Origin: Acidobacteriota bacterium | GTDB taxonomy: Bacteria; Bacteroidota; Ignavibacteria; Ignavibacteriales; SURF-24 | Direction of reading: 5' to 3' | NCBI GenBank assembly: GCA_050258415.1 | Contig: JBLMYS010000126.1 | Location: forward strand, 1 to 58,213 | Length of the DNA: 58,213 nucleotides | In this document: piece by piece, positions 1 through 58,213 of the stretch | How the letters are laid out: each line of letters starts with the position of its first letter | Numbering within the stretch: the stretch's first letter is position 1 | The notes under the pieces: model-generated | The model's input: only the letters and a program-made list of their open reading frames with translations | The model's database searches: none | What the model was told of the DNA's origin: nothing | Program-made: the position numbers and the translations under genes

Positions 1-1840
1 TATTGCCATACTGGTACTTTAAGCCGGCTTCCCTCAGCTCTTCATCCCTGTTGTTCGCATATTCCGGTATATCATAATTCCGGTTAAATTCCACCTCATT
101 TATGCGGTCTAAAGTCGAAAAATTCTTCTGTATGAACCTGTCCTTGTAGCTAAGGCCTGCTTTGCCTAAGTTTATCCCAAAAAGCTCTATATCCCTGGGC
201 TTTGCCTGAAGGAAAACATTTCTAGCTGAACCAAAGCTGTTGCTGCTGTCGCTTGAAGAAAAGCGGTTATGATTAAGAAGGCTTCCTGATAATTCAAGGC
301 TCAGGCTCACGTCTTTATAAGGCAAGTACTCGAGAACCATATTCCCCGTTTGCCTTAATTCCGGCATAGGAAGAAATATGATCGGCATATACCCCCCACG
401 GCCTACACCGACGAACCTGTACTTGCCGAGGCTTTCTTTTTCATAGTCACCCTTGCCCTGCCCCGTATAGCTAAAGTTTACGTTGTAGCGCCCCGGTCCG
501 GGGTTAAATACGTAATAGGTATAAGGCGCACCGTTAACAAGAGTATCGACGCTGGAATACGTACCCTTTATGTTCCCAAGTGAATCCGCCTGCGCCACTT
601 GAACGCCTGATTTCGATGCCTTCAGGCGGTCGCCTCCTGCCTGTTCAAGTATCCTCTTATCCTGATCTGAAATTGAAACGTCAATCGGAGCATCCTGGTT
701 GTCTCCTTCCCTGAAGAACCCCAGGCTCAGATTCAGCTTTTTATCCAGCTGGTTCGTCTGAAAACTGCTTCCAAAGAAACTCCTGGCAAAGCGCCTGTCG
801 GAATACTCAAAATCAATTACAATGCGGCTTTCTGAAGTAATGAGCTTTTTGGGCGTAAAAGTCACCTGTGCCGTCGAATAATCGATTGTGTAATCGTTAT
901 TCTCCCCTCTTTTCATCAATTCGCCATCTATATACACCCTTTCACTTCCGGCTATTACAACAATATCCCTTTCATTGTTTGTACCCGAGAGCTGATACGG
1001 CCCCTGAACCCCTTCACTCCCTATAAACTGGTTCGAGTTGAACCTGCCTTTTGAGTTTGCAACGGCAACAGTGCCTTTGTACTTATCAAAATTAAGCTCC
1101 GACTTCAGGCCCTGAAGCTTTCTTGTAACAGCCCCGAATTCTCCCGTTCTGCTCTGGAAATCGTAATCTCCGAATGTCCCGGTGGCATTCGGATGCCTCA
1201 GCTCAATAAATACCTTATCCAGTTCATCCAGCCTTTCGGTATTCCCTTCGGGCTGAATCGGAATGTTCTCATCCGACAAAGCCGCAACAATTTCAATGTT
1301 TTCTGAAAGCTTTCCCGACATCTGAAGCCTGAGACCGCTGTTTAAGGTCATATCTCTGGTTGTTCCAACCGTAAAACCTCTGACGAGTGTGCCGCTTTTC
1401 TGCAGATCCTTGCCAAAAATGGATTCCGGACTGAAAATTGCGTTTTCACTCCTCAGTACCCTAAGCGTGTCACGTGAGTCTTTCTCAATCCTGGTCTCCA
1501 GAATCCTTCTTTTATACTCTTTCTGTAGCTGGGTCCTGTAACTCCTGTAGGTAATAATGAGTGTATCAAGCACTGAAGCCTTAATCGAGTCTGTCAAACT
1601 GACATAGGCCTTCGGATAAGAAACCTGGTACTCCCCGGGCCTTAGAATTTTCCCCTTAAACTTTAACTGTTCACTGAAAGGTACAATACTTAACGATGAA
1701 AGAGGATAAATATTCCTTAAATTGACCTGAATTGTATCAGTAACAACATAAGTGGAATAATTTTCCTGTGCGAAAAGCTTATTGCTGCCGGTACAGATTA
1801 AAATTAGTAGGAAAAAGAGATATTTAAGGATAAGCTTCAA
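1..1840 (-). CDS. Large secreted/outer-membrane-type protein, N-terminal ~613 codons; the gene runs off the left edge of the window
   Basis: The minus-strand frame is uninterrupted from TTG at 1840 to position 1. The N-terminus looks like a signal peptide (LKLILKYLFFLLILICTGSNKLFAQE...). An in-frame stop lies just upstream at 1871-1873. It is absent from the ORF track, probably because it has no stop inside the window. No family recognised. Confidence 0.6.
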   Translation of the reverse strand, partial: MKLILKYLFFLLILICTGSNKLFAQENYSTYVVTDTIQVNLRNIYPLSSLSIVPFSEQLKFKGKILRPGEYQVSYPKAYVSLTDSIKASVLDTLIITYRSYRTQLQKEYKRRILETRIEKDSRDTLRVLRSENAIFSPESIFGKDLQKSGTLVRGFTVGTTRDMTLNSGLRLQMSGKLSENIEIVAALSDENIPIQPEGNTERLDELDKVFIELRHPNATGTFGDYDFQSRTGEFGAVTRKLQGLKSELNFDKYKGTVAVANSKGRFNSNQFIGSEGVQGPYQLSGTNNERDIVVIAGSERVYIDGELMKRGENNDYTIDYSTAQVTFTPKKLITSESRIVIDFEYSDRRFARSFFGSSFQTNQLDKKLNLSLGFFREGDNQDAPIDVSISDQDKRILEQAGGDRLKASKSGVQVAQADSLGNIKGTYSSVDTLVNGAPYTYYVFNPGPGRYNVNFSYTGQGKGDYEKESLGKYRFVGVGRGGYMPIIFLPMPELRQTGNMVLEYLPYKDVSLSLELSGSLLNHNRFSSSDSSNSFGSARNVFLQAKPRDIELFGINLGKAGLSYKDRFIQKNFSTLDRINEVEFNRNYDIPEYANNRDEELREAGLKYQYGN

Positions 1841-1973
1841 TAGTAAACTTGATTTTTTGATGCATAAATCTAAGGAGCCCTGATCCAAAAGTCAAAAGTG
1901 AAAGATTTGCCCTAAAAGGTAAAAATCAGGTCAAATTCCCCTTTTTTAGATTTATGCACCACCTGCTGAAGTT

Positions 1974-4271
1974 CTAAAGTTCAAGACATATGCCTATTGA
2001 AGGAACAATCCCAAGTATGGGGTCGTTAGCTATTCTGTTTTCACTCTTCTCCCACCTGATCATTGTCCTGGCCTTATGATTGTACAGGTTCTGTATGTCC
2101 AGGTAGGTCCTTAGTTTCCATCCCCCTAAATCCCATTTCCTGTCCAGCCTCACATCCAGGCTGTGCTGTTCCCCAAGGCGCGCCGTGTTATAGAGCGCAG
2201 GATCCTGTTTCCCGTTGGCATCGAATGGGGTGTAGGGAATGCCGCTTGCAAAGCGGAACTTAAGATCAATCTCCCATTTCTCATCAAAGATATACCCCAG
2301 GGCTACGTGTACGATCCAGGTCTGGTCGTAACTTCCCAGGCGTTCAATTTTATCCAGCCCTTCAAATGTTGCCTTGCTCCATGTAATGTTTAATGCTCCC
2401 CAGAAAGGGCTCTCTGAAAACCTTTTCTGAATTGAGAACTCTAAACCTTTAACCCATCCTTTCCCCAGGTTGACGAGGGAATCTAGCCCGAAGGATGCAA
2501 AGTTATCGTCAATCCCGGCAAAACCCGCCCCTGTGTTAGACATGACGAGATACGGCCTCTCGACACTGACCGGATAACCAGTATAAGTCTTATAAAAACC
2601 TTCAAGTGTCAGTTTCGTGTCGTCGGTTATACTCTGGTCCAGGCCTATAGTAAGCTGATCGCTCCTGAAGCTCTTAAGCCTTTCATTTGCAGGATTTATT
2701 GAATTCCACAGGTCATTTGGCGTCTGACGGTAGATTCCGGCGCTGAAATTCAGGCTCGTTGATCTTGACAGTGAAAATTGAGAAAAGAACCGGGGAGAAA
2801 TAGTGTTGTCCTCTCTACCTGAATCATAAAAATCAGCCCTCAGCCCCGCTCCCAGCTTCAGCTTGTTCCAGAAGCGGTGGCTGTACTGGGCATATATTCC
2901 ACCCTTCATATACTCCTTTTGGATATTTAACCCTTCGGTTGCAAGCTTTTCATCGAAAGACGTAAAATAATCTACAAGCCTTACGTTTGCATTAAAATCT
3001 ACCAGTTTCGCAATAGTCCCGAAATCCATCTCGTCTTCAGGGGAAAAGTTCAGTACAAAATCCCCCTTTATCGTGTTTTCTTCCTCAGTAGACCTGTATT
3101 CAAATATGTTGTTTGGAACAGTTTCATATCCAAAATGCGTACTGCTGAAACTGAGGTTGAAGTAGCCTTTGCTGAAAATGCTCTTAAATGTTGCCGCACC
3201 TATGTAGTTATTCTGGTGGCTTCCCATTGCCCGAGGGTTTTCATCTCTCAGGTTTCCTGAAATGTTGAAGAACTTCACACGGTCAATTACACCGAAAAAC
3301 AGGAAAGACAGCTGGCTGAAATTGTTCAGTTTTGTGTTCGTTTTTGCAAAAAAATCGTAGTATTCGGGGGCAAATGAAAAGCCCGAAGCCCGGAATACAA
3401 AATCGAGATAGCTCCTTCTGGCCGAGAGAATAAAGGTGGATTTTTCATTGACGGGCCCCTCAAGATTAAGTGCGAACTGCGTTGCTGAAAGAACCGCTTT
3501 GCCTCCAATTCTATCGTTTCTTCCCTCCCGCAGGTTGACCTGCGTCACACTGGAGATCTTGTCTCCGAAGGAAATCGGAAAGCCGCCTGAGGAAAATGAA
3601 GTTGAGCTTACAAAGTCCATGTTTATAAAGCTCATTACACCCCCGGAAAAGCCCTGGTTTCCAAAATGATTGATGTTGGGAAGAATAATGCCGTCAACGG
3701 TGTAAAGATTTTCAGCCGGACTGCCGCCTCTTACAACCAGATCGTTCCTGTAATTATCTACCTGCGCTACACCGGGAAATATCGCAAGGCTCCTTACAAT
3801 ATCATCAAAATTCCCGGAAATCCTTTTTACTTCCTCATTGTTGAATTTAACAGAGCCGACAAACTCATTCATATCTTTCTGGAAATACCTAGGCTTGATA
3901 GTTACTCCGGGAACTTCTGCCAGCCTTTCGGCAAGAAAGAAGTTCTGCACCAGATCTGAAGTTGTAATTCTGAAGTGTTCCATCACTACCGTCTTGTACC
4001 CCGCAGCAGTTACAATCACCCTGTAAGTCCCTTTTGGAACATTAATCAGTGCGTATTCACCATCGTCGCTGCTGTAGGCAATGTAAGTCTCATTCAGCTC
4101 AATTGTGGCACCCATGACCGGTTTTAATGTAACTGAATCCCGGATAATTCCGGAGAGGCTTCCCCTTTGGGCGTAAATAGGCCCACTGGTGCATAAAACC
4201 ATTGCATACAGGATTATTAAAAGAAAAACATATAAAAATTTATATAGGACATCGTATCTTCTTGTATTCAC
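1974..4271 (-). CDS. TonB-dependent-receptor-like outer membrane protein with an N-terminal carboxypeptidase-regulatory-like domain
   Basis: 765-aa ORF with a signal peptide ending PIYAQ. It has a CarboxypepD_reg-type beta-sandwich (DGEYALINVPKGTYRVIVTAAGYK) and a plug-like segment (DDIVRSLAIFPGVAQ...VVRGGSPAENLYTVDGI). The long C-terminal part is beta-barrel-like. Confidence 0.75.
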   Translation of the reverse strand: MNTRRYDVLYKFLYVFLLIILYAMVLCTSGPIYAQRGSLSGIIRDSVTLKPVMGATIELNETYIAYSSDDGEYALINVPKGTYRVIVTAAGYKTVVMEHFRITTSDLVQNFFLAERLAEVPGVTIKPRYFQKDMNEFVGSVKFNNEEVKRISGNFDDIVRSLAIFPGVAQVDNYRNDLVVRGGSPAENLYTVDGIILPNINHFGNQGFSGGVMSFINMDFVSSTSFSSGGFPISFGDKISSVTQVNLREGRNDRIGGKAVLSATQFALNLEGPVNEKSTFILSARRSYLDFVFRASGFSFAPEYYDFFAKTNTKLNNFSQLSFLFFGVIDRVKFFNISGNLRDENPRAMGSHQNNYIGAATFKSIFSKGYFNLSFSSTHFGYETVPNNIFEYRSTEEENTIKGDFVLNFSPEDEMDFGTIAKLVDFNANVRLVDYFTSFDEKLATEGLNIQKEYMKGGIYAQYSHRFWNKLKLGAGLRADFYDSGREDNTISPRFFSQFSLSRSTSLNFSAGIYRQTPNDLWNSINPANERLKSFRSDQLTIGLDQSITDDTKLTLEGFYKTYTGYPVSVERPYLVMSNTGAGFAGIDDNFASFGLDSLVNLGKGWVKGLEFSIQKRFSESPFWGALNITWSKATFEGLDKIERLGSYDQTWIVHVALGYIFDEKWEIDLKFRFASGIPYTPFDANGKQDPALYNTARLGEQHSLDVRLDRKWDLGGWKLRTYLDIQNLYNHKARTMIRWEKSENRIANDPILGIVPSIGICLEL

Positions 4272-4392
4272 GTTTACCCCTCTATTTCATTGGCATCATT
4301 GGATGATAGCTGGCTTTAAGGAATGATTATACGGTATTTATTATGGTCCCATATACTATTCATATATATAGTATAAAAAGAAAGGTAGGCAT

Positions 4393-4436
4393 AAAAAAAT
4401 GCCCTACGGGTCTTTGTGACCCAGATCAGGCATTTT
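4393..4436. terminator. Compound GC-rich hairpin flanked by an A-run and a T-run; likely terminator of the efflux operon
   Basis: Sequence is aaaaaaatgccctacgggtctttgtgacccagatcaggcattttt. The outer stem is aatgcc/ggcatt and the inner stem gggtc/gaccc. It lies 46 nt downstream of the stop at 4482 on the minus strand. Confidence 0.6.
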
Positions 4437-4481
4437 TAATAATTTCAGTAGTTTATTAGAATAGAGGGAGTACGCTGGTTT

Positions 4482-5711
4482 TTATTCGTACCTTAGAGCT
4501 TCAATGGGATCTAAATTTGATGCTTTTATTGCAGGGTATACCCCGAAGACAAGGCCTACGGCCGAGGTGACAATAAGACCAACAACAATCCAGAAGACAG
4601 GCACTACTACAGAGGCCTTAAGAAGGACGGCAATTATATTGCCTCCAATAAGCCCCAGTATAATGCCGGAAATTCCACCTAAAAGACTTAGAACCGTTGC
4701 CTCGGCAAGAAACTGAAAACGAATCGTATTTTTCTGGGCTCCAATGGCCTTGCGAATGCCGATTTCTCTGGTCCTTTCGGTAACGCTTACAAGCATTATA
4801 TTCATAATACCAATTCCTGCGGCAATAAGTGCAATGAAAGCCACTACCCCGGCGCCGATCCTGAAATACTTCGTAATATCATTAAACTGTGAGATCAGCT
4901 GACTGTTGGTCACAATTTCAAAATCATTGTCCTCTCCAGGCGCCACCTTTCGGATTGTCCTGAGAGCCCCGATCACCTGGTCCATGGTCGCCTGGTATTT
5001 ATTGTTGTCGGGAGCCTGTATGTTATACTGTGCCGAGGAGTGGTCGCCATAATACTTTGTATATACGCTTATAGGAATCACAACGAAGTTATCCTGGCTT
5101 TGACCAAGGACACTACCTTTTTCCTTGAAGCGTCCTATGACCTCCAGCCTCATATTGTCAATTGTGATTTTCTGTCCTATTGGGTCTATAGTTTTGAAGA
5201 GTTTCTTTGCAATATCAGTCCCTATTGCACAAACGTTTCTGCTGTACTGCATATCCTGGTTTGAAAAACCTCTTCCATCCTCGATTACATAACTTGAGGA
5301 TATAAATTCGTCATTATTGACCCCCACGAGCGTAACATTCGGATTTGTAGCTTCCTTGTTATACTTCACCATGCGGCTTCCCTGGTAGAGAGATATTCCC
5401 ACTGAAACAGGGAGTGTTGTTAATTCCCTTAATTTCTCCCCCTGGGCCACGCTAAGATCTTTTCTGTTGCGGTATTTCATCCAGGCTCCGTGCCCCGTCT
5501 GTATGGCAGGGTACTTCTGCACAATAATATTATTTGTACCTATCTCGTTAAAGGCTTCTTCAAAGGTTCCCTGTATGGCTGAAATTGCAGTCATAACAAT
5601 AATGATCGAGAAAAGCCCGATAGCTATTCCGACCAGCGTAAGAATAGAGCGGGTTTTGTTGCTCCTCAGGGAGTTTAACGCCATTATTATGCTTTCATAT
5701 ATCTGTACCAA
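4482..5711 (-). CDS. ABC transporter permease, MacB/FtsX family (type-B paralog, distal copy)
   Basis: N-terminal TM, large periplasmic domain and a C-terminal FtsX 3-TM module with GIMNIMLVSVTERTREIGIRKAIGA. Ends in DPIEALRYE. Closest by eye to 7131..8363. Confidence 0.9.
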   Translation of the reverse strand: MVQIYESIIMALNSLRSNKTRSILTLVGIAIGLFSIIIVMTAISAIQGTFEEAFNEIGTNNIIVQKYPAIQTGHGAWMKYRNRKDLSVAQGEKLRELTTLPVSVGISLYQGSRMVKYNKEATNPNVTLVGVNNDEFISSSYVIEDGRGFSNQDMQYSRNVCAIGTDIAKKLFKTIDPIGQKITIDNMRLEVIGRFKEKGSVLGQSQDNFVVIPISVYTKYYGDHSSAQYNIQAPDNNKYQATMDQVIGALRTIRKVAPGEDNDFEIVTNSQLISQFNDITKYFRIGAGVVAFIALIAAGIGIMNIMLVSVTERTREIGIRKAIGAQKNTIRFQFLAEATVLSLLGGISGIILGLIGGNIIAVLLKASVVVPVFWIVVGLIVTSAVGLVFGVYPAIKASNLDPIEALRYE

Positions 5712-5723
5712 CTTTCCCCCTCA

Positions 5724-6971
5724 TTATTCATATCTTAAAGCTTCAACAGGATTCATCTTCGATGCCTTGTAGGCGGGAAGAAATCCCGAGACCACACCCA
5801 CCATTGCCGCAATGAAAAACGATATCATCACAATGTTCAAGGGCATGCTTGTCGGAATAAACTGGTTAATTATAAGGCTTACCGGAAAAGCCAGAATAAT
5901 ACCTATTGCGCCTCCCATCATGCAGATGATTGCGGCTTCTGCCAGGAACTGCAGGAGTATAGACCAGGTTTTGGCTCCTATTGCCTTGCGGATCCCAATT
6001 TCCTTGGTCCTTTCCTTAACGGAAACAAACATTATATTCATTATGCCTATTGCACCCACAAAAAGCGACAAAGCCGTTATTACAAGTCCTGCAATTGCAA
6101 CCGTGCCGATTATCTTGTCGTACATCTGCTGAAAAGCTTCCTGCTGGTTGATTGCAAAGTCGTCGGGTTTATTTGAAGGGACTTTTCTTATTGCGCGCAT
6201 AATATCTCTTATTTCTTCCTTAACCTCGGCCATTTTATTAATATCATTTACCTTTACGTTGATCCTGAAAGAGTCACGCCTCGGCCCGAAAGCTTTCCTG
6301 AATACTCCAAGCGGCATAATTACCTGCCCGTCCATGCTGAAGGAACCTAAGAATCCGCTCCCCTGCTTTTCCAGTACACCTATTACTCTCAGGGGAATTC
6401 CATTCAGTTTGATCATTTTATTAATAGGATCCTCATTTGGGAACAGGTTATCTACTATGTCCTGCCCTATGATGCAGACTTCGTGATTGGCCTTTTCCTC
6501 AAAGTCTGTCATAAACCTTCCAGAGGAAGGGAATGTTCCCGTAGTTTTTATGTAATCGGCAGTTGTACCCCAGATGATGGTTGTTGTTGCGCTTCTTTCC
6601 TTGTATTTTGCCGTAGCCCCGAAACTTCTCAGGTTTGGAACGGCAACCTCTACATTGGGAACCGAAGCAAGCTGAGCCTTCAGTTTTTCATACTGGTCCA
6701 TCGTAAGGTCACGCCTGTTTCTCTGCGTGTGCCAGTCCTCGCCCGAGAACCACTCGAACTTTTCAACAAAAAGCACGTCGGATCCAATTGAAGCGATTGA
6801 TTTTATAAAGGAGTTCTTTAAGCCTGTAATTGCAGTGGACATAATTGTTACAGCAAAAATGCCTATTACAATTCCAAGAGTAGTTAAAATTGAGCGCATC
6901 TTGTTCGCTCTTATTGCCCTGAGGGAGATTATCACACCCTCTTTTACATCCACCAGAAAGTGCTTAAACAT
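5724..6971 (-). CDS. ABC transporter permease, MacB/FtsX family (type-A paralog, distal copy)
   Basis: Same MacB_PCD + FtsX architecture, with motif FVGAIGIMNIMFVSVKERTKEIGIRKAIGA. The N-terminus LRAIRANKMRS parallels 8363..9598. Confidence 0.9.
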   Translation of the reverse strand: MFKHFLVDVKEGVIISLRAIRANKMRSILTTLGIVIGIFAVTIMSTAITGLKNSFIKSIASIGSDVLFVEKFEWFSGEDWHTQRNRRDLTMDQYEKLKAQLASVPNVEVAVPNLRSFGATAKYKERSATTTIIWGTTADYIKTTGTFPSSGRFMTDFEEKANHEVCIIGQDIVDNLFPNEDPINKMIKLNGIPLRVIGVLEKQGSGFLGSFSMDGQVIMPLGVFRKAFGPRRDSFRINVKVNDINKMAEVKEEIRDIMRAIRKVPSNKPDDFAINQQEAFQQMYDKIIGTVAIAGLVITALSLFVGAIGIMNIMFVSVKERTKEIGIRKAIGAKTWSILLQFLAEAAIICMMGGAIGIILAFPVSLIINQFIPTSMPLNIVMISFFIAAMVGVVSGFLPAYKASKMNPVEALRYE

Positions 6972-7070
6972 GTTTAGATCTGCTCATTCTAAATATTAAT
7001 TGTAAATACGGTCTTAAAATATAGTTTTGCCCAGAAAAAACAAAACCGAAATCTTTCCTTAAAAAAGCAA

Positions 7071-7101
7071 GGTAAAGCACTGCCAGGGTGCTTTACCTTT
7101 T
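7071..7101 (-). terminator. Intrinsic-terminator-like stem-loop between the two permease pairs
   Basis: 10-bp stem ggtaaagcac / gtgctttacc with a 7-nt loop. On the minus strand it is followed by ttgctttttt. It sits in the 159-nt gap between 7131 and 6971. Confidence 0.45.
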
Positions 7102-7130
7102 ACTTTGTTATCTGAATTCTTTGGCAGGCA

Positions 7131-8363
7131 TTATTCGTATCTCAGCGCCTCAATAGGGTCTAAATTTGCGGCTTTATAGGCTGGATAAGTTCCAAATGTT
7201 ATTCCAATTCCAAGACATACAATAACACCCGTCAGCACAGACATTATGGGGAATGTCGGCGTTGCCTTTAAGAGGAGTCCGGCAATATTGCCTATTCCAA
7301 CACCGAACAAAATTCCTATTATGCCTCCGGATATTGAAAGAACAACAGCTTCAAATAAAAACTGTATTAAAATGTTTTTCTTCTGGGCCCCGACGGCTTT
7401 TCTGACCCCGATCTCTCTTGTCCTTTCAGTTACGCTTACAAGCATTATATTCATAATCCCAACACCCGCAGCAAGTAACGCAATTGCGGCAATGACCAGG
7501 GCCCCTATTTCGGCTCCCTGCTTAATGCCGTTAATGGTCTGCATTACGGTCTCGTTTGAGAATATTTCAAAATCATTCTCCTCACCTGCCGGAACCTTTC
7601 TGATCGTGCGCATGTAGCCTACTGCGGCTTCAATTGTCTGATCGTATGTATCCTTTCCACGCGACATGACAGTTATGTTGACGCTGTTGCTAGTCTTTCC
7701 GTAAAAATTCTGGTAAGCAGTTATAGGCATAACGACAAAATTATCGCGGCTCTGCCCGAACATCTCACCCTGGGATTCATAGACCCCTATTACCTGAAGT
7801 TTTTTCCCGTCAACCCTTATGTACTGCCCGACCGGATCGATAGTGGTGAAAATCTTTTTTGCAACGTCTTTACCCAGCACGCAGACGCGGCTATAGTGCT
7901 CAACGTCGGAGTTGTTTATTGCCCTTCCATCCTCTATGATCCATTTATTGTTTGGCTGTGCCTCAGGTGTAATTCCGGAGATCTGTACGTTGGGATTTGT
8001 CTCAATACTCCCGTACTTTACGACTTTGCCGAAATTCCACTGCTCTGCCCCGACAAACTCAGCTACGGTCAGAAGATCCTTCAGCCTGTAATACTCCTCC
8101 AGCGTCAGGTCTTTTCTGTTCCTGAACTTGTCGCGCGAACCGGGGCCCCCTTCCTGCATGGCAGGAAACTTCTGTATCTGGAAGGTATTCTGTCCCAGCA
8201 TTGAAGTGCCCTCTTCAATGCTGTTCTGCAGCATGGCAATAACCGTACTTATGGAAATTATGGAGAATATACCTACCACAATGCCAAGAATGGTTAAAAA
8301 TGACCTTAACTTATTTACCTTCAGGGCATTGAATGCAACAAGAAATACTTCCGCGATCTTCAT
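7131..8363 (-). CDS. ABC transporter permease, MacB/FtsX family (type-B paralog, proximal copy)
   Basis: MacB_PCD + FtsX architecture with GIMNIMLVSVTERTREIGVRKAVGA. Its start overlaps the stop of the upstream permease by 1 nt at 8363. Confidence 0.9.
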   Translation of the reverse strand: MKIAEVFLVAFNALKVNKLRSFLTILGIVVGIFSIISISTVIAMLQNSIEEGTSMLGQNTFQIQKFPAMQEGGPGSRDKFRNRKDLTLEEYYRLKDLLTVAEFVGAEQWNFGKVVKYGSIETNPNVQISGITPEAQPNNKWIIEDGRAINNSDVEHYSRVCVLGKDVAKKIFTTIDPVGQYIRVDGKKLQVIGVYESQGEMFGQSRDNFVVMPITAYQNFYGKTSNSVNITVMSRGKDTYDQTIEAAVGYMRTIRKVPAGEENDFEIFSNETVMQTINGIKQGAEIGALVIAAIALLAAGVGIMNIMLVSVTERTREIGVRKAVGAQKKNILIQFLFEAVVLSISGGIIGILFGVGIGNIAGLLLKATPTFPIMSVLTGVIVCLGIGITFGTYPAYKAANLDPIEALRYE

Positions 8364-9598
8364 TATTCATACCTCAATGCTTCCACAGGATCCATCTTCG
8401 CGGCAGAATATGCTGGGGCGAAACCGGAAATTACTCCTGTAATTAGTGAAATACTTATTGCAAGAATGACTGCATCGGCCTGAAAGGAAGTAGGCAGAAA
8501 CTGGTTTATTATTTTACTCAGAATAACGGCTCCTATAAGACCTATAAGGCCGCCTAAAAGGCAGAGTACCACAGCTTCAGTAATAAACTGCCCCAAAATT
8601 GTCCTCTTCCTGGCACCAATTGCCTTACGGATCCCTATTTCCTTTGTCCTTTCCTTGACCGAAACAAACATGATGTTCATTATGCCAATTGCGCCAACAA
8701 ACAGTGCCAGCCCGGTAATTATGAGCCCTACAATCTGTATAATGCCAACCGTGCTGTCGTATATCTTTGTCAGGCCCTGCTGCTGATTAATGGAAAAATC
8801 ATCATCCTGGTGATAAGCCAGTCCTCTGACCTTCCTCATAATCCCCTGAGCCTCCTCTACCGTCTTTTCTATCATCGCCGTATTGGCCACGCGCGCTACA
8901 ATTGTTACGCTTCTGAAGTGCTCGCTCTGAAAGTACTTGAAAACATTTCCGATCGGAAGGTATACCTGTTTATCGGGATTCATGCTTCCAAGCATGAAAC
9001 TTCCCTGCTCGGCCAGCACTCCGATTACCTTAAACTTCTGCCCTTTGACCTTTATATTCTGGTCAATGGCATCTCCCCTCGGGAAAAGAATCTTTGCAAC
9101 GTCGCTTCCTAAGACAACAACGTTTCTATTTCCGCGGCTTTCAACATCGTTGAAAAACCTCCCCTGGCTGAAAGTAAAGTTCGTGGTACCCAGGTATTCA
9201 TTGGTTGTTCCGGTCAAAATGGTGGACTCAGTTGTTATTGCTCCGTTTTTCAGCGTCTGAACCGTCCACACCTGCGGTGCAATGGCAACAGGCAGCTTTG
9301 CCATTTCCTTGTACTTCTCAAAGTCTTCCATGGTAAGATTCCGCCTGTTTCTGGTCTTCCACCACTCCTCATCCTGGAACCACTTCCATTTATCGATATA
9401 AAGGTTATCGGAACCAAGAGCGCTGATGCCATTCTGGAATGATGTATCTATCCCCTTTATGGCAGTTGACATCAGGACAACTGAAGTTACACCGATGAAG
9501 ATTCCTATTGCTGTTAAGGCGGAACGGATCTTATTGGCCTTAATTGCCCTGTATGAAATTGAAAGCCCCTCTTTAAGTTCAAACAAAAAATTCTTCAT
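8363..9598 (-). CDS. ABC transporter permease, MacB/FtsX family (type-A paralog, proximal copy)
   Basis: MacB_PCD + FtsX architecture with FVGAIGIMNIMFVSVKERTKEIGIRKAIGA. Ends in DPVEALRYE. Confidence 0.9.
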   Translation of the reverse strand: MKNFLFELKEGLSISYRAIKANKIRSALTAIGIFIGVTSVVLMSTAIKGIDTSFQNGISALGSDNLYIDKWKWFQDEEWWKTRNRRNLTMEDFEKYKEMAKLPVAIAPQVWTVQTLKNGAITTESTILTGTTNEYLGTTNFTFSQGRFFNDVESRGNRNVVVLGSDVAKILFPRGDAIDQNIKVKGQKFKVIGVLAEQGSFMLGSMNPDKQVYLPIGNVFKYFQSEHFRSVTIVARVANTAMIEKTVEEAQGIMRKVRGLAYHQDDDFSINQQQGLTKIYDSTVGIIQIVGLIITGLALFVGAIGIMNIMFVSVKERTKEIGIRKAIGARKRTILGQFITEAVVLCLLGGLIGLIGAVILSKIINQFLPTSFQADAVILAISISLITGVISGFAPAYSAAKMDPVEALRYE

Positions 9599-9618
9599 AT
9601 CGCTTCACTGCTTTCTTT

Positions 9619-10344
9619 TTATTGGTTAACAGTAAATTTACGTCCGTTCGGTATGTACCTGTTTTTTACGGGCTCGTCACGCTCAATTAAACCGTCCTTG
9701 ATCCTGATAATTCTTGCTGCATGCTCGGCAATATATTCCTCATGCGTAACAAGAATTATCGTATTGCCCTGCAGATAAATTTCATTGAACAAGGTCATAA
9801 TGTCTTCTCCTGTCTTCGAGTCCAGGTTGCCCGTAGGCTCGTCGGCCAGAATGATTGCAGGTCTTGTAACCAGGGCTCTTGCAATAGCCACCCTCTGCCT
9901 CTGTCCGCCCGAGAGCTCGTTTGGCTTGTGGTGGATCCTGTCGCCGAGACCCACATTAATCAAAGCCTCCCTGGCTCTTTCCTTTCTTTCCTGCGAGGGG
10001 ATGCCGGCATAGATTAAAGGGAGCTCGACATTATGAAGGGCATCGGACCTGGGAAGCAGGTTGAATGTCTGGAACACAAACCCGATTTCCCTGTTTCTTA
10101 CTTTTGCCAGGTCGTTGTCACTCATCTGACTGACATTAACCCCCTTGAAATCATATATGCCGTTTGTCGGAGTATCCAGGCATCCCAGCATATTCATCAG
10201 TGTAGATTTGCCTGAACCTGAGGGGCCCATTATGGCTACATATTCATTCTTGTCTATCTTAATTGAAATATCCCTTATAGCATGAACTTCTTCTGTACCG
10301 ACCTGATATACTTTGCTGATATGTTCAATGTTAATAATATTCAT
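9619..10344 (-). CDS. ABC transporter ATP-binding protein, MacB/LolD-type
   Basis: Walker [10 protein letters not shown], signature LSGGQRQR, Walker B ILADEPT and H-loop VTHE. 241 aa. Confidence 0.93.
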
Positions 10345-10372
10345 TTTAAATCCGATTCTTTATTTGCTTTTA

Positions 10373-11659
10373 TTATTTAGCGCCCTTGCCTGCGCCTTCG
10401 ACCCTTACGTTAGAGTTCTCGGCCAGTTCACGTGAGATAGCCCTGTATGATCCGCTTACAACCTTCTCATTGCCACTTAATCCGCTCAATATTTCAATGT
10501 AGTTATCGTCGCTAATACCGGTCTTAACCTCTTTCATCTTTGCCTTATTGTTTTCAATTACAAAGACAACTTCCTTGGGCTTCTTGTCTTTTATCTTGTC
10601 GTTTTTAACCTGCAGCGGACCGCTTTCTTCTCCCTCTTTCTTTCCTTCAGGAGGCTTATTGCCTCTTGCCGTTACACTCTGAATGGGCACAGAAAGTACG
10701 TTGTTCTTTGTTTCAGTTTCAATGTCCGCGTTGCACGACATTCCGGGCCTGATACTGTTGTCGGTATCTGCAAGCCTGATTTTTATTTCAAAGTTTACAA
10801 CTTCCTGTTGTGTGCCTTGTGCCGTTGTCTTTGCGCTGTTGCCTATCTGTGAAACAACTCCCTTGAATTCTTTGTTTCCAAAGGCATCTATCTGAATCTT
10901 TGCCGTGTCACCTAATGAAACAAGCACCACATCGTTTTCATCAACTTCAACCGTTGCTTCCATCAGCGATAAGTCGGCAACTGTCATGATATTTGTACCC
11001 TGGCTGAACCCGGAACCAAGCACCCTTTCACCAAGCTCCACGTTAAGCTGGCTTATTGTACCATTCATTGGGGAGTAAATAGTCGTCTTGTAAAGATTCT
11101 CCTGAGCCTCCTTAAGTGCTGCCTGGAACTGTGCTACTGAAGATTTCTGCGAATCGAAATCGCTCTGCGCACTAAGGAAATTTGACTTTGACTGTTCCAG
11201 CTCGGCATCGCTCGAAAGCTTCTTCTTGTAGAGCTCCTGAATTCTCTTGTAATCAGCAGCAACCTTGTCCAGAACCGCCTTGCTCCTCTGTAGCCCGGCC
11301 TTTGCGCTTTCGAGTGTTGCAGCAGCCCTGTCGCGCGCTGCCATATATGTGTCAGGCTTTATTTTTATTAAAAGCTGTCCTTTCTTTACAACGTCCCCTT
11401 CTTTTACGGGAAGTTCAACAATCTCTCCGGTCACTTCGGGAGTTATTATTACCTGGTACTCAGGATTAATTTTCCCGGTAGCAGATACCTTCTGTGTAAT
11501 ATTCCTTTTCTGTACAGATTCTGTCTGTACAGGAATGATCTGCTCTTTGTTGCCGCTGAAGACCAGCAGTAGAACCAGGACGACCGCCATGAGTCCAACA
11601 AAGCTGAAAATATAAATTTTCTTCCTGGATTTCTTTTTGTTTCCGTTTCCGTTTGCCAT
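10373..11659 (-). CDS. Efflux periplasmic adaptor (HlyD/MacA-type membrane fusion protein)
   Basis: N-terminal Lys-rich segment plus one TM. It has a long coiled-coil hairpin (AAATLESAKAGLQRSK...AALKEAQENL) and beta-barrel/lipoyl-like segments. It sits between the TolC and ATPase genes. Confidence 0.85.
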   Translation of the reverse strand: MANGNGNKKKSRKKIYIFSFVGLMAVVLVLLLVFSGNKEQIIPVQTESVQKRNITQKVSATGKINPEYQVIITPEVTGEIVELPVKEGDVVKKGQLLIKIKPDTYMAARDRAAATLESAKAGLQRSKAVLDKVAADYKRIQELYKKKLSSDAELEQSKSNFLSAQSDFDSQKSSVAQFQAALKEAQENLYKTTIYSPMNGTISQLNVELGERVLGSGFSQGTNIMTVADLSLMEATVEVDENDVVLVSLGDTAKIQIDAFGNKEFKGVVSQIGNSAKTTAQGTQQEVVNFEIKIRLADTDNSIRPGMSCNADIETETKNNVLSVPIQSVTARGNKPPEGKKEGEESGPLQVKNDKIKDKKPKEVVFVIENNKAKMKEVKTGISDDNYIEILSGLSGNEKVVSGSYRAISRELAENSNVRVEGAGKGAK

Positions 11660-11682
11660 TGAATTATCTCCCTTGCAATAAA

Positions 11683-13029
11683 TTATTCAAATTTTTTATA
11701 GTCTAATATACCCAAATAGTATTCCAGCTGGGATTTCAGCCTGTAAAAATCAAACCTGTTGTTGATGTTGGTCTGCAGAGCAAGCGTATAGTTTGAACTT
11801 GCAAGCAGAAGGTTCACGAATGTACCTGATCCTATGTTGTATTTTTCCTGTTCAATCTGGCGGTTCTGCTGTGCTGAGAGTACATTCTTGGCACTCACAT
11901 CGAGCCTTTTCTGTGCCGCCTGAAAATCCAGGTATGTTTTCTTAAGGTCAATTTTTATCTGGCGCTCCAGCTCGGTTAGTTCAATTTCCCTAGTCTTTGC
12001 CTGGACCTTGGAATACTCGACATTGTTTTCAGTCGACCATCCTGAGAATATGGGGAGACTTAAGGTTAATCCAACTGAATACCCCCTGCTCTTAAAAAGC
12101 TCACTGATCGATTCGACAGTTGACCCAAATGAATTGGTGTTTGTAAGCCTCGGGAAATATCCCCCCTTTGCTATAACAACTCCGTTATTAGCACTCTCCA
12201 ATCTATACTGCGCGCTCTTATAATCCAACCTATTATTTAAGGCATCCTCAACTGCAGCACGGATGTTATCATACTGCTTCAAGAACTGCTCGCCTTCTAA
12301 AACCCTTGTGGTATCTGTTTCAATCGGATCAGATACATTAAAATCCGACATCACATCCAGCCCTAAGTATGTCAAAAGCTGGCTCTGATATGTATCCAGG
12401 TCGTTCCTTGCCTGAATTAATGCCAGTTCAGAATTCCCAACATTTACCTGCTGGGCATATACGTCAGCCAGTGTAACGGCTCCAAGTTTGTTTCTTTCTG
12501 TAAAAATCTCAAGGTTCTTCTGATTATATGCTAAATCATCTTCCCTTACCTTTAATACCTGCTTTGCATTTAAGACCAGGTAATAATCGGCAATTGTATT
12601 AAAGACTATATCCTGCTTGACCCTTTCTAAAGCCAGACGCGCAGCTTCCAGATCGTTTTTCGTCTGCGAAATAGTGGCAAAGTTTGCAAGCCCGTCAAAT
12701 AAGGTCCACTGCGTTGATGCCCCGGCCGTGTAACTACGGCTTTCCTGGTTGCCTGACCTGAAGACGAGTGTGCCTCCCTGGACGAATGTTCCCCCAGGGC
12801 CCTCGGAGCGGTCCCATCTCCAGCTTCCCGAGGCACCAAGGCTCGGCAAAAGCTGTCCGTAGGCCGCCTTAACATTAGACTCGTTTGTATTTATACTGAC
12901 AACATTTTTTGCTAATGTAGTATTCTTCTGCAGCGCTATTTTGACGGCATCATCCAAAGTTAAACTTTTTTGTGCCTTTGCATTAATGGAAAGAAGAAAT
13001 ATCATCAACAATGAGATATAAAAGCGCAT
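11683..13029 (-). CDS. TolC-family outer membrane efflux protein
   Basis: Signal peptide (INAKAQ) and a 448-aa two-repeat OEP-type sequence (LTLDDAVKIALQKN...). It is the first gene of the efflux operon. Confidence 0.85.
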   Translation of the reverse strand: MRFYISLLMIFLLSINAKAQKSLTLDDAVKIALQKNTTLAKNVVSINTNESNVKAAYGQLLPSLGASGSWRWDRSEGPGGTFVQGGTLVFRSGNQESRSYTAGASTQWTLFDGLANFATISQTKNDLEAARLALERVKQDIVFNTIADYYLVLNAKQVLKVREDDLAYNQKNLEIFTERNKLGAVTLADVYAQQVNVGNSELALIQARNDLDTYQSQLLTYLGLDVMSDFNVSDPIETDTTRVLEGEQFLKQYDNIRAAVEDALNNRLDYKSAQYRLESANNGVVIAKGGYFPRLTNTNSFGSTVESISELFKSRGYSVGLTLSLPIFSGWSTENNVEYSKVQAKTREIELTELERQIKIDLKKTYLDFQAAQKRLDVSAKNVLSAQQNRQIEQEKYNIGSGTFVNLLLASSNYTLALQTNINNRFDFYRLKSQLEYYLGILDYKKFE

Positions 13030-13277
13030 TATTTACTCCTGTTATGTATCGGCGTGAAAAATAATTAATCCCGAAAAAGTTTACATTTTGAAGGATCAAA
13101 TCCCTAAAAATGAAGCAATTAAACAATTTTTGCTAATCTCGTATATTTGGACGCATTGAAAAGATGAAAAGTTACATAGGTTTATAAAAAAAATCCTGAC
13201 CGGCCAGATTCAGGAAAAGCTGAAATTCATATGAGTTGGGGAAAGGCAAATAAAGCTTCAATAGAAGATGAAAAAGA

Positions 13278-14681
13278 TCATTCTTTCAGAAAATCCTCTT
13301 TTATTTTCATCAGATAATCGTATGCTTCCTGGTAATTATTTCCAATCTTACCGTCAAGAATCGCGTCCTCAATAGCCTTCTTTATCTCCCCAACTTTTTT
13401 TGAAGGCTTCAGGTTGCAGATCTGCATAATCTCTTCACCCCGCACCGGCGACTGGAAGGCTCTTAAGCGGTCTTTTTCCTTTACATCACGAACCTTATTC
13501 ATTACTTTCTCATAATTCGCGAGATACCTGGAGACTTTTTTTATGTTCTTGCTCGTAATGTCCGCGCGGCATAAGGTAATTAAATCTTCCAGATCCTCCC
13601 CGGCCGCCACAATGAGCCTTCTGATGGCTGAATCTGTCACCTCCTCGTCCACAAGCGCAATCGGTCTCAGGTGCAGCCTTATGAGTTTAGTCACATACTC
13701 AAGCTTTGTCAGAGGAAGCCTCATGCGGTGGAATATTTCTTCCATCATTCTTGCCCCTGCCTCTTCGTGCCCGTGGAATGTCCAGCCTGTGCCTTCAACA
13801 AACTTTTTCGTCTGTGGCTTTGCAACGTCGTGCAAAAGTGCTGCAAAGCGGAGCCATACGTTGTCTGTCGTCTCGGAAATGTTATCAACTACAGTGCAGG
13901 TATGCAGAAAAACATCCTTGTGGTGGTAATCTTTCCTCTGGTCAACCCCGGCAAGATTGGCAATTTCAGGGAAAATAATTTTCAATATTCCTGTCTCATA
14001 AAGAAGCTTTAAGCCTACTGAGGGCTTCGGGGACATCAGGATTTTCAGAAATTCATCCGTTATCCTCTCCTGCGAGATTATCTGAAGCCTCGGCGCCATC
14101 TCCCCGGCTGCTTTATAGGTATTTTCATCCAGCTCAAAATTCAGCTGACTGGCAAACCTTACGGCCCGCATTATCCTGAGCGGATCATCACTGAATGTTA
14201 CAAAAGGGTCAAGAGGAGTTTTGATGATCCTCTGTTCAATATCCTTGAGGCCATTAAAGGTATCCAGCAGGTCTCCAAAATCTTCCCTGTTTAATGAAAT
14301 GACGAGCGTATTTATGTTAAAATCCCTGCGGTTAATGTCGTCTTCAAATGTCCCCTCTTCAACAACAGGCTTGCGGCTCATCCTGTTATAGGATTCCCTG
14401 CGGGCCCCCACAAATTCCAGGTCCAGTTCCCCGTAGCGAAAATGCGCAGTTCCAAAATTTCTGTAAACGGCTATTTTACTAACCTTTAACTCTTTTGCCA
14501 GAGCTGAAGCATACCCGGTGCCGCTTCCAATGACAAGAAAATCTATTTCACTCCTCGGCCTTTCGAGTACAAGATCGCGTACATAGCCGCCGACTATGTA
14601 GAGCTTAAAGCCCAGTTTCTCAGCCGTTTTTGATGCTGTTTCAAATAAGGGGTTTTCCAGTAAATGAGACTTAAATTCCAT
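13278..14681 (-). CDS. tRNA nucleotidyltransferase (CCA-adding) / poly(A) polymerase family protein with HD domain
   Basis: GGYVRDLVL nucleotidyltransferase motif, RDFNINTL, and HD-domain residues (LHDVAKP...HGHEE). Confidence 0.85.
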   Translation of the reverse strand: MEFKSHLLENPLFETASKTAEKLGFKLYIVGGYVRDLVLERPRSEIDFLVIGSGTGYASALAKELKVSKIAVYRNFGTAHFRYGELDLEFVGARRESYNRMSRKPVVEEGTFEDDINRRDFNINTLVISLNREDFGDLLDTFNGLKDIEQRIIKTPLDPFVTFSDDPLRIMRAVRFASQLNFELDENTYKAAGEMAPRLQIISQERITDEFLKILMSPKPSVGLKLLYETGILKIIFPEIANLAGVDQRKDYHHKDVFLHTCTVVDNISETTDNVWLRFAALLHDVAKPQTKKFVEGTGWTFHGHEEAGARMMEEIFHRMRLPLTKLEYVTKLIRLHLRPIALVDEEVTDSAIRRLIVAAGEDLEDLITLCRADITSKNIKKVSRYLANYEKVMNKVRDVKEKDRLRAFQSPVRGEEIMQICNLKPSKKVGEIKKAIEDAILDGKIGNNYQEAYDYLMKIKEDFLKE

Positions 14682-14753
14682 AATAAAGGGTCATTCTTAA
14701 AAATATAAAGTTAACGAAAAAAAGCTTTCATGAACAGCATCATTTTTCAAAAA

Positions 14754-16976
14754 TTACTGCCATTTTGCATTGGATAGAGAAATTTCTCCAAAATTAATGA
14801 ACCAGTTCAACTTTTTCAGCCCCAGACGTAGCACCTCCTGGTAGTCGCTGTCTTCTTTGTAGCTTAAGGCCAATATCATTAGTCTGCGCGCCTCCTGAAA
14901 TTTCATGTTCTTTGACGCATAATCTGAAAGCCTGTAGGCTGCGTAGCTTGCTTGAAAATCCCCGACACTTATCCTGCCTGCCCACTCACCCAAAAACATG
15001 CTGTAATTTTCCTCAAGTTTTTCAGACAGGTCACCAAGAACCGGTATTGTTGAATAATGAAGAGAATCCCTGTTCATATTTTTTAATATGATATACTTGT
15101 CAAAGTCACTGCCGGTAAGATACCTTGCAGTCAAAGAGGTATCTTTTAACAGCTCCAGCCTTACCTGGCATAAATAGTCATACTCCCTTGAAGCCCTCTC
15201 TTTTGAAAGCTTAAGGTATATTGCCCGCGCTTCCTCGAAATTCTTGTTTACCGCGTATAAATCCGCCGTCATTAGCTCCAGGTTGTAGAAGTAAGAGGTC
15301 TTATTGTACTTATCCAGGTTTTTCTTAAGAACTTCCAGGGCCTGATAAGGCTTATCCAATTTCTTCAGGCTCATTACATATCCTAAAAGCGCCTGGTAAG
15401 ATTCAGAATAGTTAAGAAGCCTCCGGAAGAAGTCCCCCGCTTCAGTATACCTGCCCGAATTGTACATACTCCAGGCCCGTTCTATGTTTTCAGCCAGGAA
15501 TCTTGCACAGACTTTCTTAAATATTGGCTTACGCCCATAATAATATTCCGCCTCATCCGGGCTCCCTTTAGGGCTGTAGGAAGAGATAAAAGCGTAGTAT
15601 TCAGAAGTAAGGCTTTCCAAAGGTCTGCCGTAAACCTGAGTGTAAGCACTTCCCTTGTAAATCTCCTTAAATTTCTCAATACCGTACTTATCTATCAGGA
15701 ACCTGATAAATGAGCCGGAATATATGTATGAAAGTGAAGAGAGTTCACCAAAAAAGTTGAGTCCCTGAAAAAGTTTCTCTATCGGAAACTTAAAGTTATT
15801 GTTATATGCAAGCGAGGCCATATAATGGACCGTATGACCGTCGGTCTCATCCTCAAGCGCCACAGCCAGTCCCTCAAGTAATGAGGGATTAAATCCGTGC
15901 GAGATCTTAAATGGAGTAACCCCAAACTCCGAAGAAATGCAGTGCACTATTTCATGCTGAAGCGTGCGTTCATAGTTGCCGAAATTGATGTATAACTGAT
16001 AAAGCCATGGTTTTGCCACATCGGCATTTGCGCTTCCAAAGAGATTCTTTTTTTCTTCGGAATCATAAAATAAAAACGTTGTTACTTTCTTTGAAGGCTT
16101 TACCTTAAGAGCGGCAGTTACCTGCTCAAAATAATATTCATTGTGAAGAACGATATTCTTTATGGTCCTGGAGTCAATCTTTGTGTCATAATATATTTCA
16201 AAGTGCTCTGAACTTACGTGCCCTGAAAGTTCACTTATTATCCTTGACTTGGTAGTTGAAAATCCTAACGTGTCGCCTGAGAAAATAAACAAAACTGCAA
16301 TAAGAATAGTGGCAGCAAAGAAAGCTGCCTTGTGGCCTGCCTTAAGAGACTTTTTCCTTATAAGCCAGAAGGCAACGCAGCCTGCAGAGGCAAAATAGGC
16401 TATGTTCAGCAACCTGTAGCTGATCAGCTTAAAATCGATCTTTACGGCTTCATCGTAAATTGTACCCGGGTAGTAACCTATTATCGGATTATAAAAATAG
16501 ATCTGGGGATTAAAATAGATATACAAAACAGGCAGAAAGAGAATTATCAGATAAATGACTGATAAACTAATATAGCTGTATTTCCTGGATATAAGGCTGC
16601 AGATTATCCCAATTGAGCTTCCAATTAAGAGCGCCGGCACGGTAAAGACCATATAATAAAGCACACCCTGGAGCAATGAGCAGTTTTTGACAAAAAATGC
16701 TGCAATGAGTCCCATTGCAAGAGGAAGTATTATCAATGGAAGCAGGCTTTTAGTAAGTTCACTGATGAAAAGAATCGTGTCTTTTTCACCGGCATCCTTC
16801 TTAAGACAAGAAATTGTGAGTATGCCGCTTAAAAGAGTAATGAGTATTCCGTTTATGGCGGAATACTCATACCCTAAAAGATTCGTTAAGGGCAGATTTA
16901 GAAGTACAGTGTTGCTTATAAGCAGCAGTAAAAGTTCAAAAGTCAGTATTTTCTGTTTGAATATGGCTTTCATCAA
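14754..16976 (-). CDS. Polytopic membrane protein with an HExxH (peptidase-MA-like) domain and C-terminal TPR-like repeats
   Basis: About 230 N-terminal residues form multiple hydrophobic helices. HEIVH motif (TLQHEIVHCISSEFG). The helical-repeat C-terminus contains AEARAIYLKL- and YQALLGYVMSL-type TPR signatures. Confidence 0.6.
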   Translation of the reverse strand: MMKAIFKQKILTFELLLLLISNTVLLNLPLTNLLGYEYSAINGILITLLSGILTISCLKKDAGEKDTILFISELTKSLLPLIILPLAMGLIAAFFVKNCSLLQGVLYYMVFTVPALLIGSSIGIICSLISRKYSYISLSVIYLIILFLPVLYIYFNPQIYFYNPIIGYYPGTIYDEAVKIDFKLISYRLLNIAYFASAGCVAFWLIRKKSLKAGHKAAFFAATILIAVLFIFSGDTLGFSTTKSRIISELSGHVSSEHFEIYYDTKIDSRTIKNIVLHNEYYFEQVTAALKVKPSKKVTTFLFYDSEEKKNLFGSANADVAKPWLYQLYINFGNYERTLQHEIVHCISSEFGVTPFKISHGFNPSLLEGLAVALEDETDGHTVHYMASLAYNNNFKFPIEKLFQGLNFFGELSSLSYIYSGSFIRFLIDKYGIEKFKEIYKGSAYTQVYGRPLESLTSEYYAFISSYSPKGSPDEAEYYYGRKPIFKKVCARFLAENIERAWSMYNSGRYTEAGDFFRRLLNYSESYQALLGYVMSLKKLDKPYQALEVLKKNLDKYNKTSYFYNLELMTADLYAVNKNFEEARAIYLKLSKERASREYDYLCQVRLELLKDTSLTARYLTGSDFDKYIILKNMNRDSLHYSTIPVLGDLSEKLEENYSMFLGEWAGRISVGDFQASYAAYRLSDYASKNMKFQEARRLMILALSYKEDSDYQEVLRLGLKKLNWFINFGEISLSNAKWQ

Positions 16977-16983
16977 TTAAGGT

Positions 16984-18252
16984 TTAATATTCCGCCCCGG
17001 CAACCCTTTCTATCCGGGCACCCATTGAGATGAGTTTCTCTTCAATTCTCTGATAACCCCGGTCCAGATGATAAATTCTGAGTACTTCGGTTTCTCCTTC
17101 AGCGGCTAGGCCAGCAAGGACCAGTGAAGCGCTGGCCCTAAGGTCGGTCGACATGACCTTAGCACCCTTAAGCTTCGGCACCCCTTTTATTACAACGCTG
17201 TTTTCCCTGATCTCAATATTTGCACCAAGACGGTTTAATTCCGGAACGTGTTTGAAGCGGTCAAGATATATTGAATCTGTTACTGTCGAAACTCCATCGG
17301 CTAAGGACATAAAAGCTGTCCACTGTGCCTGCATGTCTGTTGGAAATCCCGGGTAAATGGAAGTAGCAACTTCCACGGGTTTTATACTGCTGAGGTTTGT
17401 GGCATCAAGTTTAATGCATGTTTTATCAACCGTGAGCTTTGCCCCCGAGTCTTCGAGCTTTACCAAGACTGCATCCAGGTGCCCCGGCATTACATTCTCA
17501 AGCTCCACTTTCCCGCGCGTAATTGCCCCTGCAATAAGGAGAGTTCCGGCTTCAATCCTGTCCGGTATATTTGTCGTCTCAGCTGCCTTAAGCTCATCAA
17601 CCCCCTCAATTTCCATAACTGAAGTATTGATACCGTTTATCCGGGCTCCCATCTTGACCAGGTATTCTGCCAGGACAGTAATCTCAGGCTCAATTGCCGC
17701 ATTCGTAATGATTGTAGTTCCTTTGGCCAGCGTTGCAGCCATCATCAGGTTCCCGGTAGCCCCGACTGAAGACACATCAAAATGGATCCTGGCGCCTTTA
17801 AGTTTATCAGCCTTTGCAATTATATATCCGCCGTCAAGCTCAATATCGGCACCCATTTTCTTTAAGCCTTCAAGATGCAGATTTATAGGCCTGGGGCCCC
17901 AGGCGCAACCTCCGGGAAGGGATACCTTAGCGTATCCGAAACGCGATAAAAGGGGGCCTAAGACATAAACCGAGGCTCTCATTTTCTTTACGTGTTCATA
18001 AGGAGCCACCTGGCTTGTAATGTTCGATGTATCAAATCTTAATGTGAAATCCTTAAACTCAGTCTCAACTCCCAGATTATTAAGAAGTTTGATCATCGTA
18101 TAGACATCATTGACCTCAGGAGTGTTATATAAAACATTCTCTCCAGCATTTAATAAAGCCGCTGGCATGATTGCAAGAGCCGCGTTCTTTGCCCCGCTTA
18201 CAGTCACCTTCCCTTTTAGGGCTTCTCCACCTGTAATTACAAATTTATCCAA
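16984..18252 (-). CDS. murA: UDP-N-acetylglucosamine 1-carboxyvinyltransferase
   Basis: N-terminus is MDKFVITGGEALKGKVTVSGAKNAALAIMPAALL. The active-site region is SLPGGCAWGPRPINLH. 422 aa. Confidence 0.95.
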   Translation of the reverse strand: MDKFVITGGEALKGKVTVSGAKNAALAIMPAALLNAGENVLYNTPEVNDVYTMIKLLNNLGVETEFKDFTLRFDTSNITSQVAPYEHVKKMRASVYVLGPLLSRFGYAKVSLPGGCAWGPRPINLHLEGLKKMGADIELDGGYIIAKADKLKGARIHFDVSSVGATGNLMMAATLAKGTTIITNAAIEPEITVLAEYLVKMGARINGINTSVMEIEGVDELKAAETTNIPDRIEAGTLLIAGAITRGKVELENVMPGHLDAVLVKLEDSGAKLTVDKTCIKLDATNLSSIKPVEVATSIYPGFPTDMQAQWTAFMSLADGVSTVTDSIYLDRFKHVPELNRLGANIEIRENSVVIKGVPKLKGAKVMSTDLRASASLVLAGLAAEGETEVLRIYHLDRGYQRIEEKLISMGARIERVAGAEY

Positions 18253-18286
18253 TTTTCATCCTTTAACTAAATAGTATCAAATATAT

Positions 18287-20191
18287 TTAAAATTTTACAA
18301 TGGTTCCATTCTGGCCGACAGCATAAACCTTCTTGCCCGGAGTTAAATTTATCCGGCTTAAAGAGGTAAATACATTTGTCTTTGCTTCCGACCAATTCAC
18401 GCCCGAATCACTCGTAAGAAGAACTTTACCCTGATTGCCGACAATAAAACCGATTTTTTCGTCAATGAATTCAATTGCAGAAAATCCCGAATTCAAGCCC
18501 CCCTTAATCTTCTTCCAGTCCATGCCTGAATTGTCAGTCATAAAAACTTCCCCGTTTCCTCCGGCAGAAAAACCGGTTCTGCCATTAATAAACTTAACAG
18601 CCCTCAGATAGTTGGATGTAAAAGAAGGTCTCTTCTCCCAGCTGAGCCCTTTGTCTGTGGTTCTGAAACACTCCCCGTTCCAGCCTACAATAAATCCAGT
18701 TTTTGCATCCGGAAAATCTACGTCGAAAAGCGCATTATCTGAAGGAATGTCCACCCTCTGCCAGCTCTCCCCTTCGTCCTGAGTTCTTAGGACAGTGCCT
18801 CCGGCCCCGAGAATAAACCCAGTTGAACTGCTCGTGAACCTTACCCTTAAAAGTACATCCGTCGACCTGAGATCCACCCTTTGCCAGTTCATCCCCTGGT
18901 CGGTTGACTTCAGGACTAAGCCCCCTTCCCCGACGGCAAAGCCCACGCCTGAACGCGTAAAAGCTATATCAAAGAGAGACTTGTCTGCAGGGCTTTGGAC
19001 TTTCTCCCAGCTCTGCCCCGAATTGATTGTCCTTAATATCAACCCTTTACTGCCAGAGCAGTATCCTATGGAATCGTTTATAAAGAAAACTGAGTTAATA
19101 TCATCCTTCAGGCTGCTATTAAGGACGGTCCACCTGAAATCTTTAAGCTTCTCCTCGCTCCAGCCCGGAATGACTGTCTGCTTTTCTTTTCCGGCAAGCG
19201 AGGGTACAAGCGGGTTTTTCCCGCTCTTCCAGAGTTCAAGGACCTGAGTAAAGGAAAAATAAACTAAACCCAGAAACGAAACTACGATTAAAAATGAATA
19301 AAAAATAGCTTTAAACTTATACCCTTGTGTATTTCTGTTCTTCCGCGGAGAATCCTCGTGGCCCTTAAAGGAGGATATGCCCCCCTGGAGAGCCTCAAGT
19401 TCAGACAAAAACTCCTGACACGAAGAAAATCTTGCCGAAGGCTTTTTACTTAAGGCTTTTTTTATAATGCTATCCAGTTTTGCGGGCAGCCCAGGCCTTA
19501 TAGCAAGCAGGTCGGGAGGATCTTCCTTAAGATGTCCTTCGGTTATCTCCTCTTCGGTTTCAAAGTTAAAGGGGGGATGGCCCGTAAGCATTTCAAACAA
19601 GGTAACGCCAATCGAGTAGATATCACTTTCAATATTGGCTTCTTCCCCTCTTATCTGCTCAGGACTCATGTAAAGAAGAGTGCCCACGTTTCTTCCCGGG
19701 TTTGTAAGCGTCTTATCGACTATAGATTTGGATATTCCGAAATCCATTATTTTGGAAACACCCTCGTGGTTTATAATTATATTGGAAGGTTTAATATCCC
19801 GGTGTACAAACTTTTTCGAATGCGCGTATGAAGCGGCCAGCAGAACCTGCTTTATAACCGGTATGGCTTCGCTTAAATCCAGCCTTTGCCTGCTTTCAAT
19901 CAGATGCTCAAGCGTCTCACCTTCAACGTATTCCATTATAATTCCAAGGAGACCTTCTTCTTCCATAAATCCAAAGACAGGAACTATGTTCTGGTGTAAA
20001 AGCTTAGCCTGGTTTTTAGCCTCCTTTTCAAACCTCTCCTTGAAACGGGCATTCTTTATGACCTGTGACTTTAAGATTTTGATGGCAACGTATCTGTCCA
20101 GCCTGGTATCCAGGGCTTTATAGACAATACCCATGCCCCCCTGGCCCAGTTCCGAGATAATCTTATAGTTATTTATTACTTTGCCGATCAT
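18287..20191 (-). CDS. Ser/Thr protein kinase with one TM and an extracytoplasmic BNR/Ycf48-like beta-propeller
   Basis: Hanks motifs GQGGMGIVYKA, VAIK, HRDIKPSNII, DFGISK and SPEQ. TM is IFYSFLIVVSFLGLVYFSF. Six Asp-box-like repeats follow (SGQSWE, QGMNWQ, EGESWQ, KGLSWE, SGMDWK, SGVNWS). Confidence 0.88.
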   Translation of the reverse strand: MIGKVINNYKIISELGQGGMGIVYKALDTRLDRYVAIKILKSQVIKNARFKERFEKEAKNQAKLLHQNIVPVFGFMEEEGLLGIIMEYVEGETLEHLIESRQRLDLSEAIPVIKQVLLAASYAHSKKFVHRDIKPSNIIINHEGVSKIMDFGISKSIVDKTLTNPGRNVGTLLYMSPEQIRGEEANIESDIYSIGVTLFEMLTGHPPFNFETEEEITEGHLKEDPPDLLAIRPGLPAKLDSIIKKALSKKPSARFSSCQEFLSELEALQGGISSFKGHEDSPRKNRNTQGYKFKAIFYSFLIVVSFLGLVYFSFTQVLELWKSGKNPLVPSLAGKEKQTVIPGWSEEKLKDFRWTVLNSSLKDDINSVFFINDSIGYCSGSKGLILRTINSGQSWEKVQSPADKSLFDIAFTRSGVGFAVGEGGLVLKSTDQGMNWQRVDLRSTDVLLRVRFTSSSTGFILGAGGTVLRTQDEGESWQRVDIPSDNALFDVDFPDAKTGFIVGWNGECFRTTDKGLSWEKRPSFTSNYLRAVKFINGRTGFSAGGNGEVFMTDNSGMDWKKIKGGLNSGFSAIEFIDEKIGFIVGNQGKVLLTSDSGVNWSEAKTNVFTSLSRINLTPGKKVYAVGQNGTIVKF

Positions 20192-20304
20192 TTGATGACT
20201 TAAATTAAATGGAATATTAAAGGAAGTGCCAGATAGTGCCGATTTTTTTCAGCTAAAAGTAAAAATATAATTATGCAAAAACAACTTCATAAGGTGAATA
20301 AAAC

Positions 20305-20688
20305 CTATTTTCCGGCCTTTTTACCCTTTAAAGGTTTATCCATATCCTCATCAAACTCTAGGTGGAACTTGTGCAGGAACCTGTGGAAAACGGGAGCAAA
20401 AAGGACTCCTACAATTACAAGGAAAACAATGCCTGAGAATAAGGCATACGCCGAAGCAAAAAGTTTGCCGGCAGTCGTTTTAATAGGGTCTACGGGTCCC
20501 ATCCCTCCTAAAATCATCGAAGAGTTCAGAACGGCATCTATCCACCCCAGGCCCTCAAGATAGTGGTAGCCCGCAATTCCCAAGAAAAGCGATAGTGCAA
20601 CAATGCCCGCCGCCATCCAGAAATGATTCAACATTCTAAGGATAAACTTAGTCCTCGGTAGAAGAGGCTGCCGCCGCTTCTCATACAT
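20305..20688 (-). CDS. Small 2-TM ion-channel-like membrane protein (pore-loop type, non-canonical filter)
   Basis: TM1 is FWMAAGIVALSLFLGIAGYHYL. A pore-helix-like segment WIDAVLNSSMILGGMGPVDP follows, then TM2 LFASAYALFSGIVFLVIVGVLFAPVF. Confidence 0.45.
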   Translation of the reverse strand: MYEKRRQPLLPRTKFILRMLNHFWMAAGIVALSLFLGIAGYHYLEGLGWIDAVLNSSMILGGMGPVDPIKTTAGKLFASAYALFSGIVFLVIVGVLFAPVFHRFLHKFHLEFDEDMDKPLKGKKAGK

Positions 20689-20712
20689 AAGGCTCCTCCT
20701 GTTGCTGTAGTT

Positions 20713-21162
20713 TTATGAAAAATCGATTCCTGCCCCTCTGCTCTTCCTTTCCAGAAAGTAATCCATTCCATACTTTCCGCTGCCGAAAAGAAATATTGAA
20801 ACTGCAATTGTAAGCAGAGTCAGCGGAAATTCAAATCCCGCGGGGGCAAAAAATCCGTGTGGCAAATGTACCCTCAGTATTGCAACCATCATTATCACTG
20901 CAATTCCGCCCGATGCAACCCTCGTTATCAGGCCAAGCAAAACCAGTATGCCGAATATGAATTCACCAAATGCGTCCATATATGCAAGTGCAGCCGGAAT
21001 CCCCATGCCTGTAAACATCCCTATGGTGGTGCCAAGCCCTTTGCCTCCAAAAGCTCCCAATACTTTCTGCGCCCCGTGGGCAATAAAGACTACTCCCAGA
21101 ATAATTCTCAGTAAAAGAATTACCACAGAAGCATTTACCCATGGCCTTAACAGTAGCTTCAT
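20713..21162 (-). CDS. DoxX-family membrane protein
   Basis: Four hydrophobic helices and a DoxX-type N-terminus LLRIILGVVFIAHGAQKVLGAFGG. Confidence 0.75.
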   Translation of the reverse strand: MKLLLRPWVNASVVILLLRIILGVVFIAHGAQKVLGAFGGKGLGTTIGMFTGMGIPAALAYMDAFGEFIFGILVLLGLITRVASGGIAVIMMVAILRVHLPHGFFAPAGFEFPLTLLTIAVSIFLFGSGKYGMDYFLERKSRGAGIDFS

Positions 21163-21342
21163 TATAGTACTCCTTTCTTGATTTGCGTCTGAATATAGTA
21201 TAGTAAAATGAATTGTCAGTTTCTAAGAAATTCCTCACAAATAATTTGCAAAGGGCACAAAAAGACATATTTTAGTATAATTGATTTTATAACTGTGTAT
21301 CTTTATATTTTTGATGAATCTTTCGAATTAATTGGAGGTAAA

Positions 21343-22089
21343 ATGAAAATAGCAGTCTGCGTAAGTCACGTGCCGGATACTGCTACAAAAATTGTTATCG
21401 GTTCTGACGGTAAGACAATTGATCCAAACGGCGTTACCTACATAATCAATCCTTATGACGAGTTTGCAGTTGAAGAAGCCCTGAAGACAAAGGAAAAGTT
21501 GGGTGGTGAGGTTGTCGTCATTAGTCTGGGGAAAGAGGCAAATAAAGAAACTATCAGGAAGGCGCTTGCTATGGGAGCCGACCAGGGAGTTTTGCTGAAG
21601 GACGATCTTCAGAGGGATCCTGTGGGAGTGGCAAAGGCGCTTTCAGAGGAGATCAAGGCACAGGGAGCCGAACTTGTATTCTTCGGCAAACAATCAGTTG
21701 ATTACGACAACTCAATAACAGGGCAGCTTACGGCTGAAATGCTTGGATATAACTGTGTATCGGTAGTTGTTGATTTAAAAATCGATGGCAATAAAATTGT
21801 TGCCGAAAGAGAAATTGAAGGCGGTCGTGAAGTAGTTGAAACCAGCCTTCCTGCTGTAATTACAGCCCAGAAAGGCTTAAATGAACCAAGATATGCTTCA
21901 CTTAAGGGAATAATGGCGGCCAAGAAAAAAGTAATCGAGGAAAAACCGGCTCAAGCGTCAGAAAAAACGGTTGAAATCCTGAAGATGAAAAAGCCGGCCT
22001 TGAAACAGCCCGGAAGAATTATCGGCACTGATAAGACTGCCGTTCCGGAACTGGTTCGTTTACTTAAAGAAGAAGCAAAAGTCATTTAA
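21343..22089 (+). CDS. etfB: Electron transfer flavoprotein, beta subunit
   Basis: MKIAVCVSHVPDTATK...INPYDEFAVEEAL. A GGAGGT RBS at 21334-21339 supports the ATG at 21343 rather than the ORF-track start at 21208. Confidence 0.92.
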   Translation: MKIAVCVSHVPDTATKIVIGSDGKTIDPNGVTYIINPYDEFAVEEALKTKEKLGGEVVVISLGKEANKETIRKALAMGADQGVLLKDDLQRDPVGVAKALSEEIKAQGAELVFFGKQSVDYDNSITGQLTAEMLGYNCVSVVVDLKIDGNKIVAEREIEGGREVVETSLPAVITAQKGLNEPRYASLKGIMAAKKKVIEEKPAQASEKTVEILKMKKPALKQPGRIIGTDKTAVPELVRLLKEEAKVI

Positions 22090-22103
22090 AAGGGAATTGA
22101 ATT

Positions 22104-23072
22104 ATGGCAAATAAAATCATAACATTTTTAGAGCAAAGGAATGGGATCCTTAAGAAGTCTTCTCTGGAGACTGCTAAAGAAGCTGCAAAGATGGCTTCAG
22201 AGCTTAATTATGAAGTTGAAGCCGTTGCTATCGGCAATAACGTCGAAGACCTCGAAAGCGTTGGCAAATACGGCGTTGGTAAGGTTACTTTCTTCAAAAG
22301 TGAGAGTCTTGCAAATTATTCCTCTTCTGCATACGCCAGTGTAGTTTCAGATTACGCAAAAACAACTGATGCAGACATTTTACTTTTCTCAAATACTTCA
22401 ATGGGTAAAGATCTTGCACCTCTTGTTTGTGTTAAACTTGGGGCCGGAATATTGATGGACTGCGTGAGCCTGGAGGTTTCTTCAGGTGAAATTACCGCTA
22501 CACGCCCGGTATTTGCCGGAAAGGCGCTTGTTGAGGCAAAAATAACTTCACAGAAGAAAATCTTTACACTCAGGCCGAACGTCTTTAACATCGGAGAATT
22601 ATCTGATAATAAAGCCGAGATTACGATTAAAGACGTAGAAAGCCCGGATCTCAGATCAAAAGTTGTGGAAGTAAAAAAATCCGAGGGCAAACTCGACGTG
22701 GCTGAGGCTGAAATTATTGTCTCAGGCGGACGCGGCTTGAAGGCTCCCGAGAACTTCCATATGGTCGAGGAACTGGCAGACACCTTAGGCGCTGCTGTTG
22801 GAGCCTCCCGTGCAGTTGTTGATGCTGGCTGGAGACCTCATAGCGAACAGGTTGGACAGACAGGCAAGACCGTCTCGCCAAACCTTTATATCGCAATCGG
22901 TATTTCAGGCGCAATTCAGCACCTGGCCGGAATGTCCTCATCCAAGTATATCGTTGCGATAAATAAGGATAAGGACGCTCCTATCTTCGGTATAGCCGAT
23001 TACGGGATTGCTGGAGATATTTTTGAGGTTCTGCCGGCGCTGACCGAAGAGATAAAAAAAATTAAAGGTTAA
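22104..23072 (+). CDS. etfA: Electron transfer flavoprotein, alpha subunit
   Basis: The FAD-binding C-terminal half reads VSGGRGL...GASRAVVDAGW...QVGQTGKTVSPNLYIAIGISGAIQHLAGM. Confidence 0.93.
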   Translation: MANKIITFLEQRNGILKKSSLETAKEAAKMASELNYEVEAVAIGNNVEDLESVGKYGVGKVTFFKSESLANYSSSAYASVVSDYAKTTDADILLFSNTSMGKDLAPLVCVKLGAGILMDCVSLEVSSGEITATRPVFAGKALVEAKITSQKKIFTLRPNVFNIGELSDNKAEITIKDVESPDLRSKVVEVKKSEGKLDVAEAEIIVSGGRGLKAPENFHMVEELADTLGAAVGASRAVVDAGWRPHSEQVGQTGKTVSPNLYIAIGISGAIQHLAGMSSSKYIVAINKDKDAPIFGIADYGIAGDIFEVLPALTEEIKKIKG

Positions 23073-23177
23073 AAGTCCCCTGGCCCTTTTTCCCCATAAT
23101 CCCTTTTTACGGATTTGTGGAATTGAAAAAAAAGCATATTTTATAGTAAGGCTCATTAACCTTATAAGAGGTAGTAA

Positions 23178-23783
23178 TTGAATAAAGTTCAGGTGGAAAT
23201 ACTAGGTTTATCATCCACTCCTTCAGCGGGTGGTGCATATGCAATTCTTCTTAAGGAAGTCTATGGCGTAAGAAGGCTCCCGATTATAATCGGGGCTTTC
23301 GAAGCACAGGCAATTGCACTGGAAATCGAAGGCATTAAACCACCACGCCCCCTAACTCATGACCTTCTAAAGAATGTCATCGATAACCTGGGTGCCGCGG
23401 TGCAGGAGATCCTTATTGATGAACTGAGGGATAATACATTCTTCGCTAAAATAGTTCTCGAAGTATCTTCCCTTACCAATGACGTCGACTCGAGGCCCAG
23501 TGATGCTATTGCACTTGCTGTAAGGACACAATCCCCTATCTATGTTAATGAGGAGGTAATGAAGGCGGCCGCTTTTATTCCTTCAGGAGAGGAGGAAGCC
23601 GCTGAAAGTATGGAGGAAAACCTGCCCGACGAGGAGCCCACTGAAAAAGCAGCTCCCTCTGGATCGAGGGAATCCAAACTTGCTTCACTTCAGAATCAGC
23701 TTCGTGAAGCCCTGGAAAAAGAAGATTATGAAAGAGCGGCCAGAATAAGGGATGAAATTAAAAAGATGACAGATCAGAATTAA
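23178..23783 (+). CDS. Bifunctional nuclease (BFN/DUF151) domain protein with a C-terminal UVR motif
   Basis: TTG start. BFN-type sequence LPIIIGAFEAQAIALEIEGIKPPRPLTHDL...SRPSDAIALAVR. UVR-like segment is EDYERAARIRDEIKKM. Confidence 0.8.
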   Translation: MNKVQVEILGLSSTPSAGGAYAILLKEVYGVRRLPIIIGAFEAQAIALEIEGIKPPRPLTHDLLKNVIDNLGAAVQEILIDELRDNTFFAKIVLEVSSLTNDVDSRPSDAIALAVRTQSPIYVNEEVMKAAAFIPSGEEEAAESMEENLPDEEPTEKAAPSGSRESKLASLQNQLREALEKEDYERAARIRDEIKKMTDQN

Positions 23784-23787
23784 AACT

Positions 23788-23821
23788 AAAAAGCCGGTTA
23801 AATTATTAACCGGCTTTTTTA
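23788..23821. terminator. Bidirectional intrinsic terminator between convergent genes
   Basis: Sequence is aaaaagccggttaa-atta-ttaaccggctttttt, a 10-bp stem flanked by an A-run and a T-run. Confidence 0.8.
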
Positions 23822-23848
23822 TTATCACTTTAGGAATTTATAAGAAAA

Positions 23849-25069
23849 TTACTTTACGGCCTGAAATATCTGCTCTGAGACGATCTTCTCCGTATCGAGG
23901 GCTATTACAAGCTCTTCATTTGTAGGTATCTTATAAATCTTCACCTTGCTGTCACTTTCTGACATAAGCACTTCACCATCAGGCCTGCTGTTGTTTAAGT
24001 TTACATCCAGCTTTAAGCCGAGGTATTCCATGTTCTCGCAGACGGCAGCACGAACCATCTCGGAGTTTTCTCCTATTCCGCCTGTAAATACGAGTGCATC
24101 GACGCCACCCATGGCAGCTATATAAGATCCGATATATTTCTTTATACGGTAAGTAAATACGTCAAAAGCGTACTTCGCTTTCTTGTTGCCTTCTTTGACA
24201 GCCGTCTCAATCTCTCTCATGTCGCTGCTTTCGCCGCTAATGCCGATAAGGCCTGAGTGCTTGTTTAAGAGCGTATTAGCTTCTGAGAGCGAGAGGCCTT
24301 CTTTTCCCATGACATATAGAATAAGTGAAGGATCCATATCTCCGCCTCTAGTTCCCATTAAGAGTCCTTCAAGAGGAGTAAAGCCCATGGAAGTATCTAC
24401 TGAGCGCCCTTTGTCAACTGCAGCAATAGAGCATCCGTTGCCCAGGTGGGCTGTTATAATTTTCAGTTCTTCGATCGGGCGCCCTGTCAGATCGGCAGCT
24501 CTTTTTGAAACATAGAGGTGCGAGGTTCCGTGGAAACCGTAACGCCTGATCTTGTACTTCTTGTAAAGCTCATATGGAATACCATAGAGGTAAGCGTGAG
24601 GCGGCATCTGGCTATGGAATGCCGTATCGAAAACACCAACCTGCGGAGTTCCGGGCATCTGTTTTAAGACAGCCTCAATGCCTTTAATGTTAGGTGGATT
24701 ATGAAGCGGTGCAAGCTCAATATTATCCTTTAATGCCTGCATTACTTCATCAGTAATTAAAACTGAGCCTGAGAAAGTCTCACCGCCGTGAACAACCCTG
24801 TGGCCTACGGCGTCAATTTCACTTTTATCCTTGATCACTCCGTGGTTCTTGCTTAATAAAACTGCAATTACGTATTCAATTGCAATTGAGTGATCGAGAA
24901 TTTCACCTACGATCTTAATCTTTTCTTTTCCAATAGGTGCATGCGTCAATATTGCGCCGCTCATGCCGATTCTTTCAACCAGGCCTTTTGCAAGGACCAG
25001 CTTCTCTTCGGTATCAAAGAACTGGTACTTGATTGAGGAGCTGCCGCTGTTTAATACTAATACTTTCAT
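23849..25069 (-). CDS. ackA: Acetate kinase
   Basis: N-terminus MKVLVLNSGSSSIKYQFF, plus HRVVHGG and GFHGTSH motifs. 406 aa. Confidence 0.95.
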   Translation of the reverse strand: MKVLVLNSGSSSIKYQFFDTEEKLVLAKGLVERIGMSGAILTHAPIGKEKIKIVGEILDHSIAIEYVIAVLLSKNHGVIKDKSEIDAVGHRVVHGGETFSGSVLITDEVMQALKDNIELAPLHNPPNIKGIEAVLKQMPGTPQVGVFDTAFHSQMPPHAYLYGIPYELYKKYKIRRYGFHGTSHLYVSKRAADLTGRPIEELKIITAHLGNGCSIAAVDKGRSVDTSMGFTPLEGLLMGTRGGDMDPSLILYVMGKEGLSLSEANTLLNKHSGLIGISGESSDMREIETAVKEGNKKAKYAFDVFTYRIKKYIGSYIAAMGGVDALVFTGGIGENSEMVRAAVCENMEYLGLKLDVNLNNSRPDGEVLMSESDSKVKIYKIPTNEELVIALDTEKIVSEQIFQAVK

Positions 25070-25088
25070 TTATTTATTTAATCTCCTG

Positions 25089-26015
25089 TTATTTGCCGTC
25101 AGTGTTGTATTTATAAAAACCTTCTCCCGTCTTGCGCCCCAGCTTCTTTTCGCGCACGAGCTTGCGCAGAATCGGGCATGCCCTGTAGCGTGGTTCACCC
25201 AAAGTTTTCCAGAGTGTTTCCATCCAGGCCAGGACCTCGTCAAGACCCATAGCGTCTGCCATTTCAAGAGGACCCATCGGGAAATTGTATCCCAGTTTCA
25301 TTGCAGTATCTATACCTTCAGCGGTAGCAACACCTTCCATCAGTATGTACATCGCTTCATTTAAAAGGGGTACAATGGCTCTTGTAGTTACAAAGCCCGG
25401 GTATTCGTAAACTTCAACCGCAGTTTTGCCTATTCTCTTTGCAAATTCCTTTACACGCTCCAGTGTGTGCTCTGATGTATCAAATGCCTTCACGAGCTCA
25501 ACAAGCGGAACCTTCGGCACAGGATTCAGGAAGTGCATGCCTACAATCTTATCGGTTCTTTTTGTTACTTCGGCAATTTTGGTCAGGCTGAGCGTAGAGG
25601 TGTTTGAAACCAGAATTGTGCCCGGGAGTGCAATTGCATCGATCTGTCTGAAGATAGCTTTCTTGAGTTCCAGATCCTCATCCACGGCCTCAATGACAAG
25701 GTCGCAGTCTGCAATCTCATTTATATCGATAGTCCATTTAATACGGCTGAGGATAGATTTCTTTTCGCTCTTTGTCATTGCCCAGCGACTGATTTCCCTG
25801 TCCATGGCCTCCGAGAGGTTTTGCTTTGAGCAGCTGAGATGTTCTTCATCTTTTTCCACAATCAGAACATCTACTCCTGAGGATGAAACGGTCTGGGCAA
25901 TTCCCTGCCCCATCACACCTGCTCCTATTATAGCCACGTAATCAATTCTTTCTTTTTCTTCCTTCTGCGGAGACAGACCGAGGAGATCTTCTAATTTTAA
26001 TTTTTCTTCGTCCAT
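25089..26015 (-). CDS. hbd: 3-hydroxyacyl-CoA / 3-hydroxybutyryl-CoA dehydrogenase
   Basis: Rossmann motif VAIIGAGVMGQGIAQ, MHFLNPVP, and the 3HCDH C-terminal domain (GFVTTRAI...MKLGYNFPMGPLE). Confidence 0.88.
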   Translation of the reverse strand: MDEEKLKLEDLLGLSPQKEEKERIDYVAIIGAGVMGQGIAQTVSSSGVDVLIVEKDEEHLSCSKQNLSEAMDREISRWAMTKSEKKSILSRIKWTIDINEIADCDLVIEAVDEDLELKKAIFRQIDAIALPGTILVSNTSTLSLTKIAEVTKRTDKIVGMHFLNPVPKVPLVELVKAFDTSEHTLERVKEFAKRIGKTAVEVYEYPGFVTTRAIVPLLNEAMYILMEGVATAEGIDTAMKLGYNFPMGPLEMADAMGLDEVLAWMETLWKTLGEPRYRACPILRKLVREKKLGRKTGEGFYKYNTDGK

Positions 26016-26391
26016 AATTGGTTCTTACCTATATATATTTTTTAAACTTTTGCCAGTGGTTTTAAGTCTGAGTTGAAATGTATGTTACCCGGCAGATGCT
26101 TAAAATGAGCAATTTTTGTTCCAGAAAATACCCTCTAAATAAGCTCAATTTCAATATATTTATTTACCCTTTACTATAAATAATAATCTATTGGCATTAA
26201 AATGAGAACAACAGTTAATTCTTCCCCTTAATTTAACCAATAGAAACCTTAGGAAATTCCTTAAAGGGAGTAATTTTTATTTATTCAAAAGATTAATTTT
26301 CTTATAATAGTGTCGAAAAAGAGAGCTTCTGTTTTTAGCTGCAATATATCATTTTTTCTATACAATGTTCGGTAATTAAATTCTATATACA

Positions 26392-29007
26392 ATGACCCCT
26401 GAAGAAATTCTACTCAAATACTTTGGACACGAGAGCTTCCGCGCAGGACAGCGGGAAATAATTAACTCCATACTGGAGGGGGAAAACGTTCTTGCCATTC
26501 TCCCCACCGGAGGCGGAAAGTCGGTCTGCTTTCAGGTTCCCGCACTAATGAGTAAAAATCTTTCTATCGTCATATCTCCTCTTATAGCCCTGATGAAAGA
26601 CCAGGTCGACCAGCTAAACACTAAAGATACCGTTGCGGCATTTATTAATAGTACGGTCAGTTACCTCGAGACCGAAGAAATTTTCCGCGGCATATTAGAA
26701 GGAAAAATAAAACTGTTGTACCTGGCTCCCGAAAAGCTGGAGGCTGGACCGTTTGCAGATAAAATCAGATCACTGAATGCCGAGTATCTTTTTATAGATG
26801 AAGCCCACTGCATATCTGAATGGGGCCATAACTTCCGCCCCGGTTTCAGAAGGATTAAAAGCTTTGCCGAATATACCGGCATAAAAAAAATTTCAGCCTT
26901 CACGGCTACTGCAACACCCGAGGTAATTGAGGACATTACGCTTCAGCTCGGTATGGAAAACCCCAGGGTCTTTATTAAAGGCTTTGAAAGAGAAAATCTT
27001 TCCTTAAGCGTAATTAAAACGACAAAGAAAAAAATTGAATGCTTTAATCTCCTCGCAAACTATGGCTCCCCGGCAATAATATATGCCGCTTCAAGGAAAA
27101 AATGCGAACAGATTACCGATTTCCTCAACCTCTACAACCTTAATGCAGCCTGCTACCACGCGGGACTTGCATCAGAAAAAAGAAAACATATACAGGAAGA
27201 GTTCCTCTCGGGCAGCGTTGATATCATTGTTGCCACAAACGCATTTGGCATGGGTATCGATAAAAAAGATATCCGGCTTGTCATTCATTACAACATGCCG
27301 GGCACAATTGAAAGCTACTACCAGGAAATCGGCCGCGCTGGACGCGACGGCAAAGAGTCACACGCCATCATGCTATTTGATGAAAACGACAGGCGGATAC
27401 ACGAATTTTTTATTAGGAACTCATACCCCGACAAGGATCTAATCATGGGCGTATATAATGCCATATGCGACTACGGTAAGATAGCTCTTGGTAGCAGATC
27501 CGATAAGCCGATCCCTGTAAATGAGACATATATTGCGGCCTATGTAAAAAGGGAAGTCTCCAAAACTCTCCTCAATTCAGTGCTAAATTCACTGGAGCAG
27601 GCGGGCTACTTAAAACCAGTCTCTTCCTTCTTACAGAAATATATGGCGCAGTTTACTCTGGACGTTGAAACACTGAAGGAATATACAAAGTCCGTTTCCA
27701 ACAACACTTTGAGGGATATCATAGTTATTCTGCTTAAAAAATACGGCAAAAGCATTATTAGCGCACCTACTGCAATATCTCCCGAGGAACTGGCGGCAAA
27801 CTACGGCATTTCACCTGAATACGTCTTTCAGACACTTGAACTCTTAAACAGCCTGGGAATTATAGATCTCGTCAGACCCACAACTGACAACAAAGTAGTT
27901 CTTACGAAGACCAGGGTCAGGGACGAATACCTTTTCCTTGAATACGACAAAATTATGCATAATTGCAACAACGCCCGCAAGAAACTTGACGAGATGGTCA
28001 GCTATGCATATGCAGATAATTGCAGGATGAAATTCATTGTTAACTATTTCGGTCAGAACGGCGAAAACTTCAGTTGCGGCAAGTGCGACAACTGCACGGA
28101 AAGGCCGGAAGTGTCCAATTCCCTCTCGGAATACCTTTCGGAGCTCGTACTCCGCGCAGCCCTGGAAAGCTTAGGTGGCCTTTCAGAGGCAAGCCTCATA
28201 GCACTTCTGCAGGGTAAGTCTTCAGCCGTCCAATCGGGCTCATCCCCCATGTTCGGTAGCTGCTCTAAATACTCTTTGAGAGAACTTAAGAGTGTAATTG
28301 AATCGCTTTATGCAAAGTCTTTCCTTGAAAAAGAAGGATCCTACAGGAAAAGGATCGTTATCTCGACGAAGGGCCGGGAATTTCTGGATGAAAGAGACTT
28401 CTCGCCCATTCTTCAAAGTAAGAAGCAAACCGCGGAAGTTGAAAACAGCCTGGAGCTTTTCAATCATCTGCGCGAAATAAGAAGCCAGGCATCCAGAAAG
28501 TTCCGGCAGACAGAGGATCTTATCTGCCCCGACACTGTTTTAAGGGAGCTTGCAAAGCTTAAACCTTCAACTTACAGTGCAATTCTGAAAGTAAAAGGTT
28601 TCAACCAGCGCATGTTTAACAAAATAGGACAGGACTTTCTTGAAGCAATTCAGGAATTTATTACGAACAGGGCTGAGGGAGAAAAAGAAGACGCCCAAAG
28701 ACAGGTCCCGCAGGTATTAAGTGAAACCTTGAGTCTTCTAAAAGAGCGCTACCCGCTTAAGGACATAGCCTCTTTAAGAAAAATGAATGAGACGGTTATA
28801 TCGATGCAGATTGAAACAATTCTTGAGATGTTTCCGGATCTGGATGTATCTTACCTATTTCCCGGAAATGATTACGAAACAATAACTTCTGAAATCAGTA
28901 AAGGCTATACAGATCTTAAGGATCTGAAGAGCCGTCTTCCGGAGAAGACAGGCTTTCCTTTAATAAGAATTGCCGTGGCAAAGATGAAAATAAGTAAGCA
29001 GCGTTAA
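26392..29007 (+). CDS. recQ: RecQ-family ATP-dependent DNA helicase (long form, 871 aa)
   Basis: FGHESFRAGQREIINSIL, LPTGGGKS, DEAHCISEWGHNFRP and YYQEIGRAGRDG. A Cys cluster (CRMKFIVNYFG...SCGKCDNC) and an HRDC-like segment (LFNHLREIRSQASRKF...LRELAKLKP) follow. Confidence 0.9.
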   Translation: MTPEEILLKYFGHESFRAGQREIINSILEGENVLAILPTGGGKSVCFQVPALMSKNLSIVISPLIALMKDQVDQLNTKDTVAAFINSTVSYLETEEIFRGILEGKIKLLYLAPEKLEAGPFADKIRSLNAEYLFIDEAHCISEWGHNFRPGFRRIKSFAEYTGIKKISAFTATATPEVIEDITLQLGMENPRVFIKGFERENLSLSVIKTTKKKIECFNLLANYGSPAIIYAASRKKCEQITDFLNLYNLNAACYHAGLASEKRKHIQEEFLSGSVDIIVATNAFGMGIDKKDIRLVIHYNMPGTIESYYQEIGRAGRDGKESHAIMLFDENDRRIHEFFIRNSYPDKDLIMGVYNAICDYGKIALGSRSDKPIPVNETYIAAYVKREVSKTLLNSVLNSLEQAGYLKPVSSFLQKYMAQFTLDVETLKEYTKSVSNNTLRDIIVILLKKYGKSIISAPTAISPEELAANYGISPEYVFQTLELLNSLGIIDLVRPTTDNKVVLTKTRVRDEYLFLEYDKIMHNCNNARKKLDEMVSYAYADNCRMKFIVNYFGQNGENFSCGKCDNCTERPEVSNSLSEYLSELVLRAALESLGGLSEASLIALLQGKSSAVQSGSSPMFGSCSKYSLRELKSVIESLYAKSFLEKEGSYRKRIVISTKGREFLDERDFSPILQSKKQTAEVENSLELFNHLREIRSQASRKFRQTEDLICPDTVLRELAKLKPSTYSAILKVKGFNQRMFNKIGQDFLEAIQEFITNRAEGEKEDAQRQVPQVLSETLSLLKERYPLKDIASLRKMNETVISMQIETILEMFPDLDVSYLFPGNDYETITSEISKGYTDLKDLKSRLPEKTGFPLIRIAVAKMKISKQR

Positions 29008-29315
29008 ACCTTGTTGTTTTTCCTTAGCTGTGCAAGCCGGGCGTTTACCTTATCGAAAAAGTCCTTCCAGCGTTCGGGTTTTTCGGAGTAGTAGTTCAGT
29101 GTGGCTTTATACTCTTCTAAGGTAATGTCATATTTTGTAAATATCTTCTGCCTTTCAGACTTTACCATACTGATGTCGCCGCTGCTTTTTTCAGACGCAA
29201 TCAGCAGATCCACATAAAATGCGGCAAACTTTTCGTCGTCAGTGATCACTTTCCTGCCGGAGCAGGAACCAAGCGCAAAGACAAAGAGAATTATCGCGAG
29301 GTATTTTAAGGACAT
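29004..29315 (-). CDS. Small lipoprotein (DUF4296-like)
   Basis: Probable start is MSLKYLAIILFVFALGSC (lipobox) at 29315, 4 nt after the rhomboid gene stop. The ORF-track start at 29360 would overlap that gene. Confidence 0.6.
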   Translation of the reverse strand: MSLKYLAIILFVFALGSCSGRKVITDDEKFAAFYVDLLIASEKSSGDISMVKSERQKIFTKYDITLEEYKATLNYYSEKPERWKDFFDKVNARLAQLRKNNKV

Positions 29316-29319
29316 CAAT

Positions 29320-30216
29320 TTAACTTCTCTTGCTGGCTTCAAATAAGATCTTCTTCTCACGCTCTGTCAGATTCTGATATCCGCTCTGGCTTATTTTGTC
29401 GAGTATTCGGTCTATCTCTTCCTGCGTAATCGGTTTTTCTTCTTTCTTGTTTATTTCATAGTAATCCGCGTCAACAACTTTTTCATCGTTAATAAAAGGC
29501 CTCCTCCTAAACTGACTCTGCCGGGGCGAATACGGCTTCTTATATGATGAAAAAACGTTCCTTAGGCTAAAACCGCTCCTGGAGTCTAGCAGAATGAACG
29601 CAAAGCCTACTACAGCACCGCCTATATGAGCCAGGTGTGCTACAAGAGACATATCTCCTGCAGAGAGGAATTCCAGTACAACAAGAAAAGCAATCAGGTA
29701 TTTTGCCTTTACGGGGATAAGGAAGTAAATGAAGATATACCTGTCCGGGAACATCATAGCAAATGCTATCATCACGCCGTAAATTGCTCCTGAGGCGCCT
29801 ATGGTTGGAGCCATCATGTCTGCAACAATTGGAGAGAGCAACAGGTGCGCCAGGCCTCCGCCAATGCCGCAAACCAGGTAGAAAATTAGAAATTTCTTGG
29901 ATCCCCACAGATTTTCAATTTCCATTCCGAACATCCAGAGTGCAAACATATTAAAGAAGATATGGGAAAAACTTCCATGTAGAAACTGGTAGGTTACAAG
30001 CTGCCATATAAAAAACCCGTGCCCCAAGGGCATGAGGGCGAAATACTGGTTAATCTTGTCACTGGCAATAACCCCGTCGACACTAATGCTCGAGAGAATT
30101 AAATTCGTAACCAGAAACACCACGACATTAATGATCAAAAGATTTTTGATCACCGGTGGGAAAAAGCTGAAACCGCCGAAACCGGTCGGTCTGTAATAAT
30201 CACGCTCGGAATACAT
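29320..30216 (-). CDS. Rhomboid-family intramembrane serine protease
   Basis: Six TM helices with catalytic GASGAIYGV and AHLAHIGGA motifs. A soluble C-terminal tail follows. Confidence 0.88.
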   Translation of the reverse strand: MYSERDYYRPTGFGGFSFFPPVIKNLLIINVVVFLVTNLILSSISVDGVIASDKINQYFALMPLGHGFFIWQLVTYQFLHGSFSHIFFNMFALWMFGMEIENLWGSKKFLIFYLVCGIGGGLAHLLLSPIVADMMAPTIGASGAIYGVMIAFAMMFPDRYIFIYFLIPVKAKYLIAFLVVLEFLSAGDMSLVAHLAHIGGAVVGFAFILLDSRSGFSLRNVFSSYKKPYSPRQSQFRRRPFINDEKVVDADYYEINKKEEKPITQEEIDRILDKISQSGYQNLTEREKKILFEASKRS

Positions 30217-30339
30217 TAAACTTCCTTTTTCTTTTACCTTCTTTAAATTAAAACATAATACAGAAAAAAATAATTCATTTCAAGTTATGATACACTCTGA
30301 AGCTTTCACAGGTTTCAGTAAAATTCAGAAAAACAATGT

Positions 30340-30368
30340 GGGCGCGCGCATAAAACGTGCGTGCGCCC
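30340..30368 (-). terminator. GC-rich hairpin downstream of pgk
   Basis: Sequence is gggcgcgcgca-taaaacg-tgcgtgcgccc. On the minus strand it is followed by a T-rich tract (tttttctgaatttt). Confidence 0.6.
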
Positions 30369-30421
30369 CTCATGTTTATCTCCAGCTTCAATTTTTCCTA
30401 CAAAGCAGAAGTTAAAAGCGG

Positions 30422-31621
30422 CTATTTTGCGTCATTTAACGCTGCAACTCCGGGAAGGGTCTTTCCTTCGAGGAATTCCAGTGATGCTCCGCCACCGGTG
30501 GAAACGTGTGAAACCTTCTCCTCCAGGCCTGCTTTCTTAATTGCAGCTGCCGAGTCACCACCGCCTATAATTGTTGTTGCACCCTTTTCTGTGGCTTCAA
30601 CAAGCGCCTCTGCAATTGCATTTGTTCCCTTTGCAAAATTGTCAAACTCAAAAACACCCATTGGGCCGTTCCAGATAATAGTTTTGCTCTTTAAGACCTC
30701 AGCCTTAAAAAGTTCAACTGTCTTTGGGCCAATATCCATTCCCATCTTGTCGGCAGGGATATTCTGAATGCTTACCACTTCTGAAGGTGAATCGTTGCTG
30801 AATTCACTTGTTACAACCACGTCCACAGGAAGCATGAAGTTGACTTTTGAGTTCTTTGCCTTCTCAAGAATTTCCTTAGCCAGGTCAATTTTCTCCTCTT
30901 CTAAAAGCGACTTGCCTATTTCATAGCCCATGGCCTTATAAAACGTGTAAGCCATTCCGCCGCCGATGATAAGAGTATCGACCTTAGGGAAAAGGTTCTG
31001 TATAACGTCGATCTTACCCGAAATCTTTGCACCGCCTAAGATAGCGCAGTAAGGCCTTTCAGGTTCAGAGATTGCCTTACCCAGGTAATCGAGCTCTTTC
31101 TGCATGAGGTAGCCAGCGGCATTAACCTGAATATACTTTGTAACTCCTTCTGTGGAAGCATGTGCGCGGTGAGCGCTTCCAAAGGCGTCGTTGATATAAA
31201 CGTCGCCAAGCTCTGAAAGTTCTTTTGCGAATTCAGGGTTGTTTTTCTCCTCTTCGGCATGGAACCTTAAATTCTCAAGGAGAACCACGTCGCCGTCCTT
31301 CATTGAATTAACCAGATTCTTTGCCTCAGGGCCAACGCAGTCGGGAGCCATTTTAACTTCTTTTCCGAGAAGTTCAGAAAGTCTTTTTGCCGCCGGTTTC
31401 AGGCTATATTTCGGGTTCGGCTGCCCCTTGGGTCTTCCCAGGTGGCTCATTAAAATAACCTTACCACCTTCATTTATTATCTTCTTTATGGTTGGTAATG
31501 ATGAGGTTATCCTGATATCGTCGGTTATATTCAGATTTTCATCCAAAGGCACGTTGAAATCCACTCTAACCAGGACTCTCTTGCCTTTAAGGTCCACCTG
31601 GTCAATTGACAATTTGTTCAT
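30422..31621 (-). CDS. pgk: Phosphoglycerate kinase
   Basis: [16 protein letters not shown], the SHLGRPKG motif, and GGGDSAAA. 399 aa. Confidence 0.96.
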
Positions 31622-31766
31622 TTATCCTCCGCTTAAAAATAATTTATGAAAAAATAAGTAAAAGAGCTACAATTCCAGCCATCCCCCGCAGCTTCTATTT
31701 ACTTTTATGGTCATTCAGGCTCATAAAAAAGGCCTGAAGTGATAAGAACGTAAAAAATATAAAAAA

Positions 31767-31800
31767 AGACGCAGCCTATAAAAATAGGGAAACTGCGTCT
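31767..31800 (-). terminator. Intrinsic terminator downstream of gap
   Basis: Stem agacgcag / ctgcgtct. On the minus strand it is followed by ttttttt. Confidence 0.7.
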
Positions 31801-31831
31801 TTAAAAAGATAGTATCTTATTCTTAAAAAGA

Positions 31832-32836
<1,005 letters not shown>

Positions 32837-33158
32837 TCAGTTTTTTTAATTGTGGTAATAATATACTTATTTATACCTTTATTTTCAATTTTAAGTTCTG
32901 AATTTCACACGGTTATTGTACCAAAACTGCACATTAAAAGCAATATCCGTCACAATAAAATGCATTTAAACCGGGAAATTTCAAACTCTTCCGCAAAATC
33001 AATCAGCTTAATATAAGTAATAACTAAGTAAAAATAATAACAAAAAAATAGTTATTTATTAAAAAATTGTTATATTAGCATAAAATGAGTTCCCAAAATA
33101 TTACTGGCTTTCCGTCAGAACAGGTAAGAATCAACATAATTTAAAAGAGGGGTTAATT

Positions 33159-33842
33159 ATGTCTTCTTTATCGGAATTTCTGTTGAATGTTCCTATTTTC
33201 ACCGACCTGGAGCACGAGGCTCTGGAGATGATTGCCAACGTTGGCAAGCGCAAGTTCTATGAAAAGGATAGTATCATTTTGATGGAAGAAGATGCAGGAA
33301 GTGCACTCTTTGTTATTATTAGCGGAAAGGTTAAAGTCTCAAGGACAAGCAACGACGGACGTGAAGTTATTCTTACCATTCTTGGCGAAAGTGACTTCTT
33401 CGGAGAAATGGCAATTCTCGACGGACTGAAACGCTCGGCAAGTGTTATTGCTATTGAGGATTCAGAACTCTTCATTGTGCAGAGAAACGATTTCCTTAAT
33501 CTCTTGAGGATTCATCCCGAAGTTTCAATCTCTCTTTTGCAGGAGCTGACAAGCCGCCTTAGAAGCGCCGATATGAAAATTAAATCCCTCTCACTCAAGG
33601 ATGCCGAAGGCAAGGTAGCCTCCGTGATTCTTCAGATCGCAGATGAGATCGGGAAAATCCGCCAGGGTATCGTGGAAATTGAAAGACTCCCGCTGCAACA
33701 GGATCTTGCCAATATGGCCGGAACTTCAAGAGAAACAATTTCAAGGACCATCCATTCCTTTGCAAAGAAAGGGCTTGTTGAACTGGATGGCTCCCGGCTT
33801 AGAATACTAAATTACGACAAGTTTAAGGAGAATTTCGGCTGA
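33159..33842 (+). CDS. Crp/Fnr-family transcriptional regulator
   Basis: cNMP-binding domain (FGEMAILDGLKRSASVIA) and a C-terminal HTH (SRETISRTIHSFAKKGLV). Confidence 0.88.
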   Translation: MSSLSEFLLNVPIFTDLEHEALEMIANVGKRKFYEKDSIILMEEDAGSALFVIISGKVKVSRTSNDGREVILTILGESDFFGEMAILDGLKRSASVIAIEDSELFIVQRNDFLNLLRIHPEVSISLLQELTSRLRSADMKIKSLSLKDAEGKVASVILQIADEIGKIRQGIVEIERLPLQQDLANMAGTSRETISRTIHSFAKKGLVELDGSRLRILNYDKFKENFG

Positions 33843-33874
33843 AGCTTCTTTTCGGCCGGGAAATGATAAGTTAG

Positions 33875-34705
33875 ATGAGCGCTAAAATAGATTTACATTT
33901 GCATACTACCTGTTCGGATGGTGTCTGTTCCCCGTTGGAATTAGTTTATAAGGCTAAGAAAGCTGGACTCGATGTAATTAGCATAACAGATCACGATAAT
34001 CTGGCCGGCATAGAAGCAGCTACGGAATTCGGAAAACAGATGGGTGTGGAAGTTATTCCGGGCGTGGAAATTTCGACTGATATTGAAGATAAGGAAGTCC
34101 ATCTTCTGGGCTACTTTATAGACATTTATCACGATGAATTCCAGAAATACCTCAGTTTCTTCCGCCAGGAACGTTATAACCGCGCCCTCAGAATTGTTAA
34201 GAAACTCAACCGTCAGGGCGTCTTTATTTCAATTGAAAGTGTGCTCCAGAAGGCTAAAAGCGGGGCTGTCGGCAGACCACACATTGCTCAAACCTTGATT
34301 GAAGCTGGTTATGTAAATAACTTCTATGAGGCTTTCGATAAGTACATCGGCAACCAGTGCCCTGCCTTTGAAAGAAAAATCCACCTTTCCCCGCAAAGTG
34401 CGCTTAAACTTATCGGCGACGCTGGTGGACTGTCATTTATAGCCCATCCGGGCTACGTCAGCGAAAAAATACTCTTAAGCCTCATTAACGCGGGAATTGA
34501 CGGAATTGAGGTTGTCCACCCGTCCCATAACCAGAACCAGGTAAAATACTACAGGGGAATCGTTAATGAATATTGCCTCCTGGCCTCGGGTGGAAGCGAC
34601 TACCATGGCGGCAAACGCGAAGATGAGCAGAACCTCGGTAAATTTTATATTACGAAAAATAACCTCGACGCCATGAGAAAGATGCTAGTTAAAAACAGCG
34701 CCTGA
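33875..34705 (+). CDS. PHP-domain metal-dependent phosphoesterase
   Basis: IDLHLHTTCSDG, ISITDHDN, IAHPG and GGSDYHG motifs. Confidence 0.85.
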   Translation: MSAKIDLHLHTTCSDGVCSPLELVYKAKKAGLDVISITDHDNLAGIEAATEFGKQMGVEVIPGVEISTDIEDKEVHLLGYFIDIYHDEFQKYLSFFRQERYNRALRIVKKLNRQGVFISIESVLQKAKSGAVGRPHIAQTLIEAGYVNNFYEAFDKYIGNQCPAFERKIHLSPQSALKLIGDAGGLSFIAHPGYVSEKILLSLINAGIDGIEVVHPSHNQNQVKYYRGIVNEYCLLASGGSDYHGGKREDEQNLGKFYITKNNLDAMRKMLVKNSA

Positions 34706-34775
34706 GGCTTTTATGAATGTAATATTAAGCTTATATTTCAACCATTAATTGAACTAATTTCAGGAATATCCAAAA

Positions 34776-35252
34776 ATGTCCAGAGTAATCGAAGGAAAAC
34801 TTTCAGCAAAGGATTATAAGTTTGCATTGGTAGTTAGCAGATTCAATGATTTCATCAGCCAGAAGCTCCTTGAAGGCGCTCTTGATTGCCTCAACAGACA
34901 CGACGCAAGTGATGATAACATAGACATTGTAAAGGTGCCGGGATCTTTTGAAATCCCTCTTGCTGCCAGCCGCCTTGCCGACTTACAGAAATATAACGCC
35001 ATAATCTGCCTCGGAGCCGTAATACGCGGGGCAACACCTCATTTTGATTACGTCGCCTCTGAGGTCTCGAAGGGTATTGCGCAGACTTCCCTCAAATCAG
35101 GCGTGCCCGTTGCGTTCGGGGTTCTTACTACAGATACAATCGAACAGGCTATTGAACGCGCCGGAACAAAATCGGGGAACAAGGGTTGGGATGCGGCTCT
35201 TACCGCAATCGAAATGGCTGACCTGCTGAATAATCTTGAGTCTGAAAAATAA
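34776..35252 (+). CDS. ribH: 6,7-dimethyl-8-ribityllumazine synthase
   Basis: [12 protein letters not shown]...[11 protein letters not shown]...[16 protein letters not shown]. 158 aa. Confidence 0.94.
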
Positions 35253-35279
35253 AACACTCTCAGGGAAGTATTATTTTAA

Positions 35280-35312
35280 GGGATATGCCCACTCAGGCAT
35301 GTCCCTTTTTTT
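35280..35312. terminator. Hairpin plus T-run between convergent ribH and the membrane protein gene
   Basis: Sequence is gggatatgcc-cactca-ggcatgtccc with one mismatch, followed by ttttttt. Confidence 0.65.
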
Positions 35313-35313
35313 C

Positions 35314-36948
35314 TTACTCCACCGGCTTAAATTCCTTCCCGTCAAAATAGAGTTGGGAATAGCCGTGGCGGTTCCTGAAATAAACCCCTGCAATTGACTG
35401 CGGCACTCTGTTTTCATCCAGGAAAGTTTTTATCCTTATCTTTACACCTTCTGACTCAGCTTCGATCGATTCATTTTTTATAACAGCCCTCGACTCTCCC
35501 CCGTATGGAAGAAAACGCCCGTTATTTATGTGGAATACAAGTGAAGTATCCGTTTTTTCCGCAAGTTTTATCGCACTGTCAAAACTGCTCATCTCACACC
35601 TTAGAGGCGTTATGACGGCTACATTTTTGTCCTTCAGAGCCCATTGAACTGACTCCTGTATGCCAAGCTTCATCATTGGAATCCTTGTCAGCTTGTCCGG
35701 TGTAGCCCAAACGTAGACCGAATCTGTTTTTATCCCATCCTTTACACTGCTCAGGCTCACAAGTGCCGCATCCATCCTTTTTCCTGCACTCCCCCATTTT
35801 AACATTAAGCTGAAGTCATAGACCGAAAAGACAATCGTGATAAGAAGAAATATAACAAGCATCGCCTTCTTTGAGAAGGAATTTGCCCTCATATTCTCTC
35901 CTATTGCGGCAACAGCCCAGACAAGGCCTGCTGACGCGGTAAACACATACCAGCGCATAAGCCTCGGAAGCCCGGGAAGAATAAATACTGTAAACCACAA
36001 TAAAGATGCAATTAGTGTCCACATGAGGTGCCTGCCAATTTTAACGGGCTTTCTGTATATGAAAATAATATAAATGGCAAGCAAAGCTATTAAAACTGCC
36101 AGTGCAAGAAAAATCCTAGAGGAGGAGGCCAGAACTTCAAGCGACTCAGGAGAAAAAAAGCTAAGAGGTATATAAATAAAGAAATTTTGTATCCACCTGA
36201 AAACACCTGAATTTGAAAAATGGTTTGAGCTGAAGGGTGTTCCTCCGATAAAGAACCACCTGTAAAGAAGAATGCACACGATGAGGCTAAAGCCTGCTAA
36301 GGTGTCCCTCAGGACAGCAAACATCTTTTTTCTCTTTAAGTCTCTTCCTGCTGAAAGTGAAATTACCGGAATAAGAACGCCTGCAAAGGCCGACTCCTTG
36401 ATTAAAGCTGCCAGCAGGAGCAGAAAATAAAAAAGAAAAATGTTTTTTTTGCTTATGCTGTCTTTCTTTATGGCCTCTGCATAGCTGCAGAATGCCGCAA
36501 GAAGCATAATTGTTACAAGCGACTCCCCCTGGTCTGCAATCCATGCGGCCTGGTACTCATGAGAAGGCAATACGGCAAACAATATTGCGCCAAATGCAGA
36601 GTAAAGTCTGGATAAGCCTACCTTCTCACCAGCCTTTGCAACGAAGAGGCAGCATAAGGCATAAAGCAGAAGGCTTGCAATTCTAAAGGCCATGGGATGA
36701 AAACCCGCCGTAAGGAGTATTAAAGGATGGAGCACATTGCCCAAAGGCCTCCAGTAAAAATTCGAAACGTCAGGAGTATAGAATGGCCTTACAATGGAAA
36801 TCCACCCCTTCCCGGCGTGATAGCCCAGAATCTGGTAGTCGTCATTTATAAAGGAGATAAAGACTACCGGCAGCCAGGCAATTATTGCAGAAAGAAAAAC
36901 AGACTGGTAAGGGTATTTCCCGACAATTTTTTTTATCAGTTCAGGCAT
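35314..36948 (-). CDS. Polytopic membrane protein, possibly a GT-C/ArnT-like glycosyltransferase
   Basis: 544 aa with about 11 hydrophobic helices in the first 380 aa and a soluble C-terminal domain. The assignment rests on architecture only. Confidence 0.4.
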   Translation of the reverse strand: MPELIKKIVGKYPYQSVFLSAIIAWLPVVFISFINDDYQILGYHAGKGWISIVRPFYTPDVSNFYWRPLGNVLHPLILLTAGFHPMAFRIASLLLYALCCLFVAKAGEKVGLSRLYSAFGAILFAVLPSHEYQAAWIADQGESLVTIMLLAAFCSYAEAIKKDSISKKNIFLFYFLLLLAALIKESAFAGVLIPVISLSAGRDLKRKKMFAVLRDTLAGFSLIVCILLYRWFFIGGTPFSSNHFSNSGVFRWIQNFFIYIPLSFFSPESLEVLASSSRIFLALAVLIALLAIYIIFIYRKPVKIGRHLMWTLIASLLWFTVFILPGLPRLMRWYVFTASAGLVWAVAAIGENMRANSFSKKAMLVIFLLITIVFSVYDFSLMLKWGSAGKRMDAALVSLSSVKDGIKTDSVYVWATPDKLTRIPMMKLGIQESVQWALKDKNVAVITPLRCEMSSFDSAIKLAEKTDTSLVFHINNGRFLPYGGESRAVIKNESIEAESEGVKIRIKTFLDENRVPQSIAGVYFRNRHGYSQLYFDGKEFKPVE

Positions 36949-37243
36949 TTAAGCACAGCAAATAGTTCAAAAATCAATTATAATACTGACCTCAGGCATC
37001 CTTATTGAAAAGCCAGGCAGTAATCTAATTAAAGAAATATCTTTATTCAAATTTCTTCGGGCCTGAAGGGAAAGTAATTTTGCTTAATGCGTTATTTTTT
37101 GTTTATTTGATCCTTATCAATATACTTCAATTTGTACTTCCCGATTTTGTTAAAAGTATTATATTTGTAATTTAATTTAGTTCTTACTTAGAAAAGACCA
37201 TAACTGAATATTTAATCTTTCTTGAAATACACAGGAAAACTAC

Positions 37244-39490
37244 ATGAAGCCCAGAACAATCCTCATTGCCGTTACACTACTGCTGTTAAGCTGGTCTGTA
37301 TACCCGCAGCAGATCGGAACATGGAGAAGCTATTCCAATATGCAGAATGTAAGAGGTGCACAGGCCTCTAACGTTGGAATGTGGGCCGCTACTTCAGGTG
37401 GTGCATTCTTCTATAACTTCAGCGACAGTTCTTACCTGAAACTCGCTAAAGCAGAAGGCCTCAGCAGCAATTCGCTTACGTCGCTTGCAATAGACAAAAA
37501 CGGAATGATCTGGTTCGGAGGCGAATCGGGAACTATCGATATTTACGACATTGCAAAAAGGGCTTTTGTAAAGAAGATCCTGGACATCGCCTCTTTGGAC
37601 AAGGGGCAGAAAAAAATTAATTCCTTTTTTGTGGTCGGCGACTCAATTTATGTGGCAACGGATTTCGGCATCTCTCTTCTGAAGGCAAGTGATTTTACAT
37701 TTCAGGATACATACCTTAAACTCGGCAGTTTCCCTTCTGATACTAAGGTTAATTCGATCTTCCACAAGGGACTCCTCTATGCCGCAACTGAAAACGGCGT
37801 GGCAATGCAGAAGGCAGGGACATCTAACCTTTCGGCTCCCGAATCCTGGACTAACTTTACGGAGGCACAGGGGCTCCCTTCCAACTCTGTAACAAGGATT
37901 GTAAGCTTCAGGGATTCAGTTATTGCCGCTACAGCAGAGGGATTGGCTCTTCTGAATGGAAATTCCTGGATTGCCATTCTGCCTCAGATTGGAACAGCTT
38001 CTGTAGTGGACCTGTTGGTCAAAGGAGACTCCCTTCTGATTGCGACACCAAGCATAATAAGCCTTTATTACAACGGAAAGGTTTCTACAGCCGTACAGGC
38101 CCCCGCAAATACACAATTTACCGGGATAGTATCTGCTAATTCGCACGGGCTTTTTGCCGCAACAACCCAGGGGCTGCTGAGCCTTTCTTCGGGCGCAAAG
38201 TACTACCCCGAGGGCCCTGCTTCCAACCTCTTTAACGGGCTGTCTGTAGACAGGGACGGGAACCTATGGGCAGGCAGCGGAACGGGAGAAACTGCACCAG
38301 GCTTTTACGTATTCAACGGACAGAAATGGACAAACTATACGGTCAATGACGTCCCGGCTCCAAATGGAAGCTCTACATTTTTCAGGACTTACATAGCACC
38401 CGACAATACGCCTTATGTGATGAGCTGGGGCGAAGGATTCTTAAGGTACAAAAGCGGGCACTTCCAGCTTTTTAATTCCACAAATTCCCCACTTGGCGGT
38501 ATACCTACTAATCCTAACTTTGTTGTCGTTTCAGGACTTGCTACAGACTCAAAAGGCAACCTCTGGGTACAGACTTACAGGTCGACCAATAAGACTCCCT
38601 TATACGTCCTTAAGACCGACAGCACGTGGGGTAGCGTTACAAACTCGCGGTATTTAAACAAAATAATGCTCGGCTTTGGCCTTATTGTTGACCAGTACGA
38701 TACAAAATTTATGCTCCTGAATGTGGAGGAGACTTCCACGGGTAACGGCGTCTACTATTATAACGCGGAAAATCCTCTCTACCCGGGCGATGACGATAAC
38801 GGATTAGGAATGATCTCGACAACTGACGGCCTGAGCTCAAGCAGCGTTAATGCCATTGTAATAGACCGCAGGGGCGAACTCTGGGTGGGTACCAGCGCCG
38901 GAATTAACGTCATACCCGATACACGGGACCCGAAGCTGCATATCTCTTCGGTTGAGCCCTTGCGTTCACGCGTGGTTAACTGTATTGTCGTTGACGCGCT
39001 GAACCAGAAATGGGTAGGAACTCAGCAGGGGGTTTTTGTGGTATCCTCCGACGGGACAAAGCTCATAAACAATTATACTACGTCAAACAGCCCCCTCCCG
39101 AGCGATATCGTGAACAGTATTGCCATCGATAACAATACAGGTACGGTCTACATGGGAACTGACTTCGGTCTGGCCTCTGTTACTACTACAGCGGTTAAAC
39201 CGCAGGAGAGCTTCACGGGAATGTTTGTTTATCCAAACCCCGTCGTTATCGAAAACGGCACTCCGGTCAGAATAACTGTTGAAGGCCTGGTAAGGGACAC
39301 GGATATTAAAATCCTTTCCATTTCAGGCAAGGTCCTGAACACTTTCACCTCCCCGGGAGCAGGAGTTGCTGTTTGGGATGGCCGGGATATGGAAGGCAAC
39401 TATGTGCCAAGCGGCATCTATATAATTGTCGCCTACGATAAAGACGGAACAAATGTTTCTTCGGCTAAGGTGGCCATTTTAAGAAAATAA
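37244..39490 (+). CDS. Secreted beta-propeller (two-component-regulator-propeller-like repeats) protein with a T9SS/FlgD-Ig-like C-terminal domain
   Basis: Signal peptide. Repeated motifs include LTSLAIDKNGMIWFG, VNAIVIDRRGELWVGT and VNCIVVDALNQKWVGT. The C-terminus is VYPNPV...SGIYIIVAY...VAILRK. Confidence 0.7.
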   Translation: MKPRTILIAVTLLLLSWSVYPQQIGTWRSYSNMQNVRGAQASNVGMWAATSGGAFFYNFSDSSYLKLAKAEGLSSNSLTSLAIDKNGMIWFGGESGTIDIYDIAKRAFVKKILDIASLDKGQKKINSFFVVGDSIYVATDFGISLLKASDFTFQDTYLKLGSFPSDTKVNSIFHKGLLYAATENGVAMQKAGTSNLSAPESWTNFTEAQGLPSNSVTRIVSFRDSVIAATAEGLALLNGNSWIAILPQIGTASVVDLLVKGDSLLIATPSIISLYYNGKVSTAVQAPANTQFTGIVSANSHGLFAATTQGLLSLSSGAKYYPEGPASNLFNGLSVDRDGNLWAGSGTGETAPGFYVFNGQKWTNYTVNDVPAPNGSSTFFRTYIAPDNTPYVMSWGEGFLRYKSGHFQLFNSTNSPLGGIPTNPNFVVVSGLATDSKGNLWVQTYRSTNKTPLYVLKTDSTWGSVTNSRYLNKIMLGFGLIVDQYDTKFMLLNVEETSTGNGVYYYNAENPLYPGDDDNGLGMISTTDGLSSSSVNAIVIDRRGELWVGTSAGINVIPDTRDPKLHISSVEPLRSRVVNCIVVDALNQKWVGTQQGVFVVSSDGTKLINNYTTSNSPLPSDIVNSIAIDNNTGTVYMGTDFGLASVTTTAVKPQESFTGMFVYPNPVVIENGTPVRITVEGLVRDTDIKILSISGKVLNTFTSPGAGVAVWDGRDMEGNYVPSGIYIIVAYDKDGTNVSSAKVAILRK

Positions 39491-39554
39491 AATTATCATG
39501 CCTGACCCTTTAGTGAGGCTTTAATTCAGCTATATTAATTTTTGAAAAGTAGAA

Positions 39555-41501
39555 ATGATCGATCTATTAAATTTATCCGTCCAGTTCTCAGGTGAGTATC
39601 TTTTTAAGGATGTTAATCTAAAAATAAATTCTTCAGACAAAATTGCCCTCGTTGGGGCTAACGGAGCGGGGAAAACCACACTCTTCAGAATCATCTCCGG
39701 CCAGCAACAGCCTGAATCGGGAAAGGTCCTGATGCAGAAAGGGATCAGCCTAGGCTACCTCCCCCAGGAAATCGTTGTGCACTCCGGTAAACCCCTTTTT
39801 GAGGAGGTCAAGACTTCACTGAGGCAAATCAATACTCTCGGCGTCGAAGAGCACGAAATTACGCTCCGCCTCGAGGACACTTCCCTATCATTGGAAGAAA
39901 GGGACCAGCTTGTACACAGGCTCGGCGAAGTGCATCACAGGATGGAGGAGGTTGGCTACTACGGCATTAATTCCGAAATTGAAAAGGTTTTAATCGGACT
40001 GGGCTTCGAAGAAAAGGACTTCACAAAACAGACAAACGCCTTCTCGGGAGGCTGGCAGATGCGTATTGCACTTGCTAAGCTTCTGCTCTCAAACCATGAA
40101 GTACTGCTCCTTGACGAGCCTACAAACCACCTCGATCTGGATTCGCTCGAGTGGCTTATCAGCTTCCTTAAGGGCTATAAGGGTGCACTCCTTGTCATTT
40201 CACACGATAAACACTTTGTAAATGAAGTTACAACCAAAACTCTTGAGATATTCCTCAATAAAATATCTTTCTTTAACGGCAACTTCGATGCTTACCTGAA
40301 ATTTAAGGATGAGAGAGACTCTCAGCTTGAGGCGCGTTATATTCTCCAGCAAAAAAAAATTAAGGAAACTGAAAAATTTATCGAACGCTTCAGGTATAAG
40401 GCTACAAAAGCTAAACAGGTCCAAAGCAGAATAAAACAGCTTGAAAAAGTTGAACAGATAGACATGCCGGAGTTCGAAGAGGAGATTAATATCCGCTTCC
40501 CCGATCCGCCTCAAAGCGGGGTTGTACCGCTGGAGCTTGTAAAAATAAATAAATCGTTTGAAGATAACCATGTGCTTCAGAATATCGACTTCAGGCTCGA
40601 CCGTGGCGATAAGATTGCTTTTGTAGGCCCTAACGGCGCCGGTAAAACAACACTCTCCAAAATCATCTCCGGCAGAATTACTTTCGGCAGCGGAGAGAGA
40701 ATTATAGGGCATAATACAATTATTTCCTATTACGCGCAGGACGTGGCAGACAGCCTTGAACCCTCTTTCGACATACTTCAGACGGTGGAAGGAATAGGAG
40801 AAAATAAAACTATCGGGCAGCTTCGATCCATACTGGGCTCTTTCCTCTTTACAGGCGACGACGTTTTTAAGAAGGTACAGGTACTCTCAGGAGGAGAGAA
40901 AAGCCGCGTTGCACTGGCAAAAATTCTTTTAACCAAGGCAAACCTCATTGTGCTCGATGAGCCTACAAACCACCTTGATATTTCAAGTAAGCAGGTGCTG
41001 CAGAAGGCTTTAATGGACTTTAAGGGTACGCTCATTCTTGTTTCACACGACGTGGACTTCCTGAGGCCTGTGGTTAACAAGGTATGCGAGATCCGCAACC
41101 ATGCTGCCAAAATATACTATGGTGGAATAGATTACTACCTCGAAAAGAAAAAAGAAGCCGATGCGGCCGAAAAACCTGCTGTAAAACAGAACGAACAGAA
41201 TAATACAGGCAATAGAAAAGACCAGAAGCGCCTGGAAGCCGAATTAAGGCAGAAAAAGTATGCCGCAACAAAAGACATAGTAAAAGAAATTGCGGCCCTG
41301 GAAGTTAAAATAGAGGCTCTGGAAGAAAAGAAAAAGCAGCTGGAAAGTGATCTGGCAGATCCTTCGGTTTACAGCAATTCACAACTTGCAAAAGAAAAGA
41401 CCTCGGACTATAACAAAGCAAAAGAGGATCTTGAAAAGTGCTTTGAAAAGTGGACAGAGCTGACAGAAAAGCTTGAGGAGATTGAAAGTTCCTTTTCCTG
41501 A
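39555..41501 (+). CDS. ABC-F family ATPase (two ABC domains, no TM)
   Basis: Walker A GANGAGKTT and GPNGAGKTT. Signatures LSGGWQMR and LSGGEKSR. It has an interdomain linker and a C-terminal coiled coil. Confidence 0.9.
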   Translation: MIDLLNLSVQFSGEYLFKDVNLKINSSDKIALVGANGAGKTTLFRIISGQQQPESGKVLMQKGISLGYLPQEIVVHSGKPLFEEVKTSLRQINTLGVEEHEITLRLEDTSLSLEERDQLVHRLGEVHHRMEEVGYYGINSEIEKVLIGLGFEEKDFTKQTNAFSGGWQMRIALAKLLLSNHEVLLLDEPTNHLDLDSLEWLISFLKGYKGALLVISHDKHFVNEVTTKTLEIFLNKISFFNGNFDAYLKFKDERDSQLEARYILQQKKIKETEKFIERFRYKATKAKQVQSRIKQLEKVEQIDMPEFEEEINIRFPDPPQSGVVPLELVKINKSFEDNHVLQNIDFRLDRGDKIAFVGPNGAGKTTLSKIISGRITFGSGERIIGHNTIISYYAQDVADSLEPSFDILQTVEGIGENKTIGQLRSILGSFLFTGDDVFKKVQVLSGGEKSRVALAKILLTKANLIVLDEPTNHLDISSKQVLQKALMDFKGTLILVSHDVDFLRPVVNKVCEIRNHAAKIYYGGIDYYLEKKKEADAAEKPAVKQNEQNNTGNRKDQKRLEAELRQKKYAATKDIVKEIAALEVKIEALEEKKKQLESDLADPSVYSNSQLAKEKTSDYNKAKEDLEKCFEKWTELTEKLEEIESSFS

Positions 41502-41510
41502 AGGCAAATA

Positions 41511-41671
41511 AAAATTAAAAATTAAAAATTAAAAATTAAAAAGTGAAGAGTTTTGGCCTGCGGCCAAAAAAAGGGCAATAAGAAGTGTTTTAGTTTAACG
41601 GAATATTCCTGTATGCCAAACTCTTCTTACTGCCCTTACTTTTTAATTTTTAATTTTTAATTTTTAATTTT
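41511..41671. repeat. 161-bp palindromic element with 34-nt perfect inverted arms made of AAAAATT heptamers
   Basis: The left arm 41511-41544 (aaaatt(aaaaatt)x3 aaaaagt) is the exact reverse complement of 41638-41671. Inner complementary segments are 41545-41557/41615-41626 and 41571-41585/41623-41637. The small hairpin ttttggcc-tgc-ggccaaaa lies at 41551-41569. Confidence 0.85.
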
Positions 41672-42637
41672 CTCCGTTTCCATTTCCTGCGCCAGCACTA
41701 TACCGCCATAGAGGGCGGCGTCGTCACCGAGTTTTGTGGCTACAATCTTAACTCCCCTGCCTGCATCGCTTAGAACTGTCTTATGAAACGATTCCTTAAC
41801 TATCGGGACCATAAATTTTGCAAGAGATTCAATTACGCCTCCGCCCAGGACTATCATATCCAGGTTTAACAGGTTAGTAACATTGGCAAGCGCCGTTCCA
41901 AGAACGTTTGAAGCCTTTGTTAATTCCCTGATTACAATTGGATCCTTTTTCTTAACTGCAAGGGCTAAGCCCTTACTTTTTATCGGTTTGTTTTTCGGGA
42001 GTATCTGAAGAAGTTTGCTGTTCTTTTTATTCTTAAGTTCTTTTCTTATATCCCTTACAATTGCGGTTCTGCTTGCAATTGCCTCAAGGCATCCTTTATT
42101 GCCGCAGCCGCATTTGGGACCGTTTTTCTCGACTACCATATGCCCTATTTCCCCGGCAAAGAAGTCGCTTCCCCTGTAGAGTTTATTGTCAAATATCAGG
42201 GCGCCGCCTACGCCAGTACCCACAAATACAACAAGAACATTTTTTCCTTTCCCCTTCAGCTCAAAGTTCTTAATTCCCAGGGCTGCAAGGTTAACGTCAT
42301 TTTCAATGAGTATCGGAATATCAATATGCTTTGCAAGTTCCTGCTTCATATTATAGTTTGTAATATTCAGATTGGGAGCAACTCCTATTTTCCCCGTAAA
42401 AGGATTTACCGAACCCGGAACTCCCAGGCTTACAGCCTTAATATCCTTAGGTTCCATACCTCCCTGCTCAATTACGCTTTTGATTGCCTCAGTGAGCCCC
42501 TCAATAAGTCCGCGTTTGCCATTCTCAAGCCGGGTTGCCACTTTGGATTTTGCAAGAATTTCACCATCCATCGTCATTAAAGCAGCCAGGATTTTTGTGC
42601 CCCCGAAGTCTACGCTTACAATATATTCTTTTTTCAA
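41657..42637 (-). CDS. ROK-family sugar kinase (glucokinase-like)
   Basis: VDFGGTKI, the ROK signature GEIGHM, and the Cys motif CGCGNKGCLE. The likely start is TTG at 42637, preceded by AGAGGA; the ORF track extends it to 42715. The last codons (KIKN-stop) lie inside the heptamer repeat. Confidence 0.85.
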   Translation of the reverse strand: MKKEYIVSVDFGGTKILAALMTMDGEILAKSKVATRLENGKRGLIEGLTEAIKSVIEQGGMEPKDIKAVSLGVPGSVNPFTGKIGVAPNLNITNYNMKQELAKHIDIPILIENDVNLAALGIKNFELKGKGKNVLVVFVGTGVGGALIFDNKLYRGSDFFAGEIGHMVVEKNGPKCGCGNKGCLEAIASRTAIVRDIRKELKNKKNSKLLQILPKNKPIKSKGLALAVKKKDPIVIRELTKASNVLGTALANVTNLLNLDMIVLGGGVIESLAKFMVPIVKESFHKTVLSDAGRGVKIVATKLGDDAALYGGIVLAQEMETEKIKN

Positions 42638-42727
42638 GTGGTTCCTCTTTAAAAATATGCCGGGTTCCGGAAAATATGTTTTTTGCTGCACCTCCCAAAA
42701 CCCGGCCGGATTCAAATAAAATTACAA

Positions 42728-43120
42728 TTATATTACTTCCACCAAAGCACTGGTTATAGTATTTTTGTCGGGATCAAGTAAAAACACCCTATAGATTCCC
42801 TTGTCGTTGAACTCTACGTCCCTAAAGTAAATATAAGTCATATCCGAATCTGTATCAAATTCATAATCCTTGTAGAATTCAAACTTCCCTTCGCGCGGAT
42901 TGTACTTATCGGCCTGGACATAAACTTTAGTAAAATAAATTTCTTTCTGGAGTTTTGCCATAACCGTGATTTTTCCGGTTGTAAATCTGTCGGAACAATC
43001 AACTTCCTTACCATCATATTTAACACAGAAGTAGAGCATGTCGCAGCTCTGAGCTTTAAGAGTATTGCTGAAAGAAAGGACAATAAAACCCAACATGAAT
43101 ATTGTAAAAAACTTTTTCAT
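42728..43120 (-). CDS. Small secreted hypothetical protein
   Basis: The probable start MKKFFTIFMLGFIVLSFSNTLKAQ (signal peptide) is at 43120. No family recognised. Confidence 0.55.
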   Translation of the reverse strand: MKKFFTIFMLGFIVLSFSNTLKAQSCDMLYFCVKYDGKEVDCSDRFTTGKITVMAKLQKEIYFTKVYVQADKYNPREGKFEFYKDYEFDTDSDMTYIYFRDVEFNDKGIYRVFLLDPDKNTITSALVEVI

Positions 43121-43265
43121 GCGCCCCCCACAGGTTGGTTTATAAATTATTATGGTTATATTTGACGGAAGAATATAGTTTAAATTGTTTTTTTTAGCAA
43201 CCGTTTTTTGTAAAATATTGTCGAAAGTCAATCTTGAATTGAAATAAGGAAAAGCTATTTAATAT

Positions 43266-44051
43266 ATGGATAAAATCAGACCGCTGAAGAAATTCGGCCA
43301 GAACTACCTGCAGGACAGGAACATACTTCTAAAAATTGTGGAGGAGATATCGCCAAAGGAAGATGACGCCTTAATAGAAATAGGCCCGGGCATGGGAATG
43401 CTTACGCAGGAGCTCTACAGCCGCACAAGAAATCTGACGGCCGTGGAAATAGACAGGCGCGTAATTGAAGACCTGAGGATTGAATTTCCTACTCTAAGGC
43501 TCATTAATGGGGATTTTCTGAAAATTGACCTTAAAGAAATTTATGATGAAAAAATGAAACCGCTTAGGATTGCAGGAAATATCCCTTATAATATAACCTC
43601 ACCCATAATTTTCAAGCTGATAGAAAACATTACTATAGTTGAGGATGCCGTTTTTATGGTGCAGTACGAGGTTGCAAGACGCCTTTCAGCCTCGCAGGGC
43701 TCTGAAGACTACGGAATTCTGGCCGTTATACTGAAATATTTTGCAGATGTGGAACTCTGTTTTAAGGTATCGCCAAACGTTTTTTATCCCCGGCCCAAGG
43801 TGTTTTCGGCTGTAGTGCATATAAGGTTTAACAATACGAGGACTGATCAGGCTTTCAACAAACTATTCAGGAATATTGTAAAAGCCTCCTTTGGCAACCG
43901 AAGAAAAACCTTAAAGAATTCGTTAAATAATAGTATATTTAGCGGGATAAATTTTGAAGGGTCCGGAATAGACCTCTCCAAAAGGGCCGAACAGCTCAAA
44001 TTGGAGGATTTCATTCAGCTTACGGACTTTGTAAAAGGGAAACAACAATAA
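43266..44051 (+). CDS. rsmA: 16S rRNA (adenine1518/1519-N6)-dimethyltransferase
   Basis: KKFGQNYLQD, EIGPGMG and NIPYNITSPI motifs. 261 aa. Confidence 0.93.
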   Translation: MDKIRPLKKFGQNYLQDRNILLKIVEEISPKEDDALIEIGPGMGMLTQELYSRTRNLTAVEIDRRVIEDLRIEFPTLRLINGDFLKIDLKEIYDEKMKPLRIAGNIPYNITSPIIFKLIENITIVEDAVFMVQYEVARRLSASQGSEDYGILAVILKYFADVELCFKVSPNVFYPRPKVFSAVVHIRFNNTRTDQAFNKLFRNIVKASFGNRRKTLKNSLNNSIFSGINFEGSGIDLSKRAEQLKLEDFIQLTDFVKGKQQ

Positions 44052-44060
44052 AATTGGTCT

Positions 44061-45092
44061 ATGCATCAGAATTTTGAGACAGTGAAAAATTTGGGGAATA
44101 AGGTTGCAGCTTCAGGAAAAGCTCCATCAAATAACGGGCAGGAAGGTGCTTTTGAGCGTTTGCTTTTGAAATTAAACGCTACGGATCTGATTGTAATTAC
44201 TTTCTACCTGTTTCTGACGGCCCTTAATCTTGTCTATTATGCGAGAGTTCACGAGTGGCCGTATCTAATACTGATTAACTTTGCCGTTATTTCATTTGTT
44301 GTTTCCGTAGCCGCTCTGGATGACTCGGGAAGAAGGAAATTCTGGTACCAGGTTCATTACTGGTATCTTGCCCCGTTAATACTTCTGACGTTCAAAGAGC
44401 TTTATCTTATGATTCAGCCGATCAGGGTACACGATTACGATTATATTCTCATAAATATAGACCACTTCATGTTTGGAGGAGACCCGACAAGGTTCCTTAT
44501 GAAGATTGCCAATCCGTTTTTGACCGAAATACTTCAGATCGCCTACGGGTCGTTCTACCTGTTGCCCATAATACTGGGCGTCAATCTGATGATGCAGAAA
44601 AGACTTACGGCACTCGACTTTAGCGTTTTTTCAGTCGTTTACGGCTTCTTTTTGTCGTATTATGGATACTTTCTCCTTCCGGCAATAGGGCCCAGGTTTA
44701 CGCTGCACGACTTTAATAACCTGAATAATGAGCTTCCGGGACTCTTTCTTACAAACTTCCTGCGCGAGGTTGTAAACACAGGAGAATCAATTCCGGCAGG
44801 CACACCTAATCCAGCGGCCATTGTGCAGAGGGACGTTTTCCCGAGCGGGCACACGGAAATGACGCTTATAGTTATGTACCTGGCGTACAAGTTTAAGGTT
44901 AAAAGCCGCTATTTCCTCATTCCCATAGGGACTCTTTTAATAATAGCCACTGTTTATATGCGCTATCATTACGTAATTGACCTCGCCGGCGGGGCTGTAT
45001 TCATGATATTTACTATGTGGAGCGGAAAGAAGATTTACAACTACTGGCAGAACTTCAAGGGTAAAAGTGAATTTGAATACAGCAGGTTCTAG
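44061..45092 (+). CDS. PAP2-superfamily membrane protein (phosphatase / phosphotransferase-like)
   Basis: Polytopic. PAP2 C-terminal motifs are FPSGHT and RYHYVIDLAGG. Confidence 0.7.
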   Translation: MHQNFETVKNLGNKVAASGKAPSNNGQEGAFERLLLKLNATDLIVITFYLFLTALNLVYYARVHEWPYLILINFAVISFVVSVAALDDSGRRKFWYQVHYWYLAPLILLTFKELYLMIQPIRVHDYDYILINIDHFMFGGDPTRFLMKIANPFLTEILQIAYGSFYLLPIILGVNLMMQKRLTALDFSVFSVVYGFFLSYYGYFLLPAIGPRFTLHDFNNLNNELPGLFLTNFLREVVNTGESIPAGTPNPAAIVQRDVFPSGHTEMTLIVMYLAYKFKVKSRYFLIPIGTLLIIATVYMRYHYVIDLAGGAVFMIFTMWSGKKIYNYWQNFKGKSEFEYSRF

Positions 45093-45093
45093 G

Positions 45094-45408
45094 TTACCGG
45101 TCTGCCTTCTGGATAATTTCTACGATGAGAGGGAAATACCTGTCCAATGAGCAGTTTACATCCTCTCTTAAATAGCAGTAGCCGTTTTCCTCTTGCGTAC
45201 GGCATTCAGAACAAACCTCGCTGCGGAGAACGTTTACATAGTCCTGAATGTCACTGCTGTCAATCGAATGCACAATTTCAACGATCTGTGGCAGATAGGC
45301 CTCAAGAGCACAGACCTCGTCTTTTGTCAGGTTGCATTTACCCAGGTCATTTGAATCGGCACATATTGAACATATATTCTGACGGATTGCTTTAAGATAC
45401 TTATCCAT
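45094..45408 (-). CDS. Cys-rich small protein with an internal duplication (2 x CxxC-x8-C-x8-C)
   Basis: The start MDKYLK at 45408 is preceded by AAGGAG. The two repeats are ICSICADSNDLGKCNLTKDEVCALEAYLPQIVEIVHSID and VCSECRTQEENGYCYLREDVNCSLDRYFPLIVEIIQKAD. Confidence 0.6.
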   Translation of the reverse strand: MDKYLKAIRQNICSICADSNDLGKCNLTKDEVCALEAYLPQIVEIVHSIDSSDIQDYVNVLRSEVCSECRTQEENGYCYLREDVNCSLDRYFPLIVEIIQKADR

Positions 45409-45477
45409 GGGACGGCTCCTTTTGTTAAGTAAAAAATTACAAATAATGAATTCTACTTTCAACACTATTCAGGAACT

Positions 45478-46158
45478 ATGAATAAAAAAACTCAGGTAAG
45501 GAACATGTTCGATTCCATAGCTTACAGGTATGATCTACTGAATCATCTCTTAAGCGCGGGAGTCGATGTATACTGGAGAAAGCGCTCGCTTAAAATGACG
45601 GGAATAACAAAAGATGCCGTTCTTCTGGACGTGGCCTGCGGCACCGGCGACTATGCCATTACGGCCAGGAAGATGGGTGTAAAGAAAATCTTCGGGGCCG
45701 ACTTATCATTCCAGATGCTGAAATTCTTCAATACAAAGACCAGCTGGAGTCTGGGCAACACGATGGAGATGGTAGCTGAGATGCCCCCCATAAAAAACGA
45801 TGCAATTACAAATATTACGGTCGGCTTTGGGGTCAGAAATTTTTACGATATACAGAAGTCATTCGATTCATTCCACCGGATATTAAAGCCCGGGGGGAAA
45901 GCTACAATACTGGAATTCAGGCTCCCCTCAAACCCTTTAATTAAAGCAATTTACCAGTTTTACTTCAGGCGGATTCTACCCATGATCGGGGGAATGATCT
46001 CGAAGGACAAGGCAGCTTACACGTACCTGCCGGAGTCGGTTCAGGAGTTCGATAAAAATGTAAATCTGCCGGAGCTTTTTAAGAACTCCGGCTTCAGCAA
46101 AGTTGAAAGACACTCACTCACCTTCGGCATTGTGCAGGTGGTTATAGCCACAAAATAG
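45478..46158 (+). CDS. ubiE: Demethylmenaquinone / ubiquinone-menaquinone C-methyltransferase
   Basis: MFDSIAYRYDLLNHLLSAGVDVYWRK and SAM motif LDVACGTGD. 226 aa. Confidence 0.85.
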   Translation: MNKKTQVRNMFDSIAYRYDLLNHLLSAGVDVYWRKRSLKMTGITKDAVLLDVACGTGDYAITARKMGVKKIFGADLSFQMLKFFNTKTSWSLGNTMEMVAEMPPIKNDAITNITVGFGVRNFYDIQKSFDSFHRILKPGGKATILEFRLPSNPLIKAIYQFYFRRILPMIGGMISKDKAAYTYLPESVQEFDKNVNLPELFKNSGFSKVERHSLTFGIVQVVIATK

Positions 46159-46965
46159 CTACTTAATGTCGTATGAGGTCAGGTTCTGCGAAACAGTTTT
46201 CGTGGTGTCGGCAAAATTGATTCCTCCCCCGCTGAGCGCCCCGAGAATTGTTCCGTTGCCCTGGAACTTTACGACTCCTATATCCTTAACAAACCAGGCA
46301 TCGGCACTAAAAGTCCTCTTTGAAGGATTAAGGGGATTATTAAGGTCCGGGATTGTAAGTGTAAAATCGTATTTGATCTTCTCGGCCGGCAGAGTCTTCT
46401 GCCCCGAGGAAAGGTTCAGTGTCAGGTTCTCATTCCCCTGGTAACTTGCCGCAAGGTCGATTACATTGAGTGTTATGAGCGATCCGTACTTGATATTCAT
46501 TCTAAAAGCCGACCATGGCAAGCTTTTATCCAGAGGATAGTTAAAGGCCCGGAGCTCATTATCGATCTGAACTGTAAGCTGCGATTTTATGGAATCGGGG
46601 ATAAATTTGCCGATGCCCGCCGTATCGATAAAGAAATACACCCCTACATCGGAACGCCTGAAATACATTGTGCTTTTAACTGAATCGGGGCCGATTTTAA
46701 CCGAGCTTACCTGTGAGATATATTCCGTTCCGTTAATTGTCTTAGTGCCCGTAAAGACGGAAGTTCTGGTAGTTAATGCCCCGCCGGCACCCGTAGTATC
46801 GACGCTGTATACAAAGCTGGATCCGACGCCGCCCGGATAGTAGTTTTTGGCAGTAACCGCGCCCTCGGGAGCCGTAGGTTCAGTAGAACTTTTCTTACAC
46901 GAATAAAAAAGAAAGCCAGTTGCAAAAACCAAAAGGAGCAAATACCTAAGTTTCATATTTTCCAT
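46159..46965 (-). CDS. Hypothetical lipoprotein
   Basis: Signal peptide plus lipobox (LLLLVFATGFLFYSC). Beta-rich, with no family recognised. Confidence 0.6.
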   Translation of the reverse strand: MENMKLRYLLLLVFATGFLFYSCKKSSTEPTAPEGAVTAKNYYPGGVGSSFVYSVDTTGAGGALTTRTSVFTGTKTINGTEYISQVSSVKIGPDSVKSTMYFRRSDVGVYFFIDTAGIGKFIPDSIKSQLTVQIDNELRAFNYPLDKSLPWSAFRMNIKYGSLITLNVIDLAASYQGNENLTLNLSSGQKTLPAEKIKYDFTLTIPDLNNPLNPSKRTFSADAWFVKDIGVVKFQGNGTILGALSGGGINFADTTKTVSQNLTSYDIK

Positions 46966-47542
46966 CCCTTCTCATTATATCTTTAAGTAAATTAAACGCC
47001 TTTGCACGGTGACTTATTTTATTTTTCTCATCGGGACTTATTTCCGCCATAGTTTTAGTGTATCCCTCGGGCAGGAACAAAGGGTCGTAACCGAAGCCAT
47101 GCTCCCCTTTGGGTTCGCTGATAATTGTGCCGGGGACTTCGCCGAAAGCCTTAAGGTATGTACACCCATCAAAATAGACTGCGCAGCAGATAAACGTGGC
47201 TGAGTGGGGTTCAGGAAATTTTTTGAGCTCTTCCAGGAGTTTATTGTTATTGTCCAGGTCCGTTGCATTTTCGCCTGCGAAGCGTGCGGAATAAACTCCC
47301 GGGGCACCCTGGAGCTGGTCGACTGCGAGGCCTGAGTCGTCGGCAATAACCGGAAGCCTGAAGAGGTCGTAGATTGTAACGGCTTTAATTCTGGCATTTT
47401 CCTCGAAAGTTATGCCATCCTCAACAATTTCAGGAACGTCTGTCAACTCCTTAAGAGATAATATGTTATGGCTTATGTCCTGAAATATTGCTTTAACTTC
47501 CTTAAGCTTGCCTTTATTGCCTGTTGCGAAAATTATATCCAT
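46946..47542 (-). CDS. rdgB: dITP/XTP pyrophosphatase (Ham1/RdgB family)
   Basis: Start MDIIFATGNKGKLKE at 47542. DDSGL and FGYDPLF motifs are present. Confidence 0.9.
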   Translation of the reverse strand: MDIIFATGNKGKLKEVKAIFQDISHNILSLKELTDVPEIVEDGITFEENARIKAVTIYDLFRLPVIADDSGLAVDQLQGAPGVYSARFAGENATDLDNNNKLLEELKKFPEPHSATFICCAVYFDGCTYLKAFGEVPGTIISEPKGEHGFGYDPLFLPEGYTKTMAEISPDEKNKISHRAKAFNLLKDIMRRDGKYET

Positions 47543-47606
47543 AGTAAATGCTGTAAATGGTGAAAAAAAATGGAAGAACAATTAAATGAATCTGATTAAT
47601 AGAAAA

Positions 47607-47642
47607 ATGCCGTTCATACAATAAATATTATACAAACGGCAT
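47607..47642 (-). terminator. Hairpin plus T-run downstream of the CMD-family gene
   Basis: 8-bp stem atgccgtt / aacggcat with a 20-nt loop. On the minus strand it is followed by ttttt. Confidence 0.5.
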
Positions 47643-47692
47643 CATTATCTAAATGTTAAAATTTTGCTCGTTCCGGGTTTAGCTGTCCGGGG

Positions 47693-48058
47693 TTATTTGG
47701 CTTCTTCCTCAGGTTGTTCGCCCAGGAGTTCGTCGAGGATTTCCATAGCGTATCTGAGGTGAGGGATGACAATAGAGCCTCCGATAATGAGGCCGATATT
47801 AAAGGCCTCATAGATTTCCTGGCGTGTAGCGCCTTCTGAGACGCAGCGGTCGACGTGGTAGAAGATGCAGTCGTTACATCTCAGGACCATAGAGCCGACG
47901 AGTCCCATAAGTTCCTTCATTTTAGCCGGGAGGGCGCCGTCGATATAGGCTTTATTATCGAGAGCGAAGAATTTATTAAAGTCCCTAAAGCCCGAGTTGA
48001 GTATTTTCTCATTCATATCGGTGCGGTACTTGCGGGTTTCGGAGATTGATTTTTTCAT
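47693..48058 (-). CDS. Carboxymuconolactone decarboxylase / AhpD-like family protein
   Basis: 121 aa with the CxxC-containing motif LRCNDCIFYH, typical of AhpD-core proteins. Confidence 0.75.
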   Translation of the reverse strand: MKKSISETRKYRTDMNEKILNSGFRDFNKFFALDNKAYIDGALPAKMKELMGLVGSMVLRCNDCIFYHVDRCVSEGATRQEIYEAFNIGLIIGGSIVIPHLRYAMEILDELLGEQPEEEAK

Positions 48059-48146
48059 AATTAACCTTCATAGTTTTAATAATTTATGCCAGAAAAATAT
48101 GCAAGGAGGAAGTAAGATCAAAATCTTTCCGGCGGAGCCGGAAAGC

Positions 48147-48220
48147 AATTAAAAATTAAAAATGAAAAATTAAAAAGTAAAGATGGGAGCAGAAAATCTA
48201 AAAAAAGGGATAAGAATGGG
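48147..48220. repeat. Half copy of the AAAAATT-heptamer element
   Basis: aatt aaaaatt aaaaatg aaaaatt aaaaagt aaagatggg...aaaaaaagggataagaatggg aligns with 41517-41587 of the palindromic element. A 9-bp hairpin ctttccggc-gga-gccggaaag lies just upstream at 48125-48145. Confidence 0.7.
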
Positions 48221-48292
48221 AAAAAAGTATTTTATTATTTGGTGAGATATGCTTATATTAGTAATTCAAAATAATGAAATTCAGCTACGAAC

Positions 48293-48385
48293 GGAGAGAT
48301 GGGTGAGTGGCTGAAACCAACGGTTTGCTAAACCGTCGTAGGGGGTAAACCTCTACCCCGGGTTCGAATCCCGGTCTCTCCGCCA
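48293..48385 (+). tRNA. tRNA-Ser (anticodon GCT), class II with a long variable arm and encoded CCA
   Basis: Acceptor GGAGAGA/TCTCTCC. Anticodon stem ACGGT/ACCGT with loop TTGCTAA. 7-bp variable arm. T-arm CCGGG-TTCGAAT-CCCGG. Discriminator G plus CCA. Confidence 0.93.
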
Positions 48386-48393
48386 TAAAAAAG

Positions 48394-48423
48394 GCCTGAA
48401 GTCAGAAGATTTCAGGCTTTTTT
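48394..48423 (+). terminator. Intrinsic terminator of the tRNA-Ser gene
   Basis: Sequence is gcctgaa-gtcagaagat-ttcaggc followed by tttttt. Confidence 0.8.
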
Positions 48424-48555
48424 GTGCCCTTACGTTAATGCATGCTCCCCTTCCTTTACCCATTAAATGGTACATAGAATAAATTATATTATTCCGGCAA
48501 ATTTGATTTAGATAAATTTCTGTGGTAATTTATTGCAAGAATTGGATAAAAGATT

Positions 48556-48812
48556 ATGCCGGAGATTTGCAGATTTTATGGCATTATAATATTCATGAAC
48601 TACAATGACCACAATCCTCCTCATTTAATGCGAGATATCACGATCAGGAAGTAATTGTGGAAATACAAACAGGAAATGTCGAAGGTAAAATGTCCCAAAG
48701 AGCTCTTACAATGATTTTTGAGTGGACAGACAAACACAGAAATGAGCTTCTTGAAAACTGGGAGCTGACAAAGCAGAGAAAATCATTAAAAAATATTTCC
48801 CCACTTCACTAA
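48556..48812 (+). pseudogene. DUF4160-family gene with a -1 frameshift
   Basis: Frame 1 reads MPEICRFYGIIIFMNYNDHNPPH and stops at 48652-48654. The continuation FNARYHDQEVIVEIQTGNVEGKMSQRALTMIFEWTDKHRNELLENWELTKQRKSLKNISPLH is in the next frame from about 48627. One base appears to be missing in cat-tt-aat at 48622-48629. Confidence 0.7.
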
Positions 48813-48815
48813 AGG

Positions 48816-49076
48816 ATGCTTATGTTTTTACATATTGAGCATTTTGGATTTAAGGACGGCTACGATCTAAAAATCAGGTTCAGCAATGGGGTTGAAAAGG
48901 ATGTGGATTTTTCGAATGAGCTTTACGGCGAAGTGTTTGAACCTCTTAAAGATGAATCTTATTTCAGAAAAGCATTCCACAACAGAGATACCAACACAAT
49001 CGAATGGCCTAACGGTGCAGATTTTGCTCCGGAATTTCTCTTTGGAATAGGGAAAGAGGTAAGAAGATCCGCCTAA
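48816..49076 (+). CDS. DUF2442-family small protein
   Basis: 86 aa: GYDLKIRFSNGVEKDVDFS...FEPLKDESYFRKAF...TIEWPNGADFAPEFL. It starts 4 nt after the DUF4160 reading frame ends, the usual pairing for these families. Confidence 0.7.
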   Translation: MLMFLHIEHFGFKDGYDLKIRFSNGVEKDVDFSNELYGEVFEPLKDESYFRKAFHNRDTNTIEWPNGADFAPEFLFGIGKEVRRSA

Positions 49077-49110
49077 AACCCGCCCCCCATTTTCCCGGTC
49101 TGCCATGGTT

Positions 49111-49218
49111 TTAATTATCAGAAATCTTGATTTATCATCAGATTTCTGATAATTAAATATTATTTTACCTTCCGGATTATTATTTTTTTCATGCAGTTTA
49201 TTCCGGCCCGATCTTTGA
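49111..49218 (+). repeat. Copy 1 of a ~110-bp intergenic module: 17-bp-stem palindrome plus conserved box ATGCAGTTTATT..GGCC.GATCTTTG
   Basis: The palindrome is ttaattatcagaaatct (49111-49127) / agatttctgataattaa (49140-49156). The conserved box lies at 49191-49218. It is homologous to 55371-55475 with the same spacing (78 vs 76 nt). Confidence 0.7.
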
Positions 49219-49293
49219 ACAGCTTTTACAAAAGATTAATTTAATAGAAAATTAAGGAAGTCATAATAACTTAAATTTTCAGGAGGACTCCCA

Positions 49294-50646
49294 ATGCTCA
49301 GGTTAAACTTAGTTCTGGCTGTTCTTATTATCTCATCTATTGCCTCTGCTCAGACATGGGTAAAACTTAACCCAAATTTCCCCAAACCGGATACGGTAGG
49401 CCGGATAGCCCAGATTACATTCACAAGTAAGAACATTGGTTGGCTATACACAACGTATGACAATACCCCTCATATTGATTTTGTAAAATTACTATATAAA
49501 ACGACTGATGGCGGTCATAACTGGGAGACTATGAAGAAAGAGATTACCAACAGGTATTCAACCTTTACAATGTTTTCGCTTGACCCTAACCATTTAATTA
49601 CAGTCGATGTGAACTTCTTTGACAGCACCTTTACTTCACTTCGAACATTAGATGGCGGGGAAAGCTGGGACTCGACACTTTTGGCTCCTCAGAAACACTA
49701 TTATTCGGGAGGGAATAATATTTACTTCTTCGACAAGGACAACGGGATCTTTTTCAACGACTACAGGTGGTATACAAGTGATGGAGGCCGTTCCTGGGAA
49801 AAGGGAGAAGATAACTTTTATTTGCCATACGTAAGTGATGTCGATTTTGTAGATCGCAACCTGGGTTGGATTGTCTGCAGTTATTCCCACTATGCAACTG
49901 ACAGCGGAGCCATTCTTGGGACAACGGACGGGGGTAAAACGTGGCAATATCATGATTCTTTAGCAATGATACTCTATGGAGTTGATTTTATCACTCCCGA
50001 TAAAGGATTTGCTGTGGGTACAAACTGGCATCACGATACGGGATTTATATATTCAACAATTGATGGAGGAAAAACCTGGCAACACGAGCAATTTAAGAAT
50101 ATGGGAGCATTCACGGACATTAAGTTTTTGAATGATACTACCGGATGGATTATCTGCGCTGATCCACAAAAGTTAAATAGCGGAAAGATATTAAAAACCC
50201 TGAATGGTGGGAAGTCGTGGGAAGTACAGGTGAATGGCATCAGTTCACAATTAAAGAAAATTATGATTAAGGATAATACAGGTTTTATTTTTGGTGATGA
50301 TTACAATTTAATGACTCATACACTTCTCCGGGCAGATCTCAGCAATATTACAGGGATATGGGATGAACATAAAATAATTGCAAGTACATTTTCCCTTTCA
50401 CAAAATTACCCGAACCCGTTTAATCCAATTACAACAATCAGTTATTCAATTCCCAAAGCTTCACTGGTTGAGCTGAAGGTTTTTGATATGCTCGGGCATG
50501 AAGTACAGAAGCTTGTGAGTAAGGAGCAGAGTGCAGGAGAATATATTTTAAAGTTTGATGCCTCTTCCCTGCCCAGCGGAATGTATATATATTCCATCCA
50601 GGCTGGGGACTTCAGAAGTTCAAAGAAACTCCTCCTGCTTAAGTAA
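49294..50646 (+). CDS. Secreted BNR/Ycf48-like beta-propeller protein with a T9SS C-terminal sorting domain
   Basis: Signal peptide (IASAQ). Asp-box repeats are DGGHNWE, DGGESWD, DGGRSWE, DGGKTWQ (x2) and NGGKSWE. The CTD is NYPNPFNPITTISYSIP...LPSGMYIYSIQAGDFRSSKKLLLLK. Confidence 0.85.
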   Translation: MLRLNLVLAVLIISSIASAQTWVKLNPNFPKPDTVGRIAQITFTSKNIGWLYTTYDNTPHIDFVKLLYKTTDGGHNWETMKKEITNRYSTFTMFSLDPNHLITVDVNFFDSTFTSLRTLDGGESWDSTLLAPQKHYYSGGNNIYFFDKDNGIFFNDYRWYTSDGGRSWEKGEDNFYLPYVSDVDFVDRNLGWIVCSYSHYATDSGAILGTTDGGKTWQYHDSLAMILYGVDFITPDKGFAVGTNWHHDTGFIYSTIDGGKTWQHEQFKNMGAFTDIKFLNDTTGWIICADPQKLNSGKILKTLNGGKSWEVQVNGISSQLKKIMIKDNTGFIFGDDYNLMTHTLLRADLSNITGIWDEHKIIASTFSLSQNYPNPFNPITTISYSIPKASLVELKVFDMLGHEVQKLVSKEQSAGEYILKFDASSLPSGMYIYSIQAGDFRSSKKLLLLK

Positions 50647-50862
50647 CAACATGAACTGATCACAGTTGAAAGTCCTTGAAGATCTATTCCCCAGGTTTAT
50701 TTTGTTGAAAAATATTTCAGGACATTTTGAGGAAATCGGATTTAATAAAGTGCCTAAAACAGCTTGTCTTTACTACTTTTTATGGTAGAACGCTTTCTTC
50801 CGGTCTCTCCGCCATCAAACAATTAAGCCTGAAGTCAGAAGATTTCAGGCTTTTTTTGTGCC
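50560..50862 (+). repeat. ~300-bp direct repeat, copy 1 (last ~28 codons of the T9SS CTD, 3' flank, tRNA-Ser 3' fragment, terminator)
   Basis: Roughly 90% identical by eye to 53714-54015. It contains ccggtctctccgcca at 50800-50814 and the hairpin gcctgaagtcagaagatttcaggc plus T7 at 50827-50857. Confidence 0.85.
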
Positions 50863-51133
50863 TGCACATTAAAGATTCTACTCCTTTATCCATTGTACCA
50901 GTACACAGAGAAATGCTATTTTTCCATAAAACCTGACTTAAATAAATTCCCGGATAGCTTAAACATGAATTGATAATGATTTAATAAATCATTTACATTA
51001 ATTCTCAAGTTTAATAAATTCAGCCGTGGGGATTTTTCCCTTCAGGCATTTTTCCTAATCAGGCTCAAATAGCCTAAGTATGAATAATGGTGGTACAATT
51101 TTCATTTTTCAACTGACTAAAGCGGAGACCAAA

Positions 51134-53800
51134 ATGAAACTTAATTGTCCGGCAGAAAATAAAACTATTATATTTAGTAGAATCTTTCCCCTCTTCTTTG
51201 TCCTGTTCTTTTTCCTAACTCCGGCTATTGGGCCCGGTGCTGCTTCAGCATCTATCACTAAAGACCTGAGAATATTGTCCTCAAATCAGGACCGGTATAA
51301 TAACGTAAGCCGGATTATTAAACCTGGCACAACCGGCAGCTCAGCAGGCTCGCTTTCCCTGGACTCACTTGCCAAGTCACTTGTTTCACAGCTTAACGCC
51401 GATAGCATAAGAAGCACTATACTGGCTCTTCAAAGTTTCAAGGACAGGTACGAACTAAAGCCCAACCGCCGGGACGTTGTAAAGTGGATAAAAGAAAAAT
51501 TCACTTCTTACGGCTTTTCCTCTGTTGAAACGGATTCCTTCGAATGTACCGTACAGGATCACCGTAATAATGGTGCTACAGCAACTGCATGGCAGCGGAA
51601 TGTAGTTGCTACAATTACCGGAGTAAAGAGGCCTGAAGAAGTTATTGTGATAGGAGGTCATTACGATTCTTATTCAACAACCCTGCCCTCCTATCTTGCT
51701 CCCGGCGCCGACGATGATGCCAGCGGAACAGCAGCTACAATGGAGCTTGCCAGAATATTGCGTAAAGATAATTTCCAGCCCGACGTTACAATAAAATTCG
51801 TAGCTTTTGGAGCCGAGGAATTAATGCTTTCGGGATACTCAGGATCAGTGTACTTCTCCGATATGGCTAAGAAAAATGGGATGAAAATTATTTTGATGGT
51901 TAACCTTGATATGATTGCCAATTCACCATTACCAGTCGGGAATAGTCCGGTTGATCTTTATTATTATACCGGTTTTGAATATCTGGTCCAGGCAGCAGCG
52001 GATCTTACCGGAAAATATAGCAGATTAAAAGCAACTAAGGCGAAGGGACCGGATATAGATGCTGATTCAAAATCTTTTGCCTCTAACGGATTCCCAGCGA
52101 TCTTTTTTATGGAACATACCTTTAGCCCGAACTATCACACAGATCAGGATATTGTTGAAAACTGTAATATGGAATATTGTGCCGAAGTTGCAAAGGCCGC
52201 AGGCAGCATGCTCATCTGGCAGTCTTTTATACCTCAGAGCATTAACAGCTTCAAAGTTACAGATGCCGGAACCGGTAGTACACTCAAACTGAATTGGGAT
52301 ATTCCATCGGGGAAAGAATCTCTTGAGTACAGAATATATTTGGGAACCGCCCCCGGTGTCTATTCGGATACATTTACAACTACACAAAACCATTATGAAT
52401 TAACAGGCCTCAAGGAAGGAACAAAGTATTACGCCGGCATGAGCGCCGTAAGTCCGGGTGGATTAGGAAGCTTTGTAGTTGAAAAATCCGCGACTCCAAA
52501 TTCAATTCCGCTCGTACCCTCTGCTGTTGCACAAGTTATACTTCCGCATAAATTGAAATTAACCTGGCAGCCTAATAAAGAGCTGGACCTGCTTGGCTAT
52601 TGTATTTACAGAAAAGACAGCACTCAGGCAAGCGCGCTGAGAATAAATGACGGCATTTGCCGCGATACATTCTTCATCGATGAGACTGCCGAAAAAGAAA
52701 AATTATACTTCTACAGCGTTAAAGCAGTAGACAGCGATTCCAACTATAGCCAAAGCAGCACTGAGATAAAAGCAAGAGTATTTAGCCTGGATCAGGGTAT
52801 ATTGTTAATTAACCTGACTTATGACGGAAGCGGAACTTCTAGTAATCCCTCGTATAAACAGGTGGATGATTATTATAAGACACTCTTTCAGGGACAGACT
52901 ACCCGGTACTTTGACATCAGAACAGGGGGACAGGTTACGCTGCTGGACTTGGGGATATATTCGACGGCAGTTATAATTAGCGAAAATCCCTCAAAATTAC
53001 CAAAACCCTGCGACTATTTAGATGAGTTGAAAAAATATATGGATCTTGGAGGCAACCTTATTTTCCTGGGCTTCAAGCCATCAATGTATTTTCAGTCGAA
53101 TTACAACACAAACGGAGATTTTGTTGCTGGAGACTTCAGATTCGACTATCTTAAAATCAAAAATTCCAAAATTACTGCGGAGGCAGGATCCAACAAGGCA
53201 ATTTCCTTATTCAGTCCATATATGGATTTAAGAATTGATTCGGCCAAAGCATACCAAAATGATTTTCATATGCCTTTAATAGAAAGCATTTCTGCCGCGG
53301 ACGGCGCCAGCCAGGTCTACAAATACGCCAGCAATTACAGTTCTTCTTTGCCCGGAGGCAATATGAATGATCTTCCTGTTGGGGTTGAATATTTTGGGAC
53401 TAATTACAAAACCTTTGTATTGACCTATCCTCTTTATTACGTAAAACAGGAAGACGCTAAAGATCTGATAAATGCAGTTGTTCAGAGAATAAATGCGCCT
53501 TCGGGTGCAGGCGAGCACAGGGAGACCTCAGGTATCCTTTCATTTGCACTCATGCAGAACTACCCTAACCCCTTTAACCCTGCAACTACAATCAGCTACT
53601 CGCTTCCAAAAGAATCATTTGTTGAGCTGAAAGTTTATGACGTGCTGGGGCGCGAGGTTATAACTCTCATCCAAAGTCTGCAGAGCAGGGGCGAACACAA
53701 GGTTCAGTTCAACGCCTCTTCCCTGCCGAGCGGAATGTATATATATTCCATTCAGGCCGGGGAGTTGAGAAGTTCAAAGAAACTCCTCCTGCTTAAGTAA
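51134..53800 (+). CDS. Secreted M28-family zinc peptidase with FN3-like domains and a T9SS C-terminal sorting domain
   Basis: M28 motifs are VIVIGGHYDS, GADDDASG and FGAEE. FN3-like segments include LNWDIP...YRIYLG and LTWQPN...GYCIYR. The CTD is NYPNPFNPATTISYSLP...LPSGMYIYSIQAGELRSSKKLLLLK. The likely start is MKLNC at 51134 after GGAGA; the ORF-track start is 51080. Confidence 0.85.
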   Translation: MKLNCPAENKTIIFSRIFPLFFVLFFFLTPAIGPGAASASITKDLRILSSNQDRYNNVSRIIKPGTTGSSAGSLSLDSLAKSLVSQLNADSIRSTILALQSFKDRYELKPNRRDVVKWIKEKFTSYGFSSVETDSFECTVQDHRNNGATATAWQRNVVATITGVKRPEEVIVIGGHYDSYSTTLPSYLAPGADDDASGTAATMELARILRKDNFQPDVTIKFVAFGAEELMLSGYSGSVYFSDMAKKNGMKIILMVNLDMIANSPLPVGNSPVDLYYYTGFEYLVQAAADLTGKYSRLKATKAKGPDIDADSKSFASNGFPAIFFMEHTFSPNYHTDQDIVENCNMEYCAEVAKAAGSMLIWQSFIPQSINSFKVTDAGTGSTLKLNWDIPSGKESLEYRIYLGTAPGVYSDTFTTTQNHYELTGLKEGTKYYAGMSAVSPGGLGSFVVEKSATPNSIPLVPSAVAQVILPHKLKLTWQPNKELDLLGYCIYRKDSTQASALRINDGICRDTFFIDETAEKEKLYFYSVKAVDSDSNYSQSSTEIKARVFSLDQGILLINLTYDGSGTSSNPSYKQVDDYYKTLFQGQTTRYFDIRTGGQVTLLDLGIYSTAVIISENPSKLPKPCDYLDELKKYMDLGGNLIFLGFKPSMYFQSNYNTNGDFVAGDFRFDYLKIKNSKITAEAGSNKAISLFSPYMDLRIDSAKAYQNDFHMPLIESISAADGASQVYKYASNYSSSLPGGNMNDLPVGVEYFGTNYKTFVLTYPLYYVKQEDAKDLINAVVQRINAPSGAGEHRETSGILSFALMQNYPNPFNPATTISYSLPKESFVELKVYDVLGREVITLIQSLQSRGEHKVQFNASSLPSGMYIYSIQAGELRSSKKLLLLK

Positions 53801-54015
53801 CAACATGAACTGATCACTGTTGAAAGTCCTTGAAGATTTATTCACCTGGTTTATTTTGTTGAAAAATATTTCAGGACATTCTGGGGACATCGGCTTTAAG
53901 AAGGTGCCTAAAGCAGCTTAACTTTACTACTTTTTATGGCAGAACGCTTTCTCCCGGTCTCTCCGCAAAAACTGATAAAGCCTGAAGTCAGATGATTTCA
54001 GGCTTTTTTTTGTCC
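53714..54015 (+). repeat. ~300-bp direct repeat, copy 2
   Basis: Aligns with 50560-50862. It contains cccggtctctccgca at 53953-53967 and the hairpin gcctgaagtcagatgatttcaggc plus T8 at 53980-54011. Confidence 0.85.
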
Positions 54016-54285
54016 TGATTGTGTTTTAATAATCAATTCCCTCTTATTTCATATAAGCCACTTCATATTCTCAAATCCGGCACTTAAAAATCAGGATTGT
54101 TATTGGACATCTTATCGGTTTAAGGTCACTCATTTCCCTATTGTGATTACACATGATTATTGGTTGTATATTACGGGTGAAAGTATTGAACTGTGATTAT
54201 ATGGAATTAAAAATTATCGGTTCAACGTCTTTACCCTTCACCAAATTCACTTCTCATTTCAACTTATTTATTTAAGGAGGGCCCT

Positions 54286-55146
54286 ATGTCAGATACTATG
54301 GAAATCTATTCAGAGCTAGTAAAGAAACGCACTAGTTATTCCGCAAATCCTTTTACCCTCACAAATATCACGGTTGGCGATATTTTAATGGAAGAGGATG
54401 GTATACTTACAAGTGCTGGAACAAATATTAAAGATAAGTTTGGCTATGAGATTAAAACTATTCAGTACCCATATCACGGAAATATGGAGTTTTCAACACA
54501 AGGCGTAAAATCAATTGTCAACAAAACACTGGGCGAAGCATATGAAGTGAAGCTAGACATTAATGTGGATTTTTCAAAGGATAGCCAGGTATTTTTCCAT
54601 ATTGAAGATGCCCATGTTATTGCTATAGTTGACAAAATAGCTTTAGGTCAGAAGATGTTGAAGTGGTATAAAGATGAAAAATTTAAAAAACATTGGAGAG
54701 TAGTCACCGAAGTAGTTTATGCTGCTATGACAGCTATTGCCATTTCGCAAGAAGAAAAATCATCCTATAGTATTGGTTTTAAATTAGTTCCAATAAAAGA
54801 CATAATTCCAAGTCCTATTAATTTGCCTGTAGATTTCGATTTTCAATCGAACGTAGGTATAGTTAATAAAAACAGTTTAAGTTATGAAATGAGTCAGAAA
54901 AATAGTTCACCTCTTTTACATATGTTACAAATTCATCAGTGGTTATTTTTCAAACCACATCCTGAGGAGAAACTTCTTGCCGAAAGCAAAAATATAGCTG
55001 AACAGGAAAAAATAAAATCCATATTTACAAAATTACAAGAAAAGGAGATACAACCCAAACCCGGGAAAGTAATTACACAAACACAAGAGATAACCACCAG
55101 TGACTTAGGTGAAACAATAGAAATACTTGAAGCGAATGAAATCTGA
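54286..55146 (+). CDS. Hypothetical cytoplasmic beta-rich protein with a charged C-terminal tail; gasdermin-like candidate (unverified)
   Basis: AAGGAGG RBS at 54274-54280. No signal peptide or TM. The segments QVFFHIEDAHVIAIVDKIALGQKM, HWRVVTEVVYAAMTAIAIS and SSPLLHMLQIHQWLFF resemble hallmark strands of gasdermin N-domains, compared from memory with human GSDMD. The tail is ~55 aa and K/E-rich. Confidence 0.35.
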   Translation: MSDTMEIYSELVKKRTSYSANPFTLTNITVGDILMEEDGILTSAGTNIKDKFGYEIKTIQYPYHGNMEFSTQGVKSIVNKTLGEAYEVKLDINVDFSKDSQVFFHIEDAHVIAIVDKIALGQKMLKWYKDEKFKKHWRVVTEVVYAAMTAIAISQEEKSSYSIGFKLVPIKDIIPSPINLPVDFDFQSNVGIVNKNSLSYEMSQKNSSPLLHMLQIHQWLFFKPHPEEKLLAESKNIAEQEKIKSIFTKLQEKEIQPKPGKVITQTQEITTSDLGETIEILEANEI

Positions 55147-55172
55147 TTTGATATTCAAATTTGATATTCAAA
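55147..55172 (+). repeat. Tandem 13-mer TTTGATATTCAAA x2, immediately after the stop codon
   Basis: tttgatattcaaa occurs at 55147-55159 and again at 55160-55172. Confidence 0.9.
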
Positions 55173-55174
55173 TA

Positions 55175-55196
55175 ATGGGCTCCAATTGGAGCCCAT
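55175..55196. repeat. 22-nt perfect palindrome / hairpin
   Basis: Sequence is atgggctcc-aatt-ggagcccat. No T-run follows, so it is not a classical intrinsic terminator. Confidence 0.8.
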
Positions 55197-55296
55197 ATTA
55201 TAAGGAGACACAGGTGGGTACATATCTATGCCGCGAAACCCGGAACACTTCGAAATAGGACAATTTCAAAATATTTATTCTGCTACCCTAGAATGG

Positions 55297-55309
55297 CGGT
55301 CTCTCCGCA
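55297..55309 (+). repeat. Fourth (shortest) copy of the tRNA-Ser 3' end; right border of the accessory region
   Basis: cggtctctccgca is followed by a different hairpin, accccga...tcggggt plus T-run, at 55319-55359. Confidence 0.6.
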
Positions 55310-55370
55310 AATAATGTGACCCCGAGTATTGCTTGCTTACGCTGTTCATCGGGGTTTTTCATTTTTAAGG

Positions 55371-55475
55371 GAATTATCAGATATTTGATATTATATCAAA
55401 TTTCTGAAGGTGAGATGCTTACATATCTGCTCAAATCTTGTTGTTTTATGCAGTTTATTGTGGCCTGATCTTTGG
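55371..55475 (+). repeat. Copy 2 of the ~110-bp intergenic module
   Basis: Begins aattatcagatatttgatattatatcaaatttctga. The core atttgatat-t-atatcaaat at 55383-55401 is a perfect palindrome. The conserved box atgcagtttattgtggcctgatctttgga lies at 55447-55475. Confidence 0.7.
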
Positions 55476-55527
55476 ATTATGTTCGGGAGAAAGTATAGTT
55501 GCAGAAATTTTATCAGGACTTAACATT

Positions 55528-55956
55528 ATGCGTTTAATTTTTCTTTTAATTCCATTACTCATTGCAGCCGGATGTAATAAAGAACAGGTTTTACAGTCGG
55601 ACGAAAATGACTCATATGCTAAATGGAGTTCCTACGGATATCATAATTATACCGTAGACCAGACAAGGCAGTGTTATTGCATAAACGGAGCTGAGGCGAT
55701 GAAGGTTGTAGTAAGGAACGATACTGTTATGAGCGTAACAAGATTGTCCGATAATAAAGAGCTTAGTCATTCTGAGGCCCGTTGGTATATGCCTGTGGAT
55801 TCACTGTTTAAGAAGATCCTGAATCCGGGGCATGATTCCATAGTAGTCTCATTCAACTTAAAATACGGCTATCCTGAAAAAGTGGACATAAATCCACAAC
55901 TGCACCCGGTCGATGGCGGAGTGCTGTATTTGACTTCAAATCTCAGGATACCCTGA
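55528..55956 (+). CDS. Small hypothetical lipoprotein
   Basis: The probable start MRLIFLLIPLLIAAGC (lipobox) is at 55528. The ORF-track start at 55438 lies inside the repeated intergenic module. Confidence 0.6.
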   Translation: MRLIFLLIPLLIAAGCNKEQVLQSDENDSYAKWSSYGYHNYTVDQTRQCYCINGAEAMKVVVRNDTVMSVTRLSDNKELSHSEARWYMPVDSLFKKILNPGHDSIVVSFNLKYGYPEKVDINPQLHPVDGGVLYLTSNLRIP

Positions 55957-56043
55957 GGGACATCTGTCCGCAATGTACATTTTAAGCTCCTTCCAGGTGA
56001 TGGAAGGAGCTTAAAAGTCTATGAGTAAACGTTAAAAATAGTG

Positions 56044-56769
56044 CTAGAATTTCCCGGAATTTCTCACCAAACCGGAAGAATATGTCTTCCAGGTGCCGGT
56101 GCCGTCCGCATTCCAGTCAGCCTCCCATAAAATGGTGGGGCCTTCCCCATAATACTTCAACGCACCTGCCTGATTTGAATTGTTCACTATCTCAGTCTTC
56201 GATTGCAGAACTGAATTCTCGTAAACTGTCAGTGTGCCTGTAACAGCTGAGCTATTGTTGCTCCACGAGATCTTGGCGGCTACAATTGCAGTGTTGTCTT
56301 TGTAAATCTTCCATTCTCCGCTTTTCCCGTCCTTACTTGTAGTACCTTCCATTGCTTTCCAGTTAGTATAGCTGACGGCATTAATTGTACCGTTATAAGT
56401 TACATTCCAGGTAAAGCTGCCGTCGGCATTGCTTATTGCAGTAAAGGTCTCAGTTGCACCGTTATCATGAGAAAGGACCCACTTCCATTCATTCCCGCTG
56501 TTTTTGGGCTGGACTGAGGCGAATGCTGAGCTTAAAGGAAGCGAATAGTTATTGAAACCGCTAATAAAATTCTTAATCTGGTTTGTAATCTCATTGACAA
56601 CTGAGGTATTAGGGCCCTTAAAGAAAAGTTTCGGTACTGAGGGTGTGGTCTGATTATTAGTCTGACTTTCAGTGTTTTCAGGTACCGCCGGGTTGTTTTC
56701 TTTTTTTGAACACGAAGCAATCATAACAGCACTAAAGAGCAGAATCACAGAAAAGAACAGCTTTTTCAT
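56044..56769 (-). CDS. Hypothetical lipoprotein
   Basis: MKKLFFSVILLFSAVMIASC lipobox. Beta-rich with Trp-containing repeats (TWNVTYNG, EWKIYKDN, TWKTYSSG). Confidence 0.6.
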   Translation of the reverse strand: MKKLFFSVILLFSAVMIASCSKKENNPAVPENTESQTNNQTTPSVPKLFFKGPNTSVVNEITNQIKNFISGFNNYSLPLSSAFASVQPKNSGNEWKWVLSHDNGATETFTAISNADGSFTWNVTYNGTINAVSYTNWKAMEGTTSKDGKSGEWKIYKDNTAIVAAKISWSNNSSAVTGTLTVYENSVLQSKTEIVNNSNQAGALKYYGEGPTILWEADWNADGTGTWKTYSSGLVRNSGKF

Positions 56770-56892
56770 ATTTTCTCCATAATTTAAGAGATGAAAAATT
56801 GTATATACGGGAATTATCCCTCACTGCATCACAAAATATAAGTTCTAACTATTTAAATTTAAACGGAAAAATAGCTGCAGATAAGGGAATTT

Positions 56893-57402
56893 TCAGAATG
56901 ACCTGATAAACATCACTCTTTTACCCTGCTGTTCTTTCACTTTGAAGTTACATTTCTCCAATACCCTTCTGGAGGCATAATTGTCTTCCATTGTCTGGGC
57001 AGTTATCATCTTTGCACCGCTTTGTGAAAATGCCCATTCGGTAATTGCAGATACCATTTCAGTTGCAATCGATTGCCCCTGATATTCATCCAGGACTGAA
57101 TAGCCTGTGTCCACTATTCCATTTTCATCCGGGGCTCCCTTGAAGCCCACAGAGGCTACAAGAACACTTTCCGATGCATCCCCTTTTGCAAGCAGAACAT
57201 ACCAGAAATACCAGCATTCATGCCCGGGATTTTTTTCGAGCTGTTCCAGGAACCATGGGATTGCGTCCCTAAGCGATTCAGGCGGCCAGCTCTCAGGGAT
57301 AAATGCATTGAGCAAACGGGAAAGCTTTGCCCTGTCCCCCGCCTCAGCCCTCAGCATTTCGCATGTTGCCGGAATAAGGATCAGTCTTGTAGTTTTAATC
57401 AT
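56893..57402 (-). CDS. GNAT-family N-acetyltransferase (RimJ/RimL-like)
   Basis: 169 aa. N-terminus is IKTTRLILIP. The acetyl-CoA-binding region is VLDEYQGQSIATEMVSAITEWAF, followed by NYASRRVLEKCNF. Confidence 0.8.
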   Translation of the reverse strand: MIKTTRLILIPATCEMLRAEAGDRAKLSRLLNAFIPESWPPESLRDAIPWFLEQLEKNPGHECWYFWYVLLAKGDASESVLVASVGFKGAPDENGIVDTGYSVLDEYQGQSIATEMVSAITEWAFSQSGAKMITAQTMEDNYASRRVLEKCNFKVKEQQGKRVMFIRSF

Positions 57403-57934
57403 TTCCGCCCTTTACTTCTTCCGAAAACGTAACGTTGCCCTTCCTATCAATCTGATAAGGAATAAAATAACAATTATCCGTATCCGGCTCTCCTATTGAA
57501 ACCATGAAATTGAATGTTCCCCATATTTCATTAAAACTTTCGAACGTCATATTGTACAGAGTTGCAATCTTCTGAAACTCAGTCCCGGTATATGATTCAA
57601 AATCCGATTTCATTATTATCTTTTCAAAAAAGGACTTGCCGTTCCGGAAGATATTAACCTTTACTTCATTGTCATAAACATAATCGTTATACTTTGCATT
57701 ATCACCATAGCTTGTGTGGGGGAAAAAAGAATTATTAACGTGGTACAGATGAATTTTTATTCTGTACTTATTTTTCCCTATAGAAAATAAAGTATCCGAC
57801 TTTATTTCCTCCAGCGCAATCGGTTTTGTGCCGACACTTGTCCTTATTTTTGTTGTATCAGTATTAATTGTGCCGGCAGAAACACCAGCTGATGAAGCAA
57901 GCGCTATCCAAACTAAAAGAATTATGTGTTTCAT
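57395..57934 (-). CDS. Hypothetical secreted protein
   Basis: Signal peptide MKHIILLVWIALASSAGVSAG. It overlaps the downstream GNAT gene by 8 nt. No family recognised. Confidence 0.55.
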   Translation of the reverse strand: MKHIILLVWIALASSAGVSAGTINTDTTKIRTSVGTKPIALEEIKSDTLFSIGKNKYRIKIHLYHVNNSFFPHTSYGDNAKYNDYVYDNEVKVNIFRNGKSFFEKIIMKSDFESYTGTEFQKIATLYNMTFESFNEIWGTFNFMVSIGEPDTDNCYFIPYQIDRKGNVTFSEEVKGGND

Positions 57935-58110
57935 TATAAATCCCCGGACTTAATCGTTTCCGGAAATTTATTTCAAATTTCCGTTGAATGCCAGTGTTTT
58001 CTGAAAGATTTCATATCTGCCTTTAAGGCATATGACGCTTGTGTTTTTCAAGTTCATAGTGCATTTTAAAATGCACAAATAATATTTAATCACGAATACA
58101 ACGCATAATC

Positions 58111-58213
58111 ATGAAAATACTTTTCAGCTACATCATTCTTTTTTTTGTGTTATTACAGCACTCCGCTTATAGTCAAAATATCGACATTACTAAATGGGTA
58201 AACTGGAATAAAT
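58111..58213 (+). CDS. 5' end of a secreted protein gene (runs off the right edge)
   Basis: An ATG at 58111 opens MKILFSYIILFFVLLQHSAYSQNIDITKWVNWNK, which looks like a signal peptide. The frame is open to the end of the window. Confidence 0.45.
   Translation, partial: MKILFSYIILFFVLLQHSAYSQNIDITKWVNWNK

What the first reader, a model, noticed from the sequence alone, without database searches (positions are those of the whole stretch)
53953..55309. Orphan gasdermin-like gene carried as a single-gene cassette between two tRNA-Ser 3'-end fragments
Seen in sequence:
- The 1.3-kb interval between the third (53953-53967) and fourth (55297-55309) copies of the tRNA-Ser 3' end holds exactly one gene, 54286..55146 (+).
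- The gene has a consensus AAGGAGG RBS 5 nt upstream. A copy of the tRNA terminator lies upstream and a 22-nt perfect palindrome lies downstream.
- By eye it is more AT-rich than its neighbours. Its leader carries TGTGATTA twice (54142, 54192).
- The 286-aa product has no signal peptide, lipobox or TM helix and is dominated by short beta-type segments.
- It ends in a ~55-aa Lys/Glu-rich tail (HPEEKLLAESKNIAEQEKIKSIFTKLQEKEIQPKPGKVITQTQEITTSDLGETIEILEANEI).
- Three segments match, in order and spacing, hallmark strands of the gasdermin N-terminal pore-forming domain as I remember human GSDMD: QVFFHIEDAHVIAIVDKIALGQKM ~ MNVYSLSVDPNTWQTLLHER; HWRVVTEVVYAAMTAIAIS ~ DNVYVVTEVLQTQKEVEVT; SSPLLHMLQIHQWLFF ~ SGSILAFRVAQLVID.

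Established knowledge: bacterial gasdermins are cytoplasmic proteins of roughly 240-300 aa. A short C-terminal peptide holds them inactive until a protease, normally encoded next door, removes it. They occur in defence islands.

Inference: this is a gasdermin-type, or other beta-pore, suicide effector. No caspase-like, CHAT, subtilisin or trypsin-like protease, NLR-like ATPase or other partner lies in cis. The only nearby peptidase is a secreted M28 enzyme behind a strong terminator. A lone cassette-borne gasdermin-like gene would imply trans-acting or novel activation.
Basis: partly seen in the sequence, partly recalled or inferred. Interest (0 to 1): 0.8.

Follow-up and report, generated by a model that had tools for sequence, protein, structure and literature searches.

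The report
Stand-alone bacterial gasdermin gene cassette
A 286-residue protein in an Ignavibacteria genome is a very divergent member of the bacterial gasdermin family of cell-killing pore formers, and it sits alone, without the protease gene that normally switches such proteins on, in a small piece of foreign DNA inserted at a tRNA gene.

Summary
ORF 54286..55146(+) is the only real gene between the 3rd and 4th copies of the tRNA-Ser(GCT) 3' end. The 11-mer GGTCTCTCCGC occurs 4 times where 0.02 are expected. The protein matches no curated model (Pfam, PADLOC, NCBIfam, PHROGs, PDB sequences). An exhaustive HMMER scan found 102 remote relatives, mostly 235-270 aa.

Three lines place the family in the bacterial gasdermins:
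- A profile of 90 members hits only bacterial gasdermins in the PDB (7N50, E=0.0024), and 14 of 90 members hit PADLOC bGSDM.
- AlphaFold2 with that alignment gives pLDDT 81.7. The 11 best Foldseek PDB matches are all gasdermins, though TM-scores are only 0.3-0.4.
- Some relatives sit beside TPR-CHAT or caspase-like C14 proteases.

The query has no protease or NLR partner in the 58-kb window and no cysteine. Its ~60-residue tail is longer than the family norm. Most of its closest relatives are also stand-alone.

A related genome has the empty site, so 48386-55296 is an integrase-less three-cassette insertion at the tRNA. The gene's GC is 33% against 43% for the window.

The likely function is an autoinhibited suicide pore-former with a trigger encoded elsewhere. 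That function is untested. I rate it a new variant of a known kind, of moderate interest.

The parts
48293..48385 (+). Intact tRNA-Ser(GCT). Its 3' end (48371-48383) is copy 1 of the repeated att-like segment.
   Evidence: ARAGORN; Rfam RF00005, 58 bits.
48386..55296 (.). A 6.9-kb insertion array of three cassettes, absent from a close relative and bounded by direct repeats of the tRNA 3' end. No integrase is present.
   Evidence: In L024 the tRNA-Ser 3' end is followed directly by the sequence that follows copy 4 here (window 55291-55368, 79% identity). phmmer with two Ignavibacteriales integrases found nothing in the window.
50800..50864 (+). Copy 2 of the tRNA 3' end plus a copy of the terminator hairpin. 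It marks the boundary between cassette 1 and cassette 2.
   Evidence: (families D3-D5).
53954..53966 (+). Copy 3 of the tRNA-Ser 3' end. It is the left boundary of the gasdermin cassette.
53977..54006 (+). Copy of the tRNA terminator hairpin (13-bp stem plus T-run) at the left end of the cassette. The related genome L025 carries a 91%-identical fragment-plus-hairpin module.
   Evidence: z-score -4.7; L025 rc 11797-11861 matches window 53946-54010.
54274..54280 (+). Shine-Dalgarno sequence AAGGAGG, 5 nt before the ATG.
   Evidence: Read directly from the sequence.
54286..54960 (+). Residues 1-225: the gasdermin-like pore-forming core. It comprises an N-terminal helix, a beta-sheet and long beta-hairpins. 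Residues 169-186 are a lineage-specific insertion predicted with low confidence.
   Evidence: HMMER hits cover residues about 5-235. The family profile matches 7N50. AlphaFold2 gives pLDDT 81-97 over residues 1-170 and 190-220. Foldseek top matches are gasdermins. Alignment A3 shows the insertion.
54961..55146 (+). Residues 226-286 plus the stop codon: the C-terminal tail. It has two predicted helices (226-233 and 237-253) and an acidic, low-confidence end. The end carries SDLGETIEIL (L274-G275), which aligns with the family's C-terminal hydrophobic-[Y/F]-F-G-[Q/E]-hydrophobic motif. This is the putative autoinhibitory element.
   Evidence: The autoinhibitory role is inferred from bGSDM literature.
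55147..55196 (+). 3' flank of the gene: two tandem copies of TTTGATATTCAAA, then the 22-nt perfect palindrome (55175-55196). It forms a stem-loop but has no clear T-run.
   Evidence: I22; z-score -3.7. The terminator scan did not call it.
55296..55309 (+). Copy 4 of the tRNA-Ser 3' end. It is the right boundary of the array, and conserved backbone begins here.
   Evidence: L025 collinearity resumes at window 55299, and the L024 tRNA end aligns to 55291-55368.
55318..55356 (+). Ancestral terminator hairpin downstream of the original tRNA end (CCCCGAG...CGGGG followed by TTTTT).
   Evidence: Fold z-score -3.8. It is conserved directly after the tRNA in L024.

Best explanation
The gene encodes a highly divergent bacterial gasdermin (bGSDM-family) protein.

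Residues 1-225 form the gasdermin beta-sheet core. In characterised members this core refolds, oligomerises and inserts long beta-hairpins to make a large pore in the cell's own inner membrane.

The C-terminal ~60 residues are two helices followed by an acidic end that carries a degenerate copy of the family's C-terminal plug motif. I propose they hold the core inactive. Removing or displacing this tail would release the pore-former and kill the cell, most plausibly as abortive-infection defence. The trigger would be a protease or other factor not encoded next to the gene, supplied by the host genome or by an invading phage or mobile element.

The gene was acquired horizontally. It is the only cargo of a 1.33-kb integrase-less cassette, one of three stacked at the 3' end of tRNA-Ser(GCT), a hypervariable integration hot spot in this Ignavibacteria lineage.

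Shown here: family membership by profile, fold and relatives' context; stand-alone status within the window; insertion at the tRNA; foreign composition.

Inferred: pore formation, autoinhibition by the tail, the trigger, and a defence role.
For: Family and homology:
- Exhaustive HMMER found 102 relatives at E<=1e-3. Most are 235-270 aa and align over query residues about 5-235.
- A profile of the query plus 89 relatives hits only bacterial gasdermins among 177,635 PDB sequences: 7N50 at E=0.0024 (profile positions 24-202 to chain residues 26-208), and 8SL0 and 7N51 at E about 0.2.
- 14 of the 90 members hit the PADLOC bGSDM model, best E=1.7e-5.

Fold:
- AlphaFold2 with that alignment gives mean pLDDT 81.7 and pTM 0.75.
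- The 11 best Foldseek PDB matches are all gasdermins, with probability 0.97-1.0: Trichoplax GSDM, GSDMA3, Vitiosangium bGSDM, RCD-1, GSDMD, Runella bGSDM and GSDMB.
- The viral structure library gives nothing below E=0.005, which serves as a negative control.

Context of relatives:
- P0121 is followed 5 nt later by a 1081-aa TPR-CHAT protein.
- P0128 sits between a C14 peptidase and an nSTAND-WD40 protein.
- The L108 homologue is followed by ThsB-TIR, C14 and TIR-TPR genes.
- P0008 matches the query directly (E=5e-9) and lies two genes from a C14-TPR protein.
- Direct BLASTP of the query against P0121 gives 4e-7 and against P0128 gives 1e-7, both collinear from residue 1.
- Some relatives lie in mobile or defence settings. 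P0004 (31% identity, Ignavibacteriales) lies between integrases and a Prim-Pol gene. The P0005-like gene in L104 lies beside a type I restriction system (HsdR confirmed by Pfam) and small toxin-antitoxin-like ORFs read by eye, near tRNA-Val.

Tail: the family's C-terminal motif is present in degenerate form.

Acquisition: empty site in L024 and different cargo in L025; GC 33% against 43%.

Literature: bGSDMs are held inactive by a short C-terminal peptide and activated by cleavage.
Against: - The protein on its own hits no gasdermin model in Pfam, PADLOC or PDB sequences, even at E<=10.
- A profile of only its 28 closest relatives still ranks 7N50 first, but at a non-significant E=0.065, tied with an unrelated protein.
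- Foldseek TM-scores are only 0.31-0.40 with rmsd 12-19 A. The match rests on local 3Di similarity and on the consistency of the hit list, not on a global superposition.
- No protease, NLR-like ATPase or other partner lies in the window. The contig ends 3 kb downstream.
- There is no cysteine. Ser9 replaces the Cys found at that position in the closest relatives, and palmitoylation was needed for Runella toxicity.
- The last ~25 residues, which hold the proposed plug, are modelled with pLDDT below 50.
- None of the other cassettes or immediate neighbours is a recognised defence gene.
- No expression or toxicity data exist.
Confidence: 0.55

Rival explanations
1. It is a gasdermin-family pore-former, but activation does not involve cleavage. 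The protein would be controlled by expression level, by a conformational or redox-type trigger, or by binding of a phage or host factor to the tail. This would resemble the short eukaryotic gasdermins TrichoGSDM and RCD-1.
For: No protease lies in cis here, and none was recognised beside 10 other relatives. The best Foldseek matches include the cleavage-independent Trichoplax GSDM (8JYW) and RCD-1 (8JYZ). P0004, the closest relative, has almost no tail beyond the core.
Against: The query keeps a long tail with a remnant of the family's C-terminal motif, which suggests autoinhibition. It has no cysteine, so a disulphide switch like that of TrichoGSDM is impossible. No second paralogue is present for an RCD-1-type heteromer.
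Confidence: 0.15
2. It is an inert passenger: a decaying remnant of a gasdermin-protease operon. It lost its partner when a fragment was captured in the tRNA-Ser island, and it no longer has a function.
For: The partner is absent and the conserved Cys is lost. The C-terminal motif is degenerate. The same island contains a frameshifted DUF4160 gene, so decay does occur here. The cassettes lack an integrase.
Against: The reading frame is intact over 286 codons in AT-rich DNA, with a consensus RBS. The gene is 99.6-100% conserved, with the same flanks, in nine further assemblies of the same project. Being stand-alone is the rule among its closest relatives in different phyla, which argues for a functional stand-alone subtype.
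Confidence: 0.12
3. It is a gasdermin-like pore-former used for something other than defence. Possibilities are lysis or release functions for a mobile element, gene-transfer particles or vesicles, or developmental cell death.
For: The closest relative lies inside an integrase/Prim-Pol element. The window gene lies in a mobile-DNA hot spot whose other cargo is not defence-related. A gasdermin-related CARD-NLR system has been linked to gene-transfer-agent release (title and abstract listed).
Against: No homologue was found in viral contigs, phage genomes or plasmids. No structural or lysis genes are nearby.
Confidence: 0.1
4. It is not a gasdermin at all. It would be an unrelated beta-rich cytoplasmic protein family whose profile and predicted fold resemble gasdermins by chance or by convergence.
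For: TM-scores are low. The sub-profile E-value is marginal. Neither the query nor any of the 90 members hits a relevant Pfam family.
Against: Three independent lines converge on gasdermins only. Members of the same HMMER family sit in classic gasdermin operons with CHAT or C14 proteases and NLR-like ATPases.
Confidence: 0.08

Closest known systems
Bacterial gasdermins (bGSDM; Runella zeae 7N52, Bradyrhizobium tropiciagri 7N50, Vitiosangium 7N51/8SL0/9A84; Johnson et al., bioRxiv 10.1101/2021.06.07.447441)
   Same: Size class is similar: 286 aa here against about 240-270 aa. The protein is cytoplasmic. It has a gasdermin-N-like beta core and no large helical C-domain, only a C-terminal extension after the core. 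The family profile aligns collinearly with 7N50, and relatives sit next to CHAT or C14 proteases and NLR-like proteins.
   Different: No adjacent protease is present; 43 of 50 founding members had one. There is no N-terminal Cys for palmitoylation. The tail is about 30 residues longer than the family norm and has only a degenerate C-terminal motif. The protein is too divergent for the PADLOC bGSDM model. It is carried as the only gene of an integrase-less cassette flanked by tRNA fragments.
Cleavage-independent short eukaryotic gasdermins (Trichoplax GSDM, PDB 8JYW; Neurospora RCD-1, PDB 8JYZ)
   Same: These are N-domain-only gasdermins with no dedicated adjacent protease. They are among the best Foldseek matches (E=1.6e-5 and 2.4e-4).
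   Different: Sequence identity is 7-10%. As I recall, TrichoGSDM is controlled by disulphides, and the query has no Cys. As I recall, RCD-1 needs two allelic partners, and no paralogue is present here. These mechanisms are cited from my own knowledge plus the PDB titles and were not tested.
Stacked integrative elements at tRNA genes (tycheposon-type islands, bioRxiv 10.1101/2020.12.28.424599; also cis-mobilisable elements from my own knowledge)
   Same: [quoted passage not shown] Degenerate remnants occur without integrases, and cargo varies between strains.
   Different: The cassettes here are very small (1.3-3.1 kb, one to three genes). None has an integrase or replication module. Each begins with a copy of the tRNA's terminator hairpin. 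Mobility has not been shown.

Membership tests
Bacterial gasdermin (bGSDM) | Gasdermin N-domain-type fold: a twisted antiparallel beta-sheet core with segments that become the membrane hairpins. | tested here: met
   AlphaFold2 with a 90-sequence alignment gives pLDDT 81.7 and pTM 0.75. The top 11 Foldseek PDB matches are all gasdermins, with probability 0.97-1.0. Caveat: TM-scores are 0.31-0.40 and I could not inspect coordinates.
Bacterial gasdermin (bGSDM) | Sequence homology to known bGSDMs. | tested here: met
   Homology is transitive only. The family profile A1 hits 7N50 at E=0.0024, and the only other PDB hits are 8SL0 and 7N51. 14 of 90 members hit PADLOC bGSDM. A profile of the 28 closest relatives gives only E=0.065.
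Bacterial gasdermin (bGSDM) | Direct match of the protein itself to a curated gasdermin model (PADLOC bGSDM PDLC02986, or the Pfam Gasdermin families). | tested here: not met
   No hit at E<=10 in PADLOC, Pfam or PDB sequences.
Bacterial gasdermin (bGSDM) | A soluble cytoplasmic protein of about 240-300 aa with no signal peptide or transmembrane helix. | tested here: met
   The protein is 286 aa. The N-terminus is MSDTMEIYSELVKKRT, and I read no hydrophobic span of transmembrane length in the sequence. No dedicated predictor was run.
Bacterial gasdermin (bGSDM) | A short C-terminal autoinhibitory peptide packed against the core. | tested here: inconclusive
   A 61-residue tail follows the core. 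Two helices are predicted with confidence, but the last ~25 residues have pLDDT below 50. SDLGETIEIL aligns with the family's C-terminal [Y/F]FG[Q/E] motif but lacks the aromatic residues.
Bacterial gasdermin (bGSDM) | An activating protease (C14, CHAT, subtilisin or trypsin-like) encoded next to the gene. | tested here: not met
   The neighbours are a T9SS-secreted M28 peptidase, a DUF6174 lipoprotein, a 241-aa lipoprotein, a GNAT protein and a DUF4738 protein. The window has no CHAT or C14 homologue and no GDSGG or GTSMA motif. The remaining backbone is housekeeping. Only 3 kb lies downstream before the contig ends.
Bacterial gasdermin (bGSDM) | A conserved N-terminal cysteine that is palmitoylated. 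| tested here: not met
   The protein has no Cys. Ser9 aligns with the Cys8-10 of P0004, P0005, P0006, P0010 and P0012. Some known bGSDMs, such as that of Gillisia, also lack it.
Bacterial gasdermin (bGSDM) | Pore formation and cell death after removal of the C-terminal peptide. | not testable with these tools
   This needs toxicity, propidium-iodide and liposome assays.
Bacterial gasdermin (bGSDM) | Location in a defence island. | tested here: inconclusive
   The gene lies in a horizontally acquired, hypervariable tRNA island, but no neighbour is a recognised defence gene. Some relatives do lie among restriction-modification, toxin-antitoxin, TIR, NLR-like or patatin genes.
Eukaryotic gasdermin (Pfam Gasdermin N and C domains) | An N-domain recognised by the Pfam model plus a large helical C-terminal repressor domain. 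| tested here: not met
   No Pfam hit was found for the query or for any of the 90 relatives. The tail is 61 residues, not a domain of about 200 residues. Only the fold is similar.
tRNA-targeting integrative element or genomic islet | Direct repeats of the tRNA 3' end flanking the inserted DNA, with an empty site in relatives. | tested here: met
   There are four copies where 0.02 are expected. L024 has the tRNA end joined directly to the sequence that follows copy 4. L025 carries different cargo, DinB and a methyltransferase, between equivalent repeats.
tRNA-targeting integrative element or genomic islet | Its own tyrosine or serine recombinase. | tested here: not met
   No integrase-like ORF was found in the window by phmmer with two Ignavibacteriales integrases. 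None appeared in the Pfam scans of 21 window proteins, including all genes from 45.5 kb to the window end.
Integron gene cassette | An IntI integrase with attI, and attC sites that bound promoterless single-gene cassettes. | tested here: not met
   No integrase is present. The repeated unit is a tRNA 3' end plus a terminator-type hairpin, not an attC. I ran no dedicated attC model.

The most novel reading that the evidence does not exclude
Stand-alone gasdermins of this subgroup would be one-gene sensor-effectors. The C-terminal tail with its conserved hydrophobic-[Y/F]-F-G-[Q/E]-hydrophobic plug would act as a decoy substrate or binding site for a phage-encoded protease or other invader protein. 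Infection itself would then unplug the pore-former, with no dedicated bacterial protease or NLR needed. Such genes could travel as minimal single-gene cassettes between tRNA-fragment repeats.
Probability: 0.15. Interest if true: 0.8.

Novelty: new variant of a known kind. Interest (0 to 1): 0.55.

Why it matters
Bacterial gasdermins are the prokaryotic ancestors of the pyroptosis executioners. All characterised examples are switched on by a protease encoded next door, and automated detection tools build on that pairing.

This gene, and most of its closest relatives in Ignavibacteriota, Bacteroidota and one archaeon, stand alone and escape the curated models. Standard pipelines may therefore be missing a sizeable set of gasdermin-like proteins.

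How these proteins are kept silent and then triggered is an open, directly testable question. The candidates are a trans-acting host protease, a phage protease, or no cleavage at all.

The locus also gives a clean natural example of a minimal 1.3-kb gasdermin cassette with defined boundaries. That makes it convenient for cloning and truncation experiments.

Tried and rejected
- Direct annotation of the 286-aa protein against Pfam, PADLOC, NCBIfam, PHROGs and PDB sequences gave nothing meaningful. The best were AOC_like at E=0.16 and RclR at E=0.22, which I treat as chance.
- The word-indexed homologue search found only the protein itself.
- Single-sequence AlphaFold2 was useless (pLDDT 31) and I discarded it.
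A 5-sequence alignment gave 8 loci.
- Searches of viral contigs, phage genomes, plasmids and the viral structure library found no homologue, so a phage or plasmid origin is not supported.
- I looked for a recurrent unknown partner among neighbours of 16 family loci with all-against-all BLASTP. The only shared unknowns were a HisKA_3/LuxR two-component pair in three Bacteroidota-like loci. No neighbour has a relevant homologue in the window.
- I searched the window for CHAT or C14 homologues, serine-protease motifs and integrases and found none. The only HExxH protein is a Peptidase_MA-like ORF 38 kb away. The M28 peptidase next door carries a T9SS sorting tail and is secreted, so I rejected it as a partner.
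- The Rfam scan of 47.5-56.5 kb found only the tRNA and an antisense artefact on it.
- A survey of 80 related loci for repeated tRNA-Ser ends showed that tRNA-Ser lies beside the CMD (carboxymuconolactone decarboxylase family) gene, 47693-48058(-), only in the three closest genomes.
- The nine other assemblies of the gene are 99.6-100% identical, so they carry no signal of selection.
- Integron-cassette reading: rejected, because there is no IntI and no attC-like unit.
Full report
**1. The observation**

ORF 54286..55146(+) encodes 286 aa and is preceded by AAGGAGG, 5 nt, then ATG. It is the only plausible gene between 53968 and 55296. The other frames there encode 40-53 aa and have no ribosome-binding site.

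ARAGORN and Rfam find one tRNA, tRNA-Ser(GCT), at 48293-48385. Its 3'-terminal 11-mer GGTCTCTCCGC occurs exactly four times in the 58-kb window (48373, 50802, 53956, 55298). The chance expectation is 0.02.

Copies 1-3 are each followed by the same terminator-type hairpin. Copy 4 is followed by a different hairpin. The 22-nt perfect palindrome at 55175-55196 and the two TGTGATTA octamers are present as described.

The gene is compositionally foreign. Its GC is 33.3% and GC3 27.5%, against 42.6% for the window and GC3 of 41-45% in neighbouring genes.

**2. What the protein is**

On its own the protein matches nothing curated. Pfam, PADLOC, NCBIfam, PHROGs and PDB sequences give no meaningful hit. 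The word-indexed search of 5.8 billion proteins returns only the protein itself.

An exhaustive HMMER scan of 1.84 billion cluster representatives changed the picture. It found 102 relatives at E<=1e-3. Almost all are 235-270 aa, and they align over query residues about 5-235. The best are P0004 (3e-15, 31% identity), P0005 (1.5e-11) and P0008 (5e-9).

*Line 1: profile homology.* A profile of the query plus 89 relatives (alignment A1) was searched against all 177,635 distinct PDB sequences at E<=10. It returned exactly three hits, all bacterial gasdermins:
- 7N50 at E=0.0024, collinear over profile positions 24-202 and chain residues 26-208.
- 8SL0 at E=0.2 and 7N51 at E=0.26.

Fourteen of the 90 members individually hit the PADLOC bGSDM model, with a best E of 1.7e-5. 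None of the 90 hits a relevant Pfam family. A narrower profile of the 28 closest relatives still ranks 7N50 first, but only at E=0.065. The link is therefore real but remote and transitive.

*Line 2: predicted fold.* Single-sequence AlphaFold2 failed, with pLDDT 31. With alignment A1 the model reaches mean pLDDT 81.7 and pTM 0.75. It shows an N-terminal helix, a beta-sheet core and four long strands (137-154, 159-168, 187-196, 200-215), followed by two C-terminal helices.

Foldseek against 350,542 PDB chains puts gasdermins in the first 11 places, with probability 0.97-1.0:
- Trichoplax GSDM pore (E=1.6e-5)
- GSDMA3 pore
- Vitiosangium bGSDM oligomer and pore
- RCD-1
- GSDMD pore
- Runella bGSDM
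- GSDMB

MACPF and CDC pore-formers follow at low probability. TM-scores are only 0.31-0.40, and the best matches are pore-state structures. This may mean the model has extended hairpins. I could not inspect coordinates, so I treat the fold match as supportive rather than decisive. The same model finds nothing significant in the viral structure library, which serves as a negative control.

*Line 3: genomic context of relatives.*
- P0121 is followed 5 nt later by a 1081-aa TPR-CHAT protein.
- P0128 lies between a 500-aa C14 peptidase and an nSTAND-WD40 protein, with patatin and NADase genes nearby.
- The L108 homologue is followed by ThsB-TIR, a C14 peptidase and a TIR-TPR protein.
- P0008 lies two genes from a C14-TPR protein.

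These are the classic gasdermin operon types described by Johnson et al.. The query aligns directly with P0121 (4e-7) and P0128 (1e-7), starting from residue 1. I put the probability that the protein belongs to the bacterial gasdermin superfamily at about 0.85-0.9.

**3. How it differs from characterised bGSDMs**

*(a) No partner.* The neighbours are as follows:
- two T9SS-secreted proteins (a BNR-repeat protein and an M28 peptidase)
- a DUF6174 lipoprotein
- a 241-aa lipoprotein
- a GNAT acetyltransferase
- a DUF4738 protein

The upstream 45 kb is housekeeping, including RecQ, ABC-F, ROK and PorZ-like genes. No CHAT or C14 homologue and no classic serine-protease motif exists anywhere in the window. 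The contig ends 3 kb downstream, so I cannot exclude a distant partner.

*(b) No cysteine.* Ser9 occupies the position where the closest relatives have Cys. Palmitoylation as in Runella or Bradyrhizobium cannot occur.

*(c) The tail.* About a third of the family ends in a striking motif: an acidic stretch followed by hydrophobic-[Y/F]-F-G-[Q/E]-hydrophobic, within a few residues of the C-terminus. It recalls the aromatic plug residues of the Bradyrhizobium inhibitory peptide. The query's tail is about 30 residues longer than the family norm. It contains two confidently predicted helices (226-233, 237-253). It ends in SDLGETIEIL, which aligns with the motif but lacks the aromatic residues. That region is modelled with pLDDT below 50.

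*(d) A lineage-specific insertion.* Residues 169-186 (PIKDIIPSPINLPVDFDF) lie between two hairpin strands.

**4. Stand-alone is common in this branch**

I obtained flanking DNA for 16 family members, counting the query.
- Four have a caspase-like protease within two genes: P0121, P0128, the L108 homologue and P0008.
- One is ambiguous: P0016 has an S8 peptidase 4 kb away.
- Eleven have none recognisable.

| Member without a recognised protease | Context |
|---|---|
| The query | tRNA-Ser cassette array |
| P0004 (Ignavibacteriales UTCHB2) | Between integrases and a Prim-Pol gene |
| P0005 (Draconibacterium) | One copy lies next to a type I restriction system (HsdR confirmed by Pfam) and small toxin-antitoxin-like ORFs read by eye, 3.4 kb from tRNA-Val |
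| P0006 | Short contig |
| P0010 | Unknown neighbours |
| P0012 | Beside a dCTP deaminase |
| P0119 (archaeal) | Unknown neighbours |
| Homologues in L105, L106, L110 and L111 | Unknown or non-protease neighbours |

The sample is small and biased towards relatives of the query. Unknown neighbours could also hide new proteases. An all-against-all comparison of neighbours found no recurrent unknown partner, and none with a relevant homologue in the window. In the founding survey, 7 of 50 bGSDMs also lacked an adjacent protease. I found no paper that characterises such a stand-alone member.

**5. The cassette and the island**

The organism is an Ignavibacteria/Ignavibacteriales MAG. Labels such as 'Syntrophothermus' or 'Syntrophomonadaceae' on sister contigs look like binning errors.

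Comparison with three close relatives gives the following:
- The backbone is collinear up to the tRNA-Ser gene.
- In L024 the tRNA 3' end is joined directly to the sequence that follows copy 4 here (window 55291-55368, 79% identity). Window 48386-55296 is therefore a 6.9-kb insertion bounded by direct repeats of the tRNA end.
- In L025 the equivalent space holds two different cassettes, carrying DinB and a SAM methyltransferase. They are separated by a fragment-plus-hairpin module 91% identical to window 53946-54010. Collinearity resumes exactly at copy 4 (55299).
- L027 has yet other content, including what I read as an IS66-type transposase (by eye; no family search was run).

The window array has three cassettes:
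- Cassette 1: a frameshifted DUF4160 gene, a DUF2442 gene and the BNR protein.
- Cassette 2: the M28 peptidase.
- Cassette 3: the gasdermin gene.

No cassette has an integrase.

The pattern fits successive site-specific integrations at one tRNA that leave partial tRNA copies between elements, as described for tycheposon islands. Loss of the mobility genes, or mobilisation in trans, would have followed. Exchange of cargo by homologous recombination between the conserved flanking modules is an alternative that I cannot exclude.

**6. Mechanism and verdict**

*Best-supported model.* This is a horizontally acquired, autoinhibited gasdermin-type pore-former. The C-terminal tail must be removed or displaced by a factor not encoded in cis, and the result is cell suicide, probably during infection.
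- Shown: family membership, stand-alone status within the window, insertion at the tRNA and foreign composition.
- Inferred: pore formation, autoinhibition, the trigger and the defence role.

*Rivals.* Cleavage-independent activation; an inert relic; a non-defence lytic role for a mobile element; not a gasdermin at all.

*Novelty.* This is a new variant of a known kind. The family is known, but this member is invisible to the curated models, lacks two canonical features (adjacent protease and N-terminal Cys), has an extended tail, and belongs to a largely stand-alone branch.

*Interest.* Moderate, 0.55. It would not overturn anything. It does point to an under-detected class of gasdermins and makes the question of their activation directly testable.

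Noticed in passing
window 48386-55296; L024, L025, L027: The 3' end of tRNA-Ser(GCT) is a hypervariable integration hot spot in this Ignavibacteria lineage. The site is empty in L024. L025 carries DinB and SAM-methyltransferase cassettes. L027 carries what looks by eye like an IS66-type transposase. Here there are three integrase-less cassettes. Each internal junction is a ~65-nt module of tRNA 3' end plus terminator hairpin, conserved at 91% between genomes.
   Followed up: partly
window 50526-50812 vs 53680-53966: A 287-nt direct repeat (88% identity) covers the T9SS C-terminal sorting domain, the stop codon and about 150 nt downstream of two otherwise different secreted proteins (a 450-aa BNR protein and a 906-aa M28 peptidase). 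The two cassettes therefore share a right end, through duplication, gene conversion or a common mobile module.
   Followed up: no
window 48546-48812 and 48822-49076: There is a DUF4160 gene with a frameshift near 48620; Pfam scores 5e-18 after correcting the frame. A DUF2442 gene follows it. This small gene pair directly downstream of the tRNA may be decaying, or the frameshift may be an assembly error.
   Followed up: partly
window 49110-49232 vs 55372-55474: The region upstream of the BNR gene includes an 18-nt perfect inverted repeat at 49110-49157. It resembles the region upstream of the DUF6174 gene (34 nt at 85% identity). One stretch of L025 matches both places. It looks as if a promoter or operator segment was copied into cassette 1.
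   Followed up: no
window 55147-55173: Two tandem copies of the near-palindromic 13-mer TTTGATATTCAAA lie immediately after the gasdermin stop codon, just before the 22-nt palindrome. This could be a protein-binding or recombination site.
   Followed up: no
alignment A1 (90 family members), C-termini: A recurrent extreme C-terminal motif occurs in about a third of members: an acidic stretch followed by hydrophobic-[Y/F]-F-G-[Q/E]-hydrophobic (for example ELFFGQLP, DLYFGQLK, NLYFGEYLED). It is a candidate autoinhibitory plug or recognition site. I did not see it described in the papers I read.
   Followed up: partly
P0034, P0046, P0047: P0034 (618 aa) fuses an N-terminal DNA/RNA non-specific endonuclease domain to a C-terminal gasdermin-like domain (residues 361-579). 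P0046 (1346 aa) and P0047 (1585 aa) match query residues about 116-165 eight to ten times, as if that helix-strand unit were repeated.
   Followed up: no
L105, L108, L118: Three gasdermin-like genes of one sub-branch lie just downstream of a HisKA_3 histidine kinase and LuxR-type response regulator pair. In L105 and L108 small membrane proteins are also present. This may indicate transcriptional control or may be simple synteny. The arrangement is absent from the window.
   Followed up: no
P0002 (MGE5497326.1) and L025 (JBLNAZ010000199.1): Contigs carrying this gene, or the syntenic backbone, are labelled Syntrophothermus sp. or Syntrophomonadaceae in public records. Their gene content and nearest relatives are Ignavibacteria, so these are probably binning or taxonomy errors.
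   Followed up: partly
L115/L116 (P0012 locus): A stand-alone gasdermin-like gene sits tail-to-tail with a dCTP deaminase-family gene, followed by two unknown genes and a MerR regulator. From my own knowledge, dCTP deaminases can be anti-phage effectors, so this may be a small defence cluster.
   Followed up: no
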